The position numbers and the translations under genes were made by a program. Shown here one piece after another: positions 1 to 64,000 of a stretch of 64,000 nucleotides of DNA. The notes beneath the pieces were generated by a model. The model did no database searches and was not told the origin of the DNA. It saw only the letters and a program-made list of their open reading frames with translations. The stretch is from Octopus vulgaris (taxonomy: Eukaryota). Where the stretch lies: assembly GCA_951406725.2 (NCBI GenBank), contig OX597818.1:61194001-61258000 (forward strand), in the 5' to 3' direction. How positions within the stretch are numbered: position 1 is the stretch's first letter; each line of letters begins with the position of its first letter.

Positions 1-1275
1 TAGGTAGGGGAGTCTCACACACCCTGTTTGCTTACTACTTCGCCGCATGGATTAGCAAGCAGCAGCATACTGTGAGCAAGAGGGCTGCACACGCTACTGC
101 AGTAGATGTGTCACATCATATATGCATACACAGACGCATATGAGAGAGAAGGAGAGAGAGAGAGGGGGAAGAGAGGGAAGAGGAAGTGTTTGCCACAAAT
201 ATCACCATCTTTCCTTTTTTTTGTTTTCACATGAATATATATAATATAATATAATGGATTGAGTTGAAAGGTATTAAGCCTGCGTTGCACGTTAGAGGCA
301 AAAGATATTGGGGATGTTGAACTCTACAGAGAACATTCCAGAGAATGAACAAGTGTATATTAATTACAGAATATTTTAGCAAATAAGAAAATAACTGATT
401 TATAAATAAATATAATCATAGACTGATTATATTAATTGTCCAGTTTCATTAATATAAATGTAACTGAACTTTTCTATGTGAGTATTAACTAAATATGTAC
501 TCTGAAATTAAATTTTAAAAAGTCATAACAATATAATGAAATTAACGTAAAGTATAATGTAGATATTAAATCTAATTAACAGTATGAAATGCCCTTCCAA
601 GGAAAGAGAGAAAAGAAATAAAAATCCCCGAAAACAAGTTCAAAAACCTGGTTAAAATAAATATATAAAGCAAAAATTAAAACCTGTATAAAAACCTATG
701 TATTCAAATTAAAAATTCTCCTATTTCAACCTAACAAACATGGTAAAAAACCAAGAGAAAGGAAGAAATTCTTAGCCCAAAGAATGCAAGGTTGAAACCA
801 TGAAAAAAGTAAACTATTGATCGTTATTTCAGGAGGCAATGATAACTATAGAATAATATAAATGTACAGAGGTTTGTAAGTGCATATACAGAAATTGGAG
901 ATAACTTAAGAAATGAAAGCTAATCAGGAGCCGCTTTTGGGTTTTGAGATAAATATGAAAAAGCTAATAGAAATGTTTCTAAGATTTAATGACATTTTAA
1001 GGATCAGCCAGACGGAAGGGCAGCACTCATGACATTTACAGGTTATGAGAAAGGCATGGGTGGAGGAAAGAGAAGATCCCTACTTCACCCCCAGCTTATC
1101 ATGTGATAAGCTTCCATGCACCTAATTTCATTCACATGGCGTAAGTTGGCATTTGACTATGTCAGATTTATTGTGTTTTGGGATTGAACCTAGAACCATG
1201 AGGTTATGAAGAGATCTCCTAAACCGCACAAATAAATCGTTATTGCATGGAAGTTTCATTCAACGAAGCTAACAC

Positions 1276-1405
1276 ATGGCATTGTGGTTAAGAGCGCAGG
1301 CTACTAACCCCAAGATTCCGAGTTCAATTCCAGGCAGTGACTTGAATAATAATAATAATTTAATTCTTTCTTTCTTTATTTATTTATTTATTATTGATAA
1401 TAATG

Positions 1406-1438
<33 letters not shown>

Positions 1439-1612
1439 TCGTAAAACATCTTAGTAATGAGAACATAGGTTCGAAATTTCCCCAAGACACCTGATGAAGC
1501 ATGGAGGGTATATCAGCTGAAATGTTGTGTTAACAACAAACAAGATTAGGACAAATATCTGTCAAATGTAAATAATGTTCATAATTCCTCATTTCTTAAA
1601 TATAGAACTGTA
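1276..1612 (+). mobile_element. Family D: tRNA-headed non-autonomous element with Penelope-type hammerhead motif (single-arm copy)
   Basis: A-box-like TGGCATTGTGG, B-box-like GAGTTCAATTCC, (AAT)n linker, then GACAC-CTGATGA...GAAATGTT-GTGTT (1486-1531), ending AATATAGAACTGTA; flanked by near-direct repeat aagctaacac (1266-1275) / aaactaacac (1613-1622). Confidence 0.75.
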
Positions 1613-1706
1613 AAACTAACACTGTTGCTCTTTTGAAGGCTATTAGCAACAATAATTAGTAATAGAGACTCAAAGTTACTTATATAATAACATAGACATG
1701 AAATTA

Positions 1707-2232
1707 CATGAGGGCTGATCAAAAAGTATCCAGACTGCTGCTATGGTAACGAATTTAAAGTATGCAGAGTGAAGCCCTTGGCACAGATTCATCTTGAACT
1801 CTGACACACATGCATACTAAGTTGTTATGTTCTTGCTCACTTCGTGTTGTTTATAGCAGTGTTTTGAAGTGAAGTGTGTTTGTACGTGCATGTGTGTGTA
1901 CATGCATGTGTGTGTACGTGCATGTGTGTGTACGTGCATGTGTGTGTGTGCGCACATATCAGTGCATATATGGAAAACATTGAATCCTACTTGAAAGGAA
2001 CGAGATTTCAAGACACTGCAGAAATCCAAGAGAATGTGACAAGGCAGCTGCTCCCTATCTCAAAAAAGGGAGTTCCAAGAATGCTTCCATCAATGGAAAT
2101 GATGCTGGATAAAGATAAAGCGTGTGCCTTCAGAAGAGGACTACTTCAAAGGAGATTAAAGTTCGAACTGTTACGTGTTGTGGTTTTCTTTTCATAGCAC
2201 CATTCCTGATATTTTTGGATCGGATCTCATAT
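1707..2232 (+). mobile_element. Internally deleted Tc1/mariner relic
   Basis: Imperfect TIRs (gagggctgatcaaaaagtatcc / gatatttttggatcggatctc) next to TA; frameshifted transposase C-terminus LKGTRFQDTAEIQENVTRQL...EFQECFHQWK...DYFKGD*. Confidence 0.8.
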
Positions 2233-3087
2233 GGTAATAAATAACAAACTGCATTTGCTAAAATTCACGTAAAAACGAAAAATACAGTGACATAGATACC
2301 AACTTAAAGACATTCAAGATTTAATATAATCATTATGTAAGAAATTGAAGATTAACATCTGCAGATGTTTACTCGTGAATTTATAGAAACAATTTATTAA
2401 CAGAATTAATTAGCATATAAATTTAATTCATTATATTTAGTAAATAACAACTAAATTTGTTAGCATGCCCAGACAAGACAAGGGTGAAAATATAGAAGTT
2501 AAACACTGCAGATGTTCACTAATGAATCTATTATTTGATACTATTAAAGGTAGTATATTAACAATAGTTGATTGGTAATTTAAATTCACATCATCAGCAC
2601 GAAACAATAAATCGAATGAGTGCCAACAGGACTGATGTTATGAGCAAAAAAAAAAAAATATTCAGTGAATTAAAAATTACCTTTGCAGTAAGAAGAGAGA
2701 AACAGAAGCTCAATGACTCATGCTAACCAAATCTGAACATGGAGGCTGCATGTTCAACATGTTATACCTGATTGAATATGATGCATGGTCAAAGATGTTC
2801 CATAAAGATTTTTGCAGTCTTAAGTTTCATCTTTCAACAGTGAAATTTCAGATATTGCAAGGATCAACTTTGCCTTAGATCCACGAGGGATCAACAAAAT
2901 ATAAACCTGTGGATCTTTTTCCTTGTAAATACTGACTATAAATTTCCACAAATGTTTGAGACACACTGACATCTCTCCATAGATGCAATTGCCACCCTCT
3001 GTCAAAGTGGGTAGAAAGCCAAAAAAAGAAAAATAAGCAACAAAAGAAACTAATATCTACAGATTTTTACAACACCCTATTTTTTTT

Positions 3088-3345
3088 TCTTTTACTTGTT
3101 TCAGTCATTTGACTGCGGCCATGCTGGAGCACCGCCTTTAATCGAGTAACTCGACCCCGGGACTTATTCTTTTGTAAGCCTAGTCTCTTTTGCTGAACCG
3201 CTAAGTGACGGGGACATAAACACACCAGCATCGGTTGTCAAGCAATGCTAGGGGGACAAACACACACACACACACATATATATACATATATTCGACGGGC
3301 TTCTTTTCAGTTTCCTTCTACCAAATCCACTCACAAGGCTTTGGT
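3088..3345 (-). mobile_element. Family A SINE, 3' part
   Basis: Reverse complement of the family A body and tail (...ggtgctccagcatggccgcagtcaaatgactgaaacaagtaaa) with internal (CA)/(TA) tract. Confidence 0.85.
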
Positions 3346-3363
3346 ATAGTAAATAATGTATGA

Positions 3364-3506
3364 ACATTATTTACATTTGATGGATATTTGTCCTCATCTT
3401 GTTTGTTGTTAACACATTTCGGCTGATATACCCTCCAGCCTTCATCAGGTGTTTTGGGGAAATTTCGAACCTGGGTTCTCATTCCTAAGGTATTTTTTCG
3501 ATGTTG

Positions 3507-3551
<45 letters not shown>

Positions 3552-3853
3552 TCACTGCCTGGAATCAAACTCAGAATCTTGGGGTTAGTAGCCTGCGCTC
3601 TTAACCACCATGCCATAAGCCCACGGGCATATGGCATAGTGGTAAATAATAATAATAATAATAATAACAACAACAACAACATCGAAAAAATACCTTAGGA
3701 ATGAGAACCCAGGTTTGAAATTTCCCCAAGACACCTGATGAAGGCTGGAGGGTATATCAGCCGAAACGTGTTAACAACAAACAAGATGAGGACAAATATC
3801 TGTCAAATGTAAATAATGTAAATAATTCCTCATGTTTTAAATATAGAACTGTA
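3364..3853. mobile_element. Family D foldback copy (head-to-head palindrome, hammerhead motif in each arm)
   Basis: About 180-bp arms 3364-3546 and 3645-3820 are reverse complements; apex ccataagcccacgggcatatgg at about 3622; full tRNA-like head on the minus strand, deleted head on plus; about 33-nt unique 3' tail. Confidence 0.85.
3730..3772 (+). ncRNA. Minimal type I hammerhead ribozyme motif (Penelope-like); this copy lacks the cleavage triplet seen in sister copies
   Basis: GACAC-CTGATGA-A-GGCTG(gagggtatat)CAGCC-GAAAC-GTGTT: canonical core boxes, 5-bp stem II, stem I GACAC/GTGTT. Confidence 0.65.
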
Positions 3854-3984
3854 CCCTATGTATGACCCCCAAAACAGGTAAAGCAATGTCATTCTAGTGA
3901 GCTCCGAAAATTATGAATGGTTACTTTCAACTCATACTAATTTAGTTAAAACACAACTGATCAGTCATAGTTGGGAACAACTGG

Positions 3985-4035
<51 letters not shown>

Positions 4036-4270
4036 AGAACACTATTTACACTGAAAGACCTTACATACTAAATCAAAGCTATTGTTAATTAAAATCACCA
4101 ACAGCAGGTAGAGAAGAACACAAAGGCCATAGTTAGCCATTAATTCATAATTTTAATTAGACTTATTTCCCATTTCAAACATTAAACTGTGGACACTTCA
4201 ATATGTTAGGCTTTGAATAACTTTCCATTTTCGTGCTATATATCCCAAGAATTGTGTTTTGGAGGTGCAG

Positions 4271-4271
<1 letters not shown>

Positions 4272-4302
<31 letters not shown>

Positions 4303-4490
4303 GTTTAACGTCCGTTTTCCGCGCTAGCACGGGTTGGATGGTTCGACCGGGGTCTGGGGAGCCAGGGGCTGCCCCAGGCTCCAGTCTGGTCTGGCAGTGT
4401 TTCTACAGCTGGATGCCCTTCCTAACGCCAACCACTCCGCGAGTGTAGTGGATGCTTTTTACGTGCCACCTGCACAGGTGCCAGAGGGGT
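4272..4490 (-). mobile_element. Family C retroposon 3' end with (GAT)n tail
   Basis: (CAT)n-cgtttaacgtccgttttcc...gctggatgcccttcctaacgccaacc; matches the copies at 9970, 17044, 20635, 27178, 51341, 59317. Confidence 0.8.
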
Positions 4491-5406
4491 CAATAACAAA
4501 AACAGTTTGTAGTAGTTAATTTGAGAAGGAGAGATGGGCCACACGATAGCTCTGCTAGTAATGTTGTCAGCTAGCAAATGACAGACATGGAGTTCATATC
4601 CAATAGGTGGGTACGTTGCTGATTTCTGTCTCAAAATGCTCGTAATGTCCAATATCATATGTAATAAAATGTTAATGATTAATTCATAAAGTTGAAATGT
4701 TCGTCATCAGAACAACTGTCCTACAGAATAAAAAGAAATTATTCCACCAGAAAAAGTTATCTGAGATAGAAAATATTTCTTATATTTAAAGAAATACAAA
4801 AGAAAGCTTTATTGGAAAGTATGAATCCAAAGAAAGTAAAAAAAAAAAAAGAAAGAAAGAAAACTGAAATTCCTTTGTTGAAAATTGCATCAATTTTATG
4901 TATAATGTATGTATTATCTATCAAGTGTTAGAAAATATGATGTTATTATTCACACACATTATTATCTATTCATTATAGCACAAGTCATCTTGGGGGCAAT
5001 AACTAGTTATTACTAGTGGCACAAGATTTTGTGGTACCTAGTTAGATAATTTTTTCAATGCCAGAAACTGTTTAGTATCCCCATAGGTAAAGACTAAATT
5101 AAAGCTATAGATACTGAGGTGGAAAAAGACTTACAAGTTCAGTTGTTTCACATACAAATAGCGAACAGAAAAATGCAATTAGAGAGACAGACAAACGAAT
5201 AAGAAGAAAAAAAACCACCAATTACATAGCAAAAAAGAAAAAAAAAAATATACATTTATAGCTAAAGTAACTTGAGGTGCATTTGTAAAAGAACATAAAA
5301 CTGCCCTAACATTAATACCTAAAATAGCCGAAACAGAGAAGTTTCTTATTTTAGCTAACACACGTCAACAACAATGTTATTTGGCAAAAGAAAGAAAATT
5401 ACTTAC

Positions 5407-5538
5407 CTAAAGCGAAACCATTTTTGCTCCATTGCATCCTTCCACTTTGATTCATGACTTCACATTTTAATATCACAGTTTGGTCTTTAATAGCAGATAC
5501 GTTTTGAGGTTTTGTTCTAAACATTTGTCTTCCTTGTG
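5407..5538 (-). CDS. Internal coding exon: N-terminal half of the first Ig domain of a nephrin/Sns/Hibris/Kirre (IRM family)-like adhesion protein
   Basis: Translates (A)QGRQMFRTKPQNVSAIKDQTVILKCEVMNQSGRMQWSKNGFALG, matching the family motif FxxxPxN...LxCEV...GxVQWxKxGFALG; acceptor ttttatttcAG at 5540-5539, donor G|GTAAGT at 5406; 132 nt, phase 1-1. Confidence 0.85.
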
Positions 5539-5813
5539 CTGAAATAAAATCAAGAGATATACGTGAAAATCGGAATTTCATGGATATCATCGATTTGGCT
5601 ATATTAAAATAGTGTATGTTTAAAACTGACATTAAGTAAAAGACAAGGTTTATATCGGAATGAAATATTTAAAAAATATATAAAATATAATGTTTGTCAT
5701 ATTACATGAATTTAAAATTCTCATTAAAAAAATTATAAAACACATATTGCTATAAACCCCCAAATGTGATGGCCATCAAATGAATTTTATAATAGATTTT
5801 AGAAAATTTTTAT

Positions 5814-6217
5814 AGTGGCTGTGTGGTAAGTAGCTTGCTAACCAACCACATGGTTCCGGGTTCAGTCCCACTGCGTGGCATCTTGGGCAAATGTCTTCTG
5901 CTATAGCCCCGGGCCGACCAATGCCTTGTGAGTGGATTTGGTAGACAGAAACTGAAAGAAGCCTGTCGTATATATGTATATATATGTATATGTATGTATG
6001 TGTGTGTTTGTGTGTCTGTGTTTGTCCCCCTAGCATTGCTTGACAACCGATGCTGGTGTGTTTACGTCCCCGTCACTTAGTGGTTCGGCAAAAGAGACCG
6101 ATAGAATAAGTACTGGGCTTACAAAGAATAAGTCCCGGGGTCGATTTGCTCGACTAAAGGCGGTGCTCCAGCATGGCTGCAGTCAACTGACTGAAACAAG
6201 TAAAAAGTAAAGAGAGA
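5814..6217 (+). mobile_element. Family A tRNA-derived SINE with CORE-like segment (near full length)
   Basis: A-box TGGCTGTGTGG, B-box GGTTCAGTCC, then TGGCATCTTGGGCAAATGTCTT resembling the MIR CORE motif, internal (TA)(TG) tract, AAAGAG tail. Confidence 0.9.
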
Positions 6218-6474
6218 GGATGTGTATGTTTGCATTTCTAGAGTTGTGTGGCTAATTAGAACAGGTGCTGTTTAGCAAAACTGCAACAGAACTGCTAAGA
6301 TGCTTACCACATGTCAAAAACTGAACATACCAAATTATATTTATCAGGTTTGGATCAACACTACATAGTTCTACCTCATTTGATTGATAACACAAGCTGA
6401 AATGTAAAATTTACAACTAATTTTATCCTTTTAAATGGTTTTGGAAATATGTACGCAAATAGTGATATTAATTT

Positions 6475-6680
6475 GAGCTGGGCGAAGTGTGTAGCCGTAT
6501 TTCATCTGCTGTTACATTCTGAGTTCAAATTCCGCCAAGGTCGACTTTGCCTTTCATCCTTTCGGGGTCGATAAATTAAGTACCAGTTACACACTGGAGT
6601 CGATGTAATCGACTTAATCCCTATATCTGTCCTTGTTTGTCCACTCTATGTTTAGCCCCTTGTGGGCAGTAAAGAAATAG
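6475..6680 (+). mobile_element. Family B tRNA-derived SINE (Meta-like central domain), monomer
   Basis: B-box GAGTTCAAATTCC, then GGTCGACTTTGCCTTTCATCCTTTCGGGGTCGATAAATTAAGTACCAG; tail ...ccccttgtgggcagtaaagaaat. Confidence 0.85.
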
Positions 6681-7063
6681 ATTAATTCAGAAATTGTGTA
6701 TGGATGTTTATTTGCTCAAGAAAGATAGGAGAGAAAGGGATTTTTGTAGATGCTTCTAGGAATGACAATGGTATGATGGCAACTATATTATTGCTGTCTT
6801 TTGGTCATGTAGAAAGTCACCACAAATTTTAACTAAGTAGATGTGTGTGGGAGTGAATGTGTGTGCATGCACACATGTATATAGTCTGTTAAAGCAAAGG
6901 GTACTATTTTGCAAATCTTTTAATCATCACGTTGAGAAGTTAGGGGTACAAATGAGAACAGCTATTTCATATTTTCTTGACAAAAGTCGCGTTTGCCAGA
7001 CCAACAAAATTACTGCCACTAAATTGCTCAGGGATGTGATATATGTGTGTATGTGCATGCACA

Positions 7064-7094
<31 letters not shown>

Positions 7095-8009
7095 ATAGAG
7101 AAAGAGGAGGAGAGAGTGCGTGTGTGTTTGGTGAAGATAGGAGTAAGGAGCACAATGTAGTTAATAGCACCTTATTGATTTCAAGTGGTGAGAGTGGCAT
7201 TGGACCTGACATGCATGGTGGCATGGTAGTGAACCTGGATCAGTGGAGATGGGGTACTTTTGAAGGAGATCCTACATTATTTTGCAATGAGAAGCAGGTC
7301 AGTAACATAAAATCTTTTTAAAGTATGAAATCCTAAACTCCTTTGTGATGGCATCAAGGGATAAAGGAAAACAAAAGTCTAATAGACACTTGACAATAAA
7401 TTTGAGTTTGCAGAGAATTGAAGGCAAATATTATGAGAATCTATAATGCTTTTATTTCAAGACTCCAAGGCAACAATAAATCTTTAGTAGTTCCCATTAG
7501 GAATAACAATGTTTTATCCTATTTGAAGACCTCATCTATATCCTAGTATTATCTTTAAAACTGAAAATCAAAACAGATTTTGTTGCTATAATAGAAATTC
7601 TTCTATTATAATCAACTATTAAACAAATATTGTACTACAATGTCAGTTAATTATATTAAAGCCTACTTTCCTCTCTAATTCAGTTGTATAGTGCAGTAAA
7701 TTACAGTGATAATTTTCAATGACATAATAACATATAAAAAGAAAAACAGCTTTAAAATGTTCGTACGTAAAGGTTGTGTACTTGAATTGCTTATTATATT
7801 ACGTTAACACTTCAAAATCTTTGAAAATCTAGTTCCAATAAGTTACTTATCAAATGGTATCTATATAAACTTTAAAATTATTAAAAATAAGCAAATGTTA
7901 ACAGCAGAATATATTGGAAATGTATCTTAAGAATAATTATTTTTTTAAGTTAAAAATCTTTAATCACAAAATAGGAATTTTGCCTGTATTTGAGGACACA
8001 CAGAACAAT

Positions 8010-9653
8010 GGGGTTGACAGAAACGTTAGCACGCCGGGCGAAATGTGTAGCCGTATTTCGTCTGCCGTTAAGTGTTCTGAGTTCAAATTCCGCTGAGGTC
8101 GACTTTGCCTTTCATCCTTTCGGGGTCGATAAATTAAGTACCAGTTACGCACTGGGGTCGATGTGATCGATTTAATCCGTTTGTCTGTCCTTGTTTGTCC
8201 CCTCTATGTTTAGCCCCTTGTGGGTAGTAAAGAAATAGGTATTTCATCTGTCGTTACGTTCCAAGTTAAAATTCCACCGAGGTCGATAAATTAAGTACCA
8301 GTTACGCACTGGGGTCGATGTGATCGATTTAATCCGTTTGTCTGTCCTTGTTTGTCTCCTCTATGTTTAGCCCCTTGTGGGTAGTAAAGAAATAGGTATT
8401 TCGTCTGCCGTTATGTTCCAAGTTCAAATTCCACCGAGGTCGATAAATTAAGTACCAGTTACGCACTGGGGTCGATGTGATCGATTTAATCCGTTTGTCT
8501 GTCCTTGTTTGTCTCCTCTATGTTTAGCCCCTTGTGGGTAGTAAAGAAATAGGTATTTTGTCTGTCGTTACGTTCCAAGTTCAAATTCCACCGAGGTCGA
8601 TAAATTAAGTACCAGTTACGCACTGGGGTCGATGTGATCGATTTAATCCCTTTGTCTGTCCTTGTTTGTCTCCTCTATGTTTAGCCCCTTGTGGGTAGTA
8701 AAGAAATAGGTATTTCGTCTGCCGTTATGTTCCAAGTTCAAATTCCACCGAGGTCGATAAATTAAGTACCAGTTACGCACTGGGGTCGATGTGATCGATT
8801 TAATCCCTTTGTCTGTCCTTGTTTGTCTCCTCTATGTTTAGCCCCTTGTGGGTAGTAAAGAAATAGGTATTTCGTCTGCCGTTACGTTCCAAGTTAAAAT
8901 TCCACCGAGGTCGATAAATTAAGTACCAGTTACGCACTGGGGTCGATGTGATCGATTTAATCCGTTTGTCTGTCCTTGTTTGTCCCCTCTATGTTTAGCC
9001 CCTTGTGGGTAGTAAAGAAATAGGTATTTCGTCTGCCGTTACGTTCCAAGTTAAAATTCCACCGAGGTCGATAAATTAAGTACCAGTTACGCACTGGGGT
9101 CGATGTGATTGATTTAATCCCTTTGCCTGTCCTTGTTTGTCCCCTCTGTGTTTAGCCCCTTTGTGGGTAGTAAAGAAATAGGTATTTCGTCTGCCGTTAC
9201 GTTCCAAGTTCAAATTCCACCGAGGTCGATAAATTAAGTACCAGTTACGCACTGGGGTCGATGTGATCGATTTAATCCCTTTGTCTGCCCTTGTTTGTCC
9301 CTTCTGTGTTTAGCCCCTTTGTGGGTAGTAAAGAAATAGGTATTTCGTCTGTCGTTACGTTCCAAGTTCAAATTCCACCGAGGTCGATAAATTAAGTACC
9401 AGTTACGCACTGGGGTCGATGTGATCGATTTGATCCCTTTGTCTGTCCTTGTTTGTCCCCTCTGTGTTTAGCCCCTTTGTGGGTAGTAAAGAAATAGGTA
9501 TTTCGTCTGTCGTTACGTTCCAAGTTCAAATTCCACCGAGGTCGATAAATTAAGTACCAGTTACGCACTGGGGTCGATGTGATCGATTTAATCCCTTTGT
9601 CTGTCCTTGTTTGTCCCCTCTGTGTTTAGCCCCTTTGTGGGTAGTAAAGAAAT
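8010..9653 (+). repeat. Family B SINE expanded into a tandem array of 10 bodies (157-158 bp period)
   Basis: gaggtcgataaatt recurs at 8279, 8436, 8593, 8750, 8907, 9064, 9222, 9380, 9538 after one head and an intact first unit. Confidence 0.95.
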
Positions 9654-9969
9654 ATATATAATTACTCACTTCAATTCGTATATTTTTAAAACCTAAACAT
9701 GTAAGTGGTGCTACTTAGAACCTCAACATACCAGACTTCTTGGGTCATAAACAGAGAATGCACAGTTTCATAGCCTTTTCTCAAATAAGTTTATTGCACA
9801 ATGAACTCCCACTGTTTGTAATATACCTCCACTTGCTAGATCAACCAGCTACTGACCTTAACTCACCCAACTTTCCATCATCACTTTGTAGCCAATCCCA
9901 GGGCCTCAACTTCTCAACCATAGCTTTGACATCTTTTCTTATTGTCTGCATTTGTGACAAGCCTTAGTC

Positions 9970-10143
9970 TCATCATCATCATCATCATCATCGTTTAACA
10001 TCCGTTTTCCATGCTAGCATGGGTTGGATGGTTCGACCGGGGTCTGGGAAGCCAGGAGGCTGCACCAGGCTCCACTCTGAAATGGCAGTGTTTCTACAGC
10101 TGGATGCCCTTCCTAACGCCAACCACTCCGTGAGTGTAGTGGG
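9970..10143 (-). mobile_element. Family C 3' end
   Basis: (CAT)n plus family C body. Confidence 0.8.
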
Positions 10144-10149
10144 TGATGT

Positions 10150-10527
10150 ACTCTCTTTTCTCTTTTACTTGTTTCAGTCATTTGACTGCGGCCATGCTGG
10201 AGCACCGCCTTTTAGTTGAGCAAATCGACCCCGGGACTTTTTCTTTGTAAGCCCAGTACTTATTTTACCGGTCTCTTTTGCCGAACCGCTAAGTGACGGG
10301 GACGTAAACATACTAGCATCGGTTGTCAAGCAATGCTAGGGGGACAAACACACACACATATACATATATATACATATATACGACAGGCTTCTTTCAGTTT
10401 CCGTCTACCAAATCCACTCACAAGGCATTGGTCGGCCCGGAGCTATAGCAGAAGACACTTGGCCAAGATGTCACGCAGTGGGACTGAACCCGGAACCATG
10501 TGGATTTGGTTAGCGAGCTACTTACCA
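10150..10527 (-). mobile_element. Family A SINE
   Basis: Reverse complement of the family A consensus. Confidence 0.88.
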
Positions 10528-10647
10528 GAAGCCTCCTGCTTCTATATGTATATAAATATATAAGTGTGTGTGTGTAACTCTTCAGATGACATTTGAGTAA
10601 CATGTCCTGTTCAGTGTCGCTTTTACCTCATAATGAAGTCTTCTTCT

Positions 10648-11002
10648 GGGTTCAGTCCCACTGCGTGGCACCTTGGGCAAGTGTCTTCTGCTATAGCCTC
10701 GGGCCGACCAATGCCTTGTGAGTGGATTTGGTAGACGGAAACTGAAAGAAGCCTGTCGCATATATGTATATAAATATATAAGTGTGTGTGTGTATATGTT
10801 CGTGTGTCTGTGTTTGTCTCCCTAGCATTGCTTGACAACCGATGCTGGTGTGTTTACGTCCCCGTCACCTAGCGGTTCGGCAAAAGAGACCGATAGAATA
10901 AGTACTGGGCTTACAAAAGAATAAGTCCTGGGGTCGAGTTGCTCGATTAAAGGCGGTGCTCCAGCATGGCTGTAGTCAAATGACTGAAACAAGTAAAAGA
11001 GT
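10648..11002 (+). mobile_element. Family A SINE (5'-truncated), inverted partner of the 10150 copy
   Basis: Family A consensus from the B-box to the tail. Confidence 0.88.
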
Positions 11003-11378
11003 ATAGCTTTTGCCTCTGAGTTAGATGGGAAGCATGATGATTGTTTCTTAGCTGTATACACTGTTGTCCAAATGCCATGCTTACATTTTACCATCACCTT
11101 TTATATCTAGGTGACAAAATGTCTATTTCGTTTCTTTGTATATGGTAAACCATCTATTTTGGAATAAAAAAAACAAGAATCACTTTGATTCTTGCCAAAG
11201 AACTATTGAATTTACAAGAGACAGGTTATGAGTTGATTAAATAGCACTTTATACACGGAAGATCATGGGTGCAGTCGAAAGTCATAAAAATTCTGTTGAA
11301 AGATAAACACAAAACCTGAATTTCTATTTCAGCCAAGCTCTTTATCATCACAGGAAAGAAAGCAGAGTTGGTGGCGTG

Positions 11379-11430
<52 letters not shown>

Positions 11431-11483
11431 ATAATGATATTAATAATTGGAATTGAGAATTATGTAACAACAGTATCTGGATA

Positions 11484-11666
11484 GGCACAGGAGTGGCTGT
11501 GCGGTAAGTAGCTTGCTTACCAACCACATGGTCCCGGGTTCAGTACCACTGCGTGGCACTTTAGGCAAGTGTCTTCTACTATAGCCTCGGGCCGAACAAA
11601 GCCTTGTGAGTGGATTTGATAGACGGAAACTGAAAGAAGCCCGTCATATATGTATATATATATTTG

Positions 11667-11699
<33 letters not shown>

Positions 11700-11935
11700 A
11701 TATATGTATATGTGTGTGTGCGTATATGTTTGTGTGTCTGTTTGTCCCCCCCAGCATCGCTTGACAACCGATGCTGGTGTGTTTACATCCCCGTAACTTA
11801 GCAGTTCAGCAAAAGACCGATAGAATAAATACTAGGCTTACAAAGAATAAGCTCTGGGGTCGATTTGCTTGACTAAAGGTGGTGCTCCAGCATGGTCACA
11901 GTCTAATGACTGAAACAAGTAAAAGAGTAAGAGAG
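11484..11935 (+). mobile_element. Family A SINE, full length
   Basis: ggcacaggagtggctg...aagtaaaagagtaagagag. Confidence 0.9.
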
Positions 11936-12054
11936 TTGGTAGAGGTGATGCTGATGATGATGAATTATTTCATTATCTGCACAGAACGATTCCATCTTGC
12001 CACTTGTAGGCATTTCATATGCTGATGTGCCTCAATTTTTTGAGAATCTTTTGA

Positions 12055-12085
<31 letters not shown>

Positions 12086-12137
12086 GATCGTTAGCTACTT
12101 CACGCATTTTTTTTCTCTCCTCGTTTTTTTCTGTGTA

Positions 12138-12175
12138 TCTTTCTGTAGAAGAGCGTAGGCTCGAAACGTAAAAGA
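12138..12175 (+). ncRNA. Hammerhead-like motif with variant core, inside a probable Penelope pLTR fragment (about 12085-12268)
   Basis: TCTTT-CTGTAGA-A-GAGC(gtag)GCTC-GAAAC-GTA-AAAGA: perfect stems I and II, NUH triplet GUA; core CUGUAGA differs from CUGANGA. Confidence 0.5.
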
Positions 12176-12510
12176 CTTTTTCAATTCCTGAGCATTATAC
12201 TAATACATTTGTTTGTTTGTACACCACCTGCCTTCATCTTTTGTTTATTTTCGTAAACTTTCCCTTTATATATATATATATATTTATATATATACTAACA
12301 CACTCATGTTGTCAAAAATGCCAACAGTTTTACTAATGATAGAACATGGCTCATCAACACAATGGTGGAAACTATTGGCAAATGTTAGCAAGTTAGTAAA
12401 TATATGTACATATATATACAAAATTGGTGTACTTGAACAATCAGATACAATTGTAATGTCTAGGTTGAAAATACCATGTTACAGTGGGAGTAGCATTGAT
12501 TTTTACATCT

Positions 12511-12824
12511 TATTCACCGTGATCACCGTGGCCGACCAGGCTATCAGATGTTGCTTCACATCGCTGGTCACAATGCACTTCATATTGTTTTAGCCTTCAA
12601 ATGATGCCACCTCGCTGGTTAAGTGAGCAGGCCAACAGAAGAAAGAGTGGGAGAAAGTTGTGGCAAAAGAGTACAGCAGGGATCACCACCACCCCCTGCC
12701 AGAGCCATGAGGAGTTTTAGGTGTTTTCGCTCAATAAACACTCACAACGCTCTGTCTGGGAATCGAAACTGAGATCCTACAACCTGAGTCTGCTGCCCTA
12801 ATCACTGGGCCATTGTGCCTCCAC
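12511..12824 (-). mobile_element. Family E tRNA-derived SINE (tail type 1)
   Basis: Minus strand starts gtggaggcacaatggcccagtg...gtttcgattccc (A/B boxes); head and body shared with the 46204 copy. Confidence 0.8.
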
Positions 12825-12859
12825 ATATATTATTCACCTAACTAATAATTCACCTAAAC

Positions 12860-13123
12860 CTGTGGTTCTCAAGCAATGTTTTTCCCTAGGGACCTTTTCG
12901 GTTCCGTTTTTACTCAGATGGACCCCTCATAACCATTCAGGGTTTAAAAAATCCTATTATATTTTTAGAATTATAAGTCATTAGGAAGTGTATAAAAAAT
13001 TGTTAAAATATTTTGTTCATTGTACAAGTATAACCAATTTATTGCCCCTAAATTTGAGCAACAAAATCAAATATGGACCCCACCCCCACCAAGGGTCATC
13101 TTGACTGTCGTTGAGGACCACTG
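12860..13123. mobile_element. hAT (Charlie-like) MITE
   Basis: TIRs ctgtggttctcaa / ttgaggaccactg; 8-bp flanks acctaaac / atctaaag. Confidence 0.65.
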
Positions 13124-14897
13124 ATCTAAAGCTATACTTGATGAAGATAAAAGTTCTCTCTGATCTTAACCACTCTCTTTCATAGTGTATTATATTAACT
13201 ATTTTATTACTACGTTAAAAACAAATTCATTCAGTGATTAATTCAGATTTAATTGTCAAATTTAATTGGTGAAATAATTTCACTTCTATGAGCCAATTTG
13301 TAAACAAGAAATGATTAAAAAATTTTCATTAATTTTCTATATATATATATATACTCAGACACTGTTCACAATCCTAGATTACCCATAAAAAAAAGGTCAT
13401 TCCCCTCAGTAATGTTTACAACAATTTTGATTTTATAGATATAATCCTTATACTAATAAACTACAACCCAAATAATGATGGCAAAATAAGCATTTAACAC
13501 ATGTATTTAGATGCAAACTTTCTTTATGCGTGTGTGGATGGAAAGAACTGCACTAAAAAAAAAAGCATTTTAATTTGTAATTAAGAAAATAATAAAAAGT
13601 GGACTAACAACTCAAGCATTTACTGCCTCACCTACCTAACAGAAAACAAACAGGATGGTTAATAACAGCAGAGAGATCATATGACAAAAATTAATACGAA
13701 TATAGAAAATTAGTGTTTATGCATTCATATAAAGAAAAAAAATATTGATGTGGAAATCTATTTAGGTCTGAAGTTTTTGAATCTAATATTTAATAATAAG
13801 AATGTTTATAATCTCAAAACAATGGTAAAAAATGTGCTGTATTCTAGTCAGAAGTTAAAGAACCACAAGATATACAGGTATATTTCTGTGACTTCTTTTG
13901 TCTATATGTAAATATGTGTGATTAATGTTTAAGTTATATAATTCAAGTTTCTTATTATATATAAAATTATTTCTTTGCAAGCTTTTCCAACATAAATATT
14001 TTAGATATTTATGGGAACACAGTTGCATATTTAACTCTGTCTGGATTTACACCAATCTTTAGGAAAACGTCTATTTTGGTAATTATATTTAGAAGGAGAA
14101 TAATATAGAAGTCATTTTTTAAAATAATTTTAAGTGTTCTCCCAAAATAAATGTCTTGACATATAAAGAAGACCAAACTGAAATGCTTCGATTTTTCCTA
14201 TTCATAAAACTACATGGATATTAGCGACAACCACTTATGTATAGTGGAATTACAAGAGAGAAAAACACATTCTAGAATATAGACAGGTACACCTTAAAGG
14301 TATAAAGCTTAGTGTTTAGAAGAAACTTTAACCTTTCTGGTTTTGCAAGTGAATTACAAAGTAGTGCTAATCAAATTTTCTGAGAGTTTCTAAACAAAGG
14401 TATGTGTGCAAGAATGAGTTAAGTATTATGAAAGAATGAATTTTTCAGTTTTGTAAAATTCATATATACACTGGAGCGAGTTCCTGTGTCGGCTAACAGT
14501 ATTTGTTTCAAAACCACATCTCTTACACACCACAAGAATGTCAAATTTCCCACCTAAGCAGATTGTATTTCACACACTTCTTTCTGAAGTAACATATGGA
14601 ACGTGGCCAAATATTTGATCAGTGGATGCTATGCTATAGCACTGTTGAAGCAGTGCTGACCAGAGCCACTTAACTACAAGACAACCAACTCTAACTTGTG
14701 TTACATCATTTTACAAAATATAATAAGTTGTATGAGATTCTTTGTATTTGAGAATTCCCTCTCATAAAATGTCTTAAAGAGTAAACTTGTTATAGTATAT
14801 TCTACAAACAGAAGCAATCATCTATACATAAAAACAGAACTTTCTTCAGTTATAGATCTTATATTTGAATATAGTATTTAATAAATTATCAATTACG

Positions 14898-15267
14898 GGC
14901 GCAGGAGTGGCTGTGTGGTAAGTAGCTTGCTTACCAGCCACATGGTTCCAGGTTCAGTCCCACTGCATGGCACCTTGGGCAAGTGTCTTCTATTATTGCC
15001 ATGGGCTGACCAAAGCCTTGTGAGTGGATTTGGTAGACGGAAACTGAAAGAAGCCCGTCGGATATATGTACATGTATATATGTATGTGTGTGTGTGTGTT
15101 TGTCCCCCCCCCCAACATCACTTGACAACCAATGATGGTGTGTTTATGTCCCTGTAACTTAGCAGTTCGGTAAAAGAGATCGATAGAATAAGTACTAGGC
15201 TTACAAAGAATAAGTCCTAGGGTCAATTTGGTCAAATGACTGAAACAAGTAAAAGAGTAGAAGAGTA
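14898..15267 (+). mobile_element. Family A SINE
   Basis: ggcgcaggagtggctgtgtgg head through tail, small internal deletion. Confidence 0.9.
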
Positions 15268-15308
15268 AAATCCACATCAACATCCTTTTATATTCATTTT
15301 TTCCTATT

Positions 15309-15727
15309 AAGGCGGTGAGCTGGCAGAATCGTTAGCACGCTAGGTGAAATGCTTTGCGGTATCTCATCAGCTGTTATGTTCTGAGTTCAAATTCCGCCAA
15401 GGTCGACTTTGCCTTTCATTCTTTCGGGGTCGATTAAATGAGTACCAGTTACCCACTGGGGTCGATATAATCGACTGAATCCATTTGCCTGTCCTTGTTT
15501 GTCCCCTCTATGTTTAGCCCCTTGTGGGTAGTAAAGAAATAGGTATTTCGTCTGCCTTTACGTTCTGAGTTTAAATTCCACCAAGGTTGACTTTGCCTAT
15601 CATCCTTTCGGGGTCGATTAAATAAGTACCAGTTACACACTGGGGTCAATATAATCGACTTAATCCGTTTGTCTGTCCTTGTTTGTCCCCTCTGTGTTTA
15701 GCCCCTTGTGGGTAGTAAAGAAATAGG
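15309..15727 (+). mobile_element. Family B SINE, dimeric body
   Basis: One head, two bodies joined by gaaataggtatttc; flanking direct repeat tattcattttttcc (15291-15304 / 15728-15741). Confidence 0.9.
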
Positions 15728-17043
15728 TATTCATTTTTTCCAGTTTAGGAAAGATGAGTGAAGAAATTATGCTGTTTCACTACCCCTAATTAATACACTC
15801 TGTCCTGAGATAAAAACTTCATGGGTGCAATGTTCTACAACTATCATCATAATTTCCCATATCGATTCAAGTGATTACAGAGAGTGAACTAGTATCATGG
15901 ACTGTTGATTACTGCTAAACAAAATTGCAACGAACCAAAGAAAATTTGGAGGAATGTTGTTAATGTTGTAAAGGAAGCAATGAAGTATGAAATGGCAAAT
16001 GATCAGACAATATCAAGAAAAATATGAAGAAACCATAGCAACAAGGTAAAATGCTTATTAATGATGATTAGCCTACTACACTGTCACATCTGAATAAAGA
16101 TGAATTTATTTTCCATAAATGAACAATGTAATTTTAAATTTAATATTATGACAGACAGTAATGTAAAATAATTGGTGGGGCGGGGCAGAATGCTGGGCAT
16201 GCAATATTTCTATATAATTGGCAGTTGATAGGAAGATTATCTGTACCTATTGGCATGGTTAATACCAGTTCCTATCAGACAACTAATGTTGAGGCCATGC
16301 CAAGTTCAATTGATTTTTGAAATATGTGATTATTTTAAAACATCCATTCAGATGGATTTTTTTTTTTTTTTTTTTTTAAACAAGTCTGGTGCAGTCAACC
16401 TCTTTTAGGTTAAGCAACAGCGGCAATATTTCAAGAACAAATGATGCTGAAGACAATATTGGTATGAAAAGTAGTTCTTAAACAGACTGTTCTATGTTCA
16501 ATGAAGTAGGCTAAATCAGACAATGACAACCAGCACAGGAAAAAAAAGCAAATCATTTTAGCTATTTAGCTGTCAATTTACAGCCTCGACAAATCTTTCC
16601 CGGCTGTAAGAACACCAAAGAAATCAGAAAGCACTAATACAAAGAAACCTTACTTTATCATATTGGCACCTGCCATTATACTTTACTAAAGTTAATAGCA
16701 TTGATGTGTAAAGTTTCATGTAAATAATGCAAAAATGGACAAAAAAAAAAACAAAACAAAACAAAATAACTGCATTATAAAGTCAGATAAATGCTTCTGA
16801 AGGATGGAAGAAAATGTGATTTAATAAGCTAAAATATTATTTGCCAATATCAATTAGAGTAATTTGACATGAGACAATTATCAAAATCAAGTACTTGAAG
16901 TTAAGACAGAAATGATATTGAAATATCAGTCAAATGGACATTAGCTTGACAAATTCTGGTAAGCTACCTTACCACCAACTAACACTCAAAAGGACCGACT
17001 GTAGTGTCTTTTGCTTCTTTAGTTTTATTTATTTATTCTTGAA

Positions 17044-17387
17044 CGTTGCCATAGCGACTATCTGGCCTCCGTGCCGGTGGACGTAAAAGACACCATTCGA
17101 GCGTGATTGTTACCAGCATCGCCTTACTGGCACCTGTGCCAGTGACATGTGTTAAAGATTCGTGTGAGGTCGTTGCCAGTACCGTCTGACTGGCCCCGTG
17201 CTGGTGGCACATAAAAGCACCCACTACACTCTCAGAGTGGTTGGCGTTAGGAAGGGCATCCGGCTGTAGAAACTCTGCCAGATCAAGATTGGAGCCTGGT
17301 GCAGCCATCTGGTTCGCCAGCCCTCAGGCAAAATCGGCCAACCCATGCTAGCATGGAAAGCAGACGTTAAACGGTGATGATGATGAT
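17044..17387 (+). mobile_element. Family C with internal subrepeats
   Basis: Repeated gtgccggtggc/acgtaaaa modules, ggttggcgttaggaagggcatcc, (GAT)n tail. Confidence 0.8.
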
Positions 17388-18131
17388 TTTACACAATCTT
17401 TATTTTCCCACCTTGTATTTGAACAACACTAAGCAAATGAGAAGAAATCTCTTTCAAGATAAGGCAATATTGATATTAGACCCTCCAGAAGGAATTAGTA
17501 CCCAAGTCAAAGAAATCACATAATTTGGCAAATGTTGTCTTCAGAATCATGAATAAACTCTTCATATATGATTATATTTCAAAAAGAATACCACATGCAA
17601 AGCAAAGTTTAATTCTTGTAATATCCTAGAGTTGTATGTAAAACAAAATCTATTACACCAATTGCAATTCATACATTTCTTTTATCGTAAATGCTAAATT
17701 TCATATTATATGTGCCAAAAGCTTAAATGAAACATAGAAACTGTGCCTAATTTGAGATTTGTAGTGCTAAGCAGATGAGAGGGAAATCAATTTATCACAA
17801 AGGTGTCGTTGACTTTAATTAAATGACATAAATTTTACAGTGATGTTGCTTATAGCCACAACTTGGGTTACGACTTGCAGTAAACTACACTGGACTGAGG
17901 AATATTAGATGTTATGATCGTAGGTTCAGGATAATATTAGAACATTTAAATCATTATCTAGTACCCTCATCAGCTAGACTCTCTTCAATCTCTTAACATT
18001 TCATTCCGAAATGTGGGGGAAAAAAAAATAAAGTTTAGAAATAGGACACAGGTAAGATGATTTTTTAGTTGCCAACTGACAAGATATCAGCAATTCCATA
18101 CTTCAATGAATGAAACAACCTGAAATGTATA

Positions 18132-19105
18132 TATGAGGTGGTATCAAAAAGTTCACAGACAAGCTAGGTTTAATAAAATATAATATATTTACTCAATTTT
18201 TAACATCATCTCCTTCAAAATAATTATCAATTATAAGTGCGAGAGTGGCTGTGTGGTATAGGTGCAGGAGTGGCTGTGTGGTAAGTAACTTGCTTACCAA
18301 CCACATGGTTCTGGGTTCAGTCCCACTGTGTGGCACCTTGGTCGACCACTGTGTGGTCGCCTTGCACAGCAAATACACTAGTCCCAGCATTCCTGCCACT
18401 TTTGAAATCCAGCCTAGAAGCGGTTTTCTGTAAGCAAGTCAAGGACCTTCAGCGATTTGCTCTTGAACTTAACAACAGTGTTTAAATGGTGACCTTTGAG
18501 CTACATTTCCATCTTGTGAAAGAGATGGAAGTTTGCAGATGCTAAATCTGGTGAATAAAGATAGGTGCAAAAGCGATACCCTATTTTTGACAAGAAAGTT
18601 AAGAGTGGGGAGGGCTTGGTGGCGGTGCATTGTCTTCGTGAAGAATCCAATTCTTTGCGCTCTACAGATTTGGTTGCTTTCACTAAATGTCCTCCCACAA
18701 ATGCTTCAAAGCATCATTGATTATCCTCCAAGCTGATAAATTTTCCCCACATTTCCAAGAATGACACCCGTAGCAGGTATTCCAGATCCGTTTTTCCACT
18801 TTTAAAGAACCTGTGCTACTCAAAACACTGTGTATAACCCATTGTCTCTGTAGCAGACGTCCCAAGTTTAACACAAAATCTCATGACGTTGCCTCTTTGT
18901 CCCAACTTTCTGTCCTTGACAAAACTCAGACTACAGCACACGTGATCATAAAAACACAAATTTCACAATTTGCAAAGTAAACACAGCGATATCATTTGGC
19001 CCTCTGCTTCATGAAGGTTACAGCTACCTCTCACTGCATACGCAACCATGTGCTGCCATCAGTTGGAGCACTACAGAACTAGTCCTGGAATTTTTTGACA
19101 TCATA
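18132..19105 (-). mobile_element. Degenerate mariner transposon, with family A head fragments inserted at about 18243-18340
   Basis: TIR-like ends gaggtggtatcaaaaagttc / gaattttttgacatc; minus-strand peptides YSPDLASANFHLFHKM (YSPDL motif) and NYFEGD. Confidence 0.8.
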
Positions 19106-20634
19106 TTTGGAAGAAGATTCCAAAATTCAATAAAATAACTGAACTGATGGTGAGATTTCAATGGAATGCAATTTACTCAGAGCCAGTGAGACTCCACTGT
19201 ATGTATTCAGTAAAATATTTTACATATAATTATGGTCATGTAACATTATTCAAGTAGTTTAAAGCATTTGAATGACAATTTTAAAAGGTTTCAATGGAGT
19301 CACGATAACAATAAAGATAACTTTTCTTGGAAACCCAGAAAAATAGATATAAAAATCTTTTCCTGCTACATCAGAAAAATTCTGGTGAAAAGAAATAAAA
19401 TTCTTAAATTGAAAAAGAATGTTTTTCAGATAAAATGACCTTGAACAGTACCTTTTAAATTACAACCAAGCTGTGTTGACTAATATCTCTCATTCAAGAG
19501 TCTCTCATATTTTTTCATAAAGGCCTACAAAATTGAATTGTTTCTAAAAGACCTACAAAAACGGAATGAATATGTTTTTGATGATAAGTCTATGACAAGT
19601 CAGAGGTAAGGCTTACAATTCTATAGCTTTAAGAAGAATAAAATTTCTTCAGTCTCTTTGGAACTGCATTGGCTTTCAGCTGAATTTGAGAAAGATATAG
19701 ACAAAAATATTTTACAAGGATAAACTTTAATGCTTTTACAGTAGTTTAAAGTATTTGGAAAATTCTGAGCCATGCACCTTGTCCAATCAACCATTGAATG
19801 TATCTGCCTACAAACACTTTCACAGTAAATTATTCTCAACTTTCACACCATAGTAATCATGTGTAACAGATTATTCTTGCATCGACTAATTTTCCTTCTT
19901 TAGATATAAGTAACATAGTTGAATAGTTTATGAACAAAAATAAGTTACTATGACATTCTTGACACAAGTAATAAGTTTGTTTTGCTGAATTGTAAAGCAT
20001 TCTGAAGGATAAAACATAATTCTTCTCAATTTAGCTAGCTCAGCCAGAGAAAGCATTATGTTAAGGAAGGAGATATTCCTGCAATTAATATTTACAGACA
20101 TATGAGAAATAAGATTAGCTTCACAAACCACTGAGCCTTACGAAAGCTTTACTGTTTTATGTACATTATTGATTTTATTACTACATTATCTTGTGTAATT
20201 TAATTGTTCTTGCTTTCATTTTATACTGTTTAATGATCCAAAACCGAATGCATGTACATATTTAAATGTACAGAAAAAGGAAAGACAGAATTTAGATAAT
20301 GTGAATACATTGACTTCTTTCTTACCAATTTCTTTATGGATATAAGCTAGTAAGACACAAAGGCTGTACCAATGACTAATAGAAATATTTTATGGTATTA
20401 AATTATAGATAATATTCCAGTTAATACAGTTTGAGCCTCACTGATTCGAGTTTAAGTCATGGACTTATTTCTATCATAAGCATAAACAGTTTTCGATTTT
20501 TTTTTTTAGAGGTGCAGTGAGCGTGAAGCTGCGCTGCTGTAACTATGGCCAGTCCTTTGTGCTCTCAAGTGTTGTGCACCACTACATGCTCCAGTTTACC
20601 TGAACGACAAAAATAGGTTGACTGTCTAGAGCCA

Positions 20635-20835
20635 TCATCATCATCATCATCATCATCACCGTTTAACGTCTGCTTTCCATGCTGGCATGGGTTGGACGAT
20701 TTGACTGAGGACTGGCAAACCAGATGGCTGCACCAGGCTCCAATCTTGATCTGGCATGGTTTCTACAGCTGGATGCCCTTCCTAATGCCAACCACTCTGA
20801 GAGTGTAGTGGGTGCTTTTACGTGTCACCGGCACA
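20635..20835 (-). mobile_element. Family C 3' end
   Basis: (CAT)n plus family C body. Confidence 0.8.
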
Positions 20836-23129
20836 AAAAATAAATATATAAATAAATAAATAAAAGATCTATGTATTAAGCACCAAATTGAAAAGTGACT
20901 GGAAAATAACTGAAAAAAGAACAAAAAATTAAAACCTACAAAATATAAAGAGCAATTAGCATTTTAATTTAGAATTCCTGTAAGGAACTTATAAGGATTT
21001 AGGTCATTACAGTGGATCTTCAAGCAAAAGAATAATTTATTTGGCCATTGAAACAGTTCCACAAAGTTTTTTGTTTTTAATTGGAATTTCAAATACATTC
21101 ACACAATAAGAATTTAGTTAATACTTTTAGAATCTGTTTTAAGAAGATAGATAGTATTAAGAAAAGTTCTATGTTTATGACATATATTTCTTAATGCAGT
21201 TTCGTAAATGACACTTTATACTATCCAGACGGTTGTCTAGAAATACGCAGAGTGATAAGTTACCGACAATGATTCCGCTAAAGGGAGAAAATAAAGTTGA
21301 TATTCAAACAAGTTTACCATTCAATTATCTCCAGAAAACAATTTTATTTATCTATGGAGATGTAAAAGTATTTACTTAGTTTTTAGGAAAAATAATATAT
21401 ATACGACTTTAATGCAGAAGTAACATTTTATAAATTCTGTAGTAATTTGATTCGGTTAAAATGTTACCGTACAATGCAAATTTACATTAGTCATTTATTC
21501 AAAATGAATGTCTTTTCTTGAATGCATTCAACAAACAAATATATGAATAGCTTATACATTGAAGTTCCTAAGCATTGGCAGGCTAATTACATTTCCTACC
21601 ACTTTTATTTCGAAAACATATTTTTTCAATATATATTCAATCTGTACACTAGTTAAATGTTGGCATCACTTATACATTCTTGCATGAAGATTACTATCAG
21701 AGTTATTGCTTCTAACAATGTTACAAATATGGATTTGCCATTTATTACAATACCTTAAATATTTAATAACATAAAAATATATATATATATATATATATAT
21801 TTATAAGTAAGGTTAAATTCTTTGTATTTATGTATTTGTGTGCCACAGAGATAGTGTGGTGGGGAGGAGGGGGAAAAGATACAATGAAATACAAGATGAC
21901 TTTTTTTCTTCACACATCAATATGGCATATAATATTCACTGAAGAAAACAGAGGTAAAAAAAAAAAACCCATTTCTTCTTGTATATAAATCTTTATATGG
22001 ATTTCTTTGACAAGCAATAGAAGAGCTATAATCATTTACAAGGTAGTGAGAAGATATACAGATGCTACAACTTTCTGACCTGGAAGTAAAATGTCAAGCT
22101 TTTTGAATGCTAAGTTTGTAATAAAGGATACACTTGTGCCAAGAAATGTCATATAAGACAGATATTTGAGGAAGTCTAATGAACTTGGTTCAAAGTTTCA
22201 TTTTACTCAAACTTTGTATCATATGCTAACAACATACAAGTATAATAATGTGAGAGTTAGCAACCAGAACTGATTTAGTTCTGATAATCACAATTCAAGG
22301 AAATTTGAATACTGAACACTAAACCACTGAAAGATTTAACAACTTTCAAAGTTTTCCAATTTCTCAAGTGAGTACAACATTTCTTTTTTTCATAAGCAGT
22401 TATGTTTACATAAAACAACTAGGTAAAAAATGTTTCTACAATCAAGTATAAACTTCAGGTCAATGACCCAGGAGAAGTCTCAAATATTGAACTGGACATG
22501 ATGTCCAACTGACTACTTGTTTCCTTAAACTAAAAATCTAAAATAATAAGAACTGCTTGTAAGTGTCTGAAATATGGATTTTTTGCTATAATCAGAAACA
22601 CTTAACACTTACACCAGTGTTGTCAGTACCTGTCTGTTTTGGGAGACAATGAAAAATTTCCTTCCCTCCTCTACCGTCTTCCTTTCTCCCTCTATTCCTA
22701 CACCCTCGTTATGCTGGCACATTGCATACAATTACTTTGTAAGTCTGTTGAGAGAGGCAGTCCTTATTGCAGTCGCCGCCGTAAACGAAGACAGCCATTG
22801 TATAGAGTTGATGCTTTTCCACCTTTACCTTTTTAGAGCCTTAAGCTGATTTTGATCATTCTCAGCTTTTTTTTTTTTTTACTCTTACCTTTACAGAAAG
22901 CTTCCAGACAGATAAATAGTGTGCTGCTATGTACTGCCAGGCCTCAATTCCAGTGTATGCTGAAAGGAGATCCTTTTTTGTCTGAGTGCAAATTAATAGG
23001 AATAATCCATATATGACATTAGTCTTTGATTATTCAAAGATATCTTAGTTTAACTGTTGTTTCAATTATAGATTGTATTCACACATTAATGGATTATTCC
23101 AATATATGTATTACCATTTAAAATCATAA

Positions 23130-23386
23130 GCCTTTAAATAAAATCCCACTGAGACTGTGTCTGGTTCTGCATTAGAAAACTTTTGTTCAAATTTAAGTGT
23201 TAATATTAAAATCAAAGCTTTCCATCATAATTTTATTTAATAATCATTTACGGTATGTTCCAAAGACCAACTTAATAACATAAAGGTTAGTTATTTTAAT
23301 AAATCCATCCATATATTTGAATATTTTTAAATATTAACTAAAATAAACAAGCAATGCGTTTCATTAGAAGCACGGTCATGAAAGGG
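23130..23386. mobile_element. Degenerate piggyBac-type MITE related to the 27745 copy
   Basis: Right end gaaagggTTAA; internal similarity (agttatttta.taaat) to the 27745 element; left end eroded. Confidence 0.45.
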
Positions 23387-24090
23387 TTAAATCAGTACCA
23401 TCGTCGTTATTACTAGGTGTACGTTTGGTTATGTAAATCTAATATGTTGGTTTCTAATGAGCCAGAACACTTTATGCCTGGTATTACTAACTCATGAGAT
23501 GTAAAGTATCTGTTCGACCCTCATCTCTTCAACAGCACACATGAAATTATGTGTTTCCTGAATATGGAGAGAGAGAAAGTTGAGTTCAAAAGCTTTCAGG
23601 ATCAATACTACTTTATTTCAAATGGCAATTTACATAAATTGTTTATGCTATGCCTTTCAAATCTAAAGCAGCTTATAGTATTTGAAATATTACATATAAC
23701 AGCAGACTTTAGCAACCTAAAGGCTTAAATAGATTCAATATAATAAGATTCAAATGAAATTTTTCTTTATCACCTTCAAATTCTAGCATTGATAATACAA
23801 AATATAGAAGCCTAATATCAGAGCTGCCATTACATGTGATGCCAGCCACTGTATACTTGAAACGGTGAAGAGTTATCAACAGAAACTATTTGAGGAAAAT
23901 CTAACAGTGAGATTGTGTAAAAGAGCAAAGGAATGGAAGGAAAAGAGAAGAAAGACTGAAATATGTGTGAGAAAGAAAAGAGAGAATTTAAGATCCTGTA
24001 TTAATGTCTACAAAATACACAGACGTAAGTGTGTGTCTATGTGATTTTGTAATAAACTGTATATATTTGTATGTTTGCTTCATCAAGATC

Positions 24091-24322
24091 TGTTTCTTTA
24101 CTACCCACACGGGGCTAAACACAGAGAGGACAAACAAGGACAGACAAACGGATTAAGTCGATTACATCGACCCCAGTGCGTAACTGGTACTTCGTTTATC
24201 GACCCCGAAAGGATGAAAGGCAAAGTCGACCTCGGCAGAATTTGAACTCAGAATGTGACGGCAGACGAAATACGGCTACGCATTTCGCCCGGCGTGCCAA
24301 CGTTTCTGCCAGCTCGCTGCCT
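24091..24322 (-). mobile_element. Family B SINE monomer
   Basis: Full head and body; TSD ttcatcaagatc on both sides. Confidence 0.9.
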
Positions 24323-24904
24323 TCATCAAGATCACGTTACATGTATTTGTTTTGCCATATTAGACAAATAAGATATTTTAATAGCTAAATACACACGCTT
24401 TTGCCATTCTTTATATATCACTTGTCATCACAAACTAATGCACTGCCTCATTATATATTTCCTGTATTTCACTGAGATCGCTACTAGAAAGGTATGATCA
24501 CAACTAGAAAGGTAAGGCCTTTACTTAGATTATACATAATGTTCTTGAATTAAGGATGCATATGTAAATTGCCATTACAATGAGATTCAAGTATGGACAG
24601 ATTTTTCCGTCATCACATTTACATAGAGGGACAGCATTGATATTTCCCCTGCAATAATTGGATGTTGCTGTTAATGTCAAGCCATTCCTCCAGCTTGCTT
24701 TTGTACTTCACTTTTCATGCAGATCAACAACACATCCAATGGATCATAATTGCTTTATTTTCTTCCCATTCTCTGTCTATTCTCCACACTTCCTTCCTTT
24801 ACTTGTTAAGCTGTATCACATTCACAACTGTACAATGCAAACTCTTCTTAGTTGCCCCTTGGAGACAGGCAAGTAAAGTTCCTGAAATGGTTTCCACATA
24901 CTGC

Positions 24905-25016
24905 ATGTACATACATACACAAGCCTATATATATACATACATACATACATACATATATATACACATACATATATACACATACATACATATATACACATAC
25001 ATACATACACATACAT

Positions 25017-25077
<61 letters not shown>

Positions 25078-25278
25078 TATGGTTACAAAGCGAACTTCTT
25101 GATCACCCACACAACTATGCCTGTGCTTCTATATATATATATATAGGCTTGTATGTATGTATGTATGTATGTATGTATATATATATATATGTATGACTGT
25201 ATGTGTATATATATATATATATGTATGTGTGTGTATATATATATATATATGTATGTATGTGTATATATATATATACGC

Positions 25279-25309
<31 letters not shown>

Positions 25310-25310
25310 C

Positions 25311-25359
<49 letters not shown>

Positions 25360-25396
25360 CATACATATATATATATATATACACATACAGTCATAC

Positions 25397-25428
<32 letters not shown>

Positions 25429-25465
25429 ATACATACATGCAAGCCTATATATATATATATATATA
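24905..25465. repeat. Compound (TA)/(CA)/(TACA) microsatellite, partly inside a large inverted repeat
   Basis: Alternating purine-pyrimidine tract read directly. Confidence 0.95.
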
Positions 25466-26473
25466 GAAGCACAGACATAGTTGTGTGGGTGATCAAGAAG
25501 TTCACCTTGTAACCATGTGTTTCCAGGTTCGATCCCACTGCAGAGCACTTAGAACAAATGTCTTCTGTAGAAGATGAGTTGTGGGAGAAAGCTTTAGAAG
25601 ACAGCACTTTTGCTGAGATGGATGGGTCTTCCAAAGCGCAGCATATCACCCTTCATCTTAGTCTGGTATCATCTACTTGAGACTCAACATCTTGAAGCTG
25701 GCCTTCTCTACTTCGTCCAACATTTTCCTGAGCCTTCCTCTTCCATAAGTTCTAGCCATTTTTAGTGTGCATATAAACATCCATACATGTATCTATAAAC
25801 ACACACACACACACACACACAATGTATAAACAGAAGCTGAAAGATTGCTTTAAGATACACAGCATATTTTATGAAAATGCCTGCTCAAGTATCATAATAG
25901 TATGAAACTATTAGAAGCTCTTTTGATGGCGTGTTTAATTTGATATGTGCCTGTGTGTATGCATATACATTCTTACATTCATAACATAAATGTATATATA
26001 TATATGCATGCATAAATATATATACAAATACTTAGATATGCATACACATGCATTAACCTATCCATACTAACATATACTCTGGACCATTTACCATTGTTGA
26101 GTGCAATTTTTACCAAATCTTTGACATTCACTCTCTTCATAGTTTCATAAATTTTTGTCTGTTTTCAAGTTTCCTCCTTCTTTGTAAGAAAGCATTTCCA
26201 CACTGCTAAGTACTTTTCTTATACACATTAAAAACATCTTTCACATTACTCTTGCCATCTTCTCTACTTCCTCAGCATTTATATTCCCTTCAATTCACTC
26301 ACCTAACAAATTATACATACTCACCAACACTCAATATCCTCATCAACCAATGCCATTATACTTCCAGACTTGCACACTTCTGTACACACACACACATACA
26401 CACAACACATACTAACACACACACATTCCACTCACTTCTTATACACACTTCTAGACATGGATACAATTTTATA

Positions 26474-26875
26474 CTAGCACGAGCAAAACGCCCTCCCCCT
26501 CCAATGGACGGTGCTAAGTTGTCAAACATTTAAACCAAATTTTCTCAAAACAACTTGTCCGACCGTTCCATAGGCCTCCCCTTTGAGAAACACTGATTTA
26601 ACCTAAATTTGAGACACCAGCAAAAGAAGAAATAAAGATAGACTTTTTTCTATTCCAAAGAAAAACGATTTTATTGCACGTACAAATGCACGTTTCCATG
26701 GCAATATTGATTGCATTCTCACCTGGAATCGATTTTTGTAATTTTTTCGAGACTTATATACACACCCTGATACCATCGGTATCTATATATCAAATTTGAG
26801 CGCAATCGGATGGAGAATGCCTGAGATCCTAGAAGACACACTCACAGACAGACAGAACGGATTTTATATAATAGA
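26474..26875 (-). mobile_element. Non-autonomous Helitron-like element
   Basis: On the minus strand begins A|TCTATTATATAAAAT followed by (TCTG)n and ends CTAG|T; no TSD; subterminal hairpin not clear. Confidence 0.6.
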
Positions 26876-27177
26876 TTTCCATGCTTGCCCTTTTCTCCCT
26901 TAAACCCACTCCTCATAGAACAGCATTTCTACTCAGTTTCTAATGCCCTGCTCATTTCTTTTTCTTCTTACAAACAGGGCAGCCAGAGATGAAACCAACA
27001 CAAAGGTAGAGTCTTCTATAAATTTCTTTGTTCTTAACAGCAGAAGTCTCTTCATTGCTAAGGACTATTTTTCTGCCCTAATGCTAGACAGGGCTTTGGG
27101 AGGAAGACAAAATCACTTGTAAGTCTCCAAATATTCCTGAGCTGCTTCCACAGAATGAGTTCTCAAAGAGGAGGTTA

Positions 27178-27340
27178 TCATCATCACCATCATCATCATC
27201 GTTTAATGTCCGCTTTCCATGCTGGCATGGGTTGGACGTTTTGACTGAGGATTGGTGAGCCAGAAGGCTGTACCAGGCTCCAACCTGATTAGGAAATAGA
27301 TTTCTTTATTGGCCACGCAGGGCTGAACACAGAAGGGACA
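27178..27340 (-). mobile_element. Family C 3' fragment abutting a family B tail fragment
   Basis: catcatcgtttaatgtccgc... then tttctttattggccacgcagggctgaacacag. Confidence 0.65.
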
Positions 27341-27744
27341 AAATACAAAGTAGAGCTTTTCTTTTGGGGAAGAAAAGGGGAGAAAAAAAAAGGGGGCGAA
27401 TTCCAATTAAAAGGGATTGTGGAAAAAAAAAAGTGGGGCCGATCAATAGGGATTGAAAACATTTCTTCTGATTTGTATCAACAGTTTCCTACTAAACTTT
27501 ACTGTGTCTGGGTGAGGCTGCATAGGACAGCAGCATAAAATTCAATTGGTTGTTAAAACTTGGAAAGATAACAATAACAGTGGGAAAATTTCAGCAATAT
27601 ATTGGGATATTATAGACGAGATGAAGTTGGTAAGCAGAGTGAGTTTTTGTTGATCAGTTGAGTCTGGGAATTTGGCAAGAAAATTTAGGTAAGTAGTTTT
27701 GTACAAACTCCAGTTTGTGCTGGTATATGATGAAGAGCCATTAA

Positions 27745-27964
27745 CCCTTTTGTTACCAACCCGGCTGAAACTGGCTCTGGATCTGAGTACAAATGTCTTG
27801 TTTTCATGAATTTTGAATTAAAATTTTCCACCAAACCTTAGTCACAATTTATATTCCTAACTCTAGCTTAATGATAACTAAGTTATTTTACTAAATTCTG
27901 AATTATATTTAAAGTAATTGAAAGAAACACAGAGCATCTCAATAGAAATACGGTAACGAAAGGG
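27745..27964. mobile_element. piggyBac-type MITE (220 bp)
   Basis: TTAA|cccttttgttacc ... ggtaacgaaaggg|CTAA. Confidence 0.75.
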
Positions 27965-28654
27965 CTAAAGCAATGTAGCAGAAGAATTTCTTCTATTGTT
28001 ACTTGTTATATTTCCAAGTTTTAGCAATTGCTACATATTGTTACTTCTGGTCCAACTGCATTATGGGGTACCTTAGTTGCAAGAGATACACTGAGGTCGA
28101 AAGTTTCAGCTTAATAAAACGGTTTCTTCTTGCTTAATGTTTCTCATTATGACTATTTATTCAGCTAAACTGTTCAACTTCTTCAGTATAGCAATCAAAA
28201 AGGGGAAATGTCTGTTTATTGTAAATGCTTGTCTGACAGTCTTCAATTAGGTTAACTCATAATGCATCTGGACCGGAAGCAGCAATTCTTAACACCGAGA
28301 TTATGCAATTCCTTAGCTATTATTTTAGTTTTGTTGGCTACCCCACCATCACACACTAGTTTTTCCACCATAAAAATGATATTACTCCACAGATATATAA
28401 CTCATGCATTTTGTTACACAAGCAATGTCTATCCTATCTTTTGTATTTGAATTAATTTCATGTAAATATTCACAGAAGTGTTTTAATAATTTCTTTTTCA
28501 TATTGAGTAAGCACTTTGGGTTATTAAAATTTCTCACAAATACCAAAGGATCAACAAATCAATTCTAATTTTCATAATTGCAGGAGATGAGAAACTCTCT
28601 CCTACATATAACATCAATTCTTCACAGCTAACTATGCATGCATACCTTTCCTAA

Positions 28655-29072
28655 TAATCATCATTGTTCAACCGTGGTCAAGACAATGGAATTTCACGGT
28701 CCATCATAGCATTACGGAGGCCCTGTTGCTGGATGCCTGTATCCCTGGAGATTACATCAGGGTAGTAGAGTGTGCACCCTCTGGTATCGCGAGCAGATGG
28801 CTTCCAGAGGAGAAGAGTAGAAATTACCTCGTTTTCAGCTCTACAACAATGTCCAGCAAACTGGACTCTTCTACCTTTCACAAGAGATGATACAGGTGGT
28901 AATTTTCCATATATTTGTACTTTGGTTGGATGATACTTCCACGAGAGGTTTTGAGCTCTCATAAGGAGGCGAGTGTAAGTTCCATTCAACCGCCTCTCAA
29001 GCTTCTTTGATAACGTCCAGGTTTCTGAGCCATATAGTAGAATTGGTTCGACTGTGGCTTTGAAGATTGTGG
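28655..29072 (-). mobile_element. 5'-truncated RTE-clade LINE (C-terminal ORF and short-repeat tail)
   Basis: IFKATVEPILLYGSETWTLSKKLERRL...RRVQFAGHC...MMDRE is the typical RTE post-RT region; atgatgattatta tail. Confidence 0.88.
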
Positions 29073-29779
29073 CACTAAGACGCAAGGAGTAAAATGTGTT
29101 GCCTTGAAACACAAAAATTACCAAACACATATTTATGTTCAAGAAACAAATGGAAACTAGTCCTAATACTACACACACACACATCCATTTCTGCCTCATT
29201 TCTGCATTTCTAGTATGATTACTTCAAAATACCAAATCCTGTGAACTAAATTCATAATAATAAAATATGCAGAAATTTTATATACAAATCACTTTTTATG
29301 TTAAAAATTATTCAGTTGGATGCTATTGTTTCTTGCTTATAAAGATGCAACAAAAATAAAGTTTTAAAATATTTTATTTCTTCAAAGTAATAACCTATGT
29401 TGAAGACAGTAAATTTGAAAATACAATAAAATGCAAAGAACAAGAGTTTTATCTTTACTACTTTGTATTGTCCTCAAATAAATATTTCACATTTATTTTG
29501 AATAATTAAATTTGTTATCACCTAACATTCTAATGTGGAATATAGGAAAAAAAAAAAGAGAAATATTGACGATAATGATGATCATTTATATTTTCCAATA
29601 GACAATTATAAGAATGGCATTTATGAGGGGTAAGAAGATGGCAAGAGCATTACAAGAATATACTTCAATACTTCTCCAAGAAATGCTGACATTCTAATGA
29701 CCAAAGAGCATTGAAGTATGAGAATGTTGCTTATAAATTCATAAAGTACAAAAATATTTCTCTCAGTACATATACAACT

Positions 29780-29822
<43 letters not shown>

Positions 29823-31109
29823 TACTACTACTATTACACACACACACACTTCTAAATATTGTTGAACAATTAGAATTAATTATCTCAAGATTAAACTGAG
29901 TTAACACTGAATGTAATCAAATTATGGGGCAAAAAAAACGCATGCAACATATTTCTTACTTCAAAAGGCATGCATAAGAAACTATCCATGCGATGAGCAG
30001 ATAATGAAAACCTCAACAAGTACTTTGAACAACTGAATTATACAATTTATGGAGTTAAAATAAATATCAAATGAAAGACAATTCCAATAATTTAATTGCT
30101 GCAATGTTTTATGTATTAGATACATGTGATTTATCAAGATAAGTAATTTCATTGAAACTAATCTATCAGAGAGAAAATACGGAATTTCATCGTTGAGCTT
30201 CAAATTAACATAAAAAAAAAGTTTGATAATTGTTTTAGACTGGTGAACTTGTTGAGAATTAGTGCACTGCAAACGCTTCGACATTGAAGACGTATTACAC
30301 TCAAACAACTGTACTAGATGCAAATCAAACTAGACATGAGGAAACAGGAATAATTGAATTTCTTGAAGAAAAAAATAAAATCAGTGTTATACCCATCTAA
30401 TGAAAAACTTCCACTTAGACATGTCACAGCCTCTGGCGCATAAACAATCATTACTTTTGCTATAACTCTAATATCACAATTTGTGAAAACAGTGTTTTCC
30501 ATCCCAATTTAACAAAAATCTACAATATCAAATTCTCGTAGCACTGTTTGACATGATCTTTTCAATTTGTTTCCAAAGTTTTACACTGGAATTTCAACGG
30601 AGCAAAAGAAATATTACAAGTCATTAAACAAGAATATAGCATACAAATTAACGAGTCTGTTTCAAGATTATGGAGATGATTATGTAATCAATTCTAACAG
30701 CAGATTTATTTAGTGAAGTGTTTAATTGATGTTTATGCATACAGCCTATGCAGCCTGTAACTCAGATATGAGCACCCATCACTTATGTTCACTCTCTTTC
30801 CTCCATCAGTTCACCCGCTGTTTGACTATTCAGTGACCTTCCTTTTTGAAACGGGCATTTAATGTGTCTAATTTAGCTGCAAATATATACAGCATTACGG
30901 AGATGTACTTGCATAGCAAGTGATCTGATCTGAGATCGTATGCTGGAACGAAAACAATTGCAACGTGGAAGGTGTTTATAAGCCATTTAAGAAACACACA
31001 AAAACCGTTAGATTCACTTCAACATTTAAATTTAATTTCTCAAAATATTTTCGTCGCTTTGAGACCGCAACCTGTTCACTGACAAAATTCTGTGATTCAT
31101 TTCTTTTAA

Positions 31110-31329
31110 CCCTTTAGTGTTTAAACCAGCCATATCAGGCCAAAATTGTCTTCCTGTTTTATGCTCAAACCAGCCAGCTCTGACCTCTCACACCTACCCT
31201 ACAAAGTCATTCTAAAAATAAACAAGGACATCATCAAAATCCCGGAGTTACAAGATGCTCTACAATTAATTTAAAATAATGTAATTAAACAGACTTTAGA
31301 TTTGACAGAGTAATCTGAATGCTAAAGGG
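31110..31329. mobile_element. piggyBac-type MITE (220 bp)
   Basis: TTAA|ccctttagtgtt ... aatgctaaaggg|TTAA. Confidence 0.8.
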
Positions 31330-31529
31330 TTAATCAATTACAACTTTTATAAGCGGGCAGGTATATAGTTGAGTGAAAAATCTCCGGTTTTTGTGAAGGT
31401 ATTTACAGATTAATCTGGGATGCAAAGCTTGGCAAGATACAAACTTGGAACATAAAAGACAACTAAATTTAACACCTGCTGCATAAAATAGCAAACACAT
31501 ACACCACAATTATATGCATCTATAGGTCG

Positions 31530-31691
31530 AGGTGGGGATGTGTTGACGAGAAGCATGCTTCATAACCACATGATTTCAGGTTCAGTCCCACTGCATGGCA
31601 CCTTGGGCAAATATCTTTGACTGTAGACCTGAGTTAACAAAAGTCTTGTAGGTGGTTTTGGTTGAAGGAAACTGAAAGGAACCTACTATGT

Positions 31692-31753
<62 letters not shown>

Positions 31754-32015
31754 TTGTGTGTGTGAATGTTCGTGTCTCTTTATCTTGACTGTTGACAGTG
31801 TGCGATGATCGTAAATGAATGTGTTGCCATACAAACAGTGCCATTCCTTTCCAATATTCTGTGGAAACCTGCTGTCGTACCATGAGGAAATATTACCGTG
31901 GTTGGAAACAGGCGAGGATTAGTGACAATGATGGTATTTGGCTGTAGAGAATCTGCCTCATTAAATTCCTTCCAGCCTTTGCAAGCATGGGAAGTTGGGC
32001 AGTAAAGCAATGATA
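31530..32015 (+). mobile_element. Old SINE with family A-like head and family C-like tail
   Basis: ggttcagtcccactgcatggcaccttgggcaa head, (TG)n, then ggctgtagagaatctgcc...gcaagcatgggaag. Confidence 0.6.
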
Positions 32016-32061
32016 ATAGTGATGGTATAAGTATCAGCACACAGCACATTTATTTATGCAT

Positions 32062-32147
32062 GCAGGTAGGCAGGTAGGCAGGTAGATGGAGACAGACAGA
32101 CAGATAGATAGACAGATAGCTAGCTAGCTAGATATATAGATAGATAA

Positions 32148-32208
<61 letters not shown>

Positions 32209-32525
32209 AGACAGATAGATAGACAGACAGACAAATAGATAGACAAATAGAGAGACAGATAGGCAGATAGATAGACAGACAGACAGATAGACAGACAGAC
32301 AGATAGACAGACAGATAGACAGAGAGATAGACAGATAGACAGCTAGATAGATAGATAGGGAAATAGATAGCTAGCTAGATAGATGAATAGATAGCTAGCT
32401 AGCTAGCTAGCTAGATAGATAGATAGATCAACAAATAGATAGCTAGATAGATCAACAAACAGACAGCTAGATAGATAGATAGAGATACAGAAAGACAGAC
32501 AGATACATAGACAGTGATATAGATA
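32062..32525. repeat. (GATA)/(GACA)/(GCTA) tetranucleotide microsatellite
   Basis: Read directly. Confidence 0.95.
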
Positions 32526-33092
32526 TATTATTCATTCACATTTAACAAAGAAAGCTTGGTATTTCATAACACCTAGTGCATTTAAAATTATTAATGTCCA
32601 TAACTAAATAGTTCTGTCCATGATTTTTTTTTTATCATTTCCTTTGACGTTTACCTAATAAAATAAAAAGTTCCAAACTTGTGTTTTGGTTTTTATTTAT
32701 TTTTTTAACTTTACAACTGCTTATTTCCAAAACTTCAAAGTAATGTAATTCCTTGTAGTTTATAGTAAAAAAAAAATAAAATAAAATCCTGTTCCAAATA
32801 TTTTTATCACAAGCACATGAATATTATCTATTATCTAATACTAGACAGAAATGTGATGTAAATAATTCAGAATATAACAATATACTATTTTATACTATAT
32901 ATATAAACCAAGGTTGTGTGATTAAGATAATCACTTCACAAACATACATAGTCATTCATAGACTCACTCAACTCTGTTGAGCACTTCTGAGAAGTGATGT
33001 CTGCAACAACTTTGGATTGACCAATGCCTTACGAGTGAAATTTGAGAAATGGAAACTGTGCGAAAACACATGGATACTATATTGTATTTAAG

Positions 33093-33460
33093 GTTATTTA
33101 CATTATTTACATTTGACAGATATTTGGCCTGAACTTGTTTGTTGTTAAACACAACATTTTGGCTGATATACCCTCCAGCCTTCATCAGGTGAGGGTATAT
33201 TCAAACCTGGGTTTTTTTTTTCCTAAGGTATTTTTTCAATGTAATATTTGTTATTATTATTATTCAGGTCACTGCCTGAAAATCGAACTCGGAATCTTGG
33301 AGTTAGTAGCCCACGCTCTTAACCACTATGCCATATACCTGTGGGCTGGAGAGTTTATCAACCAAAACGTTGAGTTAACAACAAACAAGATGATGAGGAC
33401 AAATATCTGTCAAATGTAAATAATGTGCCTTATTCCTCATCTCTTAAGTATAGAACTGTA
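33093..33460. mobile_element. Family D foldback copy (diverged, right arm internally deleted)
   Basis: Left arm on minus carries the head plus CACCTGATGAAGGCTG...CAGCCAAAATGTTGTGTT; apex gccatatacctgtgggc; right arm ends tatagaactgta; tgtatttaag at 33083-33092 and 33457-33466. Confidence 0.8.
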
Positions 33461-33847
33461 TTTAAGTTGAGTCATCTGACAAACAAAAATCAACAAAATC
33501 AGTAGGAGATCAAGTATGGGGGTACTAATAAACTAAAACCACGAAATTAGTGTCCTAGCAGAGTACGAACCAATGAGTAAAACTAATAAAAGATTTTACA
33601 TAGAAGTATGTCACCACAATGGATTTTTATTACTTTAAATATGTATTATTATTATCAATGGCAGAAGCAGCCACCTGGAGGGAGAATAGGTGCCTCTTGC
33701 AAGTGCACTAAACTTTTATTAGACCAGGAAAGTCTCTTCATTTCTGACACTACAGTGCTCTTCCATGACCTTTTCACAGTACCACAGAGCTAATTCTGAG
33801 GAAAGACATTGAAAGAATTGATCCTGGTATTTTACTGATATCATATC

Positions 33848-34260
33848 TATTTCTTTACTACCCACAAGGGGCTAAACACACAGGGGACAAACAAGAACAG
33901 ACAAATGGATTAAGTCGATTATATCGACCCCAGTGCGTAACTGGTACTTAATTTATCGACTCTGAAAGGATGAAAGGCAAAGTTGACCGCGGTGGAATTT
34001 GAACTCAGAACGCAGCGGTGGATGAAATGCCTATTTCTTTACTACCCACAAGGGGCTAAACACAGAGAGGACAAACAAGGACAGACACATGGATTAAGTC
34101 GATTATATCGACCCCAGTGCGTAACTGGTACTTATTTATCGACCCTGAAAGGATGAAAGGCAAAGTCGCCCCCTGCAGAATTTGAACTCAGAACATACTG
34201 GCAGATGAAATACAGCTACACATTTCGCCCGGCGTGCTAACATTTCTGCCAGCTCGCCGC
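33848..34260 (-). mobile_element. Family B SINE, dimeric body
   Basis: 17-bp TSD tttactgatatcatatc (33831-33847 / 34261-34277). Confidence 0.9.
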
Positions 34261-36019
34261 TTTACTGATATCATATCAAATCCAAAAGTGTGAAAGGCGA
34301 TGTTAGCTATAGCAGAATTTGAACTCAGAAAACCTAGACAGAAACAAAACTGCAAAGCATTTTGTCCAATACTTTCACCACTCTTCCAATTCACTGCCCT
34401 GCTTTTTGCATGTGAGAGAGACAGACATTATATATATATATATTCGCAAAACATTTACAGACGGATAATGGAGAAACTAGCAGTGTATAACTGCACTGAA
34501 GGTAAAGCATAATGACATTGGACATAGATAATATCTTGTAAATTTAAGCCGCACACATATGAGAGATACTGACGAGATATGGAGACATTCATGAACTATT
34601 CATGAATCTATTAGCAGAGAGAACAGAACTGATGATACTAATGTTTGTGGCATAACTGTATAAAAAAAAAAAATCTAAGGAAAAAGAAATCTATGAATAT
34701 ACAAAGTAGAATGTAATACAAATTTGGTAGAGGTGTGTGAATGAAAGTGCTGGTTGGAAAATAAGCGTAAGCTCTTTATTTTATACACATACTGAATACA
34801 AACACTGACCACCTGTAATTTCTACAAGGCAACATTCAAACCGAGCATTAATTAAGAAAACAGCAAGCAAATCTGAATCTTATAATTATTTTTATGTGTG
34901 GTTCAATAACACTTCTTGCAATGTCTAAATGAACATTATAGGAAGCATCGATGAAGAAAAAAATGCTAAGACAATGTAATGCTATTAATCACACACAACG
35001 TATATATAGCTATGTGTGCGTAAATGTGTTAGCAAGCAAAACAAACATATATTATTAAATGTATGTAACAAATATTTAGGTTGCTGAAATAAGTCTAAGT
35101 GCTGCTTATCTTTTTAAGAAACTGATTCTCTATATGATTATGATGTGCTAGGATATAAATTTGTGTCAGTTGAAGGCACTAAACAAATTTTAAAATTAAT
35201 TCAATTGATAGTGTATAATCACAGGGAATGGAAAACTAATCGAATAGAAGACAAGGAAAAGTAGCAATGCAGAAGCATCTTTAGTTACAAACAGCAGAAT
35301 GGTTTGTAAAGAAATACACTTCTTAGCAACAGCAGACAGAGTCTCTCTCTCTCTCCGTATATATAAAAAGAATGATATACGATAGATAAATATGTGCAAC
35401 ACCATGTTTTGTTGTTGGAAAGGAAGGAACTAAATAACCAACGTGAACTTAATGTGACTGGATATTAGGGTTAGGGTTAGGAGAGAGGAAATGAAAAAAA
35501 TATCAGAATCTGCTACGATATAGGATAAGAATGAATGCAGCATAAAGGATAAAATTAATGATGTTGGAGCGGTTACTTGACACGAGCTGAGGAAGAAATA
35601 TACTGAGGAAGTGCCAGAACAAAGTAATTTAAACAGAACTAATACAGTTGAAGCTAGTGATAAATGATAATAGCAGAGAGAAAGAATAAGTTTATATAGC
35701 AGTGGCAGATTGACAGTGTGGAAAAGATTTCAAAATTGATGATTATAATATATCTAAATAGGATTTTATGCATCAAGATGGAGAAAAAAAGAGATGAAAC
35801 TTATGATACCTGTGGGCTTTTTCCAGGCTAGTGAGATCAGTGTGGTTGATGTTCAGTTGAAACTTCTGTGACTTGTGTAGGATTGTGGAAGTCAGGTGGG
35901 GATTCCAGAATGTTTTGTGTAGACCTGATAGGATGAACTACACTAGTGGTGCATTAGATAAACTAGTAGATACAGTACAGTAAGAACCAAGGAGAGAAGT
36001 AGCATGAGTAAGCCATGAA

Positions 36020-36194
36020 AGGCATTAAGTCAATTACATAGACCCCAGTGCGTAACTGGTACTTAATATTTCAACCCTAAAAGGATGAAAGGCAAAGTCG
36101 ACCTTGGCGGAATTTGAACTCAGAATGTAACAGCAGACGAAATATGGCTACGCATTTCGCCCGGCGTGCTAACGATTCTGCCAGCTCGCCGCCT
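36020..36194 (-). mobile_element. Family B SINE, 3'-truncated
   Basis: Head and central domain on the minus strand. Confidence 0.8.
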
Positions 36195-38061
36195 TCCAAT
36201 GTTATATATAAACAAGTAAGTCTTTACTTTTCAGCCAAGCAACCTTCATTTGTATGTGGAATGACTGCATGTGTGCGAATGTGTCTCACAGCAACAGTCC
36301 CATTCATGTGCGCCGTGCTTGAGTATACCATAGCAAATAACGGAAGCTGAAATAGTTTCTGGCTGAGGACAAATTCTAGTCTTTGGAACACAAATTTGGC
36401 AAAGTTATATATGTGACATTGATGAGAGTTCAAAGCTCATGAGCGCTGCCATTTTAGAAATTTTAAGGAAAAGTCTGGTACAAGGTTGTTTCTTGGATAA
36501 TCTGCATATTCTTTGCATCTTAAAGGACACCAATTTGTCAGTATGAGGAGGAAACTTTAAAAATCTTTCTTCATTGGTTGTGGGAGTATATTATGATGTT
36601 GAAAACTATGTACATGCAGACAGTTGAGGAGGAGTTAGCATTAGTATCATTCTTATAGAAATAATAGTCAAGATGAGTATCTTTCTTATGGGAGTAATAG
36701 AGCTAGAATAGAAATGGTAACCCATCAATATCCAGAAGAAAGAGTACAGGGTACATAACAGAACCAAGATGTGCATTAGAATTGCCGAATGCAAAAAGTC
36801 AAGGTTTGGAGCATTTAAAAAAGTTAATGATTGATTGATTGCAGTTTGGAAGGTGAAAAAGCTTGGAAGTTTGTGTGATGCATGAAGACATTATTTGCTT
36901 TTGCGTCTGTTGTTTTGAAAATGTTGTGCACAGAGATAAGCAATTCTTAGTTGTTGGTAAATGGTTTTCTGTGGGTATTGTATGAAATATTCTTCAGCTT
37001 AACAAAAGTAATGCAGTTGCAAAAGCGATTGTGAGCTTCAGCTGTGTAAAGGATGTATCCTTACCTCTAAGAATGGTGCCAGTCAGCGACTTAGACCATC
37101 TTGGATGAATTAAAGCAGCAGTGTATTCGCTGCTGAGGTTAGTTAGAAAACAACTGACAAGCTAGACAGAAGTGCAAGTGTTGAAAAGTAAGAAGATAAA
37201 TGGCAAGAAAATGAAATGTACTCAGAGACAGTGATGGCTGGTTAAAGGCTGAAAGTAAGTTCAATGGGTGTGTCAAGAATATAAGTAGGTAAAGATACAA
37301 ATTGGTGCAGGCAGTTCAGTGTAGCAAGATATTTAATAAGAGTGCCACCTGTGTTGCTGTGGAAGGAGTATGAGTATACATGGAGTATGCATTGGGGGGG
37401 AAACTATGATGATTATAGATTGATGCTAGCTGAGATAGAAGCCTTCAGTGAAAGACTGGGGAACAACTGCTAATGTGGTATGCACATTAATATCAACACT
37501 CACCAAAATGTATTGTCAAATATACCATTAGTAAAAATTATATTTTTCTGTTGAAACTAAATACAAACCTTTGTGATAAATGACAATGTGAAAAATTAGT
37601 ATTCAAAATAAAGTTTAATTCACCAAGAATGTTGCCTGAAATAAATTCTTATTTGATAATTGTAAGCATCATTTATACTCTACATTATCATGAAAACTTA
37701 TTAGGTCTGAAAAATTGCTATATTGGTGATAACATAATGCAAGGGGAATTAAAGCTAACAGCAATTAATAATACAGGAACAAAAATACAATTTTAACCAT
37801 TAAATAATATCATTTTAATTATTTTGGCAAATGCTGTGCTCTGAATATGTTTTCATCTTATCGTGTAAATGATATCTCAGTAATTCATTATCTGAACAAA
37901 TTCTTCTTTTCAACACCAGCCAGGATACATTTACTTAGTGGTCCTTCCATAAGTATGATGAAGTTCATGCTTTGTTGCTGAGATTATAAGATTGAAGGAA
38001 GTTAGCATTTGTCCCCCTGTAACACCCAAAATGACTCAAATGATAATAGTTAATAAATAAC

Positions 38062-38294
38062 TATTTCTTTACTACCCACAAAGGGCTAAACACAGAGAGG
38101 ACAAACAAGGACAGACACACAGATTAAGCCGATTATATTGACCCCAGTGCATAATTGGTACTTATTTAATCGACCCTGAAAAGATGAAAGGCAAAGTCAA
38201 CCTCGGCAGAATTTGAACTCAGAATGTAGAGATAGACGAAATACCGCTAAGCATTTCACCCGGCGTGCTAACATTTCGGCCAGTTTGCCGCCTT
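38062..38294 (-). mobile_element. Family B SINE monomer
   Basis: Full consensus; flanked by taatagttaataaataa on both sides. Confidence 0.88.
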
Positions 38295-39825
38295 AATAGT
38301 TAATAAATAATGCTGTTTTCTCCACATATGCCAACAGATTATTATTTCTACTTAGCTTTTTAATGTTATATCTAATGAAAATATAAATGATGGCTTGACT
38401 TTTATTTTTCCATATATATGGTACTTCTAAATTTAAATCCAAAATAAATTTGAAACTAGTGAAATAGGATTTAGAGATCGCTTTCAATACAAGAACAAGT
38501 AACACATTGACTTTGCAGTTAATTAAATACAATCAGTGCTTTGAAGAATTACTGTCCCCTAATGAGACACTAACCCAATTTTACCACAAGTTTTCTTTGC
38601 TGTTACAGATTAGCCTCTACTTAGCAAACATATAATCAAACCCATTGTAACCATAATTATCTCATCTCTTTTTCAAATATAATCTATCTATATATACATT
38701 TCTAGACTACCCATGACCTGTTGGGTCACATTGAAACTCTGAGTTTCCCAGCAACGGAATTTTGTTTTGAGGAGTTTTTCTTTTCCAGGTTATTTCACAT
38801 GCTTTCAAAGAATGTGACATTGAAAGGTTAGAGTTTCTTCCCTTTCAGGATGAAGTTAAATTTGGAACATTTTCCCATTATGCACCGTTTTGGGTATTTA
38901 TATCCCCCAAACCCTGAATATCTCAATAACTACTGCTTCAATTTATGCAAAACTTATTTCATTCCGTTTGTAATAAGATTTCAGGGTAGAGTTAATTCAT
39001 AGTATTTTCCCATTATGCTCCAGTTTGGCTGGGTAACATTGCAAGCAAGCAAGCAAGTTTCAAACTGACTTTTAATGTATTATTGATCAAAAATGTCCTA
39101 TTTTCAAGACAGTAGAATGTAATTTGGGGACTTGCTTGCTAACTCTAGCAGGCTGAGCAACCACACAGGCTGAGCAATCACACAGGCTATCCCATTGACT
39201 TGTATTATGAATTCAGGAGATGTTTGATAATTTTTTCCCCAGCTATCCTTAATAGAGACATTTCCATCATGTTCCACATATTCTTTAGGTAATCAGCTTT
39301 ATTTCCTCCATGGCTGGTTATATATATATTCATTTACTGAATTTTGTAGAAGTAATTGCAGAAACAAGACAAGTGATAGTAAATACCTATCTTTCCCTGC
39401 CTTTTTGATTAATTCCATTGAGTTTATACAACCAATTGATCCCCTGAGTATCAAACTACTTGTTTAATCAACTGAAAAATCCACTTGTAGCATATATAAT
39501 TGTATATTTATATATTTATAAATAGTGTATGTGTACATGTGTATAATTATAAACAGTATGTCACTGATGAAGTTGAGAATGGTATTGAAAGAACTCTGAC
39601 AAACCGGCTAAATGATTGATCATATGATTAATCAATTAATGAACTGGTTAATTAGATAACTAGCTGATTAATGATAAATCAAATAAAACCAGTGCATGTA
39701 TTTATTATTAGCAAAATGACCTTTTCACCAAGCACATACACTATACACACACGTTTGATAAAGAGACAACAAAGGTGCTTGACAATAATGGAACGCCTTC
39801 TCTCCCTACACACTCTCTCTCTTTC

Positions 39826-39829
<4 letters not shown>

Positions 39830-39856
<27 letters not shown>

Positions 39857-39864
39857 GATTATAT

Positions 39865-39946
<82 letters not shown>

Positions 39947-39953
39947 TATATAG

Positions 39954-40001
<48 letters not shown>

Positions 40002-40008
40002 TATATAG

Positions 40009-40048
<40 letters not shown>

Positions 40049-40117
40049 TATATAGATATAATATATATATATATATATATGATTATATAGATATATATAT
40101 ATATATATATATATATA

Positions 40118-40154
<37 letters not shown>

Positions 40155-40167
40155 TATATAGATATAG

Positions 40168-40205
<38 letters not shown>

Positions 40206-40212
40206 GTATGTA
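39830..40212. repeat. (TA)n array punctuated by a recurring TGATTATATAGATAT motif
   Basis: Motif recurs about 6 times between variable TA runs. Confidence 0.9.
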
Positions 40213-40880
40213 TAGCTAAATATCCCTCAAGTTACACTACCTTCTTGGAAAGGTTAAGACTCATTAGATGTTCAGAACTAGATTGGGAAATGTGGTCATA
40301 GACATGCAGTACCCTATGGTCATAGCCAGAACAAGTTTTATTACAAGTCTGCACAGTCAAACCTGATTGAAAACTAAACAACAACAACAACAACATAAGT
40401 CCTAGCAAATGGAGTGGGGGTGGGGTGGCGAAATCAGCTGACAAAACAAAAATACCTTCTACTTAGAACGTAATTACTTTCAAACTTTTAAAACTACCTG
40501 AAATGTTAATTACTCCAACTTTTATAGAATATTGTAGATATTAAGTACGTTTCATTTCCATTATATTTGCTGTTGCGTCATTAATTGATTTAGGAGTTCA
40601 CAAAGTTAAGATCAACATGACAAAATTTAGATATCATTGAGTAAAGGACAGCATAAGAAATATCATGCTGAAAGATAAAAATAACAACAAATCCCATTAA
40701 TGATCAGGTCATCACTGATCTTTCTCTTCCCCATAACTATTTTATTGCTACCATTATGTCTTCAAAAGAAATCTTTACTCAACTCTCAGTTACATAGCTG
40801 TTCTATGTAATGTACTTATGATGCACAAATCATTCTAAAGTGTATGCAACGGCTCCAACTTTGTATATACTTTAAAATAT

Positions 40881-40923
<43 letters not shown>

Positions 40924-41104
40924 AAGAGGGAGGAGAAAACAGAGAAAGATGAAGTGGAGGTACACGGAAGAGGAGAAGTGAGAGAAATAAATTCAAAAAA
41001 TTTTAAATGTGATAAAATATAATGATATCACAGGAAAAATGTTAAAAGATATATCTCGTATATGTTGAAGAACTTATTCACTTTTGATTATTGACAACAA
41101 AGTG

Positions 41105-41398
41105 GATGTATATATGCATGCGTGTGTGTGTGTATGTGTTACATATATATATAAACGCATCTATCAAAATCAGACACGTGTAAACACCACCTATGTGTGC
41201 ATATGTGTATATATATACACACACACATGTATATACATATACACATATACATATATATATGCACATATATACACACATACATATATATATATACACATAT
41301 ATACACACATACATATATAAATACACATATATACACACATACATATATATATATATATACACATATAAACACACATACATATATATATACACATATAA

Positions 41399-41446
<48 letters not shown>

Positions 41447-41652
41447 TTAAACACATACATATATATATATATAAATATATATATATACATACATATATAC
41501 ACACATATATACATACATATATACGCACACATATATACACACATATATATACATACATATATACACACACATATATATATATATACATACATATAGATAC
41601 ATATATATATATATACATACATGTATATACATATACACATACATATATATAC

Positions 41653-41684
<32 letters not shown>

Positions 41685-41768
41685 ATATATACATATATAC
41701 ATATATATACACATATAGACATATACACATATATATATATACATATAGACATATACATATAGATATAC

Positions 41769-41801
<33 letters not shown>

Positions 41802-41845
41802 AATGTGAGAGTAAGTAACTATCTATCTATATATATATATATTTG
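41105..41845. repeat. Long compound (TA)/(CA) low-complexity tract
   Basis: Read directly. Confidence 0.95.
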
Positions 41846-42780
41846 TACGCATACACTTGGACATAAATACAAATTTAAGTATACAAATGTATATATACAC
41901 TGCTATACATAGATACAAAGATATATTTTATAGACATATATATTTATGTATATATATATACACGTAAACACATGTACGTGCATGCATATGTTCGTTGATG
42001 TACATCTTTATTCATGAACATTTTATGAGTGTATACATACATATATACACTCATATACACACACACGCGTCTGGTGTGCACACAAACATACTGTTACACT
42101 ATAAAATATAGGAAATATCTTTTTTCTAAAGATATTAACACTTATATATTAGATTACAGTCATAGATATAGCTCAAGCAATAATTTTCAAAAATCAAAAA
42201 ATAATTTCGAATATCAAAAACAATATTGATTCTTGCAGTAAATCACAAATATAAAATGAAGTTATCTTTCATTTAGAAAGAAAGCAAAACTGTGCAAGTT
42301 TAAAAATGAATATCTCAAAGGCAGTTTATAAACTAACAAAAGAGTTTTATATTTTATATGATATTAGAGTGAGTAAAGGGTCTTAAAACCCATGGAATCT
42401 GGATCAATGCTCAACTTCCGTACAGCGAATGGCTTGTTAAAATGCTGGAGAAGAGCACATCGTAAATAGAAACTATGATGAAACGCAGTTCTTTCAGTGG
42501 TTTTCTGTTGAAAAAAAAAATAAATAATAGTCCAAAATATATCTGACTGCAAAATGATTGCATTAAAATACTCTTTTCGATATTTTATTTATATTCTAAC
42601 TGCAAAAAAAAAAAAATGTAAATTTGCTTACAAAGTCCAAAATAGCAACAAAATAAATTGTGAGGAATGAAGAGATATCATTGGCAAATGTAGCAGAAGA
42701 GGAACTAGAGCCAGTGTCTGATGATTACTGTTCTAATAAGAAATAATGCCTTATACACACACACACACATACATATATAT

Positions 42781-43229
42781 ACTCTTACTCTTTTACTTGT
42801 TTCAGTCATTTGACTGCGGCCATGCTGGAGCACCGCCTTTAGTCGAGCAAATCAAACCCCAGGACTTATTCTTTGTAAGCCCAGTACTTATTCTATCGGT
42901 CTCTTTTTTTGCCGAACCGCTAAGTGACAGGGACGTAAACACACCAGCATCGGTTGTCAAGCAATGCTAGGGGGACAAACACACACACATACACATATAT
43001 ACATATATATACATATATACAACAGGCTTCTTTCAGTTTCCATCTACCAAATCCACTCACAAGGCATTGGTCGGCCCGGGGCTATAGCAGAAGACACTTG
43101 CCCAAGATGCCACGAAGTGGGACTGAACCCGGAACCATGTGGTTGGTTAGCAAGCTACTTACCACACAGCCACTCCTGCGCCTATACGACAGGCTTCTTT
43201 CAGTTTCCGTCTACCAAATCCACTCACAA
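42781..43229 (-). mobile_element. Family A SINE plus a short duplicated internal fragment (43184-43229)
   Basis: Reverse complement of the full consensus. Confidence 0.88.
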
Positions 43230-43677
43230 GTTGTCAATCTTGGGGGAGATCTACAGTTGGTTTAATTGGTCTCGAGTAATTGACAGATATTTATTTTATC
43301 AAATAAAATGCAAACTGACCCTACTTAGATTGAACACAGAACCCGAAGAATAGGAGGAAATACCCTAAGGCCTCTCTACCACCGGTTACATCAATAATAA
43401 TGGCTTCGGATTTTAGCATAAGGTTAGCAATTTTTGAGGAGAGGGAGATAATCGATAACATCAGCTCCATTACTTGACCAGTATCATATTTTATTGACCC
43501 TTAAAGGATGAAATGCAAAGTTGACCTCAATAGGATTTGAATATATATAAAGAACCATAAGAAAACCCCCAGTTCATCTTGTCAGACACTGTAATAATAA
43601 TAACCATAATAATAATAATGATAATGTCTGTAAAACATAAGAACAAGACACTCATGACTTAAACAACCAAAATTACA

Positions 43678-44027
43678 AGTGGCTGTGTGGTAAGTAGCTT
43701 GTTTACCAACCACATGGTTCCAGGTTCAGTCCCACTGCATGGCACCTTGAACAAGTGTCTTCTACTATAGCCTTGGGCTGACTAAAGCCTTGTGAGTGGA
43801 TTTGGTAGACGGAAACTGAAAGAAGCCCGTTGTATATATGTATGTGTGTGTATATGTTTGTGTGGCTGTGTTTGTTCTCCCAACATCGCTTGACAACTGA
43901 TACTGTAACTTAGTGACTGATATAATAAGTACTAGGCTTACAAAGAATAAATTCTAGGGTCAATTTGTTTGACTAATGGCGGTGCTCCAGCATGGCCACA
44001 GTCACATGACTGAAACAAGTAAAAGAG
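43678..44027 (+). mobile_element. Family A SINE
   Basis: Consensus match with internal deletion. Confidence 0.85.
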
Positions 44028-44089
44028 ATATATAAAGAACGAAGAAGAAAATCCCAAGTTCATTTTGTCTGACACTGTGATAATAATAA

Positions 44090-44455
44090 CCGTACCGGCA
44101 GATGACAACGTGTCTCTAAAAGAAATGGAGAAACTCTCAAAATACAAAGACCTGGAAATAGAGGTAACTAGAATGTGGAATCTGAAAACAGAAACAATTC
44201 CTATCATAGTAGGTGCATTAGGCATGATAAAAAAATATTCAGACAAATACATAACAAAAACACCAGGACTTACAAACACATATAACATACAGAAAATTGA
44301 ACTACTGGGCAGTGCACACATCCTACGCAGAACTCTTTCCATACAATAACCATCAGAGCATCACAACAAATCACAGCACATACCCAAGGCACACAGAGCT
44401 GCGCTCGGTAGTGAAGTGAAAGCACGCTATAAAAATAAAAATAAAACTACTGAAT
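44090..44455 (+). mobile_element. 5'-truncated R4/Dong-like non-LTR retrotransposon inserted in (TAA)n
   Basis: VPADDNVSLKEMEKLSKYKDLEIEVTRMW...IPIIVGALG...IQKIELLGSAHILRRTL is a restriction-like endonuclease C-terminus; TAA repeats on both sides. Confidence 0.85.
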
Positions 44456-44869
44456 AATAATAATAATAATGTCTGTAAAACATAGGAACAAGAGACTCAT
44501 AACTAAAAAAACAAAAAAATTTGTAATTTTGGTAAACATAGTTTACAATAGAAACAGAACTGTGTGCTCCTTACAAAACCAGACCAATTTTGCCAAGACA
44601 CAAGAACTGAAAGAAATGCAGACCAAAGGAAACCAATACTAACATAAATTGCGAAGGTATCAATTTAGGAAATGAAACGGCTTTCTTGATATCAAAAATG
44701 AACTGTTCTGTGTTTAGTGAGCAAACATTTGTGATACAGACAACCATTTTAAAAGAATAATGTTGAAGTTACAACAGTAAAATAACCGACAGTATATACT
44801 GAGTATGTAGATAGGCAATATACACAACTGGCAGAGGAATTAATGACCCTAGCTTGCAGGAGGCATCAT

Positions 44870-45560
44870 ATAAATCATGGCAGATCATGGATTGATGATA
44901 AAAAGTCCTATGACATGATTTCCCATATCTGGATAATACAATATTTAGAGACTTTAGGGATAGAAGAGAATCTAAGAAACTTGACTGTAAAGAGTGTTAG
45001 CAAACAGAATAGAAATTAAGTTATTCTGGTGAAAAGGTATGAAATATTAAAACTCAACAAAGGACCCTTTTATGGTGATAACTCATCTCCTTTGCTTCTT
45101 GTGATGTGCATGATACTTTAACACTGGTACCGAGAATGGTAAAGAAGGGGTTTATTATTAAATGAAAGCAACATTAAGTAAATCCCATTCTCTTTATGGA
45201 TGACCTGAAATTGTTTGTAAAGAATGGACATCAAACAGACAGTTTAGTACAAGACACTTGATGGATTCAGTGGAGATAGGCGGATAGAATTTGGGATTTG
45301 AAAGCATCGAGTTTATATAATAAAAAAAGAGCTGATAGTGGGTAGCAATGTAATACAATTAGCAGATAAAGAAGCCATAGAAAAGGTAGCTAGAGAAAGC
45401 TGTAGATGCTTAGGTATAACAAATAGGATAAAGGTAACGGACATGAAGGGAAGTTTTGGAAAGGAATACTTCAGCAAAATGGTAAAAATAAAAGCCTAGT
45501 CATTAACACACCAGCCATACCACTTTTCAAGTATAATACAGGAAGTCAAAAAAGTGAAAC
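44870..45560 (+). mobile_element. Highly degenerate R4/Dong-like reverse transcriptase relic
   Basis: WIDDKKSYDMISHIWI, GPFYGDNSSPLLLVMCM, VNPILFMDDLKLF in broken frames. Confidence 0.75.
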
Positions 45561-46006
45561 ACACAGGTTAGTTTATACATAAACACTCAAAAGGAATAAT
45601 CTACCAAAAATGATGCCAGTGCAATGTGAATATCTAATTAAAAAGGGAAAGATACAACTAATTAGTTGTGATAAACATTCTGAGTGAAGGGAAATAACAT
45701 AGTAAGAGACATTCATATAAGCTAGTGTAAAATTCAGAAGGCTAAATTAAGACTGAACACGAGATGAGAGAAACTAAAAATATAGAAACGAAAAAATGGT
45801 TGGCAGGAGAAAATAGCAAGTATTTTTATATTGAGTGGGGACATGCTCATGATACTAACTTTGGGTTTTCTTGTAACTTGTTAAATGATTGTTAGTTACA
45901 ATGCTTAACTTTTGTTCTTAAACATGTCATTCCCAAAGGTTATTTAGCAACTCTCATTAAAGAAAATTACTATGTACAGGACATATTTTCTGGCATTATA
46001 TATATA

Positions 46007-46597
46007 CAGTAATCCCTCATCATATAACCTACTGTGCACTCAGTACATAACGGATTTTTCTGGCTAGTATATGCAAATTTATGTCACAGACTCCTCAGTA
46101 TATCACAGGTCTCCGTGGCCAATAGGTATTTATATTTTTTAGATTTTAATTATTTCTGTGGGACGTTTTGGACCATAACACCTGTACTAGTTGAGGGATT
46201 TAATTGTGGCACTGTCAGTTACAACGACGGAGGTTCAAGTTGATTTGTTCAATGGAACAGCCTGCTCATGAAATTAACATGCAAGTGGCTGAGCATTCCA
46301 CAGACACGTGTACCCTTAACGTAGTTCTTGGGGAGATTCAGCATGACACAGAGTGTGACAAGGCTGGCCCTTCAAAATACAAGTACAACAGAAACAGGAA
46401 GAAAGAGTGATAGAAAGTTGTGGTGAAAGAGTACCGCAGGGTTTGCCACCCACCTGCCAGAGCCTCATGGAGATTTAGGTGTTTTCACTCAATAAAAACT
46501 CAACGCCCGGGCTGGGAATCGAAACCGTGATTCTATGACTGCGAGTCCACTGCCTTAACCACTGGGCCATTGTGCCTCTACAGCCGAGGGATTACTG
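46007..46597. mobile_element. Tc1/pogo-type MITE interrupted by a family E SINE
   Basis: TA|cagtaatccctc ... gagggattactg|TA. Confidence 0.75.
46204..46580 (-). mobile_element. Family E SINE (tail type 2)
   Basis: Same head and body as the 12511 copy; tail shared with the 55660 element. Confidence 0.8.
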
Positions 46598-47340
46598 TAT
46601 ACTTGTTTCTTCATCAATTACTACCATTTCACTATGGTCTTAGGAAGCAGACCCAGCTGATGGGGTTAAGGCACAAGTGCATGAGAGGGAATGGTTGAGC
46701 AGCATGAATCATAATTTAGGTTTTAAAAATATCCAAATGTATAAAGTGTAACCGCAACTTTGAAAAATTTGCAAGAAATTTTAAAAAGCAAAATAATGAA
46801 GTGACACTAATTTGGTGATCCATGAGTTTAGAACATTGCTTTCACAACTGTCATTTTGAATTTAGTAACATTTTGTTCTGCAACCAGAGATGAATTTTAA
46901 GAGCTGTGCATTTGGCCAACTTATTTGTTGAAGCCAAATGCATGTGTGTGTGCATGTGTGTGTTTGTGCACGTGTGCATGTGTATGGCAACAGAAAAATC
47001 TGTGTCAATGAATACTACTTTTCCATGTAAGCATGAAAAAGTGGACATTAAAATGAATGATGATGTTAACATGTGTATATACAATGTATACAACATACCC
47101 ATATATAGAGAGAGAGTGAAGAGGGAGAAAGGACGAGACAGATATTTAGTTTGTCTGGATAATTACTAAAGCTAAAACTGTCACAAAAAACATTCATACA
47201 TAAAATTTTTATTAAAAAGATGGCTGAATATAACACACACACACTCTCTCTCTCTCTCTCTCACTATGATCATTACAAAAACCAAGAAAATCTCACCACA
47301 AGTACTGATCTTTGGAGCAGAGGAAAAATAAATTAAATAT

Positions 47341-47510
47341 AGACGTAGGAGTGGCTGTATGGTAAGTAGCTTGTTTACCAACCACATGGTTCCGGATTCA
47401 GTCCCTCTGCGTGGCACCTTGGGCAAGTGTCTTCTACTATAGCCTCGGGCTGACCAAAGCCTTGTGAGTGGATTTGGTAGACAGAAACTGAAAGAAGACC
47501 ATCGAATATA

Positions 47511-47561
<51 letters not shown>

Positions 47562-47770
47562 ATATGTATGTGTGTGTCTGTGTTTGTCATCACTTGACAA
47601 CCGATGCTGGTGTGTTTATATCACTGTAACTTAGCAGTTCGGCAAAAGAGACTGATAGAATAAGTACTAGGCTTATAAGGAATAAGTCCTGGAGTCGATT
47701 TGCTCGACTAAAGGTAGTGCTCCAGAATGGCCACAGTCACATGACTGAAGCAAGTAAAAGAGTAAAGAGT
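47341..47770 (+). mobile_element. Family A SINE
   Basis: Consensus match. Confidence 0.88.
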
Positions 47771-48239
47771 ATGGCATAGAAAAATAACTAATGAATCTAT
47801 ACTGTATGGTAAAACAATGGAAATGCAGTCGAATAGGTGAGAAGAATATATGACAAAGCATGGTAATGTTGTAAGGAACCCCTACTGGGATCATATGCAA
47901 AGTGTAATTAGAAAAGGCTGGAGAAATAGCATAAACGGCAGCATGTCCATTTAATTGAGTCTAAGGATGTTAAAAATCTTTCAGAGCTCCATCATAGAGC
48001 AGAAGTTATGTTGTTAACAAGAGCAAATAATCAATATTTTAATATCCGGAGGCACTAGAGCTGGGATCCAGAAACAAGAAAAGGTGAAAAAACATCTCAT
48101 GTAATACAGTGTATATACGTATCACTAAAGAGAGGTCAAGTAATACTAAGTAGTGATACTAACTATCAAAAGGATGATATACAACAGAAAATACTCTCAA
48201 ACAACTAAATGAAATCCACTTAACTATAGTGTAAGAGAG

Positions 48240-48248
48240 ATGATGATG

Positions 48249-48304
<56 letters not shown>

Positions 48305-48518
48305 CTTTTCTACTCATGGCACAAGGCCAAAAATTTTGGGGAAGGGGGCCAGTCAATTAGATTGACCCCAGTACAAAGCTGGTACTTCAATTATCGACCT
48401 TGAAAGGATGAAAGGCGAAGTCAACCTCAGTGGAATTTGAACTCAGAACATAAAGAAAAACAAAATACTGCTAAGCATTTCACCCGGCATGCTAATGTTT
48501 CTGCCAGCTCGTCGCCTT
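48240..48518 (-). mobile_element. Family B variant with alternative 3' end and (TTA)n tail
   Basis: Family B head and core; tail ...aaaatttttggccttgtgcc...agtagaaaagattattatta. Confidence 0.8.
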
Positions 48519-48979
48519 GAAAGTGACTGCTTTTGGGAAGGCCTCCCAATAATGATGGCTGATCATACGAAAAAAACTTTCAAATGATCCAAACTGATTA
48601 AAAACCTACCAAAGCCAGTTTTATTCCTAACAATGTCCATGGTGTATCACATGAAATGAAGGTTGTCATAGCAGAGCCAGTTTGAGATTGTGCAAGTTGG
48701 TATTTCCTCAACCTGACCACTGATGACAAGTGCCAATTTCTTTGCTAACCCTTTAGCCAAAACCGTAAGCACAATGTTCAACAGATTTATGAGACAAAAG
48801 TTGCCTATGACATCGCTGCTATTAGTATCCTTCCTTGCCTCATAGCATCAGGAATTCTCTTATTCTGCTGTCAATTGCAGTTGATGTCTACCAAGAGGTT
48901 GCCAAACAATTCTACCATAAACTTGGAAAAACTCAAAGAAAATAGCAATAATGATAATAAAAATAAGACTACAGAATAA

Positions 48980-49463
48980 CAATTATTTCTACTCTAGGAA
49001 CAAGGTCTTGAAATTTCGTGGGGAAGGGAGCTAGTCAATTACATCTACCCCAGTGCATAACTGGTACTTATTTCATCAACCCCCAAAAGGGTGAAAGGCA
49101 AAGTCGACCTCAGCGGAATTTGAACTCAGAACGTAGTGGCAAACAAAATACTGCTAAGCAATTCGCCTGGCATGTTAACGATTTGGCCAGCTCACCACCT
49201 TAATAATAATAATAATAATAATAATCCTTTCTACAATGGGCACAAGGTCTGAAATTTTTGAGGGAGGTGTGGGTGCTAGTAGATTACATCAACCCAAGTG
49301 CTCAACAGGTATGTTTACGTCCCCGTAACTTAGCGGTTCGGCAAATGAGACCGATAGAATAAGTCCTGAAGGTTGATTACCTCGACTAAAGGCGATGCTC
49401 CAGCATGACCGCAGTCAAATGACTGAAACAAGTAAAAGAGTAAAGAGTAAAAGAGTAAAAGAG
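48980..49463. mobile_element. Cluster: family B variant (minus, 48980-49201), a second tail fragment, and a family A 3' fragment (plus, 49310-49463)
   Basis: Consensus matches. Confidence 0.75.
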
Positions 49464-51340
49464 TATAAGAAAACAGTTTCTGGAGTTGGCAAAAGAAAAC
49501 CAAGGAGAATGTTATAACTTGACAACTTATGTACCATAAGACTACTTGATCAGAGCCAACTCGGGGCTATAATAACAATTAATCCATACTTATGCAACAA
49601 ACTAAATAGACTCAATTGTAATTGGTTCTTACTCCTTTTTTTTCCTTAAGTTTACAAGAACACACCCTTCAGTGTGGTGTGTATGATTACATGCAAAACC
49701 ATTGTGAGTACCATTATACTTGTGAATATGGTGAAATTTGTAGCGGTACTAGTTTGGGCAGGACTGTGTGTGCAACCTTGCGTGTATATCACTGTATGTT
49801 CATGTATATGTGTGTGTTGTGTAGTACACCAATGTCCATTCATATCCTAGTTTAAATATATGCAAACATATTTTTATATGAATATGGCCATATGGACACA
49901 CAAACATACACACAATTTGAAATATCTTCCTAAGTAGCTTTCATCAGTTAAAACTTAGAAATACAATCTCAGTACATATTTCTCCTATGATTTATGTAGC
50001 CATATATTTCTATTTGCGGATGAGATCAAGTTTTGTTTACTTTCCGTGTCAGTGTGATACTGGAAACATAAAAAAAAGCGGAATATCTTCAAAATGAAAT
50101 CAGAAGAAAAATTGCAATATACTCTTAATAGATGGTTTTTGAAAGAGACCTTTCCTTTTACAATCACTAATAATATCGTTTTGCAAAAAAACATATATTT
50201 GAACTCTGAAAAACTTTCTAGAATCTGTTGATTAACCATACACAACTTTTAAAACATAACTCATGAGAGCACTTGCATTTAAAAATCATTCCTAAAGAAC
50301 CGCACAATATCCACAACAACCACATACAAATACATTCCATTTAACTCAGTGTTGCAGTATCACTTTCCTCATGCAAATAGGAACCGAACAACATTCATAT
50401 GAATTATTAGTTTTGCCTTAATTGTACAACTCTCCAAGGAGCCATGCAGCATATAATCATAAGCACACATGGTGCACATACATATATTTACCTTTCTTCT
50501 TTCATATATTTAAGCAGTCGATTTTGTTAGATGTCATAGTTTTTACATATTATTAGTAAAACGACTTGAGTAAAATATTCACCATCATCAGCAACACTTC
50601 CAGTTTTAGCATCCATTTTTGGCAACATGGCACGTTCCCTTGATAGAAGCGATGATCATTGCTACATTTGTATCATACAGAAGGCTTATTATTTAATATC
50701 TACACTATAATTTCACAGTAGAAATGACAGAAGTATCCTGAATTTCACATATTTCTAAAGACAGACACACCTGAAATGCTTCCGAAGGAAAGCTAACATT
50801 ATATTCAACATTCAGCATCAAAACTGGAAAGCCTAGTTTTACAGACCGGCACAGATTAGTTTGCCATTTCAAAAGTAGACTTTTATTGACTGTTTGCTTC
50901 ATCCTAATACTCAGCAATTTAATACAAATCTATGTGCATAATCCCCTTCAGATATACGAAAGAAAAAAAAAAGAAAAGAAAAGAAAAGAAAATAGGATAA
51001 TGGTGGTGGATATGATAGTGAAACTACTTGCGAAAATGTGGTTCTTATCTTAAAGTTGTTCTGCTTTATTTGACCTGGTTTACAAAGTACATAAATGCAT
51101 TTTGCACTTCACTTCTCTAACTTTAAAATTTGAAGTTTGAAATTTCAAGCATATTGCTTCTCCTCAGAAGGTTAAACAATACAGAATGCAACAGTTTGTG
51201 CAAGTGTCTATTTAGTCAGTAGACTACAACCTGTATTTCTTTGGTATTTATCTTAATAGCCAAACGAGAGAGGAACAGTGGACAGAATGAGGTAAATCCT
51301 CATCATCAAATACAAGGTGGGAAAATAAAGATTGTGTAAA

Positions 51341-51600
51341 ATCATCATCGACATCGTTTAATGTCCGTTTTCCATGCTAGCATGGGTTGGACGGTTTGAC
51401 TGGGGTCTGGGAAGCCAGGAGGCTGCACCAGGCTCCAGTCTGATCTGGAAGTGTTTCTACGGCTAGATGCCTTTCCTAATGCCAACCACTCTGTGAGTGT
51501 AGTGGGTGCTTTTTACATGCCACTGGCATAGGTGCCAGGGGAAGCTGTCAACGGCCATGATCGGTTGGTACTTTTTACATGCCACTGGCACGGAAGCCAG
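51341..51600 (-). mobile_element. Family C 3' portion
   Basis: catcatcgacatcgtttaatgtccg... with subrepeats. Confidence 0.8.
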
Positions 51601-52229
51601 TCATATGGACAATATTTTATAGATCTGACACAATAACTTTCAGCATTTAGTCTGTGACTGATTTTCATTTACAAGACTTGTTTTTAGTCTTTTGCTGTTG
51701 CTGCATTCAAAAATCTGTATTAGATGCACTTTTAAAACCATGGTAGCAATACTAATATCACTTTCAAGGATTCTACAAGGATCAGCTCATTCTTCCTCAA
51801 CTTTTTCTGCTACACTCATTCACTCACTCATTCTTTTATTCTAGTACTTTTCTCCTTCAGATATTATTACGGATTCATTTGAATCCATCTTAATTTTAAT
51901 GGAGAAAAATTGAGTTTGAGTTGTTTTAAAAAATCCAAGCCATTTAACATGCTAATTGTTGTGTTGACGTGAAAAACAATGAAACCCAGATGCAATTGGT
52001 GAGCCCCTTTTCAAACTGATCACATAAATCAAGTAAAAAACATCCCAAAGGGTTGGGGAAATTCATGACAAAAAGTATTGGAGCTTGAAAAGCATGACTG
52101 TATCTCATTCAACAGAGTGCTTTGGGATGTTAGCTGGTTTTGTGGATTCAAAGCAAAGGGGAAGCGGTGTGAACATGAACCTGGATTTTGTGGGATTTCT
52201 CTTCTGAGATTGACCAAACGTTTAAAGAA

Positions 52230-52521
52230 AGGAGACTAGATATGATTGCCAGGGAAAGGAGAGAAAAAAATAAAGTGTAAGATCATAAATTTTTGCAATA
52301 CCATATAATAAAGTGGATACCAAAAAATTGAGACATAGGTTCTAGTTAGAGATGAAACAATTGTGGATCATGGAGGAGAAAAATGTTCCAGTGGCAACTG
52401 GTGCACTCAGCTGCTACCTAAAATGCTGAAGGATACGGAAATTGAGACACCTTATGTTAACCTGCAGAAAAATGCCTTCCTGTATTCTGCAAGAATCATA
52501 AGAAAAATTCTTAAGATTTGA
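52230..52521 (+). mobile_element. Degenerate R4/Dong-like C-terminal relic
   Basis: VPVATGAL and LQKNAFLYSARIIRKILKI* resemble the 44090 element. Confidence 0.6.
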
Positions 52522-52838
52522 GGAGGAGAACTGTTCTCACCTTACCCCCAAGATAATTTCCCAGCTAATTTAATAAACATAAACATGTAATAGCTTTTGT
52601 ATGATGATGATGATGGTGGTGATTTCAAGTTTTGACACAGACCAGGAATTTGTGGGGAAGAGGTAAGTCACTTATATTGATCCCAGCACTTGACTAGTCT
52701 TTTTTTTTTAGTTTTCAATCAAACCTGAAAAGGTAAAGCTGACCTCAGCAGAATTTGAACTGAGAATATAAAGAAAGAGCCAGGAGAAATGCCACTGAGT
52801 ATTTTGTCTGTTGCACAAACAATTCTGCTAGAATAATA

Positions 52839-52883
<45 letters not shown>

Positions 52884-52885
<2 letters not shown>

Positions 52886-53013
52886 ACTAAGTACAAAACC
52901 AAATATATGGCACCCTAGGCATAACACTAACATGATCCTCTAACTTGTCTTTTGAGGTCTCTGGGTGAGACTTGGAGCCAACTTGTACAAATGTAAAGCA
53001 AAAGTCTAACATA
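52884..53013 (+). mobile_element. Short insert between two (TAA)n arrays, probably a LINE 3' UTR
   Basis: About 130 bp of complex sequence with long TAA arrays on both sides. Confidence 0.45.
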
Positions 53014-53066
<53 letters not shown>

Positions 53067-54692
53067 GCAGCATCAGTAATAGTAGTAGTAGTAAGTGTCA
53101 ATAGGTAAAGGATTATATTACAAGAAATAACAACAAGCGAAAATGTATTGGTAAAAGATGGTCTTTGTGGAAGCTGAAGGCTTGTGTTTTGCCCAGGATA
53201 ATAAAATCATCAGTAAATTCATTGATTGATGACAACAACAACAACAACAACAAATACGATCAGTAATCAATGAAATCATCAAAATATATTAGAATCAGAA
53301 GTTCAGAAATTGATAAGCAAACAGTATATAACTTGATCACAAACTGATGGGGAAAAGAAAAAGACAGTAAATACTTTATTCAAGTTGAATGATATTTCTA
53401 GTTAAAATAATCAGATCTGGTCTAGAGAATAAATCATTTTATATCAAAACTATATATCTGTTAGCAGTCAGATGCCATCACACAGCAGACACCTAACTGC
53501 AAACAGAAACACCATAATATGATCTTATCAGGAAAATGTCAATGATAGGCAAAAAAAAAAAGAAGAATAAAATGGTTTCATACAGGAAGCTTATGTCTAT
53601 AGTAACTAGCAATAGTATTCAATTACTACAAAAAGAATTTCTGTGATTGGAGATAGTTTCTGTAATTGCTACAGACTAAACATATAAAAGACCTACCTAT
53701 AGCAGATATTAGTTTGGTTATTAGGAGAGACCAAACAATTGTTATTCTTCAGCTTAAAAGAGAAAATCATTTTAGCTTTTTCGAACAACAAAATTTAAAG
53801 TGTGACCTACCAGCAAAGAAGGCTTCATTAATGGTTGGGTGAAAAGTAATTATGAGGACACAATGAACCAATAACATATGTTAATTAACAATTGAAACAT
53901 ATATTTAAAAAAAAAAAGACAAAACAAAATAAAATAAACATACATATTCAGCTTGTTTCATCCCTTTTTTTGCCTCAGGTTATAGCTACATTCTGATTTG
54001 GGTAAGACTAGTTTATGACAAAGTATAAACTATATTCCCTTCTTTGATAAAGAACTTTATCTAAAACATCAAACTTTTCCTCATAACAAATTAACTCATT
54101 TCACTGCGAACAGCTTGTACTTACAATTACGCAATAAAGATCATTACTACTTTCCTCAGATTCCATGTCATATTATTACCTTATTTCTGCCTTCATTACT
54201 TCAGAATATGAAACACAAATATCATATAACTTCAAATATTCAATTACAATGTAATTCAAATTCATAAATTTACTTGTCCTCCATTCACGTATCTAAGCCG
54301 TGGCGCCTTTCAGTTCCTTTTATAGCATTACCATAAACACCCAGCATACCTTGTTTCAATGACCTATCTCCAAAAAGTATTGAAATTTTGATGTGATGAA
54401 GAAAAACATTACGTAACTCAAAAATTATTACCATGATGTATTTTATTATTGATTTCAGCAATATAATAGTATTCAATAAAGCATGGTACATTATGTCCAT
54501 AAAGAAAACTGTGGCATGAAAGAGAAGTTAAAAAATAAGAGGTAGGATACAGAATGAAAAACACAAAAACAAAAACAAAATATAACCTTATCGAGTTTAA
54601 AACTTTGCTGTAATAGTAGCACAATGATTCCAAATGGTATATTACTTGATGCTAATGGATTTCTATGAAGTAATATTTTTCTGTATATACTT

Positions 54693-55076
54693 GCAGGAGT
54701 GGCTGTGTGGTAAGAAGCTTGCTTCCCAACCACATGGTTCCAGGTTCAGTCCCACTATGCGACACAGTGATACATTATGCAAGTGTCTTCTACTTTAGTG
54801 TCAGGCTGACCAAAGCCTTGTGAGTGGATCTGGTAGACGGAAACTGAAAGAAGCCCATCGTACATATGTGTGTGTGTGTTTGTTCCCCCAACATTGCTTG
54901 ACAACTGATGCTGGTGTATTTATGTCCCTGTAACTTAGCGGTTCAGCAAAAGTGACCGATAGAATAAATACTAGGCTTACAAAGAATAAGTCCTGGGGTC
55001 GATTTACTCTACTAAAGGCAATGCTCCAGCATGGCCACAGTCAAATGACTGAAACGAGTAAAAGAGTAAAAAGAGT
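54693..55076 (+). mobile_element. Family A SINE
   Basis: Consensus match. Confidence 0.85.
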
Positions 55077-55102
55077 ATATATATATATATATATATATAT
55101 AT

Positions 55103-55334
55103 GTTTTCTTATTACCCACAAGGGGCTAAACATAGAGGGGACAAACAAAGACAGACAAACGAATTAAGTCGATTACAACGACCCCAGTGTGTAACTGGTA
55201 CTTAATTTATTGACCCCGAAAGGATGAAAGGCAAAGTTGACCTCGGCAGGATTTGAACTCAGAACGCAGCGGCGGACGAAATACCGCAAAGCATTTCGCC
55301 CGGCATGCTAACGATTCTGCCAGCTCACCGCCTT
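55103..55334 (-). mobile_element. Family B SINE monomer
   Basis: Consensus match. Confidence 0.88.
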
Positions 55335-55344
55335 TTGTAATCTT

Positions 55345-55560
55345 ATATATATATATGCATGTGTGCGTGTATGTGTGTTTGTCCCCCCTATCATCGTTTG
55401 ACACCAATGTTGGTGTGCTTACATTCCCGTAACTTAGCATTTCAGCAAAAGAAACCGATAGAATAAGTACTAGGTTTAAAAAGAATAAGTCCTGGGGTCA
55501 ATTTGTTTGACTAAAGGTGGTGCTCCAGCATGGCCACAGTCAAATGACTGAAACAAGTGA
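55345..55560 (+). mobile_element. Family A 3' half
   Basis: From the microsatellite to the tail. Confidence 0.8.
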
Positions 55561-55659
55561 AAAAAAAACTATCCATTCTTACAAGCATTTAATCTGATTA
55601 GAAAATAATCATTCCAGTGCTGACTGTTTTAAATAACCAATGTAATCATTGACAGTGAA

Positions 55660-56370
55660 AGCACTAGGCTCAATGGTTAGGGTATTTAGCTAAAGACCAT
55701 AAGGTCAGGAGTTTGATTTCTTGAGTGAGACACTTTCTTTCGCATTGCTCCAGCCTGTTCAGCTGGCAAAAAGGCCAGCCTTGTCACATTCTGTGTCATG
55801 CTGAATCTCCATGAGAACTATGTTGAGATTACGTGTGTCTAAGGTGGTGAGCTGGCAGAAATGCTAGCACGCTGGCCAAAATGCTTAGCAGTATTTTGTC
55901 TGTCGCTACGTTGTGAGTACAAATTCCGCCAAGGTCGACTTTGCCTTTCATCCTTTTGGGGGTCGATAAATTAAATACCAGTTACACACTGGGATTGATC
56001 TAATTGACTTAATCCGTTTGTCTGTCCTTGTTTGTCCTCTCTATGTTTAGCCCCTCATGGGTAGTAAAGAAATAGGTATTTCGTCTGTCGTTACATTCTG
56101 AGTTCAAATTCCGCCAAGGTCGACTTTGCTTTTCATCCTTTCGGGGTCGTTAAATTAAATACCAGTTATGCACTGGTGTCGATGTAATCGACTTAATCCC
56201 TTTGTCTGTCCTTGTTTGTCCCCTCTGTGTTTAGCCCCTTGTGGGCAATAAAGAAATAAGATTACGTGTGTCTGTGGCATGCTCAGCTACTTGCACATTA
56301 ATTTCACAAGCAGGCTGTTCTGCTGATCAAATCATCTGGAACTCTTGTCACTGTAACTGACAGAGTGGCA
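55660..56370 (+). mobile_element. Older SINE (different head, family E type 2 tail) interrupted by a family B dimer
   Basis: ggccagccttgtcacattctgtgtcatgctgaatctcc ... gcaggctgttc matches the reverse complement of 46204-46370. Confidence 0.7.
55841..56258 (+). mobile_element. Family B SINE, dimeric body
   Basis: Perfect 15-bp TSD agattacgtgtgtct (55826-55840 / 56259-56273). Confidence 0.92.
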
Positions 56371-57192
56371 GCTTTTACCATTCACAAAACCCAGACTGAA
56401 GGAAAAAGAAAGGATAAATAACATCATTACCTCTTCACAATATCAACAAAATTTTCTTTTTAATTGATAATGTCAAACTAACAAAAGCAGCGTAAAGAAG
56501 ATTCTTTAAATATACAAATTATCATAACTGTACATACCAACTCATTAAATGTAGGTGGAAAACAGTGAAAGAATGATCAACAAGAAACAGACAGAGAATG
56601 GAGAATGAGTGAGTGTGTGTATATGTGTGTGTGTGTGTGTGCGTGTGTGTGTCTGTGTGTCTTTCCAAATTAATTTTTAAGAGCAGATAAATAGAAGTGT
56701 CAATGACAGATGAACAGCATTTTAAGTTTTCATGCCTCTAGTTACAAATTTTCTAAATAAATTTGAAAAAGACCTCCGGTACTCAGTGAAATTTTTTTAT
56801 TGATGACTATCAGATTAATTAACAACTTTAATAGGAAGTATAAATTGATTAATTTTAAACAACTAATAATGCTTGGAGTTAGTAAACAATTGTTTAAAAA
56901 TATAAGCATCAAAGCTTCTATTTATCTGCTATTTATGTGTTTGCTTCCGATTCACCATTAACACTTCTCCCACCAAACTGTAAGTAGTTGCTTTCTGTTG
57001 AAATAGAAATATTAACAGTATGAGAAGGTGGATCCACCCTGCTATGATCTTGAGATCATTGCTTTTTTTTTTAGCTAATAGAGCAGAATTGACTAAAGAA
57101 ATGACATTCACTCTTCCTTTACAAAATTCCTTTGGTTTCTCTTGAGCAAAGTTGGGAATAACAAAACAGTTATATTTGTAACATGAAGTAAT

Positions 57193-57596
57193 AGGCGTAG
57201 GAGTGGCTGTGTGGTAAGTAGCTTGTTTACCAACCACATGGTTCCGGGTTCAGTCCCACTGCGTGGCACCTTGGGCAAGTGTCTTCTACTATCGCCTCGG
57301 GCCGACCAAAGCCTTGTGAGTGGATTTGGTAGATGGAAACTGAAAGAAGCCCGTCGTATATATGTATATATATATATGTGTGTGTGTGTTTGTGTGTCTG
57401 TGTCCCCCTAGCATTGCTTGACAACCGATGCTGGTGTGTTTATGTCCCCGTCACTTAGCGGTTTGGCAAAAGAGACTGATAGAATAAGTACTGGGCTTAC
57501 AAAAGAATAAGTCCCGGGGTTAAAAAAGGCGGTACTCCAGCATGGCCGCAGTCAAATGACTGAAACAAGTAAAAGAGTAAAAGAGTAAAAAGAGTA
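57193..57596 (+). mobile_element. Family A SINE
   Basis: Consensus match. Confidence 0.9.
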
Positions 57597-57797
57597 ATGG
57601 TTTATGCAACACACTTTTCCCTTTGCAAGTTCCATCACAATTCTACAGCTAAAATATGTCAGCAGCAATCTAGCAGTCAGCAACTTGATAAATGGCATTA
57701 ACAATGGTTACAGTGTCTCCAAGAAGATGCATTAAGGCAGCTCACAAATAAGTCTGCACAGCCGGAGACATCCTTTCATTATTTGTTGATAATAGAA

Positions 57798-58182
57798 GGC
57801 ATAGGAGTGGCTAGCTTGCTTACCAACCACATGGTTCCGGGTTCAGTCTCACTGCGTAGCACCTTGGACAAGTGTCTTCTGCTATAGCCAACCAAAGCCT
57901 TGTGAGTGGATTTGGTAGACGGAAACTGAAAGGGCCCCGTCATAAATATGTATATGTGTGTGTGTGTATATATTTGTATGTCTGTGTTTTTCCCCCAACA
58001 TCGCTTGACAACCAATGCTGGTGTGTTACGTCCCTGTAACTTAGTGGTTCGGCAAAAGAGACTGATAGGATAAGCACCAGGCTTACAAAGAATAAGTCCT
58101 AGGGTTAATTTGCTCGACTAAAGGTGGTGCTCCAGCATGGCCACAGTCAAATGACTGAAACAAGTAAAAGAGTAAATAGAGA
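57798..58182 (+). mobile_element. Family A SINE
   Basis: Consensus match with small deletions. Confidence 0.85.
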
Positions 58183-58439
58183 GTAATGACATACCTATCA
58201 ATATCCCTCAAGTCACTTCTGTATATCGCAGATACCCCAATACCCACACAGTTAACCATATTAATCTTCCAAACATATGATTCCAGGGAGTCAAAGAAAG
58301 CATTATTATTACAATCAATTGCACAACAGACCACATTTTAAATCACAACATTTAAATACAAAGAAACAGAAACAAAAGTGGCAAAAAGGAAGAAAAATGG
58401 GGTGCAAAGCAGAAAATGGGGGGAGGGTAGGCAATAGGT

Positions 58440-59295
58440 CACACACCCCAGAACAAATGGTGTGCTCAGCTGGCCCCTGTGGTAATGACCGTCATGGTCA
58501 GGGATACAGCAGCAGTCACTCCCCCTTGAAGGCTCATTTCTGAGATTGGCCAGTATTGTCCCATTTTTACGAAAGAAATTAGTAGCACAGGGTCCAAGAA
58601 CACCTGACAGCTTCACAGCAACTGGCACAAACTGGTAGTGACCAGTCAGGCCCCTGTATTTACTGAACTTTCTCTCCTTCATGTTACAGGTGGGTTTGCA
58701 GCCAATGCAGCAAGGTTGGAGCCAGAGAACACGTTGTGCTGCATGTCACATCCCAGATTAGGGATTTGTCTCCCTCAAATGAGAAGAGGGTGATTCCATC
58801 AGGGCACTTACTCTCCCTACAGTCTAGACCTACTGCCTCCAGCTGGGACAGGAAACCAGTCATGTAGAGGCCCCTTCTAATTATCTCACTCAGAGTGATA
58901 TGTCTAAGGAGTCAACCCATGCTCAGGTTGCAGGATAACCAATTCAGGCTGAACTCATCTACTACCATTTCACAATGTTTGTGTGGCTCACACTGTGGAG
59001 TCTGAGGCAATGAGCCACTCCGATGTGAGTGCTCTCATCCTCTGCAGAGGTACTTGGTAGATGAGGTGGGGGTACAGAATTGAAACCATGCCCCACTATT
59101 TAGTTGTGAGACAGAATGATGGCAAGCAAGGTGCTACTGGTCTCATGATGTCTCTAACTGCTTGAAGGTGGACTTGCATCTGATGTCATCCCAATTATGT
59201 CGAACATCTGTACTCTGGAGGATGGCAAGGCTTCAGTGGTCCAATCTACAAGGGCTGACACCAGTTTCTGAGCCACATCTGGTTCAACCATCTGA
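58440..59295 (-). mobile_element. Degenerate CRE-clade-like non-LTR retrotransposon 3' region (restriction-like endonuclease)
   Basis: PDGITLFSFEGDKSLIWDVTC and KERKFSKYRGLTGHYQFVPVAVKLSGVLGPCATNF in broken frames. Confidence 0.75.
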
Positions 59296-59316
59296 CCAAT
59301 TATATATATATAAAAG

Positions 59317-59620
59317 GGCGCCATTCAAGTGTGATCGTTACCAACGTCGCCTTAATGGCACCTGTGCCGGTGGCATGTGTAAAAAGATTCAAGTGAGGTC
59401 ATTGCCAGTACTGCCTGACTGGCACCTGTGCCGGTAGCATGTAAAAAGCACCCACTACACTCTCGGAGTGGTTGACATTAGGAAGGGCATCCAGCTGTAG
59501 AAATTTTGCCAGATCAAGATTGGAGTTGGTGCGGCCATCTGTTTTGCCAGCCCTCAGTCAAAATCGTCCAACCCATGCTAGCATGGAAAGTGGACGTTAA
59601 ACGATGACGATGATGATGAT
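59317..59620 (+). mobile_element. Family C with subrepeats and (GAT)n tail
   Basis: Matches the 17044 copy. Confidence 0.82.
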
Positions 59621-59869
59621 GTGTGTGTGTGTGTGCATCAAGTCATACAAATTGCCAACCTCACTTCCATTCCTCAACAAGCTCAGCAATATCAGTGCAG
59701 CTGCAGTACCTCAACCCCCACTTCACAAAATGAAACCCCTTACTTTATATGTCTCCACTCATTCTCTCAACACATTCTGACTCAAGAGAAACTATCTTCT
59801 TCTAATGCTTCCTGTAAGTAGAAACTGTCAGGTAAAAGCTGTAGGAGTCTACCATAGCATGCTTGTGCA

Positions 59870-59902
<33 letters not shown>

Positions 59903-61897
59903 ATTATCTTGCAATTCTTTTTAATTTCATTTTTTCCACCTTACTCTGTTTTCTTCTCTTTTCCTTTTCAATCTGTTTTTATTGACCTTTGACATTTCTC
60001 CATCCTCCTCTCTCTCTCCCTACTTTGGTCACCCTTCAGCATAACTTTCATACATTATTCACTCATATAAACACTAACTCCTCCTTGTCTGTTATTAAGA
60101 TCCTGCCTATGATGCTAATCTACTTCCTATTATGGCTCAATCTTTGCGGTTTTTATTTCCAACTTAATGTTTGCCGACACACACCACTATTAATCAAGCG
60201 ATTCAGGAGACTATCATTTGAAAAAGTCAACTACTTAGGATTTCCTGACTGTTAAGTGTCACTTGGCTCTACTTTGTGCCTTTGATATAACTTTGTCTGA
60301 ATGCTATATGGTAGGACTACTACTTAATACAATTCTAATTAGAAGGTGAAATGTCATTACAATTTCTGTAACTTTCTATACGTCACACAATAATAGAGAG
60401 CAGTTTTTATATGAACATATTCAATGTTACAATTTCGTATTGATTCAAGAACAAAAAAAAAAAAAAATATCAGAAAGCAAAACATTTGCTTAGTAAGAGA
60501 GAATGCTTTTACAATCAGAAAATCACCTCTAAGTTACCAGAGAGAAAGAAAAACAGAGAGAGAATGAGAGATAGATTTAAGAATATAAAAGTGTTAGCAC
60601 AGTTCCTATTTAGATTATTCTTTGTCAAGTTCTTTTTTTTTTTTTCAGCTTTTGTTTTCATTATTATTTTTTTTTTAATTGCATCTCCGCAGAAAGTTTT
60701 CTATATTTGTGAAATAGGCATTAAAGAGATTTCATTCAGTTTCTGATTTCGGAATTGAAGTATTCCACACATTAAGCTAAATCAAATAAAATATTGTTTG
60801 TTCTTAATTTGGATGCAATGGTTTCTCGCAGTTATCAACAGGAATAGAGTTTCCAAAATTTCTGATTCATCAACGAAGCATTCAATGGTCAGATGCCACC
60901 TTAAGTGAGTGAGAAAATTAAGACAAACAGACAGACCACACGAACAATAAATGTTCAGGAAGAAACGAATAATCAATTATGATTCATGGGTTACTCCATG
61001 AAGATACTTTTCTGTGAATGCAAATAAATTAATTTCTTTCAATTGAAAATGATAATGATCAGCAGGATCTCATTCATTGTGGACGGAATAAAAGCTCACT
61101 GGATAATTTAGGCACAAAAACAAATGCTGTGAAGTTTAATGTCTAACTTGGCCGTATAAGAAAGAAATCCATAAAAATAGCTTTTTGCCCACATTTCTTC
61201 TGAAACAATTCCTTTAGTATACAATGAAGGAATCGGTGAAATTGAATTGATGAAAGATTAAAGTCAAAAGTCAATTTGATGAATGCTATAGTTGTAAAGA
61301 ACTTTCTATTATCTGTGATGTGTGCGTATGTGTTGTAGGTTAACAGAAAAAGTACACGAAGCATGTATCAGGTGTAAAGAGACAATAAATTCTAAGATTT
61401 CACAGATACTAGTAAGTGTGTAGAAGTCTCCCTAGAAGTTGTTCATGGCTTCTGTTACCCAGGTGATTTCATTAGCAGTGGGGGAGGGAGTGTTTGGAGA
61501 ACATGGATCCACACATATAAAGATGCATATCCAATCATACAAACATGGTACATAGTTGCATAAGATACACAAACATGCACACACAAGGAGACAGAGGTGC
61601 ATACATATACAAACACATGCTCACACACACATACATAGAAGGTACACAAACACGCACATACAAGCACATAAATATGCAGGATACGTACATACAGATGCAC
61701 ACACATACATACATACATATGCATGCAAACACATATATACATACATGCATGTATAGGCACACACACACACACACACACACACTGACCCACACACATGCGC
61801 ACAAACAAACAAAAGGGAACGCAGTGTAATAATAATGGTTGGGTAAGAGTACAATTTCTCACAAACTTTGCACTCTTATTCATATCTCTTATTCACA

Positions 61898-62307
61898 GGC
61901 GCAGGAGCGGCTGTGTGGTAAGTAGCTTGCTTACCAACCACATGGTTCCGGGTTCAGTCCCACTGTGTGGCAACTTGGGCAAGTGTCTTCTACTATAGCC
62001 TCGGGCTGACCAATGCCTTGTGAGTGGATTTGGTTGACGGAAACTGAAAGAAGCCTGTCGTATATATGTATATATATATATATGTGTGTATATGTTTGTG
62101 TGTCTGTGTTTGTCCCTCCAACATCGCTTGATAACTGATGCTGGTGTGCTTACATCCCCGTAACTTAGCAGTCCGGCAAAAAGAGACCGATAGAATAAGT
62201 ACTAGGCTTACAAAGAATAAGTTCTGGGGTCGATGTGCTCGACTAAAGGCAGTGCTCCAGCATGGCCACAGTCAAACGACTGAAACAAGTAAATGAGTAA
62301 ATGAGAG
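61898..62307 (+). mobile_element. Family A SINE, full length
   Basis: Consensus match. Confidence 0.9.
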
Positions 62308-63704
62308 TCTCACAAAACTATTATTGATCAAAAGTTGCTCCTTGAAAGCTCAGAAAATTTTGAATACTCTAAGCTCTCCTAGCACCAAAAGGTCTAATGA
62401 TGAAATGGGGTTTTGTTGCTTAGCTCTTCTAAAAAATCTGTATAATTAGAAGTAGTAAAACATCATCACTTTGGCATACTCTTTACAAAATTAAAGTTTT
62501 GTATCTTTGTGTGTGGAGACATGCATGCACACACACACACACACACACAATGTATACAGGCGAAACATCCTGTTAAACATTTTCCCTATTTTGTAAATTA
62601 AAATATCGCTCACAACACGAATCAAAATTTTCTCAGAATATGTCATTTTTCCATATACGCATTCTGAAATTCCATCATGGTATAAAAAAAAACAAACATT
62701 AAAAAATAAACAAAATTAATATTAAAATATGTATAAATGTGTATGAGAATATTCCTTTTACTGATTTTCTTAATTTTCTTCAGAAATCAGCAACAGTTAT
62801 GTTAATAACAATAATAATAGTAATAATAACAATAATTTCACAGAATGTGTTAAGGTTCTTTTTTCTCTCTTCAAATTCTCATACCTTGTTCACCCACACT
62901 AAGACTGTTTTTGAACACAATCTTAGGCAATCAATAACATATAGTAACTAACATATCAATGAAAAAGAAATTAAAACTTAAAAAAGAATGTTAGAAATTT
63001 TTTTTTTTTTTTTGCTGATTTTCCATTTTTTTTTTTTTATTCTGGCAAAGAGAAAGAAAAAAGTTTTTTTGCAAGCTGAGAAAATTCGGTAATGATAGCG
63101 CTAGTTTACTTAGAACATTACCACCATTTCAGTATTGCGAACATACACATCAAAGATTCAACAAGGAAAATAACAACATCTGATGTTTTACTCAGAAAAC
63201 GCTGGAAAGGTTAGCAGAATCGATCATGTACGTAAAGCAGAGCTTCCATTAATAACAACACTCGTTTCATTATCGTTTTTTGCAAGATTTTATAAGACCC
63301 GATAAAAACACGTGCCATGTCTATTTATAACCCTACCCCCCAATATTGTCAAATCATTCTTCTTTCTGTTACATACTACTTTGGTTACTAACAAACTAGT
63401 ATCATCAACCATTTCATCTGCCTGAATGTCAAGCATCCTCAAACTGAAATTCTTTTCGTGTAATTCTTGTTTGTCTGTCAATAATTAATCTAAAAAGGCG
63501 TAAGAAGAGTAAATGTCAGTAATTATTGCTGTTAATTACCAGAGATGTTTGTTATTTAGTTCAGTCGTTCATATTTTATTTGTCACCTAAACAACATTAC
63601 TAAAGTAAAATCTATGATAAGAGTACCACTGATACACAGAGAGATGGTTACTGGAGCAAAGACCTTGAAATACAAGTCAAGATTGTCATCATCATCATCG
63701 TAAT

Positions 63705-63912
63705 AATAATAATACTTTCTACTTTAGACACAAGGCCTGAAATTTGGTTGTTGGGGGGCGGCGACTAGTTGATTACATCAACCCCGGGTACTTAATCTAT
63801 CGTCCGTGAAAGGTAAAGTTTACCTGAGCAAAATTTGAACACAGAACGTAACGACAGGTGAAAAACTGCTAAGCACTTCACCCAGCCTGCTAACGATCCT
63901 GCCAGCTCGTCT
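63705..63912 (-). mobile_element. Family B variant with (TTA)n tail
   Basis: Matches the 48240 copy. Confidence 0.72.
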
Positions 63913-64000
63913 TATTAATAATAATAATAATAATAATAATGAATTTATTGTATACAGTGCTCAGGTGCACCACAACTTGTCAAAAGTGCATATAAAGCAT

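Follow-up and report, generated by a model that had tools for sequence, protein, structure and literature searches.

The repeat unit present at three loci of a 64-kb stretch of the Octopus vulgaris genome, in which a tRNA-like head precedes a microsatellite, a minimal hammerhead ribozyme and a tail, is very probably the pseudo-LTR of a decayed autonomous Penelope/Poseidon element, since the head follows the stop codon of the element and the ribozyme half corresponds to the coding 5' end of its ORF. The whole model, which adds to this identity that the element makes its own short copies and that its RNA starts at the head and is predicted to be made by Pol III, appears reasonably probable. A further and more tentative proposal is that capture of a tRNA promoter could have produced a ~3-kb Pol III unit purged of TTTT, an element that would be its own SINE with ~100 short copies per ORF-bearing one.

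The repeat unit and its hammerhead

The window, that is the whole 64-kb stretch analysed here (G000:C5:61194001-61258000), belongs to a 2.8-Gb genome. The original prediction placed the order of tRNA-like A/B-box head, (AAT)n, minimal hammerhead and tail at three loci (1276, 3364 and 33093), and this order is borne out at each of them by alignment of the whole arms, the five arms matching one another with 76-96% identity and E from 1e-33 to 1e-79. Two of the three loci (3364-3853 and 33094-33460) are inverted head-to-head pairs and the first copy (1276-1612) is a single forward unit. Although short motifs alone are not above chance in the window, with 16 occurrences of CTGATGA for 10.6 expected and four of the fixed end for 1.4 expected at 2 mismatches, the unit is considered real because the alignment over its whole length exceeds chance. 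The features are as follows:

1266-1275 / 1613-1622: candidate target duplication of copy 1, 9/10 bases alike
1276..1344, forward strand: tRNA-like head of copy 1, A box at 1277-1287 and B box at 1322-1330 with one change each
1345..1438, forward strand: (AAT)n-type microsatellite between the head and the start codon
1439..1612, forward strand: arm of copy 1, a decayed Poseidon ORF 5' end with ATG at 1457-1459, hammerhead and tail to the far end site
1486..1531, forward strand: decayed minimal hammerhead (type I) of copy 1, with stem II broken and CpG changes
3364..3622, reverse strand: reverse arm of the first inverted pair, with complete head (3622-3549), (AAT)n, arm and a hammerhead bearing a 3-base deletion at the cut triplet; stops at the near end site, without tail extension
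3620..3627, no strand: palindrome where the two heads meet at the tRNA 5' end, likely the fold-back point
3625..3853, forward strand: forward arm of the first inverted pair, with a 19-base head stub, a jump to (AAT)n, ATG at 3701 and a tail extension reaching 3853
3730-3772, forward strand: hammerhead of the preceding arm, carrying the 3-base deletion also present in the reverse arm
33083-33092 / 33457-33466: target duplication of the second inverted pair, 10 bases
33094..33340, reverse strand: reverse arm of the second inverted pair, with head, short (AAT)n and arm, to the near end site
33147-33193, reverse strand: hammerhead of the preceding arm, GAAA box broken and G12 lost
33344..33460, forward strand: forward arm of the second inverted pair, from within stem II to the far end site

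The fixed end, noted earlier for all three loci, is confined to the forward arms (three), whose two reverse counterparts stop ~30 bases earlier. Palindromic junctions of the type found at 3620..3627 are seen again in other genome copies, and the length of the microsatellite ranges from 14 to 347 bases (34 copies).

All parts of a minimal Penelope-type hammerhead are present, namely the core boxes, stems I and II, the extra base and the palindrome standing for stem III, and no copy in the window is fully intact, as had been noticed before, each being damaged at stem II, the cut triplet or G12. The reconstructed core plus its two stems has 1,040 exact matches in the genome (492 + 548) for 0 matches of the reversed control, and both stems are 95.7% paired across 44 distinct arms. 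Among these 44 arms, no pair is altered on both sides, which is as expected because copies of one family decay neutrally, and departures from the consensus are mostly due to CpG decay. Neither the hammerhead nor the tRNA head was recognised by Rfam and ARAGORN in the window and the copies.

A 3-base in-frame deletion removes the cut triplet in 11/53 arms and affects both ORF-linked and solo copies (3/20 and 15/90 in the comparison of solo with ORF-linked copies). Ribozyme cleavage as the origin of copy 5' ends is rejected, as only 2/48 internal DNA 5' ends lie within 4 bases of the cut site, and cleavage left no mark on the copies; among the RNA read rows listed, no end pile or back-joint appears at the cut site either. 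The copies suggest that the hammerhead is unnecessary for insertion; it is predicted to act only as a dimer or with the help of a protein, and would be dispensable for copying.

Regarding the surroundings of the unit, another common repeat lies at 3090-3345, into or beside which the 3364-3853 pair is inserted; it seems to resemble an octopus SINE, as presumably do neighbouring repeats. On the reverse strand, an open frame at 28678-29223 seems to resemble the C-terminal region of the protein of RTE-type LINEs, and a weak Rfam match to the histone 3' stem-loop (25 bits, below gathering score) lies at 51866-51911 on the forward strand.

The autonomous Penelope/Poseidon partner

The Penelope partner that the original prediction called for exists in the genome as an autonomous element sharing the whole unit, including the tRNA head. 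A pattern for a Penelope/Poseidon RT motif gave 118 genome matches belonging nearly all to one family. In 11/20 of these RT-motif loci the head, of the same kind as in copy 1, sits right behind the ORF on the same strand after ~40 bases of 3' UTR, as in L166, L177 and others, and it does so in 10/11 of the loci whose ORF match reaches the ORF 3' end. The order at the 3' end of the element is therefore ORF, 3' UTR, head, (AAT)n, ATG in the arm, hammerhead and tail, and at its other end the tail continues directly into the ORF. The reading frame begins at the ATG of the arm, crosses the hammerhead and the tail, and forms in the column majority one frame of ~838 codons. Accordingly, the hammerhead of the pseudo-LTR overlaps the start of the ORF; the frame is preserved through hammerhead and tail in the homologues P0003 and P0135, and the window arm at 3701-3853 translates as the N-terminus of the element, with a weak match to that of P0003.

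This single ORF encodes a PLE-type RT (DKG, MGSPLSP, YVDD) followed by a C-terminal GIY-YIG nuclease, with homologues 38-68% identical. Pseudo-LTRs at both ends and inverted truncated copies complete the Penelope/Poseidon traits. All the copies seen are decayed, differing by ~6.5% (6.3-6.6%) from the column majority; no intact active copy was found among the 150 scored of 4,644 candidates, where the longest open frame is 569 aa. Among the 15 of 59 RNA joints listed, none lies between head and ATG as an intron in the pseudo-LTR would require.

The related elements were considered through 46 non-redundant open frames of at least 300 codons, drawn from 80 related loci. In 10 of these 46 a hammerhead lies 47-435 bases past the stop without A/B boxes there, and the A/B-box pattern gives three matches in 327 kb of the relatives, none at the 3' UTR position. 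Because the 3' hammerheads of the related ORFs lack A/B boxes, head and (AAT)n are likely to be an insertion within the lineage of the octopus element. The query stretch is present in sequencing runs under six organism labels, and the family is therefore common to related species; viral contigs hold no relatives of the element.

Neptune-type PLEs, retrieved by a Pfam GIY-YIG search, were considered as the partner and rejected, hammerhead and tail not being part of the element in 30 loci and 15 extended stretches. This search brought to light a young Neptune-type family (L091-L097, e.g. L091 2245-4587 and L094 768-2204) in which many RT-GIY-YIG frames of 781 aa are intact. The family also has an overlapping frame upstream, up to 479 aa long and lacking a convincing match in Pfam, and, near the element end, a hammerhead-like variant whose core is altered. 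In L098, two frames at 2429-2908 and 6367-7146 that flank a Neptune-type insertion look, from their translation, like a Naiad-type PLE. Besides, seven matches to the ORF 5' probe of the octopus element lie 14-39 kb apart on one strand at G000:C18:46257172-46392299, which suggests a segmental tandem duplication carrying the element.

Copy ends, transcription and the origin of the short copies

The locus was found in 7/40 evenly spaced 10-kb stretches, which corresponds to ~50,000 loci in the genome (Poisson range ~20,000-100,000), and exact 20-mers occur 8,646 times for the arm, 5,148 for the head, 1,013 for the 3' UTR (at a site 80 bases upstream of the head probe) and 82 for the ORF 5' region. 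Head and ribozyme travel together, lying on the same strand in 28/30 and 23/30 head-picked loci, and inverted pairs number 61 among the 110 loci with arms. The 3' ends fall on two fixed sites 27-30 bases apart, one arm being long and the other short in 54/61 inverted pairs, and loose ends occur at both sites in RNA reads too; with the microsatellite internal, there is no poly(A) or simple-repeat tail at the 3' end. Flanking repeats of at least 8 bases (8-14) accompany 29/53 inverted insertions vs. 3.7% in controls. Mobilisation by the Penelope machinery, as originally proposed, is thereby supported, the short copies bearing inverted pairs, a one-sided 27-30-bp tail and 8-14-bp target duplications. 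A tail of 30-40 bp on one end only is characteristic of PLEs (Craig et al. 2021) and was traced to two internal priming sites in the anole Poseidon, whose hammerhead mutants insert normally and whose cleavage required protein, according to the account given in Frangieh et al. (2024, PMC11167929).

At the other extremity, 24 of 30 copies picked with a mid-head 20-mer begin at -5 to +8 of the tRNA 5' end, the remainder extending upstream (3) or beginning at the probe (3); 46/86 of a pooled copy set begin near the same point, and the head is also the starting point of L205 and L306, which are full-length copies. At the 5' end of the head many junctions are palindromic, suggesting that the cDNA folds back. 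The family shows frequent template switching, with jumps from the interior of the ORF to the head, arm or tail giving internally deleted elements (L175, L202, L211, L299 and L312).

In the proposed mechanism, the RNA probably begins at the 5' end of the tRNA part and runs through the element, Pol III being the predicted polymerase. The GIY-YIG nuclease would nick the target, and the two tail sites would serve as internal priming points for reverse transcription, as for the anole Poseidon in vitro. Priming in the first pseudo-LTR would yield a head-to-tail copy of 250-350 bases and priming in the second an ORF-bearing copy, while the short palindrome at the start of the RNA would allow the cDNA to fold back and give the inverted arm.

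Regarding the polymerase, the A and B boxes stand at consensus in the column majority, CpG decay apart, and such boxes would position a Pol III start near the tRNA 5' end. The cloverleaf of the head is lost (fold z +1.3; no ARAGORN or Rfam match), and processing by RNase P at the head is considered unlikely as the head would form no cloverleaf. The sense strand is free of TTTT in the column majority of ORF, 3' UTR and arm. For the 838-codon majority frame, three codon-preserving controls expect 3.0-4.4 TTTT runs, with P(0) of 0.009-0.026, the test covering one ancestral sequence; a dinucleotide (Markov) control, which absorbed the depletion in TT, does not reject chance (P 0.34), and the single TTTT in the sequence used for it is a seam between two segments. 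None of the 46 related ORFs is TTTT-free, with a median of 4.2 TTTT per kb and a total of 407 vs. 362 expected, and three Neptune-type families of the same genome have 1.7-4.7 TTTT per kb. Natural copies, when pooled, hold 21 TTTT for 66 expected, a count that is pseudo-replicated and not relied on. The closest homologues (P0003, P0124, P0128, P0135, P0143 and P0152, with ~55% identity or more for their clusters) are poor in Phe (2.0-2.4%) like the octopus element, and the lack of TTTT may partly reflect a clade-wide composition.

In RNA reads of a related organism the two strands are covered to the same extent, 75-82% of the reads continue into unlike flank, and neither starts nor ends pile up at the head or at the cut site; the reads looked like host read-through, and libraries of this kind may miss short or germ-line RNA. 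Read depth in the head bin is below that upstream, in a bin where a repeat is skipped.

Taken on sequence grounds, the lack of TTTT in the sense strand suggests transcription of the whole element by Pol III, a possibility that we advance with reserve for the full-length element. The RNA could instead come from Pol II acting at an internal promoter, the tRNA piece being a SINE or pseudogene captured at the start site and the missing TTTT a matter of chance or composition. A coding RNA normally requires a cap, the P of 0.34 agrees with chance, and the Penelope of D. virilis is reported to have a TATA-less internal promoter with initiator and DPE (PMC2377424). However, the 5'-end pile, which is the mark of a start site and does not name a polymerase, lies only a few bases from the tRNA 5' end, just where A/B boxes would put Pol III; the boxes stand at majority consensus although the cloverleaf is lost, and none of the 28 related ORFs of at least 500 codons has one TTTT or fewer, so that transcription by Pol II from such a promoter is regarded as improbable.

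Returning to the preferred model, the short copies are likely products of the reverse transcription of the element itself, primed inside its first pseudo-LTR. In its original form the prediction was of a separate non-autonomous SINE borrowing only a 3' end, which is not supported, the head itself being part of the pseudo-LTR of the autonomous element. The head does place A and B boxes at tRNA spacing at the 5' end, as in tRNA-derived SINEs (17/30 loci with a strict pattern). An independent SINE or retrozyme driven by Pol III, with masters of its own and mobilised in trans by the Penelope proteins, would fit the ~100-fold excess of short copies over ORF 5' pieces, the occurrence of one nine-unit headless tandem array (L010), the layout reported for schistosome Smalpha/Sjalpha (PMC6765202) and the seemingly younger age of the solo copies (6.4% vs. 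9.6% for ORF-linked ones, in two sets that were picked differently). It has to contend, however, with the location of the head inside the autonomous element and with the lack of diagnostic positions dividing solo from ORF-linked copies, the commonest base being identical at every column that differs significantly. Moreover, the solo copies end at the priming sites and are likely poor templates, since the anole Poseidon in vitro required RNA extending ~55 bases past these sites (PMC11167929). Such independence is thus doubtful: internal priming explains the short copies without a separate SINE master, and none is evident.

Finally, it is very unlikely that the head lacks a start site and that read-through RNA is copied, with most copies truncated by a snap-back or jump at the palindrome straddling the tRNA 5' end: many junctions are indeed perfect palindromes centred 1-2 bases before that end and template jumps are frequent in the family, but 14/30 copies begin at +1 to +8, inside the right half of the palindrome, several have unrelated flank upstream, the hairpin has just ~4 pairs, and an arrest caused by structure should occur at the 3' rather than the 5' edge of the head.

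Relation to known elements and significance

SINEs combining a promoter and a hammerhead (Smalpha) and the hammerheads of Penelope are already known. For a tRNA head in a PLE pseudo-LTR, no published description was found in the literature, Dfam, Repbase and SINEBase lying outside the search, and none is given in passages of PMC6962438, PMC4758252, PMC8967140 and PMC13282606; the short unit may well be already catalogued under an automatic name.

The closest systems, as judged from the relevant passages of the reports cited here and below, are PAc of Anolis carolinensis (PMC11167929) and the Penelope of D. virilis (Schostak et al. 2008, PMC2377424). Shared with Penelope/Poseidon PLEs are the single RT and C-terminal GIY-YIG ORF starting at the hammerhead, the pseudo-LTRs, the inverted truncated copies, the end sites ~30 bases apart and a hammerhead unneeded for insertion. 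In contrast, the octopus pseudo-LTR has an A/B-box head and (AAT)n, its copies start at the head and its sense strand is free of TTTT, whereas the promoter described in D. virilis is of the LINE-like initiator/DPE kind. With the hammerheads in the PLE pseudo-LTRs of metazoans (Cervera and de la Pena 2014, PMC4209133) the octopus motif has in common the extra base before stem II, G10.1-C11.1, the core boxes, 5-bp stems I and II and the palindrome replacing stem III, as well as copies that are mostly solo or on opposite strands; it differs by its cut triplet GUU, deleted in part of the arms, and by its position behind a tRNA head.

A small-RNA-derived Pol III promoter inside a terminal repeat is also found in the TRIMp3 elements Cassandra, Helenus and Ajax, where it probably came from a SINE insertion (Kojima 2024, PMC10886601). 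These are non-autonomous LTR elements of 0.3-1.3 kb, whereas the octopus repeat belongs to a ~2.9-kb coding Penelope-like element. According to the same source, Pol II is the polymerase expected for coding retrotransposons, the autonomous partners of TRIMp3 included, and Pol III the one expected for SINEs. If true, a Penelope with a tRNA promoter and a terminator-free body would break this division; a coding retrotransposon driven by Pol III would be unusual, and the translation of an uncapped RNA would become a question. The proposed mechanism would also offer a route by which an autonomous element gives rise to a SINE-like family with no need for a separate master, and the copies make up a genome-scale record fitting the internal priming that has been demonstrated in vitro with one Poseidon. 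In host transcripts, long RNA hairpins would be formed by the tens of thousands of inverted pairs, and the short copies will probably be classed as a SINE by repeat libraries.

Schistosome Smalpha/Sjalpha likewise associate a Pol III-type promoter with a downstream type I hammerhead in a short high-copy repeat; they are non-coding and often tandem, their active ribozyme freeing monomers (PMC6765202, PMC8490949), in contrast to the octopus unit, which forms the end of a coding element, occurs as scattered inverted pairs and has no copies ending at the cut site. Short hammerhead repeats related to PLE pseudo-LTRs also include the non-LTR retrozymes of animals (Cervera and de la Pena 2020, PMC7229834; Li, Clavereau and Pollet 2026, 10.64898/2026.07.22.740005), and retrozymes have been proposed as PLE derivatives; a tRNA head is not mentioned in the parts of these two reports that describe them. 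They are defined by tandem units with at least two complete hammerheads, whereas among the octopus loci examined there is one array, the others being dispersed or inverted. This array, which turned up with a deletion-bearing query, spans L010 873-2787 (G000:C2:2.734-2.736 Mb) and consists of nine headless units of ~216 bases, each with arm, hammerhead and tail, in a retrozyme-like arrangement.

Follow-up and report, generated by a model that had tools for sequence, protein, structure and literature searches.

Two head-to-head foldbacks in a 64,000-nucleotide stretch of Octopus vulgaris DNA (contig OX597818.1, hereafter the window) are each likely one insertion of a short repetitive element with a tRNA-like head and a Penelope-type 3′ end. 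The explanation that we favor, and hold to be somewhat better than even, is that a Penelope-type enzyme primed DNA synthesis from both strands of a staggered target cut and that the two resulting cDNAs were joined. Its basis is a single 8-10-nt target-site duplication per pair, together with the outer ends of the arms, one of which lies at a 34-nt tail and the other at a tail-less site. The earlier note on this DNA did not report the duplications. Because one duplication encloses each whole pair, each pair is most simply one insertion.

The element, Family D, is dispersed, short, and present in high copy number. Its unit is approximately 270-340 nt long, lacks a long open reading frame, and reads in its own direction as a 6-nt leader (GCCCAC), a tRNA-like head that starts with GGGC, an (AAT)n tract, a body that carries a minimal hammerhead layout, the sequence AAATAATGT, and a 34-nt tail that ends in TATAGAACTGTA. 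Self-BLAST finds three copies in the AT-rich and microsatellite-rich window: A (3364-3853), B (33094-33460), and C (1276-1612). A target duplication of approximately 8-10 nt is present at all three, and none of them is arranged in tandem.

Two contig sets (X1 and X3) contributed 14,613 and 17,754 contig pieces that aligned on B. In X1, depth reaches 565,000 over the head (33300-33314) versus 14-18 at B’s flanks; depth is not a copy count, and it suggests a copy number on the order of ten thousand. The raw-read runs X22 and X23 are far sparser, with 14 and 76 aligned reads from 12.9 million each, which is too few for a family this abundant; these reads may come from other species or may have been filtered. 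None of the 14 and 76 aligned reads crosses the junction of B.

Several other features of the window were recorded. A 12-nt match to the leader of B occurs at 35806 with no element surrounding it. A young tandem array at 8121-9679 has a 157-nt unit in copies that are 97-98% alike, and another dispersed repeat, present at 15425, 33843, and 55958, is related to this unit. Two frames, at 28678-29223 (- strand) and 44023-44349 (+ strand), resemble, by eye, pieces of the C-terminal part of LINE proteins; Pfam matches none at E 0.1.

Locus A is a foldback with a self-BLAST E value of 2e-137. It lies between exact copies of the 8-nt target-site duplication ATGTATGA at 3356-3363 and 3858-3865 (both + strand), the second of which begins 4 nt past the tail end; a duplication of this quality is equalled in 0.5% of 20,000 random 16-mers. 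The left arm (3364-3622, - strand) contains the full tRNA-like head (3549-3622, -) with box A TGGCATGGTGG and the box B-like motif GAGTTTGATTCC, an (AAT)n/(AAC)n tract between head and body (3504-3548, -), the body, and a remnant of a minimal type I hammerhead (3411-3453, -) whose cleavage site is short by 3 nt. It has no tail and stops at AAATAATGT. The right arm (3619-3853, + strand) contains the leader, box A, the (AAT)n tract, the body, a hammerhead remnant (3730-3772, +) with the same 3-nt deletion, and the Penelope-type tail (3820-3853, +), which is found on this arm only. Approximately 55 nt of its head are deleted after 3643, and box B is gone.

The two arms of A differ from each other at 5 of 138 nt (96% alike), compared with 12-15 of 134-137 nt to arms at other loci. 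The 3-nt hammerhead deletion that they have in common occurs in none of the other three arms, and 13 of the 15 database peptides that were aligned lack it too. Just outside the left arm, at 3349-3359, the target reads GTAAATAATGT, which mirrors the arm’s own end and overlaps the duplication; this mirroring may reflect chance or a target preference.

Locus B is a weaker foldback by self-BLAST (E 2e-21) with a longer duplication. Exact copies of the 10-nt sequence TGTATTTAAG lie at 33083-33092 and 33457-33466 (both + strand), the right copy overlapping the last 4 nt of the tail, and 20,000 random sequences put the chance of such a duplication at 0.035%. The left flank was also considered as a decayed tail and ruled out, its sequence being the target duplication. 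The left arm (33094-33346, - strand) is full length and tail-less, with the leader GCCCAC at 33346-33341 and the head at 33340-33266. It ends 6-7 nt beyond the AAATAATGT stop used at A, and its hammerhead has core G12 changed to A. The right arm (33344-33460, + strand) is only 117 nt long, begins at the GGC of hammerhead stem II, and has neither a head nor CUGAUGA; it alone carries the 34-nt tail (33427-33460, +). The arms meet via a 3-nt microhomology (GGC) and differ at 9 of 80 nt, which makes them no closer than arms from different loci.

Copy C (1276-1612, + strand) is a single arm with head and tail and with a broken hammerhead stem II. The leader and the first bases of its head are absent, and it has no apex. 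Its target-site duplication (1266-1275 and 1613-1622) agrees at 9 of 10 nt, 7 of them exact, and is equalled by 0.4% of random sequences. The two-armed structure is not fixed across the family: C is single-armed, and the joints of other copies are variable.

The earlier note described head-to-head pairs with one and the same palindromic apex, a truncated left arm, and a right arm that has an internal deletion and alone keeps an end of approximately 33 nt. The inverted pairs exist at both loci, as do both quoted apex strings, GCCC-AC-GGGC at 3619-3628 (+ strand) and ACCT-GT-GGGC at 33337-33346, and the one-sided end measures 34 nt at each. The identity of the apices does not hold up: the two lie on opposite strands and agree (26 of 29 nt) only after one is reverse-complemented, and when the tail-bearing arm is oriented to the right, the loop is AC at A (3623) and GT at B (33341). 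At A, the 10-mer consists of the 6-nt leader and the first 4 nt of the tRNA-like head, and it is self-complementary apart from the 2-nt loop. The apex of B is not palindromic in extent, since nothing mirrors the left arm beyond the 10-mer; past GGGC, the sequence jumps to TGGAG in the middle of hammerhead stem II, where an intact element reads AAGGCTGGAG. As for truncation, the left arms lack the tail at both loci but nothing else, and of the two arms of B it is the left that is full length and the right that is short. An internal deletion describes the right arm of A, with its loss in the head, whereas at B it is one reading and a 5′ truncation fits equally.

Position 8 of the Rfam tRNA model falls at 33333 in B, which places the tRNA start at 33340 and thus makes GCCCAC a leader. 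Read from the arms’ sequences, the shared apex appears to be the ordinary fixed 5′ end of whichever arm is full length. The Penelope link drawn in the earlier note agrees with the minimal type I hammerhead layout, the one-sided 34-nt tail, the inverted copy, and the 8-10-nt target duplications, and the 3′ end of the family is Penelope-type by structure.

A biochemical precedent exists for the two-ended scheme. According to the available passages of PMC11167929, both target strands are cleaved and extended by the anole Penelope-like protein PAc, a predicted dimer. It initiates at two neighboring sites inside the RNA, and the tail is defined by these two sites. In the favored explanation for the octopus foldbacks, one cut end would prime at the tail site and give rise to the right arm, while the other would prime at the tail-less site and give rise to the left arm. 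Each cDNA would run toward the RNA 5′ end and may stop anywhere, and the two 3′ ends would be joined by short pairing. A full-length cDNA would end in the complement of GCCCACGGGC and could pair with another full-length end at 8 of 10 bases, with the self-complementary leader acting as a sticky end. The DNA apex is predicted to form an end-to-end self-duplex of -10.4 to -11.8 kcal/mol and a hairpin of -0.6 to -1.3 kcal/mol, values that describe an intermolecular and an intramolecular step, respectively, and give no rates.

Two full-length cDNAs would produce the mirror apex of A, with either loop polarity after repair, and a full-length cDNA joined to a truncated one would produce B through GGC, necessarily with GT. 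The tail-bearing arm of B is the short one and therefore needs its own RNA-primed start. At A, the likeness of the arms and their private 3-nt deletion point to one template, and both arms would come from one template RNA or one source gene; the loss of approximately 55 nt from the right arm would be a polymerase skip or a later deletion. Penelope enzymes are not known to have RNase H and could thus copy one template twice. The close likeness of the arms of A fits foldback or gene conversion equally well, and every asymmetric joint, including that of B, could be a later deletion from a full palindrome.

Joints in other copies were obtained from the contig alignment on B, with 15 of 100 joints and 12 of 94 junction fillers listed. 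Among the joints listed, at least nine distinct ones leave the 5′ end of the left arm (33333-33346). Seven of these nine listed joints re-enter the right arm at truncated points without mirror sequence, one continues for five mirror bases past a GT apex, and another, at a depth of 325 in X1, leads via an AC apex to a mirrored head. Two of the joints listed re-enter inside the tail (33432 and 33441), where the arms have no common sequence. The shorter sides of the joints measure only 22-35 nt, and the re-entry points at 33392-33399, which adjoin a 3-nt insertion in B itself, are imprecise. Twelve reads of run X23 show the opposite arrangement, in which the inverted arm is truncated and meets an arm that starts GCCCATGGG.

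The 3′ ends of other copies were also read from peptides. Of 24 peptide matches, 14 were aligned, leaving out eight of a related tandem family and two that are unrelated. Seven of the 14 cross the tail and then diverge, six stop at the tail-less site, and one is ambiguous.

Some breakpoints stand apart from this set. The joint from 33336 to 33408 has depths of 416 (X1) and 612 (X3), at least ten times the flank depth, and may be a recurrent join or an amplified locus. An additional 9-nt AAATAATGT unit appears to be present at the tail-less end in 230-280 contigs per run, which have loose ends at 33094 and 33426 and continue into unrelated flanks; slippage at the start site is possible. In run X23, 8-12 reads at the loose ends 33169 and 33213 pass from antisense body to sense head to antisense hammerhead and are perhaps a rearranged tandem unit of the family. 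The apparent opposite-strand joints at 33148 and 33157 likely arise from indels of B itself and were disregarded.

Snap-back priming is a distinctly less probable account of the foldbacks. According to this account, the GCCC/GGGC end of a cDNA that has reached the RNA 5′ end folds over and primes copying of that cDNA, and asymmetric copies are later deletions. The high similarity of the arms of A and the deletion that they have in common are in its favor, as are the AC polarity of A, which is expected if the tail-bearing arm came first, the one listed joint with mirror bases after a GT apex, and the self-priming that the passages available from PMC3846280 propose for rotifer Penelope junction palindromes. 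However, B combines GT polarity with a short tail-bearing arm, and its tail is not copyable from a tail-less arm; pure foldback therefore fails at B unless later deletions intervened. In two listed joints, the partner of a full left arm consists of nothing but tail sequence, the predicted apex hairpin has just 3 bp and is weak, and the account gives no reason for the copied arm to end at the second of the known start sites. The hairpin-primed step proposed in the earlier note thus survives as a possibility for A, or as a brief helper step, but cannot alone yield B. A hybrid in which a short snap-back is followed by joining to a second cDNA is possible.

The same note had also proposed a palindromic master, a head-to-head source that is transcribed through the apex and moves as a unit, with decay of the arms later; we consider this improbable. 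An identical 10-mer stands at both junctions, and the listed mirror-apex joint is far deeper in X1 than the flanks of B (325 versus 14-18), so several copies share it. The leader precedes the start of the tRNA model and may be derived from an ancient inverted junction. Set against these points are the opposite loop polarity at A and B, the single-armed copy C, and the joining of one 5′ end to many partner points, with seven of the nine listed 5′-end joints lacking mirror sequence. Depth in X1 also falls from 565,000 (33300-33314) to 150,000 (33330-33344); depth is no copy count, but the drop suggests that many copies end before reaching the apex.

Slightly less probable still are two independent insertions side by side, or an inverted duplication made by repair after insertion. 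The arms of B, which are no closer to each other than arms across loci (9 of 80 nt), and the abundance of the family speak for these accounts, but a single duplication encloses each whole pair and the same tail asymmetry recurs at A and B. A repair duplication cannot supply a head to the left arm of B or a tail to its right arm. An assembly artefact from read-foldback chimeras is very improbable: although no long read or contig in the aligned runs and contig sets spans either locus, and passages of PMC8557442 note that inverted Penelope structures trouble assemblers, the arms differ by substitutions and long gaps, both pairs have target duplications, both flanks of B are at single-copy depth in X1 and X3 (two studies), and runs of four studies, one of which may be the source sample, contain 0.74-0.81 of the sampled words around A.

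The earlier note’s picture of two divergent Pol III promoters, each running into a hammerhead, finds no counterpart at either foldback. Box A and the box B-like motif occur together in the left arms of A and B and in C; the right arm of A has box A alone, and that of B, which lacks the whole head, has neither. Judged by these motifs, no locus appears to have two promoters. Positions 8-63 of the Rfam tRNA model align with the head of B at 33333-33276 with 13 bits and E 2.4, under the cut-off of 29, and the same model has no match at copy C; ARAGORN reports no tRNA genes.

The hammerhead layout can be traced in four of the five arms, each damaged, and none of the five is intact. Both arms of A are 3 nt short at the cleavage site, the left arm of B has the G-to-A change, CUGAUGA is missing from its right arm, and stem II is broken in C. 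The motif is assigned by the layout given in the available part of PMC4209133, because Rfam reports no hammerhead or tRNA at the gathering score and only low-complexity matches up to E 5. The hammerhead and the head, each taken in isolation, fold no better than shuffles (z -0.02, 0.01, and 0.77), and folding energy thus gives no support. Scans of metagenome, viral, and prokaryote collections for the hammerhead motif gave no match, an outcome in keeping with a repeat of animal origin. The copies are probably inert now.

The long dsRNA hairpin that the earlier note expected from read-through is predicted for A, where the modeled RNA folds at -323 kcal/mol with 211 pairs and a 95-bp helix including G-U pairs, but its transcription would need an outside promoter. 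Divergent transcripts of the two arms of A would both be sense and would not pair.

The short copies may not constitute a separate SINE. They could be terminal-repeat stubs of a protein-coding Penelope element with a tRNA-type promoter, a reading that we put a little short of even and that is compatible with the two-ended joining mechanism. From an ATG that precedes the hammerhead, a frame of 51 codons, MRTQV...KYRTV, extends as far as the end of the tail (3701-3853, + strand; 3364-3482, - strand); it is open in the left arm of A and has one CpG-type stop in the right arm. Published Penelope repeats include the start of the ORF, according to passages of PMC11167929 and PMC3846280, and by comparison with these the frame may be the start of a parent Penelope ORF. 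Conversely, none of 26 peptide matches (24 and 2) has a reverse transcriptase or GIY-YIG domain, and the six that reach KYRT or NYRT have nothing in common beyond it. Copies A, B, and C contain no reverse transcriptase or GIY-YIG ORF, and the search for a partner by protein and peptide matches gave only host genes with an absorbed copy or short spurious frames, and no partner enzyme.

Two database proteins with the absorbed repeat are from Octopus sinensis and O. bimaculoides. In two octopus genes, encoding a cysteine-rich membrane protein and dystrobrevin beta (P0002 and P0003), predicted isoforms have the element frame as their N-terminus, which reflects either exonization or a gene-model error. 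Eight further matches (P0005, P0006, P0008, P0013, P0018, P0019, P0023, and P0026) represent a related and mostly tandem family with a unit of approximately 37 residues (approximately 111 nt), possibly a retrozyme-like relative. A 15-nt Family D motif is absent from the supplements of PMC8557442, in which line breaks could hide a match, and from that of PMC13282606, which contains no sequences, and the family may already be listed in an O. vulgaris repeat library or in bioRxiv supplements.

A more ambitious reading that joins these elements together is offered tentatively. A tRNA-promoter element with tens of thousands of copies would ride on a Penelope enzyme, and its 10-nt self-complementary leader would be a working sticky end that pairs two cDNAs. 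The leader would have been captured from an old inverted junction and kept for completing insertion, and the AC or GT loop would record which strand gave rise to each arm. If this is true, a single genome contains an extensive natural experiment on how Penelope inverted repeats arise.

Head-to-head Penelope copies with junction palindromes are already known from the rotifer Adineta, and A and B are a variant of such a footprint. In the passages available from PMC3846280, Pen2a, Pen2, and Pen3a have an inverted pLTR and a tail, with junction palindromes of 18 and 38 bp, for which self-priming on an antisense template is proposed. The Adineta elements resemble A and B in the head-to-head copy, the tail (31-40 nt in print) at one end, the 8-10-nt duplication, the junction palindromes, and the microhomology joins. 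Family D differs from them in being short, in lacking a long ORF, and in having a tRNA-like head and an apparently fixed 5′ end, and its data favor two primed ends over self-priming. The scheme of an inverted copy with a one-sided tail is generalized to Penelope-like elements in the available part of PMC8557442, which describes the formation of the inverted copies as unresolved. Tails in print measure 30-40 nt (passages of PMC11167929 and PMC8557442), and Penelope-like elements constitute 6.83% of the O. vulgaris genome according to the available part of PMC13282606. A target duplication is optional in such elements. A 34-bp repeat is described in Drosophila Penelope among the passages of PMC2377424, PMC4758252, PMC6962438, and PMC10886601, and the same passages contain no tRNA-headed case.

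Anole PAc (Poseidon, Anolis carolinensis) is similar in its repeat hammerhead, its two adjacent start sites, the extension of both strands, and its AT-rich targets, but it is protein-coding, and the available passages of PMC11167929 leave inverted pairs and cDNA joining unexplained. The minimal type I hammerheads of Penelope elements, as described in passages of PMC4209133, agree with Family D in the CUGAUGA core, the extra base before stem II, the long stem II, the 5-bp stem I, and the palindromic CG that replaces stem III; by contrast, all five Family D copies of the motif are damaged. As monomers, the minimal motifs do not cleave, according to the same passages. Animal non-LTR retrozymes are likewise short and non-coding, with a type I hammerhead, and are argued to be Penelope-dependent in the available parts of PMC7229834 and bioRxiv 10.64898/2026.07.22.740005. 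Retrozymes are arranged head-to-tail in tandem and form circular RNA, whereas Family D occurs as single copies or head-to-head pairs and carries a tRNA-like head.

Family D resembles tRNA-derived SINEs in its tRNA-like head with box A and a box B-like motif, in its high copy number, and in a 3′ end that would be borrowed from a mobilizing element. Classical SINEs have LINE tails and A-rich or simple-repeat ends, whereas Family D has a Penelope-type tail. Ohshima and Okada reportedly described the octopus tRNA-derived SINEs OK, OR1, and OR2 in 1994. Schistosome SM-alpha is another tRNA-derived SINE. Family D may be identical with OK or OR1. OR2 is a CORE SINE in the passage available from PMC4758252. 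The titles and abstracts searched, a scope that excludes subscription papers and Repbase, contain no description of a tRNA-headed Penelope-dependent element, and those searched for twin priming in Penelope contain none either.

In L1 twin priming, both target strands prime, and the product is head-to-head with a microhomology join and one target duplication. Its segments do not overlap and its second site is variable, whereas the arms of Family D can overlap fully and their second site is fixed. What remains of particular interest is a tRNA-like head on a Penelope-type end, together with a self-complementary leader whose loop polarity can be counted. In a family whose 5′ end is fixed and whose 2-nt loop is asymmetric, counts of junction classes could separate the two-ended, foldback, and palindromic-master models. 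If a tRNA-headed element is moved by a Penelope enzyme, the known range of SINE-partner pairs would be widened.
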